Positions 1 to 64,000 of a stretch of DNA of 64,000 bases are shown piece after piece. The stretch is taken from assembly GCF_016433145.1 (NCBI RefSeq), contig NC_058133.1:327845335-327909334 (forward strand), given 5' to 3'. A program made the position numbers and the translations under genes. Under the pieces are notes generated by a model that was not told the DNA's origin, searched no databases, and worked only from the letters and a program-made list of their open reading frames with translations. How positions within the stretch are numbered: the first letter of the stretch is position 1; each line of letters begins with the position of its first letter. The stretch is from Gracilinanus agilis (lineage: Eukaryota).

Positions 1-70
1 CCCCCATTCCTTCCTTCCCTCCTTCCTTCATCCCTCCCTCCCTATCCCCATTCCTTCCTTCCTTCCTTCC
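1..70. repeat. (CCTT)n-type simple repeat
   Basis: Degenerate cctt/ccct tetramer run at the window start. Confidence 0.9.
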
Positions 71-414
71 TATGGATTACTTATGGACATGATTCCATTC
101 TGAAACAAATGAAATCATTTCCACCATAATCTGATTCACTCTATCTTAGGTGATCTAATGGCTCACCTTATTGCCACTAGCAAACTTAAAATGAGTACAC
201 AATCAGCTTAGCCCATTGTCTGCCTCCTTGGTAGCAGGGATTGAAGGCATGTTTTACCACACCTAGCTTTTACCACAGTTTCTACAGAATTGATTTTACC
301 AAGCTCATACCCAAAAGTAGCCTAGCTGCTAGATGAGTTTGAGTCTCATCTACCACTGGACTGAATCCCAAAAATTTTTCCTTAGGGCCACAAAACACGG
401 CATGAACTACATAC

Positions 415-488
415 CTACATCTCCTAGTAATTTGTTTTGCTGATCTTTCAAGGCTCACTAGGTCATAGCCATCTCCACTCTTTTTCAT
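415..488 (-). other. Candidate 74-bp internal exon of an unidentified minus-strand transcript
   Basis: Minus strand reads tttttatctttcttcttttag|ATGAAAAAG...GGAGATGTAG|gtatgt. Phase-0 frame is open (MKKSGDGYDLVSLERSAKQITRRC); the other two frames contain stops. No protein recognised. Confidence 0.3.
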
Positions 489-834
489 CTAAAAGAAGAA
501 AGATAAAAATGTAAAGAGGCCATGATAAGAGGCCTATACTCATAAGACACATGTTGGCCACAGACTTGGAGGGCCAAACGTCCTTTCCCTTTTAATCATT
601 GTCTCTCTCATGGAATGTGGCTAGGCTCTGGTTGACTAATCCCTTTTGAATGTTCTGCAGTTCCAGCTACACAGGCAATGAAAAAGATTTAGTTTCACCA
701 TGTACTTAGTGGATCAGAACCAGTTACAGAATGACTGTGAATGCTCCAAGTCTTTACTCATAAGAACTTATTGGTCAGTATCCCTATTATATAAATAATA
801 ATAATAATAATAATAATTTATACTAAATTTATAA

Positions 835-970
835 TCACTTTCTTTTTTCTTAATTAATTAAGAATATTTTTCCATGGTTACATGATTCATGGTTTTTCCC
901 ACCCCTCTTCCCTTTCCCCTACCAGAGCTGACAAGCAATTCCACTGGGTTATACATGTATCATACAATAA
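835..970 (-). mobile_element. L1 LINE 3' end fragment (marsupial L1)
   Basis: T-rich tail followed by ttttccatggttacatgattcatg...caattccactgggttatacatgta, the typical marsupial L1 3'UTR in antisense. Confidence 0.85.
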
Positions 971-1345
971 CCTCCTTGACAAAACCCTGAGAAACTGAGA
1001 ATTGGGGATTTTATTTTGTTTTTGTTTAAAGGGAAATTGTGATGGGGAAGAAAAGGTTGGCAAGGTAAAGTGCTAGGCACTGAGCTAAATACTTTACAGA
1101 TTTTATCTCATTTGATACTTTTGACAATGAGATTCTTATCTCACTTGACAATAACCCTTTGAGTTTGATGCTATTATTATTCCCAATTCTCAGTTGAGGA
1201 AACTGAGGCAGACAAAAGTAAAATTATTTCCTCAGGTCATACAACTAATAAGTATCTGAATCTGGATTTGTACTCAGTTCTTTCTCATACCTGATCTAGG
1301 GCTCTACCCACTTAGCTTATAGTTTTTCCTCAAGATGAATTTATG

Positions 1346-1600
1346 AGCAGCTAAATGGTCCAGTGGATAGAGTATTGAGCCTAGAGACTTGAGCTCAAAT
1401 CTACCTTCAGACACTTACTAGCTGTGTGACCCTGGGCAAGTCACTGAACTTATTTGTGGCTCAATTCCCTCATCTGTAAGATGAGTATAAGAATAACAGC
1501 TGCCTCAAAGGGTTGCAAATCACTCCAGCGTCTTTGCCAAGAAAACCCCAAAATGGGGTCATAAAGAGTTAGACACCACTGAAATGACTAAGTAATAAAA
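1346..1600 (+). mobile_element. MAR1-type CORE-SINE
   Basis: gcagctaaatggtccagtggatagag head, CORE ctagctgtgtgaccctgggcaagtcact, tail tttgccaagaaaaccccaaaatggggtc. Confidence 0.85.
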
Positions 1601-2136
1601 ACAAAGAGTTGTGAAGATAAAATCTGATATAATAAAGTGCTCTGCAAACTTTAAAGTACTATATAAACATAAACCATTATTATTTATCAAAGAAAATAAG
1701 CAGACACTTTTTACGTGGGTAAAACAGGAAAATGAGTTGGCTAATCTAGGCTCTGACGATAGCATGAGATTCTCAGAGAAAGTGGCTAAATTAATGGGGG
1801 GGGGCACAGTGTAGTGTAAAGAGAACTGTATCTTGAGTCAGAACCTCTGAAATGACCCTGTGTGATCTGGGACCAGTCATCAGTGACTCAGTTTCTTATC
1901 TAAAAAAAAAAAGAAGAGGGTGGACTACATGGCCTTAGAGATCCCTTCTAGCTCAAATCTATGAACCTATGACCTAGATTCAGGCTTCATTTGGCTCATG
2001 AGCCATGCAAAAGCAGGTGATGGGCAGCATTCTGTCACACTGGCATAGTTTGCTGAGCCTGATGGAAATTAGTTGAGTTAGAGGGGACCGGCTCCAGCAG
2101 TGGTGTTCCCTGGTTTGTCCTCTAGACTACCTCAAT

Positions 2137-2772
2137 TGTATCCTGTAAAGTCAGTAACATGCTAACCATTCACAACTGAAACAACTGAGAGAAACAAAAT
2201 ATCTAACAGGTGGAAAAAAACACATAATCTCAGGAGAATTCCATCCTGATTGAGGACTGGCCAAAGCAGGAGGGGTAAGTAAGGTTCCCCACCACCTGCT
2301 CCGAGTATTGTCTTTCCTGACAAGGAATTCTGTTTAGCATGGGAATGCATGCTCAGGGGAACAGGGTAATGCTGTCACTGAACCACAAGACAGAGACAAG
2401 CCATTGTATTCTCTCTTAGTTTCCTCCTTTCTTGAAAATGAGGAAGCTGGTCTTGATTCAATTTAATAAACCTGTTTGGAGAAGGCACCATGAAGATGCC
2501 TGAAGAACCTACACTGGATCATGAAGATCCAAAATGAACTTTGGGGTGCAGTTGATTGAACTATGGGGAATTGAATGCATTTGTTTTGAATGTACACTTT
2601 TATACCAAAGGGGACTGCCCCTATTTGGCTTTTTGTCAATGAGGCTAGCAATCATTGGTTCATTGTTTCTGTCTTCTCTTCTTTTATCCCCAAATTTCTG
2701 TAATTTATAAGTTAGTTATGTTTACAAGAGCTTTTGGGGAGACTGGTCTCCCTCATGCTCTTCAGGGGAGAA
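2137..2772 (+). mobile_element. LTR-like and ERV internal 3' relic ending in a polypurine tract
   Basis: Starts tgtatcc; AATAAA near 2465; ends with purine tract aggggagaa (2764-2772) directly before a TG-starting LTR. No intact ORF. Confidence 0.55.
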
Positions 2773-3107
2773 TGTGATATTGGAAATTTGGGGATCCTTG
2801 AACTGATCTTGAGATCTCTGGTCTAATCTTCCTGTGGACATTTAGATCTCTTACAAACTACATTTCCCATGATTCAACGGGCTTCCTGTCTTATGTAGTG
2901 ATGTAAACCAACGTAAAGAGAAGCTTAAATAGGGAGATTGGGATTGGTACTTCCTCTTTCCTGCTGAACAAGCCAGGTGGGCAGAGGTAATGGCATGCAG
3001 TATTTGAATTAGCTCTTATAAAGCACATGGCTCAATTACCAATATGGTTTTCAGTAAAACCCTAATATCTTTAAATATATCCTTCTATATCAATTTTATT
3101 TGTTACA
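2773..3107 (+). mobile_element. ERV 3' LTR
   Basis: TG start right after the polypurine tract (tgtgatattgg), TATA-like cttaaatag, agtaaa poly(A)-like signal, ends ...tttgttaca. Confidence 0.7.
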
Positions 3108-3699
3108 CAAGCCACCAAGAGAAAGAAAGTTCCCCTCAGTCAAAGCTTGTTTTGTTTTTATCTTTGTTTCTGGAGGGTCTTACACATAGTTGGTGCTTAA
3201 TAAATATATGTTGAATGAATGAATGACAGGTAGATATTTTAAAGTAGTAACCAATAACCTTTGAGCTTCCCTTTAAGAGACTACCAAATCATTCCTGATG
3301 GGTTTCCACCACAGCTCATCTGTGTGTAGCTTATCTTTGGCTTTGATTAGATTCTGAGCCCTGCCTAATTTGCAAGGTTTTAGGTATTTAGGCAGATGGC
3401 TCAAAATTTAACTTTTCTGGGAAATATATGGGAACTAATGAAGCAAATATATTCAAAAATGGGGATAAAAAATTTCCCTACCTCCCAAGTTTGTTATGCG
3501 AACAAATGAAATATTTGCAAAGTGCTTTTCTAACCTTAAAGTGCTATAAAAAATTAATTATCATTACTAAAATGAGAAGTTCATTGTGTCTCTACACTGA
3601 TATGTATATATTCATATCTATATATATAACTATCTATGTCTATCTATGAAATATATATATATGTATTTATACATATATTTATTTATTTATAACCAACTT

Positions 3700-3940
3700 G
3701 GGCAACAAGGTGGCATAGAGGGGCAGAATGCCAGGACTGGAGACACAATGATTTCCCTTCCTGAGTCCAAATCTGGCCTCAGACACTTATTAACTTATAT
3801 GATCCTGAACACGCCCCTTAATTCTATTTGCCTCAGTTTCCTTCTGTAAAATTAGCTAGAAAAAAATGGCAAACTACTCTAGTATCTGCAAAAAAAATCA
3901 CAAATGGGGTCACAAAGAGTTAGACATGACTGAACAACAA
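3700..3940 (+). mobile_element. MAR1-type CORE-SINE
   Basis: gggcaacaaggtggcatagag head, CORE region, tail aaatggggtcacaaagagttagacatgactgaacaac. Confidence 0.8.
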
Positions 3941-4044
3941 ATGTAACCTATACATTTACTTAGTTGTTAACTTATTGAATCCTTCTAAAATAATATAAAT
4001 TTCTTTAGGGGAGGAACTACCTTAATTTTGGTTTCTTTTTTTGT

Positions 4045-4256
4045 TGTTTTTTTTAACTCTTATTTTCTATCTTAGAATCAATACTGTGAATTGGTTCCAA
4101 GGTAAAAGAGCGATAATAAGGGCTAGGCAATGGGGGGGGGGGGGTTAAGTGATTTGCCCAGAGTCACACAGCTAGGAAGTATCTGAGTCCAAATTTGAAC
4201 CCAGGACCTCCTCACTCCAGACCTAGCTCTCAATCGTTGAGTCACCTAGCTGACCT
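4045..4256 (-). mobile_element. SINE1_Mdo-like tRNA-derived SINE
   Basis: cttagaatcaatactgtgaattggttccaagg...aagtgatttgcccagagtcacacagctagg...tttgaacccaggacctcc. Confidence 0.85.
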
Positions 4257-5329
4257 CTCAATTTTGGTTTCTTAACCTCAGTGCCTTACCCATAGTAGAT
4301 GCTTAATGAAGTGCTTACTGCTTGAATGATTTCTATATCTCCTCCAAGCAACATATGAAATGAATACCAATATTCTTACAAATAGCAAAATTCTACATTG
4401 GACAAAAGCCTGGGCACAATTCTTGGTTTATAGGAAGGCATGAGAATACCTTGTAAAAAATAATTGTTAAAAGCACTTTACAAAATATAATTGCCATACC
4501 ATTGTTAAATAATGACAACAGCAGCTCTTCGGGGACTGGTAAAAATCAAACCCTGTTGGAAGAAGAACTATAAAGAAAAAGAAAGAAAACAGAGTGGATA
4601 GAAAGACCTCATAAATTTAAGAGGGGTCAAAAAAGGTACCATTGAGAGTGATAAAAGGAAGAGGCTGACCAAGAACTTTAAGCCTAACACTAGTCCCTGG
4701 AAGCAAATAACTCATTTTGAATTTAAGAGGATTTAAATCCAAGGGTAGGCTTCAAAGGCCCATCTCTTAAATGTTTATTGAGAGGCTTTCCACACATAGA
4801 AGAAAATGTAAGAGAAAATGATGCAAATGGTATTCTCCTCTTTTACAGGCCTCACATACAAGAACAGAAAGATTGTTTTTTAGAGGAACATAAGAAAGGG
4901 TAACATGGATTCTTTATTTATTCTATAGAGCTAATAAGCAGTCACAGCATAGTGGAAAATATGAAATGTGGAAAACAAGGGCAAAGTTCTTTCCCTCCTC
5001 TGAGGCGAAAGACCACTTTGCTTAGAATCTGTCTTTGTACAGATATGCATTTACACAGAGAAAACTTGATTCACAAGGGGCTTCATTGTAGTTCTTATCA
5101 CTTTCTCCAGACTATTTCATTATAAATCAGCTCATAAAATGCACATAGCACCAGTCACTAGGCAGAGACTAAAATCAAAACATATAACAATATAATAATG
5201 AAAAACGAAGTCTGGACTCACAAAAATTGCAAAAAAGACAGGTCTCGCTCTTAATTACTGACTTTTCAATGGACTACTTCAGTACCTTGTGAAACTGCAG
5301 TAATAAAGGCTCATGCGTATTGGTTTTTG

Positions 5330-5520
5330 TTTGTTTTAAACCTTCACCTTCTGTCTTAGAATCAATACCAAGCATTGGTTCCAAGACAGAACAATATTAA
5401 GGGCTAGGCAATTGAGGTTAAGTAACTTGCTCAGTTACTAGAAAGTGGCTGAGGACAGATTAGAACCCAAGACCTCTCATCTTCAGGTCGGGTGCTTTAT
5501 CCAATCAGCCACCTACCCAC
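5330..5520 (-). mobile_element. SINE1_Mdo-like SINE (older copy)
   Basis: Same diagnostic blocks as 4045-4256, more diverged. Confidence 0.8.
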
Positions 5521-5589
5521 CCAGATTGTGTATATAATTAATTATTTCTGGACAGTATGGCATAGGTCTGACCATATGATACTGTCCCC

Positions 5590-5880
5590 TCCCTGAATAT
5601 ACTCTAGTAATTTCCTATTAATTCTAGGATCAAATACCAACTTCTCCATTTGGCATTTAAAATTGTTTATAATTTGGCCCCTTCCTAACTCTTGCATATA
5701 ATTCCCCTTCCTTCATTCTTTGTACTAATCATACTGGCTTACTTGCTGTTCCATTTCCAATCTTAGTGCCCTTATACTGGCTATGCCCCATATCTTGGAA
5801 TGCCTTTCCTGTACTTTGGAATGTGTTCTCTCCTCATTTCCAGCTTTGGAAATCTTTAATTTCTTTTAGAATGAAGTTCA
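5590..5880 (+). mobile_element. L2 LINE 3' fragment
   Basis: ggatcaaataccaacttctccatttggcattt...ggaatgcctttcct, pyrimidine-rich L2 3' region. Confidence 0.65.
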
Positions 5881-6594
5881 AGTGAAATGTGCCAGTCAAT
5901 CAAATAGTCAATAGGCATCTACACCACCTATGTGCCAGGCACTGTACTAACTGTGCTAAGGTCCTCCCAACTCTAGGAGAGGAATTCTATCCACAGAGAC
6001 ACCTAGCTGTCTCCCTTAACTAATGTTTTATTGATTGAATGATTACTTTATAGCCATGTTAAAACTTAAAATATCACTATTTAGTTCAAAAGATAGCAAG
6101 ATAAGTCCAGTTTTGTTCCTGATAGCCTGTGTGATCCTAAGCAACTCTCTTAACTTCCCTGAGTTTCCTCTTCTTTTTCTGTAAAATGAGAGGGATTGGT
6201 TAGATGACCTTCCCCTTTTTAAAGCTATAATCCTATGATGCTATGACCCTAAGGACAAAATATTTTGTTTCTCTCTCTTTCACTGAAATATTCTTTCCAT
6301 TTTTCCATACCTCATCCACACAGCTGTGTTATGAGTCCCCCCACTCCCTAAACAAAAGTCCCATCACTAGGACGGTCCCTGGAGAATCAGCTTGAGAAAA
6401 TGTGGAAATGAGGCATTTCACTTTCCCCACATAAGATCAACCTGGCCTTTGTGTCTCCTGGAGCCATGGATGATCTCATTTCATTGTCAATGCTCATCAG
6501 ATGAAGTGGACAATTGCTGCCTGCAGACTCATGTATGTATGTTGTAAAAAAGATAAAATGATAGAAAGAAAAGATAGGGAGGCAGGAAGGAGGG

Positions 6595-6742
6595 AGAAAG
6601 CCGGAGATAGAGACAGAGTGAGACAGAGACAAAGACAGAGACAAAGAGACAGAGAGACTGAGATAGATGATCAATAGATGTTGACAGATGATAGGTAAAT
6701 AGAGATGTACATAGAGAAAAGTAGACTAAAAAACAGGTAGAC

Positions 6743-6797
<55 letters not shown>
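6595..6797. repeat. GA-rich low complexity plus (ATAG)n microsatellite
   Basis: gagaca-type repeats followed by a pure atag run at about 6745-6797. Confidence 0.95.
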
Positions 6798-6798
<1 letters not shown>

Positions 6799-7389
6799 AA
6801 AAGAGATGGAAAAAGAGAAGAGAATAAAAAGAAAGAAATTCCCTCCTACACAGCCTCCCCTGAAGAAAACATCTGCCTGACTGTTTTAAACTAGGAATGT
6901 GACCTGTTAATATAATCCAAACATGGGAACAGGAAAGAGTTCATAGGGCTGGTAAGAGATGGAAAAAAGACTAATTTCTGAACTTTGAGGGAATGCTATT
7001 GTTTTAATAGCACAAGATGTTAAGGCTGAATGCTATATTACTCAGTATGGTGCAGGATGGAGGAGGAGGAAATTTGTTTTAGTAGTTTTCAGGTAAAGCC
7101 ATTAAAGGTATGAGGTTAAAGCCTATGGACATCTATCTACTGAAAAATTATCAAGTTAAAATAGGTTCAAATGTAGTCACCCTAAGGACATGCTAGAGAT
7201 CTAGTTAGAACCTTAATATCTTTAACCAGAAAGAAAAATCTATATGAACTTTAGACCTCCAATAATCTTACCCAATTTCATCATACTTATTTTTAAAGTA
7301 ATTGCATTTAGAAGTAGAACTTTATAGAATTATAAGCTCTAAAGTCTATGTTCTAGTTTCATTTCTGTCACTAGTAACAATGTCTTGCA

Positions 7390-7600
7390 TGCATTTACAA
7401 TTTACAAAGTGCTTTTACAGATATCACATTTTATCCTAAAACAATCTTATGAGGCAGATGGGCAGGTATTATTGTTATTGTCTCCTCCTAATTTATAGTG
7501 GAGAAAATTGTGTTTCAGAGAGGTTCATTGAATTCCCCCAAGTTCACACAGCTAGTAACTGGCAGAGAAGACCTCAATCTAGGTCTTCTGACTTCTAATC
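7390..7600 (-). mobile_element. MIR SINE
   Basis: ttacaaagtgcttttacagatatc...caagttcacacagctagtaactggcagag...ggtcttctgacttc. Confidence 0.75.
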
Positions 7601-8120
7601 CAAATCGCTAACTAGTTTGAGTTGGGTAAAGTTAATTCCACTCTCACCCCTAGCTAGTGGGTCTAACTTAGATGATTTTTAAAATTCCTTCCAGCTCTAA
7701 GCTCTAACATTCTTTGGTTCTATCGCTTAGAAGAAAACTCAAGAGGTCCTCTCTCTAAAGATACAATCTCTTGCTCCAAAATAGGCTATAATTTTGTCAT
7801 ATGAAGACAGATGATCATCATGCATCCCAGACCTAAAGATGAGTGAAGGAAGTCTACAATGTCAATTGATAATGAATTCTATCTTTTAGTTATCTATGAA
7901 TTGTCTTTTTTAAGATGATTATTTTTCACCATGGAAGAACAGTAAACTTACTTACTTGATGGATAAAATAGATGCAGCATATAAAATATTTCTGAGAGAA
8001 AGCTGTAGATGTTGGTTTCCATGGTTTCTTTCAAGATCAGCGTTTAAGTCCTATCCACTGCAGGAAATATTTCCTAGTTCTCCCAGCTACTTATACCTCC
8101 CCAGATTATATTTTGTCTCT

Positions 8121-8151
<31 letters not shown>

Positions 8152-8322
8152 TAGATATATACACATAAACGCATGTACACATTTATACGTATACATATGT
8201 ATAATCTCTCAGATTATCTTCTTTCTAAATATAGGAAACCATCTATCTAAAGAAAGAGAGGAGAAAGTATATGTACAGAGATAGAGAGAAACACATAGTT
8301 TTGCATATACAAATATTCATGT

Positions 8323-8452
8323 NNNNNNNNNNNNNNNNNNNNNNNNNNNNNNNNNNNNNNNNNNNNNNNNNNNNNNNNNNNNNNNNNNNNNNNNNNNNNN
8401 NNNNNNNNNNNNNNNNNNNNNNNNNNNNNNNNNNNNNNNNNNNNNNNNNNNN
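8323..8452. other. Assembly gap (N run)
   Basis: 130 consecutive N. Confidence 0.99.
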
Positions 8453-10569
8453 AATTGGCGCTTCTTGAGGGCAGGGACTATTTTTTTACTTTCTTTGTTT
8501 CTCTAGTGCTAAGCACAAACTGCCTGAGTATTAAGAAATGGAGAAACCGAGAGTCAGTACAAAGTTTTTGAGCACATGAATTCCAAAGCAATAAGTAAAA
8601 TGTAAAAACTTGGGGCTCAAATTTGACTGGGCACTTTAGGCTGCCTTTAAGGTAGAGGAATAGTTTGTGTGCAAGAGTTCTATTCAAGTAATATAAAGTT
8701 CTTCATAAATCTAAGCAATAATTATCACTTTTATTATTACAAGGACACCACCAGAGGGTGCTGTGAGAATTAAGCCAAGCTGCCCATTTCACTCAGATAG
8801 GACCTTCAGGAAGGTAGGTTGCTAATTGCCTAAGAGCCCTGAAACTTGCACTGGCCTCCCAGCATCCTAACCTATCTCTAATGGAGTATCAAATTTCTAG
8901 GTGGATCTGAGGGTGGGGATTGGGAGGGTTCCCTCTATTTAGAAACTGGCCTTTTTTTCCCAATCTCTTATATGTGTTTCATTAAAAAGACTTTATCAAG
9001 GTCATTACTTTAGAAATAGTTTAATCAGACTGCTTTAAAAAAAAAAAAGAATGACTATTAATATCAAAATACCTACTATACACGACCCAGATGGCTACCT
9101 CCATTCAATCCCAGCTTCAATCCTCTAAGCATACATAGAGGAAGGCAACAGGCCAAAAGTTCAGTTTTCTATAGCACTCAGCTGGGAGCTGAGCAAGTTA
9201 TTTTACTTACAAATGGGTGTGGCCATTCAGATTGTGCTGATGAATGCAGGATCCAAAGAGTGCTTCTGTGATTTTTCCCAAGTGCCACATAAACTGGTAT
9301 TGGTGAAGAGGCAGCCAAAATCAATTTCACCTTATTCTGGCTCAACATCTTCTTCTCCCTAAAATGAGATCACATTCTGTCATCTATTTATACTTCTGTT
9401 CCTTGCGAACTGGAACAAAGTCTGCTGAGTTTCTCCAAAGGGAAATAGAATTTCCTTGCTAACAAAGTCCTTCCAAAGGCAAATGGCTTGTGAGGGACTA
9501 GCTGGCAGGCTTATGTTCAATTGCTGTTGGTGTAATAGATAAGGTACTAATTTTGGTGTTGAGAAAACCTGGGTTCAAAACAGACTCAGATACTTATTAG
9601 TTGTGTGACCTTGGGCAAGTCATTTAACTGCTCTTTTCAATTTTCTCACATGTAATATGAGGAAATTGGATTCTAGCTCTAAATACATGATTCTGTGATC
9701 CCCTCATTCTCAGCATTTTCTTTCACATCACCATCTTCATTCTCTCCCAAATGAAGTGAGCTCTAATTGTTGGTGTGATAATCACTTAAGTTATATAATG
9801 ATGTGTGCCCATTACAGCAGCATCATTAACAAAAATTTATATTTTACCTCATAGACATCACAAGTATATTCTACTCATTCTATAGCTGGGGAAAAACCAT
9901 TTTCTACAGCATAAACATGGTCTGCAGAAAAAAAAATAGGAGCAATTATAAATAACAATTCAAAGAATAAAAAGGAAAAATAGAAATACAAAGCTGAAGA
10001 GGAGACTTTTAAACATCCAATCAGAATGACAGAAACAAGATTAAAAGGCCTATTGCCTTTCCAAGGCAACATCTGACAGAGAACCAAATGCTATTACCCA
10101 CTTTTGCCATTAATGTGGTTGTGAAAGCAGGAGGGTCATGATCAACAATGTCTAACCCTTTCAGTAAGAAAGCACAAGGGATATGCTACTAGTCAAGCAT
10201 TCACCCCACCTGCCAAGTGGACCACCTAAAACCAGTATGAGCCCAGCTGTTTGCCTTAGGCGTTCTGAGTGCTAGCTGCCACTCTTCCCTTGGTTCTGTT
10301 CCCTTTGGGGGTAGTGTCCCAGAGTCTTAAACTGGTCTCCGTTTTGGCAAGGAGATTATCCAATCATATCAATATTTTGAGATCCTATTAGACTCTTTCA
10401 TCTCAACCTCTATTTGCTTCCCTTAAAATTTTCCATAGGCATAATATATGTTAATTCACACGCACATATAACACACACATAATACATACATATTTACACA
10501 CATGCCCATGTTATACATACAAACCTATATTATACAGATACACATTATAGCCACGCATATATTATACAA

Positions 10570-10930
10570 AGCCATCTAGCTTTCCTACTTTGGAAATCAG
10601 AAAAAGCTATGTCAGAGCTTGTTATTTTGTTTGTTTGTTTGTTTGTTTTAAACCCTTAACTTCTGTGTATTGCTCCTAGGTGGAAGAGTGGTAAGGGTGG
10701 GCAATGGGAGTCAAGTGACTTGCCCAGGGTCACACAGCTGGGAAGTGTCTCAGGCTGGATTTGAACCCAGGACCTCCCGTCTCTAGGCCTGGCTCTCAAT
10801 CCACTGAGCTACCCAGCTGCCCCTGTTATATTGTTTTGCTGGTAAGTAGACTTAAGAAATTGATGGAGAAAATGTTAATAATGTAGATCAATCTTAAAAG
10901 TGAAACAAGAGTGTATTTCCCCCCTTAAAT
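10570..10930. mobile_element. MER63-type hAT DNA transposon relic, split by a SINE
   Basis: cagagcttg...tagacttaagaaattgatggagaaaatgttaataatgtagat matches the second copy at 18250-18330. Confidence 0.55.
10625..10823 (-). mobile_element. Young SINE1_Mdo-type SINE
   Basis: Near-consensus antisense copy ending ccactgagctacccagctgcccc, with a (GTTT)n tail. Confidence 0.95.
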
Positions 10931-12509
10931 ATCATTGAGATAGTTTTGCTTGGTTGAGTTTGTCTCTAACCCTTTCCTATACATTTTTTTGTTGTTTATG
11001 AGCTATTCATAATTTTTCACCAACCTTCAACATAAATAAAATATTTTAGACACATTTATATTCTAAATCAGTGCTGCCCTTAACATCTTTTGCTCCCATT
11101 TTCCCCCTCTTTTACTAAGATAGACTTTAGCTTCATTTGGTGTCATCATTATGGCAATGATTTACTTGAATTAAATTTCTGTCAGCAATTGTCATAATCA
11201 GTGTTGCTGTCATATCTTCTATTCAGTTTTTGTTTTTCACTATCAAACCTTTGTTTAAATATGTTCATTTGAGGTAGTTTTAATGGCATACCACAGTTTT
11301 TCTGCATTTCTTTCTTCTAATTTGATATTAATTTTCATCCAAAGAATGGGTCAGTCATCTAAATATATAAAAAATTCTGATTTAGGAAATACTCCTACAC
11401 ATGTAATGAAGCATTTCCTATCTGTAAAATGAAGTCAGTTCCAGCTTTTTTTGATATTCTATGGTTCTAGTCTAGAATATCCTGTTTCCCATGGTTCTAG
11501 TCTAGAAGAAAACTTTTGAGATATGTAAGCATGACACATTGGGGCAATTTATAATTCCTTCTCTCCTTAATACTGAAATATTTTCTACACTCTTTTTTGG
11601 CATCATTACCTTTGTACCATTACTCTTAAGATAGAAGTTGATTTAATATCTGTTGATTTAATTTGAAAGTGCTTGTCAAATTCTTCAGGGAATTTCTTTA
11701 TATCTTCAGTCACCACAAAAGATATTAGCATGTAAGCTATAGTTATTTCCATAGCAATCCTTTAGTAAATTTTAACCACAAGCACTTTAATTCAAGATGA
11801 CTAACTATAACTGTCCTGTGAAATTATGTATTTTGGTGTCATTAGATACATATTTACAAACTCCACTGAATTCTTTATTAACTTTTCCAAGGAAAAGATT
11901 GTCATCTTCTCGTTTATCAGTCCTCTTATAAGAGTCTTAGCTTCATTTATAGGGAGTTTATCAAGATTTATATGATTCCAGTGGAATGATTACTTATTGG
12001 GCTTTGGAGTAGGAGCTCATATTTAGAGAATCAATAACTAAATCAATGTTTTTAGTTGACCTAAAAGCTTGGTAATTCTTACCACTTTCGGCTACCTTTT
12101 CCCATCATTCTTTCACTGCCACTAGAAAAGCAAAAAGAGGCGGCATAAGATTGGGGTCCATTTTGTATTTTTCAATATTTTATGAGTTAATGGGACCAAA
12201 GAATTCGTCATTAAATTGTCAGCCTGCTAGTGAGGAGCTTCTCTATACCTTGGACTAATGGGAAGAGAAGCATGATCTGCTGACAGATTTCTATCCTGTT
12301 TTCCAGCAGATTGTAACCTGCCAGAGTTTGTGCTCCACTGACTGAGGATTGCTTCAAGAACCCAGGATTACATCTATGCTTCGGAAAAGATCTGAACAGA
12401 ATACACTGTGGGGAAATTCATATTAAAGTAATTAAAAAAATGAAGAAACATCTGGAATGGGCATCTTCTTCAGACAAATATGAAAAAAGGAGAATGCAAT
12501 CTTTTTAAC

Positions 12510-12740
12510 AAGTCATTTTCAGTTGTGTCCAACTTCCAGCTCCTTTTAGGGTTTTCTTGGCATGGGTACTGGTTTGTCATTTCCTTCTCTAACTCATTTT
12601 ACAGATGAAAAAACGGTGGTAAGCAGGGTTAAAGTGACTTGTCCAGGGCCACACACCTGATAAGAATGTGAGACCTGACTTGAACTCATGAAGATGGGTC
12701 TACTTGTTTCCAAGCCTAGAGCTAAATCTATTGCACCATC
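12510..12740 (-). mobile_element. MAR1-type CORE-SINE
   Basis: gtcattttcagttgtgtccaac...gggttttcttggc...cattttacagatgaaaaaac. Its end is the target of the element at 12741-13060. Confidence 0.85.
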
Positions 12741-13060
12741 TGTAGGAATATAGTTAGGGATGGTGTGGTTTTCTAGGGTTAGTTGAAAGAAGGGGATTTT
12801 GAGATAAGCCTTGGGAAAGGATTCTGTGTAAGAAAGGAATTGTGGGTCTACAACTGAAAATAACTGAACTTCACTTCCTTCTTGGATTTGATCTGAGCTG
12901 AGAGTGGTTTTTGTCTCTCTGCCTACAATTCCTTTCTTACCCAGAATCCTTTTCCAGGGCTTATCTCAAAATTCCCTTCTTTCAACTAACCCTAGAAAAC
13001 CAGACCATCACTAACTATATTCTGTTCCATGTTGCTGAGAGGGGTTCAATAATTCCTACA
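12741..13060. mobile_element. Foldback (palindromic) LTR-like or MITE-like element, 320 bp
   Basis: Termini tgtaggaat...attcctaca; 4-bp TSD catc (12737-12740 and 13061-13064); inverted arms 12746-12846 and 12922-13022 with 7 mismatches in 101 bp; 75-bp spacer. Confidence 0.85.
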
Positions 13061-13589
13061 CATCTACAGGTGGGTATGCTAAAATTCATAATGACATGAT
13101 ACTGAATGAACATTAAAAAGATCCATATTTCTGTGGCTTTGCTAAAAATTCAAGGGCAAACCATTTACAGCAGCCCAAGAATATTTCTTGTTTCTGTTCT
13201 GGCCAACCTTGGCTGGTATGGTGATAAAGATAATACAGTAAAAACTACAACAATTATATTAGGCTTTCAGTCTATTGTCAGAAATTTACTGAGATGTGAA
13301 GGATAGAAAATCTTAGCATGAATGAGAATGAACCACTAGATTCAGAATAACCCAAATATGTAGTGGAGGTGGGGGTGGAATTGCTTAAAGAAAACCAAAC
13401 TAAAGAAGGCCAACTAAAATGTAACTTGGATATATGTTAGTAAAAAAAATCCTTTTATAAGCCAAACAGAAGCTCTTAATTCTGGGTACTAAAACATGGT
13501 GAATGAAGAGAAATTAAAAGCAATTACTCCCACCCCCTCCACTGCAAAGGGAATAGATTTTGAATTTCTTTATTTAGAACTGGCTCTCT

Positions 13590-13810
13590 GATTTCATTAG
13601 CATAAGGAACTCCCTGGGAGGAAACTCCTTCTACCACGTCAGACCAACCTGTTCTGCAATTTATAGTCTTAATAAGATGCCAGGACCACTGAAAGTTTGC
13701 ATGACATGCCCAAGTTCACACAGCGACTGTGAACCAGAAGTGAGACTTGAATCCAAGTATTGATGACTTCAAGGCCAGCTCTCCATTCCTTCTGCATACT
13801 GCCCTTTCAG
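13590..13810 (-). mobile_element. Marsupial CORE-SINE relic (Mar3/WALLSI-like tail)
   Basis: ggaactccctgggaggaaactccttctacc...gcccaagttcacacagc...gacttgaatcc. Confidence 0.6.
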
Positions 13811-14239
13811 AATTTATTAGTAGTTAGTGTTTTTATAGATTAACAAGGTAAAGAGTGAAGAAGTGATAAGAGGTGCTGAATAATTGCTCATTGGATGAAT
13901 GAATTATTTGAGTTACGACTATTTCTTGAGCTGTCATTTGAAACCGTAGAACTTAGAGCAAATAAGTTCTGAGGGTTGTTAAAATGAGGATAGACTTTTT
14001 ACCATATTTATGAGATAAAATGCCAATTTACTATACTTTTACTATTTAATTACAAAAAAAACTGGGGAGGCATTAGAATGTTGGACAGAAAAATAGAAAA
14101 TGATAAATGCTCCTTTAAAGAGAAATAGGCTATTATTCTAATGCTCATATTATTAGAAATAGTGAAGGTGATAGGGGAGGGACTAGAGGCATGAACAGGA
14201 GTTAGAGATAGAATGGGAAGGAAGAACTTCAGTCAACCA

Positions 14240-14590
14240 AATGATTGAGAGTAAACAACGAGAGTTTATAAAGGCCAAACCAGAGCCTCAAATCTCAATG
14301 GCTGCTTTTGGCTTGAGATACAAAATCCAGCAGATGTTACTTTGGAATTTTAGTAACAGACTTGATTGTCTTTTGAGGTTTTACGAACAAAAATCATACT
14401 GTTTGGATCAGAACAATTGGACAGGGATGAAAATTGGCTGACAGACAAAGGGAAATGGTGACACATTAAGAGAAAATTTTGAATAGAGCTACAAGTCTCC
14501 ATGGACATTAAGCTCAAGGGAATAAATGAAGTGATAGAAACAGCACCATTTGGAATGTCTACTAAACCAGAAGGCATGGATGACATGTGA
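14240..14590 (+). mobile_element. Old RTE-clade LINE ORF2 3' fragment (decayed)
   Basis: Stop-riddled frame ...RQREMVTH*EKILNRATSLH...TRRHG*HV resembles the RTE C-terminal QRAMER...RRWAGHV segment. Confidence 0.55.
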
Positions 14591-14789
14591 GTTTAGTTGT
14601 CAAGTAAAACAAAGCAGGAAATATAGATGGAAAAATTACATCTTGAATATGCATAGCCTTATTTGTTAATCAGAAAAAATTGAATCTTATCAATAGAAAT
14701 GATAACAACAGACAGATTTAAAGTTTGCAAAGCATCATTCAATATGATAAAAATAGTATTGCATGATACTGAAGAAAGTTTAACAATTA

Positions 14790-15110
14790 AATGAAGACTA
14801 AACAAATTAATCCTACTCATTTAGTAGACTAAAGAAAAACAATAATTTCATTAATCACGACAATAAGGCAGCATTCTAAAAAATTTTAGGATGCAGTTAA
14901 AGCAAATTTCAGGAGAAAATTTATATCTCTAAAATTTTTACCAATGAAAGAAAGAATATATCAACAAATTAGGCATATAACTAAAAAAAGGCAAATCAGC
15001 TAATTAAAAACCCAAATTAAACTCCTAAAAAGAAATGGAAATTATTAAAAATGATAAAATTGTCAACTTAAGTGAAATGGAAAATGGAAATTTATGATAC
15101 CTATATTAAC
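14790..15110 (+). mobile_element. L1 ORF2 fragment (decayed)
   Basis: ttttaggatgcagttaaagcaaatttcaggagaaaatttatatctcta, A-rich L1 ORF2 linker region. Confidence 0.7.
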
Positions 15111-15179
15111 AAAACAGGAAACAAAAATTTATATAACCCAGTCTCAGAAAAAAGAAATTTTTTTCTAACTAAATCCTAT

Positions 15180-16520
15180 CCACAATATACTCGATTTCTG
15201 TCTGTCACCCAATGCTGACCTCAGCTGGAAAAAAATAACTCACTGTGATTTTCCCTTAGATTTCTCAATCACAACTACATCTGGTATTCTTTCTAAGTCT
15301 TTGTTGGAGTAATTGTGGGGAGAACTGAACAGTATTTCTTCCTCCTACTCTTCCATCTTTGCTGGCACTCTATCATATGCTCTGCAAGAATATTCTAAGC
15401 CTTTTTAACCCAAGTCACTTACAGTATCTCCTCTCTACTCCCTTTCTGGAGAATACTTTATCAGAAAAAGAGAATATCCACCAACCCTGTTAAGTCTTGC
15501 ATTCTCTCATCTTTATCNNNNNNNNNNNNNNNNNNNNNNNNNNNNNNNNNNNNNNNNNNNNNNNNNNNNNNNNNNNNNNNNNNNNNNNNNNNNNNNNNNN
15601 NNNNNNNNNNNNNNNNNNNNNNNNNNNNNNNNNNNNNNNNNNNNNNNNNNNNNNNNNNNNNNNNNNNNNNNNNNNNNNNNNNNNNNNNNNNNNNCTGTTT
15701 GTCATCATTACTGGCTATTTCTAGTAAAGAAAAAAGTGTAAACTAATTGAAAACTCCTCATTTAAATTCTTAAACTATAATCCCATTTATCATTTCAATT
15801 TCACAATCACTCATACCCTCAGGGCCTTATCATCTAGCCCCTCTTAAGCCTCCTTTCCTGGATACTCTTTTATTTTCCATCCACTAAGTATGGATACCCC
15901 TTACTTCTCTATCATGAACCCTCTTCTCCTCTCTTGATCTTTCTCTTGGTGTTTGTATCAATTCCCATGGATTTAATTATCATGCCTTCCCAGAAAGGGA
16001 TTTTTCAGATTTATATATCTATACTTTATGTATCTTGCATGCATCTATTTATATTTTGCCATTTTCCTGAATTCCAAGTTGCCCGGTAGAAACCTGTACC
16101 TGTACGCATCAGTATCTAAAAATTACTTCATTCAAAATAGAATTACCTTCCCTCTACACTCACCTTCTACTCTAAATGTCCCTGTTGCCATTAAGAGTAG
16201 CATTAGTCTTCTAGTAACTTGTATGGACTACCTTAGAATTATCTCTTGTTCTTTCTGTCCTCCTCCCATATCCAGTTAGGCAAGTCATGATGATTATTCC
16301 TCTATAAGATCTTTCACAGCCTCTCTCTACTCAGATAAGTTACTGCCCTAATGGAGAGACCATCAACGTGTCATACCTGTGTTATTAGAGAACCTCACAG
16401 TTGGACTTCCTGCCTCCAGTCAACATTGATTCCATTCATTCACCACATAGCTTCCATATTAATATTCTTTAGAAACAGATTTGATCATGTTCCCAAATCA
16501 AAAATCTTCATTTGCCCTTT
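15180..16520 (+). mobile_element. Fragmented L2 LINE (spans a gap)
   Basis: cccatggatttaattatcatg and later L2 ORF2-like blocks; heavily decayed. Confidence 0.65.
15518..15694. other. Assembly gap (N run)
   Basis: 177 consecutive N. Confidence 0.99.
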
Positions 16521-16544
16521 GTGCAAGATGGCATGCATAGAAAA

Positions 16545-17215
16545 AATTTAAAAACACCCTTCCCTCAAAGAACTTACATTATAATTAGGGTAGTTAAAAT
16601 ATAAATAGATGCATGCAAGATACATAGAGAATAGATAAAAGCCAGCCTTAGAGAGGAAGGCTTTTGCAGGTTGGGGCAGAAGATGATTTTTGAAGTGAAT
16701 CTTAAAGGAAGCCAGTGATTCTAAGAAGAGGTAAAGAGAAAGGGCATTCCAGGCATGGAGAACACCCAGTATAAAGTCATGAGATGGGAGATGAGATGGG
16801 GAGGGATAGAGTATCCTGTGTGAGAAGTAGAGAGTAAGAGCAATTAGCTCGATTGTATCATGTATTGGTGGGAGATGTCTATAAATAAAATAGATACATC
16901 TCCATCCTAAATGTTCACATGGACTATTTGTGCCCAATCTGTGGTAGATCCTTCTAAGTTCTTAATTTTCTGACCTGCCACAGTTGGACACACCATACAC
17001 TGGTCCTGACATAGGAATGCCATTTTGGTCCTTTTTGACCGAAATGGCTAAAACTATTCTCCTCCATACCCATTGGTTTTGGAGGAGAATAGTTTTCAGA
17101 AGACCGGTACGATAGGAAAGAGCCAAATGGTGAAAAGAATTAAATGTCATACAAAGGACTTTATTGTTGAATCTATAGATAATAAAGAGTCACTAGAATT
17201 TATAGACAAGGAAAT
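16545..17215 (-). mobile_element. L2 LINE fragment interrupted by an RTE stub
   Basis: Purine-rich antisense L2 (gggcattccaggcatggagaac...gataggaaagagccaaatggtgaaaagaattaaatg). Confidence 0.7.
16893..17049 (+). mobile_element. RTE LINE 3' end (marsupial RTE)
   Basis: Encodes DYLCPICGRSF*...CHSWTH (terminal C2H2-like motif of RTE ORF2), then the gccattttggtcctttttg tail. Confidence 0.8.
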
Positions 17216-17820
17216 CATGACTAAGAGAAGTTAGATGACTTGCCCAGGGTTATACAAGCTAAATAAGTATAGAAGGTAGAATCTGAATTCACATTTTCCT
17301 GACTTCGAGTTCAGGGCTCCATCCACTGTGTTCAATATCAATCATTTCTCTGTACTGTAATACTATTCACCCTACTGGTATATATTAATTACATATCTTA
17401 AATGGGTTTTAAGTGCAGGTGTAAAGATGCTTCCACATCTCTCCTATGAATTAAAGTGTTTAAGCCAAAGTTTGTGGGGGGGTTGTTTCTTTATTTTTTA
17501 GGATTTAGTGGTGTGTTTTTGGTTTGTTTACTTCTGGAATGTTGAAAAGTTTTAGTAGGTTAATATTGCTAGACATCTGATCGCTAGATCAATGAATGTC
17601 ACTTTGTTCCCATTTCAACAGTGAGGAAGAGTCAAACATTCCTGTCTAACTTGAAAGCACAATAGCTTTCAGATATGTTTAAGAGCTGTGAGTTTAAAAA
17701 TATGGAACAACATCTAAAAGCTAGTTCGTGCTAAGCATTCATAATCATTGCTAGCAAAGTGCAGGAGGGCTGGGGTTTTAGAGCTTTTATAATACTGTGC
17801 TTATTGGCTTTGATTTAAAG

Positions 17821-17940
17821 CAGTGGTTCTTGAAGTTTTTGGTCTTGGGGGCTCTTTACATTCTTAAAACATATATATCAAGGACATCCCATCCCCACAA
17901 TAACCCCCACAAAAGGCCTTAGTTTTTGTAGTTTATATCC
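17821..17940. mobile_element. hAT/Charlie-type DNA transposon fragment
   Basis: Starts with the hAT terminal motif cagtggttcttgaagtttttggtcttgggggctctttacattcttaaaa. Confidence 0.6.
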
Positions 17941-18390
17941 AGGGGTGTGAAGGAGTCCACTTTAACCAACACCCAAGAGATGACTGCTATCTTTTCTTTT
18001 CTTTTTTTTAACCCTTATCTTCTATCTTAGAATCTATACTAAATATTGGTTCCTTGGGAGGAGTGACAAGGCTAGGTATTCAGAGTCAAATGACTTGCCC
18101 AGGGTCGCACAGTTAGGAAATGTCTGTGGCCACATTTGAACCCAAGACCTCTAGGCCTGGGGCTCTATCCACTGAGACATCTAGCTGCTCCAATTGTTGC
18201 ATTTTCAATGTGAACATTTATATCTCAGAAACTAGCAAATGTAATAAATCAGAGCTTGATTTATTGTTTTGTATATTGTCTAGACTTAAAGTGATAGAGA
18301 AAATGTCAATAATGCAGATTAAACTTCAAGTTTGTTTTGCATATTTTTTTCCTTCTAGAGATCTAGTTGTTAAACATTTACCAGAAATAC
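17940..18390. mobile_element. MER63-type hAT relic with nested SINE1-like copy (about 17990-18188)
   Basis: ccaggggtgtg start; cagagcttgatttattgttttg...ctagttgttaaacatttaccag end; antisense SINE inside. Confidence 0.65.
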
Positions 18391-18588
18391 TTCTGTGTAC
18401 ATATGGGTAGAAAGGAGGACCAGACGTTAAAGAGGTTGAAATGATATAATCAGAAACTTGGCAAGAGATTGAAAAGATGGAGTGAATATAAATGAGGAGT
18501 CAAGGCTTATATGAAGTGGATTGGAGCTTGGGCGATTACAGAAAGATGGGGTACAGCTAATAATAGAAGGGAAGTTCTATCTCAGTGT

Positions 18589-18850
18589 GGGCATCTAGGT
18601 GACACAGCAGATGGAGTGCCAGAGCCTGGAGTCAGGAAAATTCTTCTTCCTGAGTTCAATTCTCGACTTAAAACTATTTCCTAGCTAAATGACCCTGGAG
18701 AAGTCACTAAACCCTGCTTGCCTCAGTTTCCTTATGTGTAAAACAAGCTGAAGAAGGAAATTGCAAACCATTGCAGTATCTTTGCCAAGAAAACTCCAAA
18801 TGGAGTCTCTAAGAATTGGACAATACTGAAATATTGAGAAACAACAACAA
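18589..18850 (+). mobile_element. MAR1-type CORE-SINE
   Basis: gggcatctaggtgacacagcagatggag...tgcagtatctttgccaagaaaactccaaatggagtc. Confidence 0.85.
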
Positions 18851-19160
18851 TCTTAGCATAGCTGTGCAAGCCTATGGTCTTTGATGCTGGGGAGGCTAAG
18901 ACAAGGAGATTGCATGAAATGGCGAGTTCTGAGCTGCATTAGTGCTAAAGATGATAAAGTATGAACTTTATGTCTGGTGAGCCCCTGGAGAAAATCAGAG
19001 TAAAAATAGAGTAAATCAACCCAAGTTTGGCAAAAAAAAAAAAAAGGATCAGTTAAATTTCTATGCCAATCAGTATTGAGATCACCTCCAAGAGTGGTTG
19101 TGCATTTCCACACTGGGGAAATTAAGGAGACTCAGTCCGAAAAACAAACAAGAAAAAAAT
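18851..19160 (+). pseudogene. 7SL (SRP RNA)-derived retrosequence, P7SL_MD-type
   Basis: Colinear blocks matching 7SL: ggggaggctaag, gagttctgagctgca, ggtgagcccctggag, aatcagtattgagatc, tgcatttccacactgggg; A-rich tail; CpGs decayed. Confidence 0.8.
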
Positions 19161-19309
19161 AGAGTTTGATGGGGGAAAATGTGTGTATGTTTTTTTTGAG
19201 GTGGGGGTGGGTGGGAAGCAGAACAGGGAGATGATTAATTCAGTTATAGATAGATTGATCATGAGATGTCCATGGAATGTCCAAGAAGCTAGAGGTCCCT
19301 TTCCAGTTC

Positions 19310-19540
19310 TCAACAGCTCACTTTTATAAAGGGGCTTTAAGGTTTGCAAAGTGCACTATATAAACTATTTCATGTGAACCTCACAACTACTCTGTGCCAT
19401 TGGTGCTGGCATTATTCTTGCTTTACAAGTGAGGAAACAGAAGCTAAGAAAGGCTAAATGATTTGTCTAGGGTCACAGAGCTAAGTGCAACTCACATCCA
19501 GCTCTTCTCGACTGAGTAGAGTGCAGTCTACTTCCTCAAC
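19310..19540 (-). mobile_element. MIR SINE
   Basis: aaggtttgcaaagtgcact...gtgaggaaacagaagctaagaaaggctaaatgatttgtctagggtcacagag. Confidence 0.75.
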
Positions 19541-20859
19541 ACTGCCTCACAATCTGGCATTCTGGGATTCAGATTTGAATGCTTTCTATGCTCCATAACA
19601 CATCTTCAAACAATCCAGATGATGAGCTATTGTTCCAAGCCTGTCGTGGCCATTTTGGAAGACAAATCATTATTATTTTCCTTAATGATAGCGATTTTCT
19701 TCACCAAGATAGCATATAACAAGTTTATCTCTACACTTCTGAAAACGATTCTGTTCATGTGAACCATTAAACACCAGTAATGTCACATTCAGTGCTATCT
19801 GCCTAAACAAAGGTTAAGATTCTGAAGTGGATCAGGACAGGCAGTGTAAACAGGATGGCATATGAAGTGTGATACACTCTTCAGAGGGCAAAGTCTGTAT
19901 GAAGGTTAACTTATTAATAAAACATGGCTGGCCTTGATTTAGTTTATAAGAAACTTAAGACATTTATCAACATCTGTCTGAACCCAGTTCCAGCCTCTTG
20001 GACTCTGTTGTGGATAAGCTGATTAATAAAAGATGATGTCTTAGGAAGGAAGCTTAGATCTCTCAGAGCATGGACAAAAGAAAATGCAGGGCTGCATCTA
20101 CATATGAAAGGGAGCTGTGAAAGTCAACTAGTTTACCGCCATAGGTCTGGCTGCCAGTTTCCTATAACATTTCATCTGACTCAGTTTTGGCTGGAGTCTG
20201 GAAAAATAAAAAAGAATGTCAAAAATTAAGTGTGGAATTAATTTACAAGCGAGATTGTTATGCCTTTTTTTAGGGGTGAGGGGGAGAGGTTGGGCACTCA
20301 GGAGGGATTCTGAAACTGAACTTGGTTCCCTTGTGACTTCCTCCCCTCAGTGTTCTTAACTTTGCAGCTTTCCATGTTTGTTTTTCATTTGTCTCCTTGA
20401 TCCTTCGGTCTTTGCTCTGCTTTAGGTTAGAAGAAAGTATCAGAATTAACTGTTCTGGCATCCTTTGCTCACCGATAGGCTTTTGCCCAATAACTATTGC
20501 CCTCCTAAAACAAATAGTATATTACTATGTTCCCTCTCTGTTGAATAATTGAGGCAGCATGCCATAGGGAAAAGATTTAAGTAGGAAGAGCATGGAGACC
20601 TGGGTTTTGGGTCAGGAGCTGCTATTAATTCCTTCCTTTTTTAAATCCCACTCAATTCTAGTGCCTTCCCTCTGCTGATTATATGACCCATCAGAGAGTT
20701 ACAGGGATGACTATCCCCAGTCATTCTTTTCCCCAACTGAATGGGAGGATGAGAACAATTCATTTGGATTTATTTTTCATTTCAAAATGCCCAGCTGGGA
20801 TGAGAACAATTTATTCCAAAGGTTGAAGTAGGTGCTGTGTAGCATTTAAAGAAGTGATG

Positions 20860-21044
20860 GGTGGGTGCTGTGAGAAATGTCCTCAGGAGTGCATGGAAAT
20901 GGGGAGGGAAGCAGCCCAGCCCCAAATCCTTTTGGCTTTCAAGTAACAAACTTTGGCAAACTGTGCTGGGGTGACAGCGCACGTGCCCACGCAGAGGGCT
21001 CTGAGTGCCCCCTCTGGCACATGTGCCATAGGTTCACTAACATG
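20860..21044 (-). mobile_element. hAT DNA transposon end fragment (OposCharlie-like)
   Basis: Minus strand reads gtgaacctatggcacatgtgccagagggggcactcagagccctctgcgtgggcacgtgcgc, a Charlie-type terminal block; only one end is present. Confidence 0.6.
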
Positions 21045-21074
21045 GTCTTAGAATTTGGTTAGAAATTAAAGACA

Positions 21075-21280
21075 CCAAGGTCATCCCCTGCATCCCAGAC
21101 CATTGCTACTTGTTCTAATTTTTGTCTTGCCAGCAGACTTTAATGATTCTGGAATAGAGAACAAGACTGATGATTATATAATTCTGCCTCACTTAAATCC
21201 AGTTTTACTCATAAGTCAAGACATCATCCTGTGATGTCACTGGTCCTCGTCAAAACAAAGGACAAACAACAACAAACATG
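21075..21280 (+). mobile_element. RTE-tailed SINE 3' part (WALLSI/MdoRep-like)
   Basis: aaggtcatcccctgcatccc...cctcacttaaatcca...gtgatgtcactggtcctcgtcaaaacaaaggacaaacaacaac. Confidence 0.7.
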
Positions 21281-21522
21281 ACACTGAATAAGTCACTTGA
21301 ACAGGCTTTGTGGGAATTTCCTTCTTGGTTGATCTAGTTGGGGGTAGAGTAAATGATATCTAGGGTCCAGTTCAATTCTAATATTCTGTGGTAGGTGTAG
21401 TTCTAAGTTGTTTTTTCCTGAAAATCATTTTCAAATTTGTTAGAATATGCTCTTTCCTCATTCTACGTTTTAGAGCTTCAACAGTCAGCTCAAATAGCAC
21501 CTTCTGTGAGAAGCCTTTAAAA

Positions 21523-21705
21523 CAGTGGTTCCCAAACTTTTTTGGCCTACAGTCCCCTTTCCAGAAAAAAATATTACTTAGTCCCCAGGAAATTAATTTT
21601 TTTTTATTTTAATAGCAAATAATAGGAAAGATAAATGTACCTGTGGCCATCACCGCTCTCCTGGATTGCTACAGCACCCACCAGGGGGCACTTTTGGAAT
21701 CACTG
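21523..21705. mobile_element. Complete hAT MITE, 183 bp
   Basis: Terminal inverted repeats (TIRs) cagtggttcccaaa / tttggaatcactg; 8-bp TSD ctttaaaa (21515-21522) and ctttaaga (21706-21713). Confidence 0.9.
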
Positions 21706-21872
21706 CTTTAAGACCTCTCCATTCCCTTGCTGTTAGAGCCTTCTAGCCCAAGGTTACTTTCTGGCTATATTTTATATGTATCTGGAAATTATTTCATATT
21801 AGCTATTAAGTAAAAGTTACAACATACATAGCACTATCCATCTGCCTAAATCAAAGTTAAGATTCTTGAGTA

Positions 21873-22057
21873 GGGGGCAGCTGGGTAGCTCAGTGGATTG
21901 AGAGTCAGGCCTAGAGATGGGAGGTCCTGGGTTCAAATCTGACCTCAGACACTTCCCAGCTGTGTGACCCCGGGCAAGTCACTTGACCCCCATTGCCCAC
22001 CCTTACCAATCTTCCACCAAGGAGCCAATACACAGAAGTTAAGGGTTTAAAAAAAAT
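21873..22057 (+). mobile_element. Young SINE1_Mdo-type SINE
   Basis: ggggcagctgggtagctcagtggattgagag...; TSD attcttgagt at 21862-21871 and 22058-22067. Confidence 0.95.
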
Positions 22058-22984
22058 ATTCTTGAGTGGACATATGAGGTATGATACACTCTTCAGAAGG
22101 CAAAATATGCATGAAGTTTAATATGTATGTACATATTATTTATATATTGCTTCCCCTAATAGAATATAAGTTCCATGAGGAAAGGTACTGTTATTGCTTT
22201 TCTTCTTAATCCCCCATACCTGGCATGGTTCCTGACAAATAACAAGTGTTTAAATCATTTGATTAATTTTTTAATCAACTATTTCAATTCCACAAACTTT
22301 TTTTAAAGTACCTACTCAATGTGTAGACTTTATGGGTGATACACTGGTAGGAAGACATTACATAGGTTCCCTACCCTTAACCTTACATATATCTATGGAA
22401 ACAGACAGGGCTAGAAGAGCTAGAAGGATCACCTAGTTCAGTTCTCTCATTTTGAAGGTAAAACTATGGTCAAAGAGATGAAGGACTTTCTCAAGCATGA
22501 TAGAGTAGTGGGGGATACGACTGTTATCTCAATCGAGAAACATTTAAGTACCTACTATGTGCCAAGAGCTGTCCTAAACACTGAGAATAATACAAAAAGA
22601 GGCTAATGGCAATTTCATTGATGTGGGTAGTACAGTTTGGAGGCATCTTTAAATGGATAAATGACAGCTCCTGTCAGCCTGCCTGGCTAAATCTGCTTTC
22701 CTATTTTCCTACTACACATCCATGCCAATTATCCTATGCAATTCTTTTCACTATAGCTATGATTAAAATGCTTTTCATTTCAAAATAGACAGCTGGGAGT
22801 TTTCCCATTGAATAAGTTAAATAGGTAATGATGGTCATAATAGTAAATAATAGTAGATAAATAATTATAGTAAATGTTTACCTGCTTGAGAGTCAAAAGA
22901 AAACATTCCATAGAGTCCCTATCTAAGTAAGAGATTCAGCAATTCATCTCCTGATATTTGGTTACATGTATGGGGTGTGCAGGG

Positions 22985-23217
22985 AGGACTAACTCTTCTT
23001 GTGTAAAGGGAGACTTGCCAAGCCCTTTTCAGGCTGCTCATCCACCTTGGGTGTCTTCTCATTATTCAACTGTCACCTATGGCTCCTGGAAGCTGTAACA
23101 TGTAGAGTGGTCACACACTGGTAAAACCACCTTGGCAGAAAGACTACACAACAATGAAGGTTATCAGCAAGACTTAAATCTGTCAGTGAGTTAGGGGGTG
23201 TCTAACCCTAGCATGCA
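22985..23217 (+). mobile_element. RTE 5' region or RTE-related SINE relic
   Basis: gacttgccaagcccttttcaggctgctcatccacctt...gtgagttagggggtgtctaaccctagcatgcagacttc. Confidence 0.7.
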
Positions 23218-23934
23218 GACTTCTCTCGATTGCTTAGGTGGAGGCCCCTGTAAACAGAAAAAATATAATCGAGGAGCAATGAATATATTTTTTAGTTTAT
23301 ATTTTTCAAAAAAGGGAAAAACACTGGCTTTAGCTGAAGGTTGGCTTACAATGAAGTTTCAGATTTTGCTTGCTGAATATTGAGGAATGGAAGCTTGATT
23401 GGTATAAATCATTCATTCAGTATTTCAGTATTTATTGAGTACCTATTATGTGCCATGAACAGTGCTTGGTATTGGTGATACAAGTACAAAGAATGTAACA
23501 TTGATGTTCATAAGAAATATTCTGTTATGAAGAAACTGTTCATAAGAAAAATTCTGATGGGGAAGACATTCGTGTATATATATTTGTATATATATATATA
23601 TGTATTTATATACATATATATATATACAAATACACACACATATGCAACATGAATATAAAATAAATAAGCACGCAAAATTATTCAGCTATTTGCCATCAGT
23701 GAGCATACACTAGAAAATAAGAACAAAAGACATTTTAAAATAATTCCTCCTCAGCACTAGTCCACTGCAGTTTGGTCCTAAATGATGGGTCTAGCTGTTT
23801 CTTGAATAGCCACATTGTTTTATGTTCTGTAAAATTTCTCAATGAATCTATGTGTCATAACTCAGTAAAAGCAGAACCAAAGAAAAAAGGGAAAATCTCA
23901 TTACATATAGTCCATTACAAATCTGGTCCTCTTT

Positions 23935-23939
<5 letters not shown>

Positions 23940-24000
<61 letters not shown>
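23940..24000. repeat. (TC)n microsatellite
   Basis: About 30 pure tc units. Confidence 0.97.
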
Positions 24001-24003
<3 letters not shown>

Positions 24004-24148
24004 TATACCTTCCATCTTAGGATTACTACTGTGTATTGATTCAACGAAGGATAAATAATTTGCCCAGAGTCATACAACTAGGAAGTGTCTGAGGTCACAT
24101 TTGAACTCAGGAACTCCTATCTCTAGACCTGGCTCTCAAGCCATTGAG

Positions 24149-24192
<44 letters not shown>

Positions 24193-24564
24193 ATTTTATA
24201 CATACATATGAGTATGTATAAAATCAAAATCTCTCTATTTCTCTTCATCACACGATGGGAAATTAAGTGATCAACCTCAAAATCTCTGTCATTTGCACTT
24301 CCTTCCTGCCCCTAATCAAGCCTCTTCTCTACCCAGCTAGTTAGCAAGTCCTAGAGATTTGTTACCGCCTTTCCCATCCCCCCAACCATCCTAATTTAGG
24401 TTCTCCCTAGTTTTTGCCTGAAGTATGGCAATAGAATTTTATATAGTCTATTTCCTCCCTTCTACAATTTGGACTCTAAGCCATTGTTAGATTAGCCTGT
24501 CTAAATTGCAGCATAGATCACGTTACCATTCTGTTCACAAAATTGAAATAATTCTTTAGGGTTT

Positions 24565-24800
24565 CTGAGTCCTTTCAGTCATGTCTGACTCTTCATGACC
24601 CTATTTGGGGTTTTCTTGGCAAGATTCTAGAATGATTTGCCATTTCCTTCTCTAGCTCATTTTATAGATGAAGAAACTAAGGCAAACAGGCTTAAATGAC
24701 TAGTCCAGGGTCATACAACTACTAAGCGTCTGAGACCAAATTTGAACTCAGGTCTTCCTGACTCCAGGCCCAGCATTCTCTCCACTGCACTACCTAGATG
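24565..24800 (-). mobile_element. MAR1-type CORE-SINE
   Basis: tcagtcatgtctgactcttcatgaccctatttggggttttcttggcaag...tttgaactcaggtcttcctgactcc. Confidence 0.88.
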
Positions 24801-25009
24801 TCCGTGTCCTTACTATGTATAGAATGAAATATGGACTCCTTACCTTCTCCAAGACTGTACTCCTGACTGTCCCAAACTTTCTCTAAAATTCCCCAGAAAC
24901 CTCTTTCCTGGAGAAGTTCATCCTTCCCCTGAACTTTTCACATTGAAAGACCTTCTGCTCCATGGTTTCTCCCTCTGATTGGTTAGCTCTTTCCAGAACC
25001 ACCATTTTA

Positions 25010-25087
25010 TTTTACTTTTTTTCAGGTTTCTTTAATTTTTATTTTGAATATTTTCCCATAGTTACATGTTTCATGTTCTTTCCCTCT
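25010..25087 (-). mobile_element. Severely 5'-truncated L1 (78 bp)
   Basis: L1 3' terminal motif ttgaatattttcccatagttacatg; 16-bp TSD cagaaccaccatttta at 24994-25009 and 25088-25103. Confidence 0.88.
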
Positions 25088-25797
25088 CAGAACCACCATT
25101 TTAAAGGGGATACCCAGACCAGGCATGTTTTCATTCCTTCCCAAGGATGCATTTTTTACTTTTATCAGACTTTAACTACAGTGTCCTATGCCTAGGAACC
25201 TTCTCTCCTTTCCTGCCCCCATGTTCTTCAGCTCCCTTTTATGTGTTTTCTCATCTTGTTAGAATATAAGCTTCTTGAGAGCTGTCTTTATTTCTATTGG
25301 ATTTGTATGTTCAACCCTTATATTTAATAAATGCTTATTGACTTGATCCCAGTTTTCAAGACTTTCCACAATGTGGTCCTGATCTCTTGCATTCTCATAT
25401 CCTATCACTACCATGTTCCAAATAAACTATTCGCTGTTTATTAAATGCCATCTAGCTGTCCCATTTCCATACCTTTGTCCTCTCCCCAGAATGGCTCCCT
25501 TCTACTAACCCCCACTTTCTAATCATCATCTATTTGAAAAGAAATTGTGCTCATCCTACAAAGTCTAGCTTAACTGTTAGTACCTTCCCTGTTGCTCCAA
25601 GAAGTGATTTCCTTCTCTGACTTCTCATGGCAGCATTTTTATTTTGTAAACTTCTTTAATTTGTAATCTATCATTCAGTTCTCCATGCTTTGTAAAGCAT
25701 TTCATTATTGGTGATGCTAACACTTTGGCTCATGACCTGCAATGCAACACAGTACAGAGATGTGGTAGAAGAGGCATGTGGGACTAAATTTGTTTGA

Positions 25798-26030
25798 GGG
25801 CAGCTAGCTGGATTGGCGGATTGAGGAGTAAAACTGGGGTCAAGAGAACCTGAGTTCAAAACCAAATTCAGATATTTACTAGCTGTGTGATCATGGGCCA
25901 GTCACTTAACCCTGTATGACTCAGTTTCTTTATCTGTAAAATGAGCTAGAGAGGGAAATGACAAACCACTCCAGTATCTTTGCCAAGAAAATCCCAAATA
26001 GGGTCATGGAAAGTTGGACATGACTGAATG
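25798..26030 (+). mobile_element. MAR1-type CORE-SINE
   Basis: gggcagctagctgg head; ccactccagtatctttgccaagaaaatcccaaatagggtc tail. Confidence 0.85.
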
Positions 26031-27489
26031 ATTATAACCTAAACATTTACTAATTGACTCCACGACACCAGATATTTACTTTCTTTCTTTTCTCTTTCCA
26101 CTTCCAAACTAGATTTTAACTACTTGGCCACAGTTTTACTATCTTTATATCCTTCCATGCCTTGCACATAGTAGGAGCGCAAAAGATATTAAACAGTAAT
26201 GATTTTAATTCTAAAGAGAGCCTCTGGTCTACTATTAGAATTTCAGGTCTAAAATACTCTATTTTGGCTAACATGTGAAATGGTGAGACCTCTGAACCCC
26301 ATCCCCCAGTCCCATACACACACCATTCCCATCCTGAAAAAGGCATAAACGAATCTCCAAACTGATGGTGAGTCATTATTGCAAAATGGAAATGGAAATC
26401 ACTTCTGTGGAATCAGACAATCCCAAAGCAAAAGGAGAATGTCGAGCAGTGCCTCAGATGTCAATCATAGCAATGTTAACAAGTTTCTGCTATTTTTAAT
26501 ATCCTTATTCCCCAGTTAAATATAAGGCCAAGAATTCTTTTTTATGATTAAGTTTTTATAATTCAAAACATTCATTCCCGCAAATATGCTGTTACAGGCC
26601 TTGCTCTGATAATGAAACTAAGTGAACATAATAAATTATGGATTTAAATAATTATTATAAGATGACTACCAAAAATGGCCTTAATCAAGACTTATAGGTA
26701 CACTTTTCACTCTATTTAAATGACTATAAATTTGATAGGCAACATAGTATAGTAGACAGATTTGCAGGCATATCTCAGCTCATTATATGACCATGGTCAA
26801 GTCACAGACTATTTAAGCCTCAGTTTCCTCAACTGTAAAATGAGTATATCAGTACTTGCAGTACCAACCCTATTTTATAAGCTTATTGTGAGTCTCAAAT
26901 GAGATCGATGAAAATAAAATGCTTTGGAAATTTTAAAGTCTTATAAATGTCAGTTGCTATCATATAATATTTTTAATTGCCAACTAGTTTAAAAAAGATA
27001 TAAATAAGTTGTAGTCAATATGTTAATATAGAGGTATGCATTCATATATCTATATAAATATTATGTGTTTTATGTATTATTTAAACTAATTTTCATTCAA
27101 TCCTTAATTTCCATACCCAGAAGACAAAATAAACACAGACTCATTTAGAAATTATTAGGAACATATATTGTTTTTTGTCTTTTATACTGTACTTTATTGT
27201 ATGCTAAAATTATTATGCACACGTATATCATTGTCCTCCCTACTCATGTAAACTGCTGTTAAGGTTATTCCTATCAGTGACAGTTGGATTGCACGGTATG
27301 ATGAGGGATGTGTGAACCTTCCACAGGGGATGAATTTGTAACCTATCCATCCAATCCTCCATGCTTTGCAAAGTGTTTCATTATCGGTGATACTAACACT
27401 TTGACTCATGGCCTGGGATGCAATTCAGTGCAGTGGTGTGATAGGAGAGGCATCTGTTTTATGTATGGTGGGATGGTCTTCCCACATCA

Positions 27490-27725
27490 GGGCAGCTGGG
27501 TGACTCAGTGAGTAGGTGCTGGGCTTGGAGTCAATAAACCCAAGTTCAAATCCTGCTTCAGACATTTAGAAACTATGCCACTCTGGCCAAAGCACTTTGC
27601 TTTTCTGTGCCTCAGCTTCCTCATCTATAAAATGGGGTTGTTAATAGTATCTACTTCACAGGGTTGTTGTGAGAATAATACCAAATGGAATAACATGGAG
27701 TTCTTTGAAAACCCAAGAGAACTAT
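27490..27725 (+). mobile_element. MIR SINE
   Basis: gggcagctgggtgactcagtg...cctcagcttcctcatctataaaatgggg...cacagggttgttgtgaga. Confidence 0.8.
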
Positions 27726-28032
27726 ATAAATTCTGTTGTTGTTATTGTTGTCTAGTTGTTCAGTTGTGTCCAACTCTTTTCTTTTAAACCTTTACCTTCC
27801 GTCTTGGAATCAATACTGTGCACTGGTTCCAAGGTAGAAGAGTGGTAAGGGCTAGGCAATGGGGGTTAAGTGACTTGCCCAGGGTCACGCAGCTACAATG
27901 TGTTTGAGGTCAGATTTGAACCCAGGACCTCCTGTCTCTGAGCCTGGCTGTCAATCCACTGAGCTACTCAGTGGCCCCCTGTGTCCAACTCTTTGTGACT
28001 CCATGGACCATATCTATCCATGAAGTCTTCTT

Positions 28033-28914
28033 TTTTTTTTTACTTTAAATTTTTTTTATTTTGAATATTTTCCTATACTTCCATGTTCCATGTTCTTTCC
28101 CTATCTCCCAAACCTCCCCACTCTCATAGCCAATGCACAATTCCACTGGATTTTACATGTATCATTGATCCAGACTTAATTGCATATTATTGATAGTTGG
28201 ACTAGAGTTATCATTTAGCATCTATGTCCCCAATAACATCTGCGTCAGCCCATGTGTTCAAATAGCTGTTTTTCTTCTGTGTTTTTCTTCCCACAGTTCT
28301 TTCTCCAAATGTGGCTAGTTTTCCTTCTCATACCCTCAGCCTTACTCTGGATCCTTGCATTACTGCTAGTACAGAAGTCCATTACATTCGATTGTATCAC
28401 AGTGTATCAGTCTCTGTGTATAAGGTTCTCCTGGATCTGCTCCTTTCACTCTGCATCAATTCCTGGAAGTCATTCCAGTTCACATGGAATTCCTCCAGTT
28501 CTTTTTTTAAAAAATATTTTGTTTCTTAGAAAAATTTTCCATGGTTACATGAATCATGTTTTCACTTTCCCCTTCACCCCCCCTTCACCCCCCCACAGCT
28601 GATACGCCTTTCTGCTGGTTTTAACATGTCATCAATCAAGACTTATTTACATATTATTGATAGTTGCATTGGTGTGTTCATTTTGCATCTACATCCCCAN
28701 NNNNNNNNNNNNNNNNNNNNNNNNNNNNNNNNNNNNNNNNNNNNNNNNNNNNNNNNNNNNNNNNNNNNNNNNNNNNNNNNNNNNNNNNNNNNNNNNNNNN
28801 NNNNNNNNNNNNNNNNNNNNNNNNNNNNNNNNNNNNNNNNNNNNNNNNNNNNNNNNNNNNNNNNNNACCACAATTTGTTCAGCCATTCCCCAATTGAAGA
28901 ACATTCACTCATTT
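28033..28914 (-). mobile_element. L1 3' fragment with a second L1 3' end nested inside
   Basis: 14-bp TSD catgaagtcttctt at 28019-28032 and 28915-28928; second T-tail and ttttccatggttacatg at about 28500-28560. Confidence 0.88.
28700..28866. other. Assembly gap (N run)
   Basis: 167 consecutive N. Confidence 0.99.
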
Positions 28915-29299
28915 CATGAAGTCTTCTTAGAAAGGATACTGGAGTGGCTTGCCATTTCCTTCTCCAGGGGATCTTTTTGCCAAGAAATCAGAGATTAAGG
29001 GACTTCCCCAGGTTCACATAGCTAGAAAGTGTCTGGGGCTGGATTTTAAACTCAATTCTTTCTGTCTCCAAGCCCAGTGTTCTATCCACTGAGCCATTTA
29101 GCTGCCTCCTAAGCATTCAGAAGTTAAGTTATTTGCCCTACGGTCACAGAGCTAGGAAGTATTTGAGACTGGATTTGAACTCAGATCTTCCCAGTATTCT
29201 TAACCATTGAGCCACAGATGCCTCTATATAAATGCTGTTTATTTTGTTCATTATTGTTATTATTATATTATTTATTTATACATTATCTATAATAGTTGT

Positions 29300-29303
29300 T
29301 TGA

Positions 29304-29340
<37 letters not shown>
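29300..29340. repeat. (TAT)n microsatellite
   Basis: Pure tat run, the source of the poly-Tyr ORF in the track. Confidence 0.95.
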
Positions 29341-29341
<1 letters not shown>

Positions 29342-29689
29342 CTTTGAGTTTTCTCCCAAACCCAACTAAACAAATGGCAATAAGTGATCCCTTGTCAGTC
29401 GAGGGGGAGTTTATTAAGCCTTTATTATGCAAGATTCTGTGCCAAGCACTGGGGAAATGGAGACAGACAATAACCATCTTTGCCCTGACATGCTGGACTG
29501 GCTTCTTTAAGGATCATAGGAGCATTGATTTAATGTGTAAAGGACTTTAAAGTTCATAGAGTCCAACTTCTTTATTCTACTGATGAAAAAACCAAGGCAC
29601 AGATAGGCTAAGTGTTTTGCTCAGAGTAAGGAAGCTATTAAGTATCCGAGGCAGGATTTGAACTTAGGTCTCCACCATACCACCCAGGT

Positions 29690-30075
29690 AACTTCTCAGA
29701 TTTTCTGACCCTTTGGACTTCTGCTCCCTGCATCAGGTAGCAACACGAGGGCAAGTTAAATCATCATCAAAAATTATGATTGCTTTTCTTGGTTTAGAGA
29801 TCTCATAATCAGAGCTTCTCCCACAACTGTAGAAATCCTTCCATTTGATGTAGGTATATTTCACTAGACTGAGTGGGTCACTGACTACATCATTAAAGAG
29901 TCCATCATCACTGACCACTTCCAATTCTTTTTGACTATCCATGTCACCAACTCGGCTTGTGATATTCTATAGTCAGTCTTCTCCAGTTTCTCTTCAGTGG
30001 GTTCCTCCACTACAGCCTCTTCTAGCCTTAGGTTCCATCACTGCTCTTGGGCTGGTAGCAGGGGGAATGGGAAGG
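29690..30075 (-). pseudogene. Candidate decayed coding fragment (possible processed pseudogene), parent unknown
   Basis: About 110 codons joined by one frameshift and one internal stop: LEEAVVEEPTEEKLEKTDYR/ITSRVGDMDSQKELEVVSDDGLFNDVVSD...KPRKAIIIFDDDLTCPRVAT*CREQKSKGSENL. No poly(A) or TSD found. Confidence 0.35.
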
Positions 30076-30520
30076 AAGCCAAAGCTGAGAGGACAAGGGA
30101 AAGGTGTGAAGACAGCTTAGAGGAGAGCTCATGAGGATTTGTGAAAAGAGGAATGCAAGGGAGACCTGAGATATCCATTTCTTATGTTGTCATGAAGATG
30201 GTGTTGAACTCAGGGTGATATTACAAGGTGTATGGCACTTGTCACTTTACAATAAAGCATAATAAAGTTGTTATTCCTATGGTTATGTCAATATGATGCA
30301 CCAGGTAGCCCAGAACTACCAGGTCTTTTTATTAATATACTGGCTGGGAAGAACCCAGATGAATTCTGGATGTAACTCACAGTAATTGGTCCTTCCACTC
30401 TCTAAACTCTAAATAAATAACTTAATGAAACTTCCTTCCTCACAGTTTAAAAAGAAAGTTCAGAGGCTTATTAGATTTTTTTCAGCTTTGAAAGAGCTCA
30501 TATTCCTCATCTAGGAATTT

Positions 30521-30798
30521 TATTTTTTTCACAGTTAGTTTTTTATTGATTAAGAAAATTTTCCATGGTTACATGATTCATGTTCTTTCTCTCCCCTCCT
30601 TCCATCCCACTCCCATAGGCAACACGCAATTCCACTGGGTTTTACATGTGTCATTGATCAAGACCTATTTCCATATTATTGATATTTGTACTAGGGTGAT
30701 CATTTAGATTCTGCATCCCCAATCATATCCCCATAGACCCATGTGATCAAGCAGTTGTTTTTCTTCTGTGTTTCTGCTCCCATTGTTCTTTCTCTGGA
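30521..30798 (-). mobile_element. 5'-truncated L1
   Basis: Marsupial L1 3'UTR; 14-bp TSD tcatctaggaattt at 30507-30520 and 30799-30812. Confidence 0.92.
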
Positions 30799-33019
30799 TC
30801 ATCTAGGAATTTAAAAAACCTAGTTGACTGAAGCACTTACAAATCTAGTTGAAGGGACATTAAAGTTAATCTAGACTAATGCCTCCATTTTATGGATGAA
30901 GAAACTGAGACCCAGACAGCTTGTAACTATCCCAGTCAAAAAACTTGGCAAGTATCAGAGGCAAGATTTGAACGTGGGTCTGGCAGACTACAACTCTGAT
31001 TTCCAGTAACTGTTATATTACCTCAGTTTTGTTATTGTTGCTCATTTGGAATGAGAAGGACAATCTGGATTTCAGGATGCTATTGGCAGGAGACTTTGGT
31101 AATGTTTTAGTAGACCAAAGAGCCTAGGAACTTCCAGAAATAAAAAAGAGAACCCATTTTTTTACTTAGGATAAAACATTCAGTTTAGAACTATTAAGTG
31201 GATTTTACTGTGTCAGCTCGTTCTGATCTGTTCAGTCACTTTTCAGTCATGTCCAACTCTTCATGACTCCATTTGGAGTTTTCTTGGCAAAGATACTGGA
31301 GTGGTTTGCCATTTCCTTCTCCAGCTCATTTTTAGATTTGAACTCAAGAAGGTGAGTCTTCCTGGCACTAGGTTCAGCACTAAAGGAGACCTGATTTCAA
31401 ATCTGGCCTCGGATAATAGTTGTGTAATCTTGGGCAAGTCACTTAACCTCTGTCTGTTTCAGTTTCCTCAACTGTAAAGAGGGGATAAAAGTAGCACTTT
31501 GTCCCAGAGTTGTTGAGAAGATCAAATGGATAATATTTGTAAAACGCTTAGCATGGTGCCTAGCACATAGTCAGTTCTTAATGCAAATAAAGTCCTCCTC
31601 CTCCTCCTGGTTTCCAATTCATTAGGCTACAAGAACAAAATATAGGTCCCTGGATTCTCTACAAACTTGAATTGCTATGAAAATCTAAGAAAAAAGACAA
31701 TAGGACAAGTACATTAAGTTTCCTCATTTACTGCCTAACAAACTTCCTTTAGTGACTGTTCTTTTAAATAGTATGCAGATTTCTCTTGGACCATTAAGAC
31801 AGACCATAGTTCTGTGTTGATTTGTGCAACAGTTGTAACTTCAATGAAAGTTTTTCAGAAGGAAATCTACTTTTCAAAATAAGCCACAGAACTTTATTTT
31901 GCTTTCTTTTCCTGAAAACAATATGGTTCTTATGTTGTTTTTTTTAATCACACGAACTGTGGCTTTTGGAGTATGTCTGGCTCTGACTATACTCTCTTAT
32001 TTCACATATTAATATCAAGGAATTCATTTAACTCTCACATCCCTGTTTCTTAGCCTGTAAAATGTGCCTAGCATGACTTGCCTGCCACTTCCCTTTAGAA
32101 TCTGGTTCCAACTTATCTTTCCTGCCTTAGATCATTTTATATTCTAGCCAAATTGACATCCTCATGGTTCTCATATTTCTGCTCTGCTCCCTCTCACTTC
32201 CATGACTTTGTTCATGTCTTAGTTCCTTGCCTTGAATGGCACTACCCTGCTCCTTTTCTTCATTTCCCTATTTTTGAAATTAAATTCTACATTTCTTAAG
32301 AATCTAAAATGCTAGATACTGGGGCAAGTACAAAGATGGTAATTAAATAGTTCTTCCTTTGAAGGAATTTACCTGAAGCTGGTTGAGGAGGAGGCACATG
32401 ACACATATTTGGTTAAGTATAATCCACATTTGTGATGGGGGCAAAAGAGAAGTGTAGACAAAGTGCCCTAGAAACACTTGAAGAAGAAGTGAATGTCTTT
32501 GGCTTAGGCTGGATGGGTGAGGTCAAGGAGAGAACAGGAGAGGTCACATACAAGAGATAGCCATCAAGTCCAGGTTTAAAGAATAATGATTCGGAAAACT
32601 AGGGAAGAGGAAGGAATGGCTTATGAAAGACTACATTTAGGTAGAGGAAATATGGTATATCGCAATGAGTAATTGAGTATCATCATTATCATCATCTTCA
32701 TCATCATTCTCAATCTAAAGCTGAAAGAGACCTCAGAGTCCATTCAGTTTAACTTCCACATCTTACCGAGAAGGAAATGGAAGTCCATGGAAGCCAAGTG
32801 GCTCACCACATGTGACAATAGATATTGTGTCAAAAGCAGGATTTAAAGCCACATTCTTTGACTCCAGAGCCAGTACTCATTTCACTGTATCCCCATTCCT
32901 CCCTTAAAAAACTAGGACTTCAATTTTCTTAAGAACAAGGAGAATGAGAAAAAAACATATTGCGAAATAAGATTGCAAAGATAGGCAGCAGAAAAACTAT
33001 GGAGGGCTTTAAATAGTAT

Positions 33020-34440
33020 TGAAATCCTTCCCTTCCTCAAAGACTCAGCTCAGGTATTACTTCCTCCATTAAGCATTCCCTGAAGGCTCCAACTGGAAGT
33101 TATCTCTCTCCCTTCTTGAATCTCTCAAGGTACTTTACTTTTTAACTTCTCTTACATGCTTAAAATTTCTTAATTTTTATTATGGCAATTTGTATCCCTA
33201 ACATTTGCTACTAAAGGGTAAACTCTTACAAAAATTATTACATATGCACAATTATTTGGGTCCTTTGTGTTTTGATTACTATGGTGATTTTCTTTAACAA
33301 TTCATATTTTATTGAATGTTCAAATGCACTAAAATGTTCCATTTTCTGTTAATTTGCCAGTATAAAAGATAGCACCACACTTCTTTATACTATCAGGGGA
33401 ATTAATTTTCAAACCTATCTTTTAGTATTTTTAACATTTCAATTTCAACCAGCCATTTACATCATTAAGATTTTGGTTTTGCACATAGAAATATTAAAAT
33501 TTAAATATGAACTAATTATTTTCCTTAATCTACTTTTTCCTTTGAGTTGGTAGGTTTGGGAGGAGATAATGAGAAGTTAAAAAAAGTGAGTTAGAAAAAG
33601 GCTTGTTTAGTACTTAAAGCTTTTCTGATGATCTGAAAATGACAGTACATTGGATTTGGAATTGTGGTTTACTTACAATTCTAGTTCTGGTATAGACATG
33701 TTTATGTATTAAATATTGTAGACTCATGTAGATTGTTGTTTATTTGTAATTTGACAATGAACTCTCCTTGAGTTTTGCCACTTTCTAAATTGAAGTTTCT
33801 GGATATATTGTTCTCATTTCCTGCTAGATATCAAATTAATGATGCTAGGATTTCATTCTTGATTGAAAGTGATGACTCTCATGATATAGGACTCTGATTA
33901 TGGAGTTATCTATATGTAATGGTTTGTAATTGAGTCTAAGTATTTTTCCAACATGCTAATTTACTGTGTGCTGTTTGATTGAGTTTGTTGCTTTTTTTTC
34001 TGAAAAGGAATATGTTTCAAAGTATTCAGTAAAAACTTGACTAATGTACCACCATTACCCTCACCTCAAAATCTGTCCAGAAATTTATCATAAAATGAAT
34101 TTGTAATATGTTAAAATATTGTATTGCTTTCTATTTTCTTTTTAGTCTTATAACTGCCAAACTATTTTGGTATTATTAAGGATATGTGTTTATATACATA
34201 TGAAAACCAAAATAAGACTTAGTCACTCTATATTTTCCCACTGAATATATAATGTTTTCAAGACAGCAAAAAGTAAACAAATTGTGAAACAAATTGTAAA
34301 TAAAGACTTGCATAAAAATAATATGTAATAATAAAAATAATAAATTGTAAGCTCCTTGAGGACAAGGATTGTGCCTTCTCTAATCTTTGCAACATCAGCA
34401 CTTAACTGTATGCAATATACAATTGCTTAATAAAATGCCT
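33020..34440 (+). mobile_element. L2 3' end split by an ~1.1-kb insertion
   Basis: aaagactcagctcaggtattacttcctcc (33040s) continues at taaattgtaagctccttgaggacaagg...cttaataaaatgcctattgaa (34341 onward). Confidence 0.75.
33228..34340 (+). pseudogene. Retrocopy of an mRNA 3'UTR-like sequence, parent unknown
   Basis: AU-rich non-repeat sequence; AATAAA at 34299-34304; decayed A-tail from about 34314; decayed 16-bp TSD taaagggtaaactctt / taaattgtaagctcct (12/16 match). Confidence 0.6.
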
Positions 34441-34444
34441 ATTG

Positions 34445-37240
34445 AATTCCATAATTGATTCATGGAATAGATGAAGTGTAAAAGATACCAAAGCAGATGT
34501 ATACACACAGTAACCTAATATTTGATCAACACAAAGACCCTAGACACAAGGATAAGGACTCACTATTTGAGGGGGAAAATACTGCTGAGAAATTGGACAG
34601 TAGCATAGAGAAAATTCGATTTAGACAAGCACCTTATGCTTTATGCCAAGATAAACTACATATGGATGCATGACCTAGATAAATTATTTAAAATATCTAT
34701 GGACAGAATAAAGACATGGTCAAACAATGAGTAGAGAACATAAAAATGTAGAGACTAAGACATAGTTTTGTTACATTAAATTTAGAAATATTTACATAAA
34801 CTAATCCAATAAATCTAAGATTAAAAGGGAAACAATTAACTAGGAAAAGATTTTTAAAGGAAGTTTCTCTAATAAAGGCTCCATTGCCAACTTATATAAG
34901 GAATTGATTAAAATTTTTAGAAGTAAAATGATAAATGACTTACAGCTAGGAAGTCCAGGCTATCTATAGCATTATGGGGGGAGGGGGAAGTTCTAAATCA
35001 CAACTAATTAAAGAAGTGCAAATTAAAGCAATTCTGAGATTATAGCAATTCTAATTTTACCCCTCAAATTGACAAACAGGACAAAAAAAGGAAAATGATA
35101 AATATTGGAGGAGCTGGGGAAAAGCAGGCACATTAATGCCCTGTTGGTAGAATTGTGGATGGAACTAACTATTCTGAAAAACAAATTTTCAAAAATAAAA
35201 ATTACAAAATAGTGCCTGCCCTTTTACTCAGAAATAACCACTATTATGTTTAAAAGAGATTGAAGAAATAGAAAAAGGTTTTGTGCATACAAAAATATTT
35301 ATGCCAAATCTTTTTTGTAGTGGTAAATCCTGGAAACCAAACGAATACCCATAAATTAAAGAATAGATAAATAAATTGTGCTATATGTATGTGAGAGTGT
35401 ACTATTGGGCTGTAAAAAATGACGAAATAGATGATTTCCAAGAGACATAGAAATATTTATATGAAAGAAATGAAGTGAGTCAAATCAGAAGAACAATTTT
35501 TACAGTAACATCAATATCATAAAACAAGCATTTTTGAAGACTTAAAAAATGACAATGAACTGAACAGAACCAAAAGCATCCTATATACTAGAATAATATT
35601 ATGAAGAAAAAATATGAAAAATATGGCTTAGCTATACCAAATCTCAAACTGTATCATAAAGCAGCAACCATAAAAATACCTGCCACTGACTGAGAAATAG
35701 AAGTAGATCAAAGGAATAGTTTAAGCACTCAAAATGCAGTAGTAAATGACAATAGTAACCTAGAATTTGACATACCTAGATCCAAGCTTCTGGAAGGAAA
35801 ATGCACTATTTGACAAAAACTTCTGGTAAAACTGGAAAACAGTATGGCAGAGACTAGGCACAGAATACTTCATGCCCATTTACCAATGTAAAGTCAAAAT
35901 GGACACATGATTTAGAAATAATTAACATATTAGAGGATAATGGAATAATTTACCTGTCAGATCTATACATGAGGGAAGGACTTATGTCCAAACAAGATGC
36001 AGAAAACATTACAAGATAAAATAGATAACATTGACTACATTAATTAAGAAGTTTTGCCCAAATGCAAGCAAAATTAGAAGGGAAACACGTAGGGGAAAAT
36101 TTTATAGCATGTTTCTCTGACAAAGGCCTTCTTTCTCAAATACAAAGAAAACTGAGTCAAATCTATAAGAATGCAAAGCATTTTCCAATGATACGAATAG
36201 GAAATTCTCAAATGAAGACATTAAAACTATCTTTAGTCAAATTTAAAAAAAACACTCCAAATCACTATTATTAGAAAAATGTAAATTAAAACATCTTTGA
36301 GGTATCATTTTACACTTATCAGACTGGCTAACATGATAAAAAAAGGATAATGATAAATAGTGAAGGGAATGTGAAAAAAATTCGGACACTAATACACTGT
36401 TGGTGGATCTGTGAACTGATACAACCATTCTGGAGAGTAAAGGGTCAATAAATTGTCCATACCCTTTGACCCAGCAATATCATTTCTAGTTCTGTGTCCT
36501 AAAGACAGCAAAGATAGGGGGAAATGACCTGCTTTACAAAAATATTTATAGTAACTCTTTTTTTTTGTGGTGGCAAAGAACTAGAAATTGAAGGGATATC
36601 TATTAATTGAGGAATGACTGAGCAAGTTGTGGCATATGATTTAATGGAATACTATTATGCCAAATGAAAAGCTAAACAAGATGATCACAAAAAACCTAGG
36701 AAGACTTATATGAAGTGATGCAAAGCAAATTGAAAAGAATCAGGAGAGCTCTGTACACAGTAACAGGAATAAAGTACAATGTTCAACTATGAATTACTTT
36801 TTAACTATTATCAGCAATGCAAGGATCCAGGAAAATTCTGAGTGAATCACAATGAAAAAGGCTATCCACTGCCATAGAAGGAACATGATAGAATTGAATA
36901 CAGATTAAATCATGCCATTTTTTACCTTATTTCTTCATGATTTTTCTCTAGTTTAAGTGATATATCTCCTTTCACATATGTATTATATAATAACATATAT
37001 ACACTCTATATCTTATTATCTGCTGTCTTGGGAAGGGAGGAGGGATGGGAGAACAAGAAAGAAAACATGGATCACAAAATGTCAGAAGATGATTGAAAAT
37101 TGTATCAATATGTAATCTAGAAAAAACAAACATTTTAATTAAAAAAGACAAATAATCCATGACTTCAGAGACATGATAATGAAATATGCTATCTACCTTA
37201 TGACAAAATGATGATAGATTTAAAGTGAAGAAAAAAAAAA
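34445..37240 (+). mobile_element. Composite of old L1 ORF2/3'UTR fragments (a second L1 at about 35550-37145 nested in the first)
   Basis: L1 ORF2 3' motifs occur twice (cactatttga...; ttctggagag...ccctttgacccagcaat); the first element's 3'UTR resumes at about 37146. Confidence 0.85.
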
Positions 37241-37259
37241 ATATATATATATATATAGT

Positions 37260-37510
37260 TGTTGTTGCTGTTTATTTGTTTTTCAGTCTTGTCCAACTCT
37301 TCATGACCCCCATTTGGAGTTTTTTTTGGCAAAGATATCTGTGTAGTTTGCTATTTCTTTTTTCCAGCTCATTTTACATTTAAGGAAACAGAGGCAAACA
37401 GCATTAAATGACTTTCCTATGATCATAAAGCTAGTAAGTGTCGGAGGCAAGATTTAAAGTCGGCTCTGACTGCTGGCCATGGCTCTATTCATTGCATTAC
37501 CAAGCTGCAT
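37260..37510 (-). mobile_element. MAR1-type CORE-SINE
   Basis: cagtcttgtccaactcttcatgaccccatttggagtttttttggcaaagat. Confidence 0.85.
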
Positions 37511-37954
37511 ACTTGTTAAAAGGAATTTCTTTTTCTTTTTTTCTCTTTTTCTCCAGTGGAATGGACTTGGGAGTAAGAAAACAAATAGATTTCTATTAAT
37601 TTTTTTAAAAATATAAAGGTTGGGTGGGTACTATATAAAATATTATATTCACTTTAAATGTGGTCATTATATTTTTAGTTTTTCTTTATTGTTTTACTTT
37701 ACTAAAAGAGAGCTTCCTTGTAGTTTGGGTAACCTGAATAAGTTTCTGATGTTTGCCTAAACAAAACATCGAATAAGTAAAAAAAATACTTAAAAAATAA
37801 GTAAAAAACATACAACAAAAAAAGCAAGCACTATTACTTAGTATATATTATGTGCCAGACACTGTGAAACTAGTGACCAAGTCTTAAGGAACTCGCATTC
37901 TACTAGAACTGAATTAGTGGCAAAATTAATTTATTTGCATAAAGGCTGAAATGG

Positions 37955-38160
37955 GTAGCTAGGTGGCATAGTGGATAGTGATCATCCTCAGAAAGATACA
38001 TCTTCTCAGGCAAGTCACTTAAGCCTGCTTGCCTTAGTTTTCTCATCTGTAAAATGATCTGGAGAAGAAGATGGCCAACCACTCCAGTATCTCTGCCAAG
38101 AAAGTCCCAAATGAAGTGAGGAAGAGTCAAACATGACTGAAAAACAACTGAACAAAAGTC
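37955..38160 (+). mobile_element. MAR1-type CORE-SINE (internally deleted)
   Basis: gggtagctaggtggcatagtggatag...ccactccagtatctctgccaagaaag. Confidence 0.8.
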
Positions 38161-39880
38161 TGAAAAACGGTATAACAAAGTTATGTTATTTTTATTATTA
38201 TTTAAGTCAAGTAATCAACAGCCTTCATGAGTACATAAAATACTTAGCCATTGAAGACTGAAAGAAATTCTTTCGGATGTGGGATGAGAAAATCCCTCAA
38301 AGGATTTGAGAAAATGGAACACTTTGCTCTTAAAGGGCAAGGTAGCAGCTAAATCAGAATGCTTTGGCCTGTAGTGAATCCAAAAACTTGATTTGGTCAT
38401 AGGAGAGCAATAAAGAATAATGATTTATGATTAACTGAAGAGATAACTCAACATTCTCTTCAGGAGGGCTTATCTTTTAAATGATGTACAAAAAGAACCA
38501 CTCTAAAACTCGTAAGGGGAGAGGAATCATTTTTTTTTCCATCCTAAGAGCTACAAACTTCTATAAAATGAGAGGGACAGATTTTCCTATTGGGGAGTAA
38601 CAGAAAGTATAAAGAACTACTTTCTTCTGCTGAGGAGAGATGAGTATGCTTTTAAAAATATCTCACAAAAAGCTTTGCATAAACATTATAAAACCCATGT
38701 AATATTTGTTTTCCGTCTCCCAATACTAGTTTTAAATAAATGTAATTACTCTTGGACAATAATATGTTTTAACATCAGGTACTGAAAACCAATAAAATGG
38801 AAAAAAAAAGAAAAAGAAAAACAATCCCAAACCATTCACCTTGGAAGGATTCCTATTTGAAGGCTAACCTGGACATTATAACCAGTGTCAGAAGGTGAAA
38901 GGTTAAAAGTGTAAAACTTTTCCAGTAAGTCTTCATCTTTATTTTCAAGTCAGTCCATATGGGATTAAAAAAAAGTTTCATTTAATTAGATCAACGCTAT
39001 GAAAAGTTTCAAGGATCTCCATCATTTGGGCCCTGCCTTTGGGGAACTTCTTGAGAATGGGACTTGAAGGCCTTTCAAGCTTTATAGGAAGTGTACCCTG
39101 GATAAAATCTTTTGCAAGGAACAATAAAAGTCTGAATAATGGAGACCATGAGCCTGGTGTTGCTGTAATGAAAGAAGTCCTCGATATTTTGGCACTTCTC
39201 AGTTGATGTAAAATGTGTGTTTTTCTCATTGATTGAGGGGATTGCCAACAGGAATAAGTGAAATGTGTGTTAATCCACCACTTGTCCACAGCAACAGTAA
39301 AAAACCTTTGCTGCATTTCCTTTTTGGGATCCTGCCTCCCCTTTGATTCACACCTATTTTTTTTAAATCCAGATTAGACCCTGGATAATATTATTTATAT
39401 GGTACTACTACATTTGATTTACACATTACAGCCTGCTACAACATATAGCTGGGCTTCCTTTTATCCCCAGACTCAAAAATAAGGTCAGATTAATTGTGTT
39501 TGTAGAATTATTCAGGATCTATCAACCTACTAACATACATACTTTTTTTTCTTGAGTTTTTACTTCACTACTTCTAATAGCAGTAATAGATCTGTACAAT
39601 AGAAACCTAAACTTTAAATTTTAATGATGGTCATTTAAATCCTCTATTTTATGTAATGTTTTTGTCAGTCCAGAACTTTGATTTCATCAATGAAGAGAAA
39701 TATCAAAAATTCTCTTCATTTACTTGCACATGATCATGCAACTGTTATATGTCAGAGATAGAAATTCATCCTAAACTTTATTGGCCAGAGGCATGACTAT
39801 CTCTCTATGCACTCTGCCATGTTGCCTCCTAGACTAGTCCTATGAAATTCTCTTTCAAGAGTTATTGACTCAAATAAGAC

Positions 39881-40440
39881 ATGAGAAAGTGGACTATGCC
39901 ATCGATTGGGGAATGGCTGAACAAATTGTGGTATCTGTTGGTGATGGAATACTATTGTGCTCAAAGGAATAATAAACTGGAGGAATTCCATGAGAACTGG
40001 AATGACCTCCAGGAATTGATGCAGAGTGAAAGGAGCAGATCCAGGAGAACATTATACACAGAGACTGATACACTGTGGTACAATCAGACACAATGGACTT
40101 TTCTACCAGCAGCAATGCAATGACTCAGGACAATCCAGAGGAACTTATGAAAAAGAACTCTAGCCACATCCAGAGAAAGAATTGTGGAAATGGAAATGCA
40201 TTATAAAAATATGTGATTGATCACCTAATGCGATAGGGTTATGATTGGGGTTTTGATGTTAAAGAATCGTGCTACTGCAGATACAAGTAACACAGAACTA
40301 GATTTTGAACAAATAATACATGTATAACCCAGTGGAACTACTTGTTGGATTTGGGAGATGGGAGGAAAGCTGGAGATGGGGAATGAGGATCATGCATCAT
40401 GAAACCATGGAAAAATATTCTAAATAAAAAAAGGGGGGGG
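39881..40440 (+). mobile_element. L1 3' end (ORF2 C-terminus plus 3'UTR)
   Basis: PSIGEWLNKLWYLLVMEYYCAQRNNKLEEFHENWNDLQELMQSE is L1 ORF2 C-terminal sequence; ends catgaaaccatggaaaaatattctaaataaaaaa. Confidence 0.93.
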
Positions 40441-40450
40441 GGAAAGAAAG

Positions 40451-40796
40451 NNNNNNNNNNNNNNNNNNNNNNNNNNNNNNNNNNNNNNNNNNNNNNNNNN
40501 NNNNNNNNNNNNNNNNNNNNNNNNNNNNNNNNNNNNNNNNNNNNNNNNNNNNNNNNNNNNNNNNNNNNNNNNNNNNNNNNNNNNNNNNNNNNNNNNNNNN
40601 NNNNNNNNNNNNNNNNNNNNNNNNNNNNNNNNNNNNNNNNNNNNNNNNNNNNNNNNNNNNNNNNNNNNNNNNNNNNNNNNNNNNNNNNNNNNNNNNNNNN
40701 NNNNNNNNNNNNNNNNNNNNNNNNNNNNNNNNNNNNNNNNNNNNNNNNNNNNNNNNNNNNNNNNNNNNNNNNNNNNNNNNNNNNNNNNNNNNNNNN
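40451..40796. other. Assembly gap (N run), followed by (GGAA)n to about 40873
   Basis: About 345 N, then a ggaa microsatellite. Confidence 0.97.
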
Positions 40797-43029
40797 GAAG
40801 GAAGGAAGGAAGGAAGGAAGGAAGGAAGGAAGGAAGGAAGGAGGGAAGGAAGGAGGGAAGGAAGGAAGGAAGGATCTGATAGAGCCTTAGATCAGTTTAC
40901 CCTATTTTTGAACTCCATACTTGTCTCCTCTGATTACTATCCTCCCGAGTTTATTCTTCATGGCTTTAATTTTTCTCAAGTTATCAATTAGTGAAGACAT
41001 GAATGAAGTAGTGGAAAAAGTGCTAGACTTGAAATAAGATAACTCACATACTACTAGTTTCTGTTATGCTATTAGTTGGCTGTGTGATCTTAGGCAAATC
41101 ACTTGATTATTGCAAGCTTCATTTTCCTGCCTCTTAGGTCTGACAAGGTTCAAATTAGAGGATATATTTCAAGATCTTTGTAAACTTAAAAGTTCTACAT
41201 AAACATAGACTAACATTATTATGACTTGAAACAGTTATCTTAAAGACTTTTTTCTGGTCTTTCTGGTTCACTTCTGAGAAAACTCTACAAATTTAGCAAG
41301 GGAAACATGCAATGCTAGGAGCCTAAATAAACAAAAACAGTTTATAAATGAATGGGAAAGGTCTTTTCTCTGATATTTTCACCTGCATGTGCTTATATAA
41401 ACATTATAGAATCCAAGAATTTTATATATGAAAAGAACCTCAGTGCCCATCTTTTTAACCCATGCCTGAAAAAGAATCCCTACTACAACTTAAACAATAA
41501 ACGACCATCTAATCTTTACTTGAAGACTTCCAATGTAAAGGAACCCTCCATCTGCTGAAGTAGTCCATTGTAATTTTGGATCTAATGATTAGGAATTTTT
41601 TCTTCACATTAAGACTATTTTGCTTCTTTACAAATTCTATCCATGGCTGGGGTCAAACCAAGCAAATCTAATCATTTCTGCCTAACAATTTTTTACACAC
41701 TGGACAGCAGATATTATGTGCTAAGTCTTCTTCAGGTTATAGACTGAAGATCTTTCTTTCCCTATCTCTCTCTCTCTCTATGTTTCTCTCTGACTCTGTC
41801 TCTGTCTCCCTCTCTCTCCTTCTATCTCTCTGTTTCTGTGTCTCTTTCTTAACCCCGATAGCAAGGTCCTGAATGCTCTTTGGCAGAAAAAGTTCTTCCT
41901 AAATTATTTCATCCAAAACCAAACAAAGTATCCTGGATGAGATCTATTGAGAACAAATACAGAAAGACTATCACCAAATGTAGCCCCAAATAGTATGATT
42001 AGCTTTTTATCTCATGGTAAGCTTAAGTCCACTAAAACATACCAATGTTTTTTTCATAAATGTCATGGTCTAATCATACCTCCCATCTTTTACTTAAGCT
42101 AACCTGAAATTTATTTCTTGAACCAATGTGTAAGACTTTACATTTTGCTCTAGTAAACTTTCTGTTATTCAATTTAACCCAGTGTTCTAGCTTGTCAAAA
42201 TCTTTTTGGATCCTAAATGCCAACCAATGTGTATCTATGCAACCTTAACTTTGTCTAAATTTACTCATCCAAGATTTTTGTTTCCTGTTCTTTCATGGGT
42301 CTACATGAACTGTACTGTACTGTAAATTCCCTGAGGTTAAGGTCTTCTCTGTATTTACAGCCCCATACTGCACAGCGCACAGAATCATACCAAGCATCTG
42401 GCTTGTACAAATTGAATGTAACAAATGAAATAAATATTTAACAAATTATCTGATTCTTTGAAATGAGGCTTTTCTTAACAAACTAAAAGATGAGTTCGTT
42501 ACAAAAGTCAACACAATTTATTGCCTTCTTTCCTTTCCCCTGTAGCCATATCCACACATATAACAACTTGAAGCTCCTTTTTCTTTGGGGTTTGGGTTTG
42601 TACTTATATTATAAGCAGCCAGATTTCTTTTTACCTCAAAGTTTTGGTAAATTCTTTGGAGCCAGAAGAGGATGTTATTTTTACACTGATGAAATGGGCA
42701 CGCATTTTTAAACATCAATTCTTCATTATAACAAGTTTCATTAGTCAAGTTCAGAGTTTGGCCAAAGCTACAGGATGGTGCTGACGTATTTTGGATTGAC
42801 TTAGTCTTTCCCAAAATCACCATCTGGAGTCTGGTTTTTCAAATGAAAAGCCAACTTCATCCAAACTTTCCAACTCTAGTTTCTGAAAAATGTCAAAGGA
42901 AATATACCTATAATATACTTTTATAGGTCATCACATAGAAATTTCTAGCATATAATTATGTATGCAAGCGTGGAAGAGAACATAGATGGTTTTGCATGTT
43001 GAATTCTAAAAATAAATTTAAGTTAATAT

Positions 43030-44480
43030 TCAATTTAATTCAGCAAATATATATTAGGCACTTATGTGCATGGATGGTAGCCAAGCTTGGGATGCAAAGT
43101 AAAATCTAATGTTGTAGGAAGAGTACACATACCGTATTTAAAACATTAACTTATGAGAGTAAGACAAATGCAAAGGAGAGAGCTAGGCAAAAGTCTTGAA
43201 GAAATATGAGTAGGTAGGGGTCACTTTCTCCTTGGGGAGGTAGGAGGGTTAGTTACAATTAATAACTTAAAGACAAAATCTGGATTCAAATGCCACCTCT
43301 GACACTTACTAACTATTTAACCCTTGGTAAGTCATTTATCATTTTTTGAACTTCAGTTCCCTCTTCTGTAAAATCTGAATGAGAGTACCTATCTAGCAGA
43401 TGTTTGCAGGATGAAACATCTATAGCTGAAAGGGACCTCAGAGGTCATCTAGTCCAATGTTCTTATTTTACAAATGTGGAATATTGGTTCCAGGGAGGTT
43501 AAGTGAATTCCATGAGGTCACACCAATAGTTATGAGTTTCAAATGAATTAATGTATGTAAAGCACTTTAAATACCTAAAAGTTTTTTGTAAATATTGGCA
43601 TTTATTCTTAGAAGTGACATCTTTGGATGGCCTTACAGGAAGGGGCAGATGACTTTAGAAAGAGATGGAGGTAAAGCTAAAGCATTTCAGGATTGAGAAG
43701 ATGTGAGCAAAGACACAGGAAGAAGAGAAAACATAAGTACAAAAACCAAAGACTGGTCCAATTTTTCTTCAACATAAAAAAAACATAAAGGTGAGCAGAT
43801 GAAAATAAGGACAGAAGGATAGATTAAAGCCAAGATATGGAGGACCTTTGAAAACAAGAGTCATGTTAAATTTTGATTTAGAAAGTAACAGGGAGTGAAG
43901 CAACTAGATGGCTCAGTGAACAGAGAGCCAAGTCTGCAGATGGGAGGTCCTGGGTTCAAATCTGATCTCACACATTCCCTGATTACATGACCCTGGGAAA
44001 GTCAATTGACTTCCATTACCTAGCCCTTACCACTCTTCTGCATTGGAACCAATACTTAATATTGATTCTTAGATGGAAAGAAAGGTTTTCTAAAAATATT
44101 TTTAAGAAAAAGAAGTAACCAAGGAAAACGTTGGAGGAGAGGAGTAAAGTGAACACAGGAATAAATTAAAAGGATAAATCATGCAACAATGTGTAAGATG
44201 GATGAAGGGATGAGTAAACTAGAGAGAGGAAGGTGAGTTAGGAAGTTATTACAATTACAAGAAGAAAGGAGGAGATAAATAGGCATGGTTACAGTTAGAA
44301 TGAAGATATAGGAGATGTTCCAAAGGTAGGAACAATGTGACTTTGAAACTCACTGGATGCAGAGACACTGGAAAATTCCAAAGTTATTAACCTGGAATTC
44401 TGGAAGAATGACTCTCCCATTAAAACAACAGAGAGATTGGGGTGAAGCTGAGGAGTAGCCACAGAGATGATGTATGTAAG
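43030..44480 (-). mobile_element. Fragmented L2 with nested MIR pieces and a SINE1-like copy (about 43897-44090, + strand)
   Basis: ttcaatttaattcagcaaatatatattaggcac start and purine-rich antisense L2 blocks; SINE tail cttctgcattggaaccaatacttaatattgattct. Confidence 0.7.
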
Positions 44481-45265
44481 GTAATGCGAACTCACTTCAC
44501 TGACCTAACCCTGCCCACATTTTATGTCTCTGAAGAGACCTGATTTGCTGTCCTCATAACACATAGCTCTCCAACTTAAATTATGTGTCTACGTTTTAGA
44601 GTCTCCTTTTCTACAAAAGGCTCTTTCATCATGTTGGATGAAAGCATGCAAGCAATAATAACTCTGTCAAACAGAGTCTGATCTAGTTATACTCTGGCAC
44701 TGCTTTTTTGACTGTGAGAAACAAGATGTTTGTTTTCTTCCCTGTACACTAAACCAATCTGAGTTTTACCTGGTTCTACAGGTACCTCATTCTAGTGCCT
44801 AAAGAAGCCTGATGGAGATGCACGCAAAGTAACATGCCTGAAAGCTTAAAGGCATTAGAGAATTGAAAAGCATTAAAAAAAAGTAGAGGAACCAAAAACC
44901 TTGCTGCATTTGAAACTAAACCTGTACTCTATCACAGGCTTGGGATCCTGGATGAGGGCTTAAAACAAAACGAGCTGGGTTTTTCTTTCATTGACCACAA
45001 TAAAAAATGTGTCTTAAAAGAAAAAGTAAATGAAATGAGAAGAAATTTTAAGCCAGCCAGATGATGTAAGGGATCCTTTCCAGTTCCCATAGTGCCCTGT
45101 AAAGATTATTTTTAAAGAGGTCTGGTCATATGATTTTGTTAAACTGTTCTGCTCCCATTGATTATTCTTCTTAGGAGTCTGAAATAGAAATGCTTTCTGT
45201 CAACAATAAAACATTTAACTTTCACTTCTAAAGGAATCCAACATGAATACTTTGATTCCTTAGAG

Positions 45266-45478
45266 CAAGGATTCTTAACATAGGGTCCATGTATAGATTT
45301 CAGAGAGTCTCTAAATTTGGGAGGGGAAAAATACTTTCCCTCCATATAATCTCTAACTAAAATTTAGCATTTCGTTAAGAATATCATTCTAAGAAGGGGT
45401 ACATAGTTCCGATTGGAGTGCCAAATAGAATAGACATCAATCAGGCTGTCCATAACAGAAAAAGCTTAAGAATTCTTG
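45266..45478. mobile_element. hAT MITE (old, both ends present)
   Basis: TIRs caaggattcttaa / ttaagaattcttg; decayed 8-bp TSD ccttagag / cattagat. Confidence 0.75.
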
Positions 45479-45759
45479 CATTAGATGATGTAATAGTTTC
45501 ATCCTTATTTGCAGGAGTTTCACTCACAGTGGTGATAATTTCAGCCTCAACTGTATAGTCTTAGCTATTCACTTCTTTGGCAAATCTAATTTAAATAAGA
45601 TTATGGGGGAAAATTGCAAGGTACTGACCAAGAAACAAGATAACATTCAAATAAATTCAAGAAAATAAAGCTACTTCTACCATATTTGTTTAAAGAATGA
45701 CAAAAAAAAAAGCATCTGAAGTAGAATTAAAAACTCTTGGAAGGTGTGCAAATACTCAC

Positions 45760-45885
45760 CCAGGAGTGGCTTCCAATGATTCTGTTGGCTTTCTCCCAGA
45801 TTTTCTCCTTTTCTCTCAGTTCCTCACCACTCAGTTTGAGGTTGTTTAGTCCCAAGCTGAGAAATGATGCTCTCCTTCTAAACAT
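45760..45885 (-). other. Candidate exon with a strong donor (first coding exon or internal exon 45760-45856)
   Basis: Donor TGG|gtgagt; open frame from ATG at 45885 (MFRRRASFLSLGLNNLKLSGEELREKEKIWEKANRIIGSHSW); alternative acceptor catttctcag at 45857. Not recognised. Confidence 0.3.
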
Positions 45886-46270
45886 TAGGTTCTATCTCTT
45901 TAACCAGAAATAATAGAGTTCTTTGGTTTCTTCAAAAGCCTGGCCAGAGCCTTCAGTTTGAGAGAATTTGACCCTGGAGTTTTGAAACAAACATTTGCAC
46001 TTAAATGAAGTATCAGAAAAATAAAATCGTGTTGTGATGTCTTTTGTAACATTGATATTTGTATCTATTTTACTAACATGTTTTTCATAATCTCTCCATA
46101 ATCAAAAAGAAAATCAATTGACTAAACATTACAAATTTGATTTTTATTGTTTTCCTTTCTTCTCTTCATGAACGTATTATCTCATTTTTCATTTTATGCA
46201 ATGTTAAAGTTGGAGCCTCAGACTTTTGTGGGACTATATATGGGAAGAGTCTTAAAGATCATTTCATATA

Positions 46271-46480
46271 GGGGTTCCAAAACATTTTATTTTAATCATG
46301 GACATATCTAGCACTCTGGTGAAGCCTATGGACCCCTTCCAAAATGTTTTTAAGCTACTGAAAGGCTAATTTCAGTTAAAAATTAGAAGAAAAATGCTTT
46401 TTTTTTTCATCCAAATTCATTAGGGCACTTTAACTTTATCCATGGGCCTCTTGGGGTTTGTGGAGGAGAGGAGTAAAGTC
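46271..46480. mobile_element. hAT/Charlie-type MITE relic
   Basis: aggggttccaaaac...ctctggtgaagcctatggaccccttc. Confidence 0.6.
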
Positions 46481-46739
46481 AAAAATTCTTGTCTTAATCC
46501 AGCTCCCCACTTTATAGATGAGATAATTGAAATACAGGAAGGAGAAATAACTTGGAGAAAGAGTCTTAGTATAGTAGAAAATCACTGGTTTTAAGAATGA
46601 GAGCACCTGCATTCAAATCCTGACTAATCTTTACTCTCGGTGAGGTTGGGCAAATTATTTCACTTCTCTTGACTTCATTATAAAATTAGGAAGTTGGACT
46701 AGGTGGCCTCTGAATTCTTTTCTAGATCGTCATATCTTG

Positions 46740-47030
46740 CTGTTTTTTAGTTCTCTTGTTTTTCTATCATTGGATATTTTCCCTTCTACTAGTTTTCCTT
46801 TCCTTAGTAATCTCATTCCTATTTTCTACTTATTCCTCTCTTTTCCACCTAGTCATTTCCTTTTTTCCTGTGATTCTTTTTACAGTTTCTAACACTAATT
46901 TTCTCCCCTTCGAAATCCATTGTTTTAGCACAATCATGTCTTTTCTCCTATTTGTTAAATCTTCTTCATCCCTTCATATCATTTTTCTCTATCCTGTAAG
47001 CTCTGCCTTTCATTACCTCCATTTTAGCAA
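46740..47030 (-). mobile_element. Old L1 fragment (ORF1-like region)
   Basis: T/C-rich antisense with the L1 ORF1-like A-rich composition; source of the hydrophobic ORF 46756-47082. Confidence 0.55.
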
Positions 47031-47039
47031 AAAAAAATG

Positions 47040-47116
47040 TTGTGTGTGTATATATATATATATTATACATATATATGTATAATATATATATATATATTTG
47101 TGTGTGTGTGTGTGTG
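47040..47116. repeat. (TA)n/(TG)n compound microsatellite
   Basis: Direct reading. Confidence 0.95.
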
Positions 47117-48139
47117 CATGCACTCATATGAATGGGAAGCCAGTTGGGGTGGGGTGGGAGGAATTGAGGGACAGATTGGATAATGTTGAGTGGAAGAATA
47201 GAGACTCTACTTGTTCTCATCTCTAGGACATTAATCAAAAAACCTTCTATTCTAATGGCCATTTAATAAATAGAAGTATAGCGCCCATGTGTTTCCTATA
47301 AAGAAATATACTGCATCAATACTGTATGTGTGAAATGTTTCAATTATTCCTAAAATATTCTAAACCTATTCCAGAGCTATTGGGCAAATAAGGAGCAAAA
47401 AACCATTTTCTGTTTCTCATTTTTATGTATTTTAAATGTATTAAACACATGTTAAAGATATATTTGGGATATCACTAAAATATTTATCAACTTTTATATA
47501 TGGCAACCACAGAAATATTACAGTAGCATCAAAATCATGCCATTTGTCAAATTACATACATGGAGAATCCAGTCGCTAATATTCATAGTACTCCAAAGGA
47601 GAGGAGGGAAAAGGGTATGTGTCAATCTTTTTGTTCTTTGAATGAGCTGAGTTAAGGTGGATTATTACCAGATGACTACTTGAGTATAACTATTAATAAA
47701 ATTAATATTTGACTCAAATCACTTTATAATAAAATCAGTCGGGTGCATAAAGTGAAAAATGAGATTTTTCAAATTTAGTTCTCTTCCTCTTTCAATTTTT
47801 CATTCCTTTTACTCTCTCAGATGTTTATAGCATCACTTCACCAAAATAAGCCCCAGTGTGCTATGCATGAATACAGCAGAAAGGACAGAGAATTGATCAA
47901 TGAGGTTGAGGCTAGTGATATGGGGAAGCAGCATGTGGTAGTCTTGTTACTTTGGAGCAAAGTGACTCTGGGCAACGTACTTATCTTCCCTGCTCCAGAC
48001 AGCTGTCAAAGATGCTAAGATCACTAATTCTGGAGTCATAGGATCCTGGCGATCCAGAAACCCTGTAAGTTATCACTTTAATCCCATTTGCCATTCTTCA
48101 TCACTTAGTTCCTTATTTCTAGCCCTTTCAGAGTCAGAA

Positions 48140-49765
48140 AATAAGAATAAAAGTGAAAGTGGCAGTTGATGGCTGGTCATTTTTACTCCACTCATCTTCT
48201 GCCTCTCTGAAGCACCTGACGTTGTTGATCATTCTCTTCTCTTCAGAATCTTGGGATACAAGTCTCTCCTGGTTCTTCTCCTACTAATCAGAATGCTCCT
48301 CCTCAGACTTTTTTGTTGGATCCTCATTCAGAGCAAACCCTCTAGCTGTTGATGTCCCATGACAGTCTGGCCCTCCTTTTTCCTCTTTCCATATTACTTC
48401 ACTTAGTGATCTTATCAGCTCCCATGGATTTAATTACCATCCCTATGCTGATGATTCTCAAATCTAAGTATCCTGCCCCAACCTTTCTACTGATTTTTTA
48501 ATCTTACATTTCCAACAGCCTTTCAGACATCTCGACCTGATTGTCTGCCAGACATCTTAAACTCAACAAGTCTAAAACTTAATTCTTATCTTTAGGAGGA
48601 AAGAGTTCATAACTGAATGGAGACAGTAAATAAACAAATAATTAGATATTATACATACATAAATGTGAAATAACTAAAAGAGTGAAGGCACTAGAATTTA
48701 GAGGAATTGGGAAGAGTTTCCTTATAGATGAGATTTTAGTAGGAACTATGAGGGTTAGTGAGTTCCTGGCCCCTCCTAACTTCCCTATTGTCAAGAGTAA
48801 AACCATCTTCCTCATGCTTTGACCTATTGCAATAACCTGCTAGTGCATCTATTGGCCTCAAATTTCTATCTACTCCAACTTATCCTCCATTTAGCCATCA
48901 GATTGACTGATTTTCCTCAAGTACAATTCCAGTCAACTACAGGTCATACTCCTGTCTCCCTACTCAATAAACTCCAGTGGTTTCTTATCACCTCAAACAC
49001 AAAATCCTCTGTTTGGTATCTAAAACCTTCGTAACTTACCTCCTCTTCTCTTTACAATCTTCTTATACTTTATTCCCTGATATATATTTTTTTCAATCCA
49101 GTGACACTGGTCTTCTTGCTCTCCCACAAAGAAGACACACTCTCTCTGCTCTGGACATTTTCTCTGGCTGTCCCTCATGCCTGCAATGTTCTCCCACTTC
49201 ATCCCCACCTACTGGTTTCCTTGGCTGCCTCGATGTCATTGCTCAAAATTTTCAGTCATGTCTAATTCTTCATGAACCCATTTTAGGTTTTCTTGGCAAG
49301 GATCTTGGAGTGGTTTACCATTACCTTCTCCAGTTCATTTTACATATGAGGAAACTAAGGCAAAGAGAGTTAAGTGACTTGCCTAGAGTCACATAGCTAA
49401 TAAGGACCTGAGACCAGAATTGAAATCAAGAAGATAAATCTTCCTTATTCCAAATCTGGTACTCTATCCATTGCACTACCTAGTTCACCAAGCTTCCTTT
49501 AAATTCATGCTAAAATCATGTCTTCTACAGGAAGCATTTCCCAATCCTTCTTAATTCTAGTACCTTCCTTATGATTATTTTGTACATATATGAATACATA
49601 TATACTTCATATACATTATAGATATTTGTTTGCTCATTGTTTTTTCTTATTAGACTTTGAACTCTTTAAAAGAAGAGACTGTCTTTTAGCTCTTTTTTGT
49701 ATCTCCAGAACTTAGTACAGAGCCTGGTACATAGTAGTTATTTAATAAATGTTTTTTTTCTGATT
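48140..49765 (+). mobile_element. L2 LINE, RT region to 3' end, interrupted by an opposite-strand L2 piece (about 48597-48750) and a MAR1 SINE (about 49235-49490)
   Basis: HGFNYHPYADDSQI with the RT catalytic YADD at 48444-48455; L2 tail cctggtacatagtagttatttaataaatg. Confidence 0.85.
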
Positions 49766-51646
49766 GATAGGATCTGGGCTTTAAACCCAGATGCTTATTA
49801 GCTATGTGAGCAAATTGCTTAACCTTGCTGGGTTTGTTTCCTAATCTGAAAAATGAAAGGGTTAGACTATTTGGTTTCTGACCTCAAAAATGTTCAAGCT
49901 CTAAATCCACAATTCTATAAAAGGATCATCAAATTGATAATCTAGATTTATGGAGGGATTTTCCACATTTGAATGTTTCTATTCCAATTAAATCACACCA
50001 CAAGACTACTTTTATCCTCCCAGTTCCCCAAATTAGCAATACAACCATGATTCTAGGATGAAGTAGAGAAATTCTCTATCTCTTTCCACTTTCTGAAGGC
50101 ACAGTCATTCTTCACACTAAACTACACTTTTATGCAGCTGAATTCTAGGTAGTCTCCAAACTCTAAAAGTGTATCACTACCTTTTAAAAACAGGACTATT
50201 GATTCAAATTCTTAAAAATTGGATTCTCTCAGTCTGTTTTTTTGGTCATCCTATAGTGTAGTAAGCTGGCCTACTGTTCTCCCAAGTGACCTGGGTTCAA
50301 CATCTGCTCTGCGGGAAGATTTTTTTCCTGGCTCAATAATTAAAATATAATGATCTTATTACTGTTAGAACAAGATGATTTATTCTTCTTTATGATGTAT
50401 TGATTTTTGGCACTGTGAAAAATTGGGGAGCATGATTCCATTCAATTCCATGGGGTTTGCAATGAGTCTAATATTACTTAATATTTTTAGAAATAATCAG
50501 ATTGAATTGGACAGTGAATCACAGTTAGGAGAGTTGGCTTGCACTGTGTAACAGAAAGAGGAATATGAGGAGGAGACTTGGGAAATCAGTGAAATGAGAG
50601 GGTGAGGAGATAGAAGGATAATTGTTTCAAACACCTGGGGATGTGGAATAAAATTTAGGCCAATAGAAAGAAAATTAGAAAATAAATTTCTAAAAACAGA
50701 CCAGGAATAAAAGAATAAATGGGTGGCACAGATATACACATAAAAGGAGCAGAGGCAAATATGAAATACAGACATAGAAAATTCATATGCATAAATCGAG
50801 AGATAATTCTTTCTCAAAATACACATACCTGGATCCATGTGTGTAATCATATCTTTTAAAATTAAAATTAACAAATTCAAAAGTTAGAGAGGCAGTGTGG
50901 TGGAAAGTAGGATGGTTTGAGAGTCAGAATCCCTTGGTTCAAATCCCAATTCTGCCACTTACCACATGTGGCCTTGACCAAATTATTCAGCCTTTCAGGC
51001 CTTAGTTTCTGTATCTGTAAAATGAGGGAGATGCAATAGATGATGGCTGAGGTCCCTTCCAACTCTAGATTTAGAGTCCTATGTTTGGGTCTTCAGAAAC
51101 TCATATATCCCTGTGGGTTTTGCACAGAGTTGCTGCTTAATGCATATTTGCTTCATTTGGGGCATTAAATTGACTCACTCTTTCTACCTCTGTCAAAAAT
51201 TAAAGTAGACCCATAATATGGATATGAATTTAGCAATGTCTTTTGCTCAGCAATCCAATTTGTTGTTAAACACTGCCTTTTTCCATCAAAAATTTCTCCC
51301 CAAAGAATATTTCTCCCTATACTCCTCATTCTCTTATCATCTAATCTTTTGCTCCTAGGAAGCAGAGAATGGTTATGATCAATGAATTCTCTATGCCAGT
51401 GAAATTATAAATCTAGTTTTTCTCCCTCATAAAATGACTACCCCAAGGTGTTACGAACTGAGGGCTACTGAAGACTTACCAAGCTACTATATGTTTGGAA
51501 TTACTCTTCAATATGAATACTCTGATGTTCCCATATGATATTTAAGTCAGACTGCTATCTGCTTTAGCAAATATCTAGAATGCCTTCCCTAACATACTTA
51601 GAATAGCTCTCAGCTCCTGAATATCACTTTTTAAAATTCCATTATC

Positions 51647-51827
51647 GGGGGGCAGCTGGGTACCTCAGTGGAGTGAGAGTCAGGCCTAGAGACAGGAGGT
51701 CCTAGGTTCAAACCCGGCCTCAGCCACTTCCCAGCTGTGTGACCCTGGGCAAGTCACTTGACCCCCATTGCCCACCCTTACCAATCTTCCACCTATGAGA
51801 CAATACACCAAAGTACAAGGGTTAAAA
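51647..51827 (+). mobile_element. Young SINE1_Mdo-type SINE
   Basis: Near-consensus with CpG retained; TSD aaaattccattatc at 51633-51646 and 51828-51841. Confidence 0.95.
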
Positions 51828-51841
51828 AAAATTCCATTATC

Positions 51842-52480
51842 AGATAAGGAAAAAGACATGCAAAAATATTTATAGCCACACTCTTTGTGGTGGCAAAAAA
51901 TTGGAAAGTGTGGGGATGACCTTTGATTGGAGAATGGCTAAACAAATTGTGGTATCTGTTGGTGATGGAATACTATTGTGCTCAAAGGAATGATGAACTG
52001 GAAGAATTCCATGTGAACTGGAATGACCTCCAGGAATTGATGCAGAGTGAAAAGAGGAGAACCAGGAGAACATTATATACAGAGATGGATATACTGTGGC
52101 ACAATCAAATATAATGGATATCTCTACTAGCAGCAATGCAATGATCCAAAACATTTCTAAGGGACTTATGAAGAAGAATGCTATCCATATCCAAAGAAAG
52201 AACTGTGGGAGCAGAAACACAGAAGAAAAAAATTGCTTGATCACATGGGTCGATGGGGATATAATTGGGGATGTAGACTCTAGACAATTACCTTTGTGCA
52301 AATATCAATAATTTGGAAATAGGTCTTGATCAATGACACATGTAAAACCCAGGGGAATTTCCTGTTGGCTATGGGGAGGGAGGTGTGAAGAGGGGGAGGG
52401 AAAGAATATGAATCATGTAACCATGGAAATTTTTCCTTTATTAATCAATAAAACTAAATTAAAAAAAAGAAGATAATTTA
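51842..52480 (+). mobile_element. 5'-truncated L1
   Basis: IGEWLNKLWYLLVMEYYCAQRNDELEEF..., 3'UTR and A-tail; TSD aaaattccattatc at 51828-51841 and 52481-52494. Confidence 0.93.
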
Positions 52481-54218
52481 AAAATTCCATTATCTGAAGA
52501 TAGAGCAAACTTACTATCACCCCAACTCTTACTACCAAATGACCAAAGAAGCCAAATAATTACATCTTTCCAAAGATAAATGGCCCTTACTCTATTTGCT
52601 AATTGAGTCAGTCTAGCCTTGGCATCTTTCATGGTTCAAGATGGAAGTTTAGAATGCCTTCAACACCTCCATGTCCAGGAAACTCTCCTGTAGGGTAAGT
52701 GAGCTAAAACCTCTCAGACTTTGGAGAACCAAAACAAAGGCATTTGCACTACAGTTCTCTGGGGTTTGACTACACTTTGAACCACCACAGATACTCCAGT
52801 TAATTCTCTCTGGGCTATGTTTTGGTGAGGTGAAGGAATCAGGGAAGTAACAAATAAGGAGCAGAGTTGTGCTGGGAGGCTCCATTAATAGAATCCCACT
52901 GTGTCAGGACTGTGTAAGAGCTGAATAATTTGTTATAAGACAGTTGAAAGGTCAATTCTCTAACATGCCGGAATAGGCAGCAGGCTTCCCAGGGAGAACA
53001 GATCCAAACTGCTCATGGTTTTGATGAAAATATTATTGGCACTCTATTTCTGTCATGGAGCATCGAATCCAATTCCAAACCGGATCCAGACGTTACTGTG
53101 TTTTTGCCCTCCCCTGCTGTCGTCTCTTAACGATTACTGATATTTCAGAAACAGAAAGTATTTCCTCAATTATCATTTTCATTAAAAACATATCATAGAA
53201 AAATGCCTCTCTTACATTATTCTTTTAATCTTCTTTTCTATTGAATTTTTTTTTTCAGTTCCAGTGGGAGCCTGCTATTGGCAGTGATTCCTCACTGTTG
53301 GATTCTGGTTAAAATTTTCTTCCTTCTACTTCTCTCCAAGACTTTGTATATCCTTTGAGGGTTACACAAAACCTATGAATATCCATGTATATGGTAATAA
53401 TGAAGTTGGGAAGTTGTAGCATAGCATACAATTCTTAGCTTAGCAATTATCCACAGATTCAAAACAAAGTAATGCTGTGGGATAGGTCAACAAAGCAGGC
53501 TGGGTTATGGGGAGGGGGGTCAGAGATAATAGGAATAGGAGACAACCCTTTTCTTCCCTGATACTTATTGGAAGTTAATAGAAAATAGCAAGATAGTTTT
53601 GGAATCAGAGAGCTGGTTTCAAACTCTAATTCATTCACTTACTAGCTGTATGGTATTGGCTCTTAGTTCCCATATCTGTAAAGGAAGAGTGTTGGACTCA
53701 ATGGTCTCAAGGGTTCCTTACTTCCTACCAGCAGGAAGCTCTTCTGTGTCTAATTTAAGGCTTTTTTTTCTTTAGTTTAAGTCCTTTTCCTCCTATTTCT
53801 GACCTTAGTAAGAGTTGGAGAAAAGCTATTCACATAGAAGACCCTTCAGGTTTGTTTTTTTCCTTATCCAGTTGGGTTTACCTTACTTCACTTGAGCTTT
53901 CTTCTCTGCATTTATCTTCCAACTCTTTTCTCATCTTTATAGTTCTTTGAATTCTTTCTGGGTCCTTAACATTCTTCTTAAGTGGCAATTCTAAATTGGC
54001 ATATTTTTAACAAGACTCTAAATTGTGCCAAAACCAATGGGATGATTATCTGTCAATAATACTTCTTAGAATAATGTTTCAGTTTATAAAATAAATATAT
54101 AAGATATCCCCAAAATGCTATATTTTGCTCATCCAAGTTCCCAGACCTCCTGAAATCTACCCACTAATCCTTTAGAAATTCCTGGCTAAGGAAGCCCATG
54201 TTAAGAATTCTTTCACTA

Positions 54219-54405
54219 GGGGCAGCTAGGTGGCTTAGTAGATAGAGAGCCAGGCCTGGAAACAGGAAATTCTGGGTTCGAATGTGGCTTTAGACACTTC
54301 CTAGCTGTGTGACCCCGGGCAAGTCTCTTAAGCCCAACTGCTAGTTCTTACAGCTCTTCTGCCTTGGAACCAATATTTAGTATTGATTCTAAGACAGAAG
54401 GTAAA
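54219..54405 (+). mobile_element. SINE1_Mdo-like SINE
   Basis: ggggcagctaggtggcttagtagatagagag...cttctgccttggaaccaatatttagtattgattctaagacagaagg. Confidence 0.88.
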
Positions 54406-55344
54406 AAAATTCTCATCTAGGTCTTTTTTTTTCAGTACTTATTGTATATTTGGCTATTTTTAAAAAATTTCTTTAAATACAGCTATTCTTCGGTGTTTGG
54501 TTCAAGGGACTCTTTTCTTACATGTTTCAGAAAATCCAGGGCAGTGTTTTACATAAATTTTGTAACTTGTAACACAAAAGAGATACTTAAGACAAATTTA
54601 TTGAATAAATAAATGAATAGCATTGAATATTAGTCTTTTCCCATTAAATGTTAATCAGTCTCCCCTCTATAAGCTTAAATGACAAGTTCAAAGTTTTCTC
54701 TCTAGTATATGATCCAGGTCAATGATATTTGTGGCAAATGACATTATTCAAGAGTGAGCTTAGACTGCAATGATATCTATTTCAACTTTTTCTCATCCAT
54801 ATTTAAAATGTTTCCTATATTAAACATATAGATAAGAAGACAGAACAGAGATGGAATCTATTCTGATTGAGGAAGTACCTACCCAACAGATGTAATGAAG
54901 AACTGATGTAGTTTTAGAATATCATTTACCCTTTAGGATGAACATTGTTCATTAGTTCTTTGAAAATGAACTAATTAAAATAATCAATTTTGTATCCATG
55001 TGCCAGAGGTTCTCACGTGACACACAAGCCCAGGCATACTTTGGGGGACTTCTTTTTTTTTTACTTATTACCTCCAACCAAGCCAATTTGAGAAACAAAT
55101 TCCCTTTAACTACCCATTATGCTGTAATTGATTGTTTTAAAGTACAAGGTTCACAATTCTCTCAAAGAATGAAAATGTTATTTTTATGTTAAAGAAAATA
55201 AATAATAGTTATAATAGAGCTCATGGGAAATACTGATACACACCTAAGAGTAATTAATCCCAGAGTCTTATAAAACTTCCATTAGTAATCATGTGAGGTC
55301 ATTAGTGAGACCTAGTATGTATCTCCACAGTACATATCTCTTGT

Positions 55345-55825
55345 TTTTTAAGTCAATACAATTTTTAATAATTATTTTTTTAAATTCTGTGATTCATGTT
55401 CTCTCTTTCCATCTCTCTTTCTCCTACGTCCCTCTCTTCCCTTCCCTTATCCTTGAAATGGCAGGTCATATGATAGAGGTTATACAAGTACAATCATGCA
55501 ATATCTATTTCTATCTACATCAAGATGAAAGAAAATATATGTAACTTATACAAGAAAAATTCATAAAGGAGATAAAGTGAAAAATAATATGTTTCAATCT
55601 TCATTTAGACTCCATTAGTTCCTTCTCTGGTGGTGGGTAGCTTTTTTAGTCTCTTAGAGTTGTCTTGGATTCTTGTATGCTAATAATACTCAAGTCATTC
55701 ACAGTTGATCATCATACTTTATCGCTGTTGCTATGTTTAACCTTCTGTGGGTCTGCTCACTTCACTTTGTATCACTTCATATAAGTCTTTCCAGATTTTT
55801 TTAGGATCATTCCATTTGTTATTTC
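55345..55825 (-). mobile_element. Old marsupial L1 3' fragment
   Basis: aatcttcatttagactccattagttccttctctgg...gtcattcacagttgatcatcatac. Confidence 0.8.
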
Positions 55826-57070
55826 TTTTGGTATCCCTAGCACTTAGCACAGCACCTGGCAAATAGTTGGCACTTAGTATATATGTATTAACTCTGAATT
55901 ATATTAAAGTATATTGAAGCATATTCAAAGCAAGAAAAAATTGAGGGGACAAGAATACATTCATTAGAAGATGAGCATAATTGACAGAGATGGTTTTCCA
56001 AGTAATATTCTGTGAAAGAAAGAAGAGAAAGAAGAAAAAAGAAAGAAGACAAAAGGATGTATTAAGTACCTACTGTATGCAATGTCCTTTGTTGTAGGGG
56101 CATAAACAGAAAAGCAAGGCGCTATACTCTCGAGAAGATCATATTCTAATGGGAGAAAAAACACATAAGTGACAGTTCAGCTGGAGGGCAGATGGAAAGG
56201 CTCGGTGCTCTTTAGGCTATAATGGAAGGGGTGATGGAAAAACTGGGTGGTCTGGATGGCAAGAAATCCAATTTGGCTAGAGTATAGAGAGGTTCTTAAT
56301 GAAGACACTGAGGGATTGGGTCAGGACATTGGTAAAGAAGCTGAAATGTCGATGTTTTAGTGGTCAAATAAAATCTAAATATTGCATTCTTTAAAATAGA
56401 GATAAGCAAATATATGTATATACATAGTACCCCCAAATAATATCTCATATTTCTGTAAAACTTAAAGATTTTCAAATAATTTTTCTCACAACTTCTTGAA
56501 ACAAGTGAATATGTGTATTATAATATCCACTTTACAGATAAAGAAATTCAAGATGCTTTGACATCAATTTACTTGACCAGGGTCATGGAACTATGAAGGG
56601 GCACAGCTGGAAGTGTAACTCAGGTCTTCTAACTTGAAGTCTAGTGTTATTTATAACACTACAACTACCTCTCAGTAATTAAAAAAATTGTGCATCATTT
56701 TATGACTGACAAAGCAATATACATAAATTTGATATCTATGTTATAACTGAAGAACCACTGAAAGGAGGCAAACTCGGATTTCTTCTAAGCCTATAGGTCC
56801 TATAGAAGTGCTGGTACAAATGAGGGGTTTCCCTTTGTATGATACTATCTAAATACTGGGATAGAAAGAAATTCCCTTTGACTAACATGGAATTAGAGAA
56901 GAAAGAAAGACATGCTTGAAAGTTGAAAAGGCCAAGGTTTTTCACATTATTGGGTGAGCTTCTACAGAAGTCAAGGCTGGCTGAAGCAATAGTCAAAGAA
57001 GAGCAGTTAGGGATAGATAGTGGAAATTAAATGACTTGCCCAGGAATTGTCTGAGGCTAGATTTGAACTA

Positions 57071-57613
57071 TATAAGGGAGTGAGCCCTAGGCAGAGGAAG
57101 CTCATTCTGGGTTTGTGTCTAAGGGTGGTGGAAGGTCTGGGCAAGACTCTCCATTGAATCCTAGTTGATCCATACTAGAAGCACCATTAGCCTATTTCCT
57201 GCTGTTCTGATTCTAGCTGTGTCAGTCAGTTCCCACATTAGCCTGATCTCTGCTGCAGTTATAAATCCTATTCACTGAATCCAAGATTTAGCAACACCAA
57301 ATCACTTCAGAAGATCTTCAGTCAACATTTTATATCATCCTACTAACCTTGTTCATTTATTTATTTAGTTTAATACTTAAGGCAGAAGTTAGGGAGAGAG
57401 AGGAACACAGTGAAGAGGCCTAACCCTGTTGGGGATGAGGCCAGCCTCTGGTCCATCTTGATTAGTTAACAGATATCTCTTCATCCCTCTTACTCAACCT
57501 TTCAATCCTATATCCAATGTACCTTCCCTGATTATACCTTCCCTAATTAATTAAAAGAAGTTACTTTACTGTTTCAATAGCCCTTGGATTATAAAATTGA
57601 ATAGGCCATAACA
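57071..57613 (+). mobile_element. Solo LTR-like element
   Basis: Interrupts a CORE-SINE fragment; starts tataaggg (probably a decayed TG), attaaa signal near 57550, ends ...ggccataaca. No TSD found. Confidence 0.5.
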
Positions 57614-57624
57614 TCTCTTACTCT

Positions 57625-57966
57625 TGATAGAATCCTTCCTTCACACCAAGAATTGACAGTTGGTGGTGGGGACCTTTATTATTGGGAATCCTGATGATTT
57701 CCTTATATATCCTCATCAGGGAATCACACCCTGATTGCCAGTAATATCCTTTCTAGTGGAAGAACACCTTCTCCCAACCAAACCATCAGGTTGAGAGAGA
57801 TTATATCAGCTTCCCTCTGTAAAGCCATTGTACTGTGTCCCCTCTGTAAGGACCAGTTTAACCAACTTCTTGTGGGAGCTTAACAGCTGTTGTCCTAAAG
57901 ACTGCCTATCCCCCTCAAGAGGTATGAGAGGCTATAATCCAACTTCAGCCCTGAATCATGCTTACA
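57625..57966 (-). mobile_element. Solo LTR-like element
   Basis: Minus strand: TGTAAG start, TATATAA (57709-57703), AATAAA (57680-57675), ends ...ggattctatCA. No TSD found. Confidence 0.6.
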
Positions 57967-58019
57967 GATTTTAATGGTTAGAAAGTCTTTTATATAAATT
58001 ATCTCATTTGCTAATACTT

Positions 58020-58385
58020 TTTCTTAACCCTTACTTCTATCTTAGGATCCATACTAAGTATCAGTTTCAAGGCAGAAGAGTGGTGGCAATTGGGGCTAAG
58101 TGACTTGCCCAGGGTCACACAGCTAGGTAATATCTGAGGTCAGATTTGAACCCAGGACATCCTGACTTTAATTCTGGCTTTTTATACACTTATTTCCTTC
58201 TTACAACCTTGTATGTAGCCTGCTTTATATATTTCCTTGCATGTTGTCTCTCCCCTTAGCCTGTAAGCTTCTTGAGAGCAGGAGCTGTCTTTTGTCTCTT
58301 CTGGTATCCGCAGCTCTTAGCACAGTACAATTAGTAGACAATTAATAGTAGTAGATAATTAATAAATATTTATTGACTGATTGAT
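58020..58385. mobile_element. SINE1-like fragment (-) followed by an L2 3' end (+)
   Basis: gtgacttgcccagggtcacacagctagg; then cctgtaagcttcttgagagcagg...aataaatatttattgactgattga. Confidence 0.8.
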
Positions 58386-59639
58386 CACTAAGAATTATTT
58401 CACTTCAAGCAAAAATAGTTGGAGGAGTAGCAATAGAATGTTTTAGCCATGGATTAAGTTACCCTGAGGAGGAGGTAGCCTGCCCTCAGAAAAGTCTGTA
58501 TCTCACCATGATTAGGGTTAAGAAGAAAGAGAGTGTCTGGGAAATGTGGTAGCTTGATAATTGGAATCTGAACTGGTACTCCAAGTCAATTATGTCCTGT
58601 ATTGGTGTGTAACCATGAAGGACAACAAGGCATGGTAAAGATGTTATATAACTAAATGACAAGCTTATCCCACCCACCCACCCCCACCATATGTCTCTCT
58701 TTTCTGGGAAAGTTCTATTTATGTGAAGCTAGCTGTTTCTCTGAAGGTGGCAATGCTAATAAGAGGTATTATCCCCCTCTTAACAAATGAAGAAATTGAA
58801 GCCTTCCTAGCTCATTAACATCAAAGGCAGCATGCTGCCATAGATAGAGTGAAACACTTGAAGCCAGGAAGACCTAGGTTCACATCCCACCTATGAGATT
58901 TACCTGCTTTGTGATCTTGGCATTTAACCTTTCTGAGACACAGTTTCATCAGTAAAATGAGAGACAACTATATATGACCTCTATAGCCTCTTTTGGACTT
59001 AAATCTATGATCTATGATCAATAAGATTTAAACTCAGATCAGTCATGAATACAGAACTCTTTCCAGTTCTCTGTGATGCCCCTCAAAAGAAGTTATAAGA
59101 GGCAATCAATAGATAATGCAAAAAGTAATGCTTCATTGTGGCTCTGGAGAAGGACTTTACAGAGGGTCCCACAGAAGAATGAAATAAATGCAAGTGAATA
59201 TAATAAATGGCTCCATAAATATCATTTCTGAAAGGAAAATCCATGAAGCCAGAATGATTACTCTTATTCAAATAGCCAAGGGTGTGACTTAAATTGGGCA
59301 GGAGGTCAGATAAACTACTTTTTGCTAATAAGCAAAGGGAAAATCATACATTAAAATGAAATGAGTGTGTTGGAGTAGTATGTGCCATAGGAAGGGGAAA
59401 TCCTCTGGTAGGATTAATATTCTCACACTGATGAAAATTAGTGAAGAGTTTCTCAACTGGAATTAGACTTAAGTCTTCCTCTTCCTCTTATTCTCAATTC
59501 ATTTCTTTTTCTGTGAATACTTTAATAGGTAGAAATATTACTTTTCTTGACTTGATTTTTGGCACTCTTATCTTTTTTTTCATGCTACTTACTAATCTCC
59601 CCCTGAAATTAATTTTTTGATGCCAGGACATAGTGCCCC

Positions 59640-59915
59640 ATAGAGAATTAGTTGTTCAGGGTTTTTTTTTCAGTTTTGTCTTACCCTTTGTGACTCCATT
59701 TGGGGTCTTCTTGGCAAAGATATCGGGGTGGTTTGTCATATCCCTTCTCCAGATCATTTTACCTTATGAGGAAACTGAGGCAACAGGGTTAAGTGACTTA
59801 ATAGGGTTGTCACACAACAAGAAAGTGTCTGAGGACAAATTTGAACTCAAGAAGATTCATTTTGCTGACTTTAGGGCCAGAACTCTATCTACTGTGTCAC
59901 CACACTATCTATCCC
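59640..59915 (-). mobile_element. MAR1-type CORE-SINE
   Basis: tttgtgactccatttggggtcttcttggcaaagatatc...tttgaactcaagaagat. Confidence 0.88.
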
Positions 59916-61069
59916 CCTTAGATTATTAACTAAGTGAATCTGAATTAACACAGGCAGAGAAGGAGAGGTAAGTAGAGTGGATGGGGGAATGGAGGAGGAA
60001 GAGAAACATGCATATATCTCGGATAATTCATCCCTATGGTTTGTCCATCTTAAAATCTTAAACTTTTGATGAATTGGTGTTTTCAGTTCTCAAGGGGCAT
60101 TACAATAATTTACAAAGGGTCTGTTTGTGATTTGTGTTCCATGTTTATTGAAGCTGATATAAAAGGTAATGCTGAGGACTTAAACCCTGGGGCTTTGGCA
60201 AATAACCACCATCATTGGGGAGGAAATGGGTGGCATGTAAGTTGTCAAGTCTAATTTCTCTTCCACTCTGAGAATCTTATCCATACTTTTCTTATTATAC
60301 CTCTCACAGTCACAAAACTATTTCACACATGAAAAGGAAAGGAGAATATTAAATTACTATCTCAAGATAGAACTAGAACAATAATGGTCATTTTGGTTTA
60401 AGAATGTAAAATAAAAAACATTTTTCTGAACCAACCTGTCATAGAATTATTGGACTGTTTGACCCATACAGCTACAGAGAAAAATACTTTGTAAAACTTA
60501 AAACTCTGTAAATGTGATTGTGTGTTGTTTGTTTTAAAAGGCTTAAATCAACTTTCATTTTTGTATACATAAGTGTGGATACTTACATGTCTATATAAAT
60601 GTATATACAATTAGACCCAGGTTCAAACTATTATATAAATAATCATTTCTTCAAGGTCATAAGTCCAAGCCCCTTCCTTTGTATCTATGTACTAGGCCAT
60701 ACCATAACACACAAATCAGAGCAGGCAGTCAATGAAGCAGGATAAAAAAGTAAATAATAAACAATTGAATGAGTTGTAAATATTCTCCCTACCATGTGGC
60801 TGCCAACTCCAAATAGCTCCAGAGGAGTTCTAGTCAACTTCTCAATTAACTCTCTGGTCTTCCCAACACAAGAGGAAAGGAATATAGGCATGTCATCATG
60901 GCACCATTGTTGAAGATTAGATTATCCCATTGCAGACACATTGAATACATGTCCTAAACCCTAAATTCTTTTCTCTCATTAAAGGGAGTTTCCCTTTGAA
61001 AACTGTACATAGAAAAAGAATAAGCCTAGAAACACTAAGGAGTTCTATACTGTGCTGTTATAGATAGAT

Positions 61070-61116
61070 AGATCAAAAATGGATGGATGGATGGATGGAT
61101 AGGTAGACAGACAGAC

Positions 61117-61155
<39 letters not shown>
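61070..61155. repeat. (GGAT)n(AGAC)n(AGAT)n compound microsatellite
   Basis: Direct reading. Confidence 0.95.
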
Positions 61156-61156
<1 letters not shown>

Positions 61157-62999
61157 GCTATTGATATTCACTAGGACATAAACATTAATTTGTTTTTTTC
61201 ATTTGTTGAAGATAGGTTGCATAAAGACATTCACTCTCTCACTTTGTTGTCATTCTGATGGTATTAGAGATCCAAAAATTGAAAGGAATCTTGGGAACTA
61301 AAATCCTCATTTTATAGATAAGGATTTTGGGGTTGTAGTTCATAGCTAGAAAATGATAGAGATAACCATGCATATATGAATACAGACATTTATAAACATG
61401 TACAGCATGTATGCATGTCCATACTGCATGTATACATGTATGTATCTCTGTGTTACAGAGTTTAATAACTTAAAACTAGAATGAGACTTTTGGGACACCT
61501 TATATTTTGTTGGCTTGTATGTTTTAAAGTTTGAAAAATATAGGTGTGTATGTATATATGCATGCATACATATAAATAAATATATGTGTGTACCCATATA
61601 TTTAAATTGGACCTTTGATTTCATTAATCTAGGAATCTATCAGCTAGAGACTTCCTCTACTGGCACAAAAGTTAGACCAAAGAATAACCCACTCAGGGCT
61701 GTCAAATGAAAACATTAGGAGGTTGACTTTTTTGGAGTTAAGAGTATGACGGTACAGGTAAGGGCAAATCCTGCTAGTCTTCATAGTTCTGGGCTCAAGT
61801 GAACCCTCTGCCCCATCTTAAGAGCTTCCTAATTGGTTTGGCCAATGGAGAAATCTGAGTTTGGAAAGGTTGGTTCAGTCTCTCCCAGGGTAACCAGACT
61901 TATGTAGGACAGGGTGGAGTAAAATTTCTTTGCAAAACTAAAAATACATGCTTACATTTAAAAAATATGAATTTATGTAATACACTATTTATCCCTCAAT
62001 TTGTTGTAATTATGAACAGCTTTGGATTGAGGAGAGCATGCTAATTCTTACTAAGTCCACACACAACCTAAATGATAGGCAGCTGGGAACATTGTGGATA
62101 TCCAGGGTTCTCTTTTGGCATCATAAACCCCAAGAGTAAAGAAATGTGCCTGACTGTCTGATAATGATTACAAAGTGTGTCCAAGAACATGAATTTAATC
62201 AAATAGATGTTGTCATCTCAATAATACAGCTCCCTTCACCCCAATACAGATAGAATAATGTTTCTACATACTTCAGATTGTAAAGACATTCAAATAATTA
62301 GCTGAATAATTGCTCATATGTGACCTTATATTTTGCTCCCAGGGCTAGATTACTGGTAGAATTATTAAAGTTACTTTCTTTCCCCTGAACATTGCCAAAT
62401 GGAACATTGCAAATAGTGCAAATAGTCCACTTTTACTAAAGTTCAAGTCATGTTCTGCATGTTGGAAAAAGAAGACTGAAAAAGACTGATCTGACAGCCC
62501 AGTTATGGCAGCTCAAAAAAAATGTCGTCATAGCTCTTCTTTCTTAATTCAGAGGAGGGGAGCCTTTACTTGGATTCTCTTGTGAACTTCAGAACAAACT
62601 CAGGAATCCTTCTGCTAGAAATGTCCCAGTGAGAGATGTACCCCTAGTAACAAGAAGTTTTCTCAAATGTATTTCAAGGCTCAGTGGAGACTTCTCCCTA
62701 TGTCACCTTGTTGCTTTATCGCAAGAACCCCTAACTTTTCCATAGGATGGGACTGTTTTTAAGTGTCTCAATACCTTGTGTTCTTCAAGTTCTGTTCATC
62801 TAATCTCTTAATAAAGCATGAAAGAAGACACACCTCCTGCCAAGCATCCTCCTAGCCAGAAATTCCCTGGCAGATAGTAAACAAAACCAATTTGAAAATC
62901 TCAAAACTAAGGATTTTGAGAGGCAACATGATATGAGACTAGACTTAGAATTAGGAAGCCTGGACTCAAATGAAGTCTTACATCTTCCTTCCCATTTCA

Positions 63000-63425
63000 A
63001 CCCTCACATATTCTGTAATTCAATGGCATTGGTCTCCTTACTCTTCCTCATATAAGAAACTCTAGCTCCCAACTCCAGGAATTTTCACTCCTTCATATTT
63101 AGGATTCTCTGTCCTTATCATGACTTCTTGGCACCTCTGGATTTTGCAGAGTTCTAGCCCCAAATTCACTTTCTGTAGAAAGTCTTGCTTGATTCCCCTC
63201 AATTATAGTGCCTTCCCTCTGTTGACTATTTCTAGTTTATCACATACACATATGTGTGTATATGTGCATATGTTTTATATATTTTCATTTCCTGTTTCTT
63301 TGTAGTTGTTGGTATGTTGTCTCTTACATTAGACCATAAGCTCTTTGAAAACAAGGACTGTCTTGATTTTCTTTGTGCTCCTAATGCTTGCACGTACTTA
63401 ATAAATGTGTATTGACTATTTAACT
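63000..63425 (+). mobile_element. L2 3' fragment
   Basis: ttagaccataagctctttgaaaacaaggactg...cttaataaatgtgtattgact. Confidence 0.75.
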
Positions 63426-64000
63426 GTGCAACCATAGGTAAGTCACTTACTTTCTCTGATCTTCAGTTTTTTCTTTATAAAAGGGGAAGAAAACTATAGG
63501 TATTATCTACTTCATAGAGTTACTGTGAGGAATGGGCTTTATTAACCTTGAAATGTTATATAAATGAGTAACAATAAAAATGGTGAATAGGAAGAGAAAG
63601 TTCAGTAAAGGGGGGAAGAGTATACACTTTCAAGTCAGAGGACTTGTGTTCAAAATCTACTTCTGATACTTTCTATGATTGTGACCTTGATTAAATTCTT
63701 TCAAACTCCCTTGGCCTTGGTTTTCTCAACCATAAAATGAGGATATTGGTTTAGTCCTCCCTTTTATCTCTAGATCTATGATCTAGGGAGATGTATATTC
63801 TCCAAAAGTGTTTTCCATTGTCATGGGGAAGATCCAGAGCAAAATTTAAAGTGAAGGATTCCTTATAGAAGGTAAGGTCATCCAGATGTTCCCACTTGAG
63901 GATGACATGGTAATTGCTCTCTCAGAACATTTCAGAGTCTCTAAAAGGAAATCCATAATCACTCAAAAGAGTTTGACTAAACTATCTGCCAGGAAAAAAA

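What the first reader, a model, noticed from the sequence alone, without database searches (positions are those of the whole stretch)
12741..13060. 320-bp foldback element with TGT...ACA ends, 101-bp inverted arms and a 4-bp TSD
Seen: arms 12746-12846 and 12922-13022 are reverse complements with 7 mismatches and no indels around a 75-bp spacer; both ends read tgtaggaat; catc is duplicated on both flanks; it sits in the end of a MAR1 SINE. The right arm has 33 extra bp bounded by a gaat/attc microhomology. Knowledge: 4-bp TSDs with TG..CA ends fit ERV1/Gypsy integrases and also Ginger DNA transposons (TGT ends, long TIRs), but ordinary LTRs lack 100-bp inverted arms. Inference: the palindrome integrated as one unit, so it is either an LTR derivative carrying the same end twice or a non-autonomous Ginger-like MITE, which would be unexpected in a mammal. 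If transcribed it would form an ~100-bp dsRNA stem; all 4 transition mismatches give G-U pairs on the + strand, which is only a weak hint.
Basis: partly seen in the sequence, partly recalled or inferred. Interest (0 to 1): 0.72.

Follow-up and report, generated by a model that had tools for sequence, protein, structure and literature searches.

The report
Retroviral LTR with two left ends
This hairpin-shaped DNA is the front end of an endogenous retrovirus's terminal repeat joined to an inverted copy of itself; such two-front-end pieces recur in two retrovirus families of this genome and likely arise when reverse transcriptase turns back onto its own product before integrase likely pastes it in.

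Summary
Observation confirmed; Ginger/MITE reading not supported. The element is nt 1-190 of a ~735-bp LTR followed by the reverse complement of nt 106-1, so it has the U3 (front) end twice. The LTR belongs to a class I (gamma-like) endogenous retrovirus. Such U3-U3 foldbacks with direct 4-bp TSDs recur: 12 of 98 U3-anchored copies in this family and 6 of 28 in a second LTR family, against 0 of 100 U5-U5 forms (pooled p=2e-5). Most junctions differ, about half show short microhomologies, and copies scatter over the LTR tree, so this is not an amplified MITE. Two copies carry a whole LTR plus primer-binding site before turning back. The extra 33 bp are a later nested fragment of the second family, absent from a relative's orthologue. 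Best mechanism (inferred, 0.6): plus-strand turn-around during reverse transcription, then integration through two U3 ends. Ten paper searches found no description; Repbase/Dfam could not be checked. The scan noted a similar 135-bp palindrome elsewhere in this genome (e1-9295652).

The parts
12737..12740 (+). Left 4-bp target-site duplication (CATC)
   Evidence: direct TSD matches 49 of 60 positions in 15 family foldbacks versus 21 of 60 if read inverted
12741..12932 (+). Forward copy of LTR nt 1-~190 (U3 end); includes the left arm and the 75-bp spacer, which is ordinary LTR sequence
   Evidence: 92% to a single solo-LTR copy (L011) nt 1-192; 27 of the 30 loci fetched match only this part
12922..12932 (.). 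Junction: ~7-11-nt inverted microhomology that already exists in ordinary LTR copies (nt ~97-107 versus ~182-192)
   Evidence: both halves present in 73 of 89 full-length copies
12922..13022 (-). Inverted copy of LTR nt 106 to 6 (right arm)
   Evidence: 95% to L011 nt 6-106, minus strand
13023..13051 (+). Later nested 29-bp fragment of the 5' end of a second (~900-bp) LTR family, flanked by ATTC (13019-13022 and 13052-13055)
   Evidence: 96% over 25 nt to family-2 LTR nt 8-32; a contig of organism B joins 13018 to 13052 with 4 ambiguous letters
13052..13060 (-). Right terminus = exact reverse complement of LTR nt 1-9 (second U3 attachment end)
13061..13064 (+). Right 4-bp target-site duplication (CATC)

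Best explanation
The element is the U3 end of a class I endogenous-retrovirus LTR joined through a short microhomology to an inverted copy of the same end; it likely formed when plus-strand DNA synthesis turned back during reverse transcription, and was likely inserted by the viral integrase using two U3 ends. Shown: what it is made of, the parent family, recurrence, direct 4-bp TSDs, the U3-only bias, both arms from one LTR subtype, and the later nested insert. Inferred steps: (1) the PPT-primed plus strand stops at nt ~190 and its 3' end pairs with nt ~97-107 of itself or of a displaced plus strand; (2) reverse transcriptase copies back to nt 1; (3) the second strand is made by PPT re-priming with strand displacement, or by mutual priming of two plus strands; (4) integrase joins both CA ends with its usual 4-bp stagger. 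Each copy would be a separate dead-end insertion with no function of its own.
For: Parent: most hits are ~735-bp TG..CA elements with 4-bp TSDs. Some are followed by a PBS-like motif and a shared internal region that carries Gag_p30, RVP, RVT_1, RNase H, rve and MLVIN_C hits; a purine run precedes the 3' LTR in L177. Recurrence: 12 of 98 U3-anchored family-1 elements, 6 of 28 in family 2. Asymmetry: 0 of 70 and 0 of 30 U5-anchored loci are U5-U5 (p=0.0015, 0.009, pooled 2e-5). [quoted passage not shown] L321 (family 2) = whole LTR + PBS-like motif + ~210 nt of leader + inverted U3 of ~330 nt, TSD CTCA/CTCA. Arms agree at 43 of 44 polymorphic positions versus 61% for random copies, 0 of 20,000 shuffles. 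Foldbacks need 10 changes for 10 rows on the tree. Flanks are not mirrored (mean identity 0.25). PPT recycling and displaced plus strands ending 12 nt into the tRNA are described for Ty3 (PMC5371799, passages).
Against: No intermediate can be seen in a genome, and the second-strand step is unobserved. Arms share no excess of rare variants (2 versus 1.2 expected, p=0.35), so same-molecule origin is not shown, only same subtype; the six diagnostic columns are linked. Of 15 junctions, 4 are multi-jump or carry inserts (L006, L015, L052, L109), L139 has two jumps, and L034 and L035 overlap by only 2-3 nt, which fits host end-joining as well. The tree is mostly unresolved, starred branches force only 2 changes, and L001 and L003 sit in one clade. 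TSDs of L034 and L099 match at only 2 of 4, and those of L275 and L282 are poor. About 20 of the 98 U3-anchored copies are truncated with no identifiable right end. The empty site was not obtained.
Confidence: 0.6

Rival explanations
1. Two-end integration plus host repair: integrase joined the U3 ends of two viral DNAs (or of a tail-to-tail dimer) to one target site, and the inner ends were trimmed and joined by microhomology-mediated repair, or a long palindrome later collapsed at its centre.
For: Gives direct TSDs, U3 at both ends, arms of one subtype (co-packaged genomes) and microhomology or templated-insert junctions.
Against: Does not by itself explain 18 U3-U3 versus 0 U5-U5. No distal inverted U3 end in 20 truncated copies extended to 7-10 kb. 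L204 stops at the strong-stop length.
Confidence: 0.2
2. Post-insertion template switch in the host: a normal solo LTR was rewritten during replication or repair, the polymerase copying back to nt 1 and returning at the LTR's last TACA, which keeps the TSD.
For: LTR ends are short inverted repeats; junctions use inverted repeats already in the LTR; arms would match in subtype.
Against: Should yield U5-U5 equally (0 of 100). Needs skips of up to ~650 nt with exact return on 4 nt in 12 of 98 copies, and a skip of a whole provirus for L204 and L321.
Confidence: 0.12
3. Non-autonomous Ginger-like MITE, moved as DNA and amplified from a master copy.
For: TGTNR ends, ~100-bp inverted arms and 4-bp TSD fit Ginger (PMC2836005); three places share this junction.
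Against: The sequence is wholly LTR of an element with reverse transcriptase; lengths run from 99 to 808 bp with different junctions; L002 lies outside the starred clade that holds L001 and L003; 0 of 15 TSDs are CCGG/CCGT or TATA.
Confidence: 0.03
4. A hairpin kept by selection as a source of dsRNA or small RNA.
For: Very stable fold; 4 of 4 transitions are G-U type here; 30 G-U type versus 16 A-C type over 14 elements.
Against: Arm divergence fits neutral decay; the anchored left arm biases the 30:16 count; no Rfam match in the window.
Confidence: 0.05

Closest known systems
Class I (gamma-like, ERV1) solo LTRs
   Same: Same sequence source, TG..CA ends and 4-bp TSD.
   Different: No R or U5; U3 at both ends in inverted orientation; cannot arise by ordinary LTR-LTR recombination.
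Aberrant retroviral reverse-transcription products (HIV-1 asymmetric-LTR and inversion proviruses, PMC9278108, passages; dead-end plus-strand strong-stop DNA of Ty3, PMC5371799, passages)
   Same: Template switching by reverse transcriptase; displaced plus strands; defective DNA still integrated.
   Different: The passages read describe no product with two U3 ends; here such products form a recurrent germ-line class in two families.
Ginger1/Ginger2 DNA transposons (PMC2836005, passages and Discussion)
   Same: TGTNR termini, inverted repeats of 40-270 bp, 4-bp TSD.
   Different: No transposase, no amplification, other target sequences; the ends come from an ERV LTR.
Copy-back (snap-back) defective viral genomes (recalled, no call)
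   Same: Polymerase turns back and duplicates one terminus as an inverted repeat.
   Different: Here DNA, from a retrovirus, fixed in the host germ line.

Membership tests
Class I ERV (ERV1) LTR | TG..CA termini and 4-bp TSD | tested here: met
   72 of 89 full-length copies match at 3-4 of 4 TSD positions
Class I ERV (ERV1) LTR | Parent LTR flanked by PBS and PPT | tested here: met
   PBS-like TGG motif after the LTR in L117, L119, L178, L183; purine run before the LTR in L177; tRNA identity not tested
Class I ERV (ERV1) LTR | Internal gag-pro-pol of gamma type | tested here: met
   Gag_p30, RVP, RVT_1, RT_RNaseH_2, rve, MLVIN_C hits in 13 of 26 fragments scanned; one search found none in 42 other fragments
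Class I ERV (ERV1) LTR | env gene | tested here: inconclusive
   no env hit among the fragments scanned; copies are decayed
Class I ERV (ERV1) LTR | U3-R-U5 order in this copy | tested here: not met
   U3 twice, no R or U5
Class I ERV (ERV1) LTR | Match to a named Repbase/Dfam family | not testable with these tools
   no repeat library available
Ginger DNA transposon | TGTNR ends with 40-270-bp TIRs | tested here: met
   definition from PMC2836005
Ginger DNA transposon | Target preference CCGG/CCGT (Ginger1) or RTATAY (Ginger2) | tested here: not met
   0 of 15 left TSDs are CCGG, CCGT or TATA
Ginger DNA transposon | Autonomous partner with a transposase and no reverse transcriptase between the same TIRs | tested here: not met
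   the same ends bound an element with RT; no distal inverted U3 in 20 copies extended to 7-10 kb; a sample, not the whole genome
MITE | Many uniform copies from one master | tested here: not met
   3 places with this junction; 10 changes for 10 foldback rows; lengths 99-808 bp

The most novel reading that the evidence does not exclude
U3-U3 turn-around products are a general, overlooked by-product of retroviral replication, making up roughly 7-15% of insertions of some ERV families. They give a one-step route from an LTR element to a TIR-bounded element: L321 already holds internal viral sequence between 330-bp inverted U3 ends with a perfect TSD, so a turn-around after the integrase gene would yield a Ginger-like proto-transposon.
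Probability: 0.35. Interest if true: 0.8.

Novelty: new variant of a known kind. Interest (0 to 1): 0.6.

Why it matters
It is a fossil record of a side reaction in retroviral replication that can be counted in genomes. Bao et al. (PMC2836005, Discussion) call the chain of events from an LTR retrotransposon to a TIR DNA transposon unclear and suggest two chance neighbouring LTRs; these elements show TIRs, TGTNR ends and a TSD arising from one LTR end in a single insertion. They also supply ready-made long hairpins to the genome and can be mistaken for MITEs in repeat annotation.

Tried and rejected
Amplified MITE family: rejected. Mirror-image host inversion covering the flanks: rejected. The 33 bp as part of the original element or of the parent provirus: no match in the fetched proviral internals; rejected. 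Same-molecule origin by rare shared variants: no support. Pfam scan of the first internal fragments: no retroviral hit; one sub-threshold unrelated hit ignored. Expression: no RNA holder with a usable share listed; this says nothing either way. Empty site: no joint skipping the whole element among the 15 of 37 joints shown; question left open. Rfam: no match. Whether the window lies in a gene was not established. Paper searches gave no description of U3-U3 LTR foldbacks; most were seen as listings only. PMC5210030 mentions one fish ERV with an inverted 5' LTR (passages), a different structure. PMC5753468 has none of five terms. PMC12789967 and PMC3187697 passages add nothing on it. Earlier findings e1-2529402 and e1-2529727 are unrelated.

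Full report
Observation. The arms, spacer, ends and CATC duplication are as described, and the fold is far beyond chance (z=-18).

What it is made of. A search of the own genome scored 40 of 712 candidates. Of the 30 loci fetched, 27 match only nt 1-190 of the element; most continue into a ~735-bp element with TG..CA ends and a 4-bp TSD. Measured against one such copy, the window holds nt 1-192 forward (12741-12932) and nt 106-6 inverted (12922-13022). The spacer is therefore ordinary LTR sequence, and the overlap is a short inverted repeat already present in 73 of 89 full-length copies.

The parent is an endogenous retrovirus LTR. Of 8 matches to an LTR end followed by TGG, four share the downstream sequence. 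Longer stretches carry Gag_p30, protease, RT, RNase H, integrase core and the MLV-type integrase C-terminal domain (13 of 26 fragments; 0 of 42 in a first set). A purine run precedes the 3' LTR in L177. This fixes the orientation: the doubled end is U3. No env hit was seen.

Recurrence. An exact 5'-end pattern gave 136 matches, 100 listed, in 98 distinct elements, all inspected. Twelve, the window's copy included, have U3 at both ends; L002, L003, L015 and L204 are further cases found by other routes. Lengths are 99-808 bp. Direct TSDs match at 49 of 60 positions in 15 elements, inverted at 21 of 60, and flanks are not mirrored. Because such elements can be sampled at either end, they are about 7% of elements with this end. 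About 20 of the 98 are truncated with no clear right end; 20 loci extended to 7-10 kb showed no distal inverted U3.

A second family does the same. The extra 33 bp match the 5' end of another, ~900-bp LTR family. Among the first 30 of 1185 matches to that end (28 elements), 6 are U3-U3, plus L189 and L321. Four of the six TSDs are perfect and two are poor.

Asymmetry. U5-anchored controls gave 0 of 70 (of 94 matches) and 0 of 30 (of 190) U5-U5 forms: p=0.0015, 0.009, pooled 2e-5. Two of these control loci were themselves U3-U3: L204 (whole LTR, 11 nt of PBS-like sequence, inverted U3 59-1, TSD GTAT) and L321 (whole LTR, PBS-like motif, ~210 nt of leader shared with L315, inverted U3 of ~330 nt at 96%, TSD CTCA).

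Independent origins. Only three places share the window's junction. On a tree of 142 rows over 190 columns the 10 foldback rows need 10 changes; L002 lies outside a 100/98 clade that holds L001 and L003. The tree is otherwise poorly resolved, the bootstrap had not settled, and elements with under 150 aligned nt were left out. L001 and L003 differ in a terminal indel that segregates among ordinary copies, so separate origins are likely, not proven. Within elements the arms agree at 43 of 44 polymorphic positions (null 0.61; 0 of 20,000; 14 elements, 6 linked columns) but share no excess of rare variants (2 versus 1.2). Arm-arm mismatch is 70 of 878 (8.0%) against 10.2% to random copies.

The 33 bp. 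They are 29 bp starting with TGT, between two ATTC. A contig of organism B that covers the right flank (51 differences over 13052-13600) joins 13018 to 13052 with 4 ambiguous letters (one contig). The orthologue thus has the element's right end without the insert, so the insert is most simply a later nested insertion, perhaps the remnant of a longer LTR. The empty site was not obtained.

Mechanism. Shown: composition, recurrence, TSDs, U3 bias, same-subtype arms. Inferred: a plus strand begun at the PPT turns back at a short inverted repeat, onto itself or onto a displaced plus strand, and is copied to nt 1; the second strand comes from PPT re-priming or mutual priming; integrase uses both U3 ends. 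Only plus strands start exactly at U3 nt 1, which accounts for the bias, and repeated PPT priming with displacement is described for Ty3 (PMC5371799, passages). Junction overlaps are 7-20 nt in six elements and 2-3 nt in two; L037 is ambiguous, and six are complex or carry extra sequence, so two-end integration with host repair stays a real rival (0.2), as does post-insertion template switching (0.12). A MITE (0.03) or a selected hairpin (0.05) is unlikely.

Comparison and novelty. It looks like a Ginger in ends and TSD length (PMC2836005, passages and Discussion) but fails target preference, partner and amplification. It derives from an ERV1-type LTR but fails the U3-R-U5 order. Ten searches found no description; older subscription literature and Repbase/Dfam were out of reach, so it may be known there. 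Verdict: new variant of a known kind, interest 0.6.

Noticed in passing
L058 (first ~310 nt from the U3 end) and L078 (first ~520 nt): U3 end joined to a piece of the proviral 3' untranslated region (forward in L058, inverted in L078), ending at a cryptic ..ACA followed by the TSD: further aberrant integration forms.
   Followed up: partly
L092, L220, L224, L233, L248, L280: Mini-LTRs of about 39-157 bp that keep both ends, mostly with a recognisable TSD, but lack the middle.
   Followed up: no
L219: LTR whose first ~232 nt are inverted, the U3 end abutting nt ~234; resembles an autointegration product.
   Followed up: partly
L132/L142: Short non-coding provirus-like unit: LTR, PBS-like motif, ~750 nt of internal sequence, then a partial LTR.
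   Followed up: partly
L122/L123, L126/L127, L128, L222: One proviral locus with shared flanks occurs several times: a segmental duplication or redundant contigs.
   Followed up: no
window 16016-16637: 622-bp stretch with 42-nt terminal inverted repeats, 95% complementary, beginning and ending in TA; likely an ordinary DNA-transposon MITE.
   Followed up: no
window 12741-13060, run X21 (organism D): Next to no contigs lie on the element, while organisms A, B and C have many: family 1 seems limited to some lineages (absence not proven).
   Followed up: no
L314: Two family-2 LTR pieces directly in tandem.
   Followed up: no
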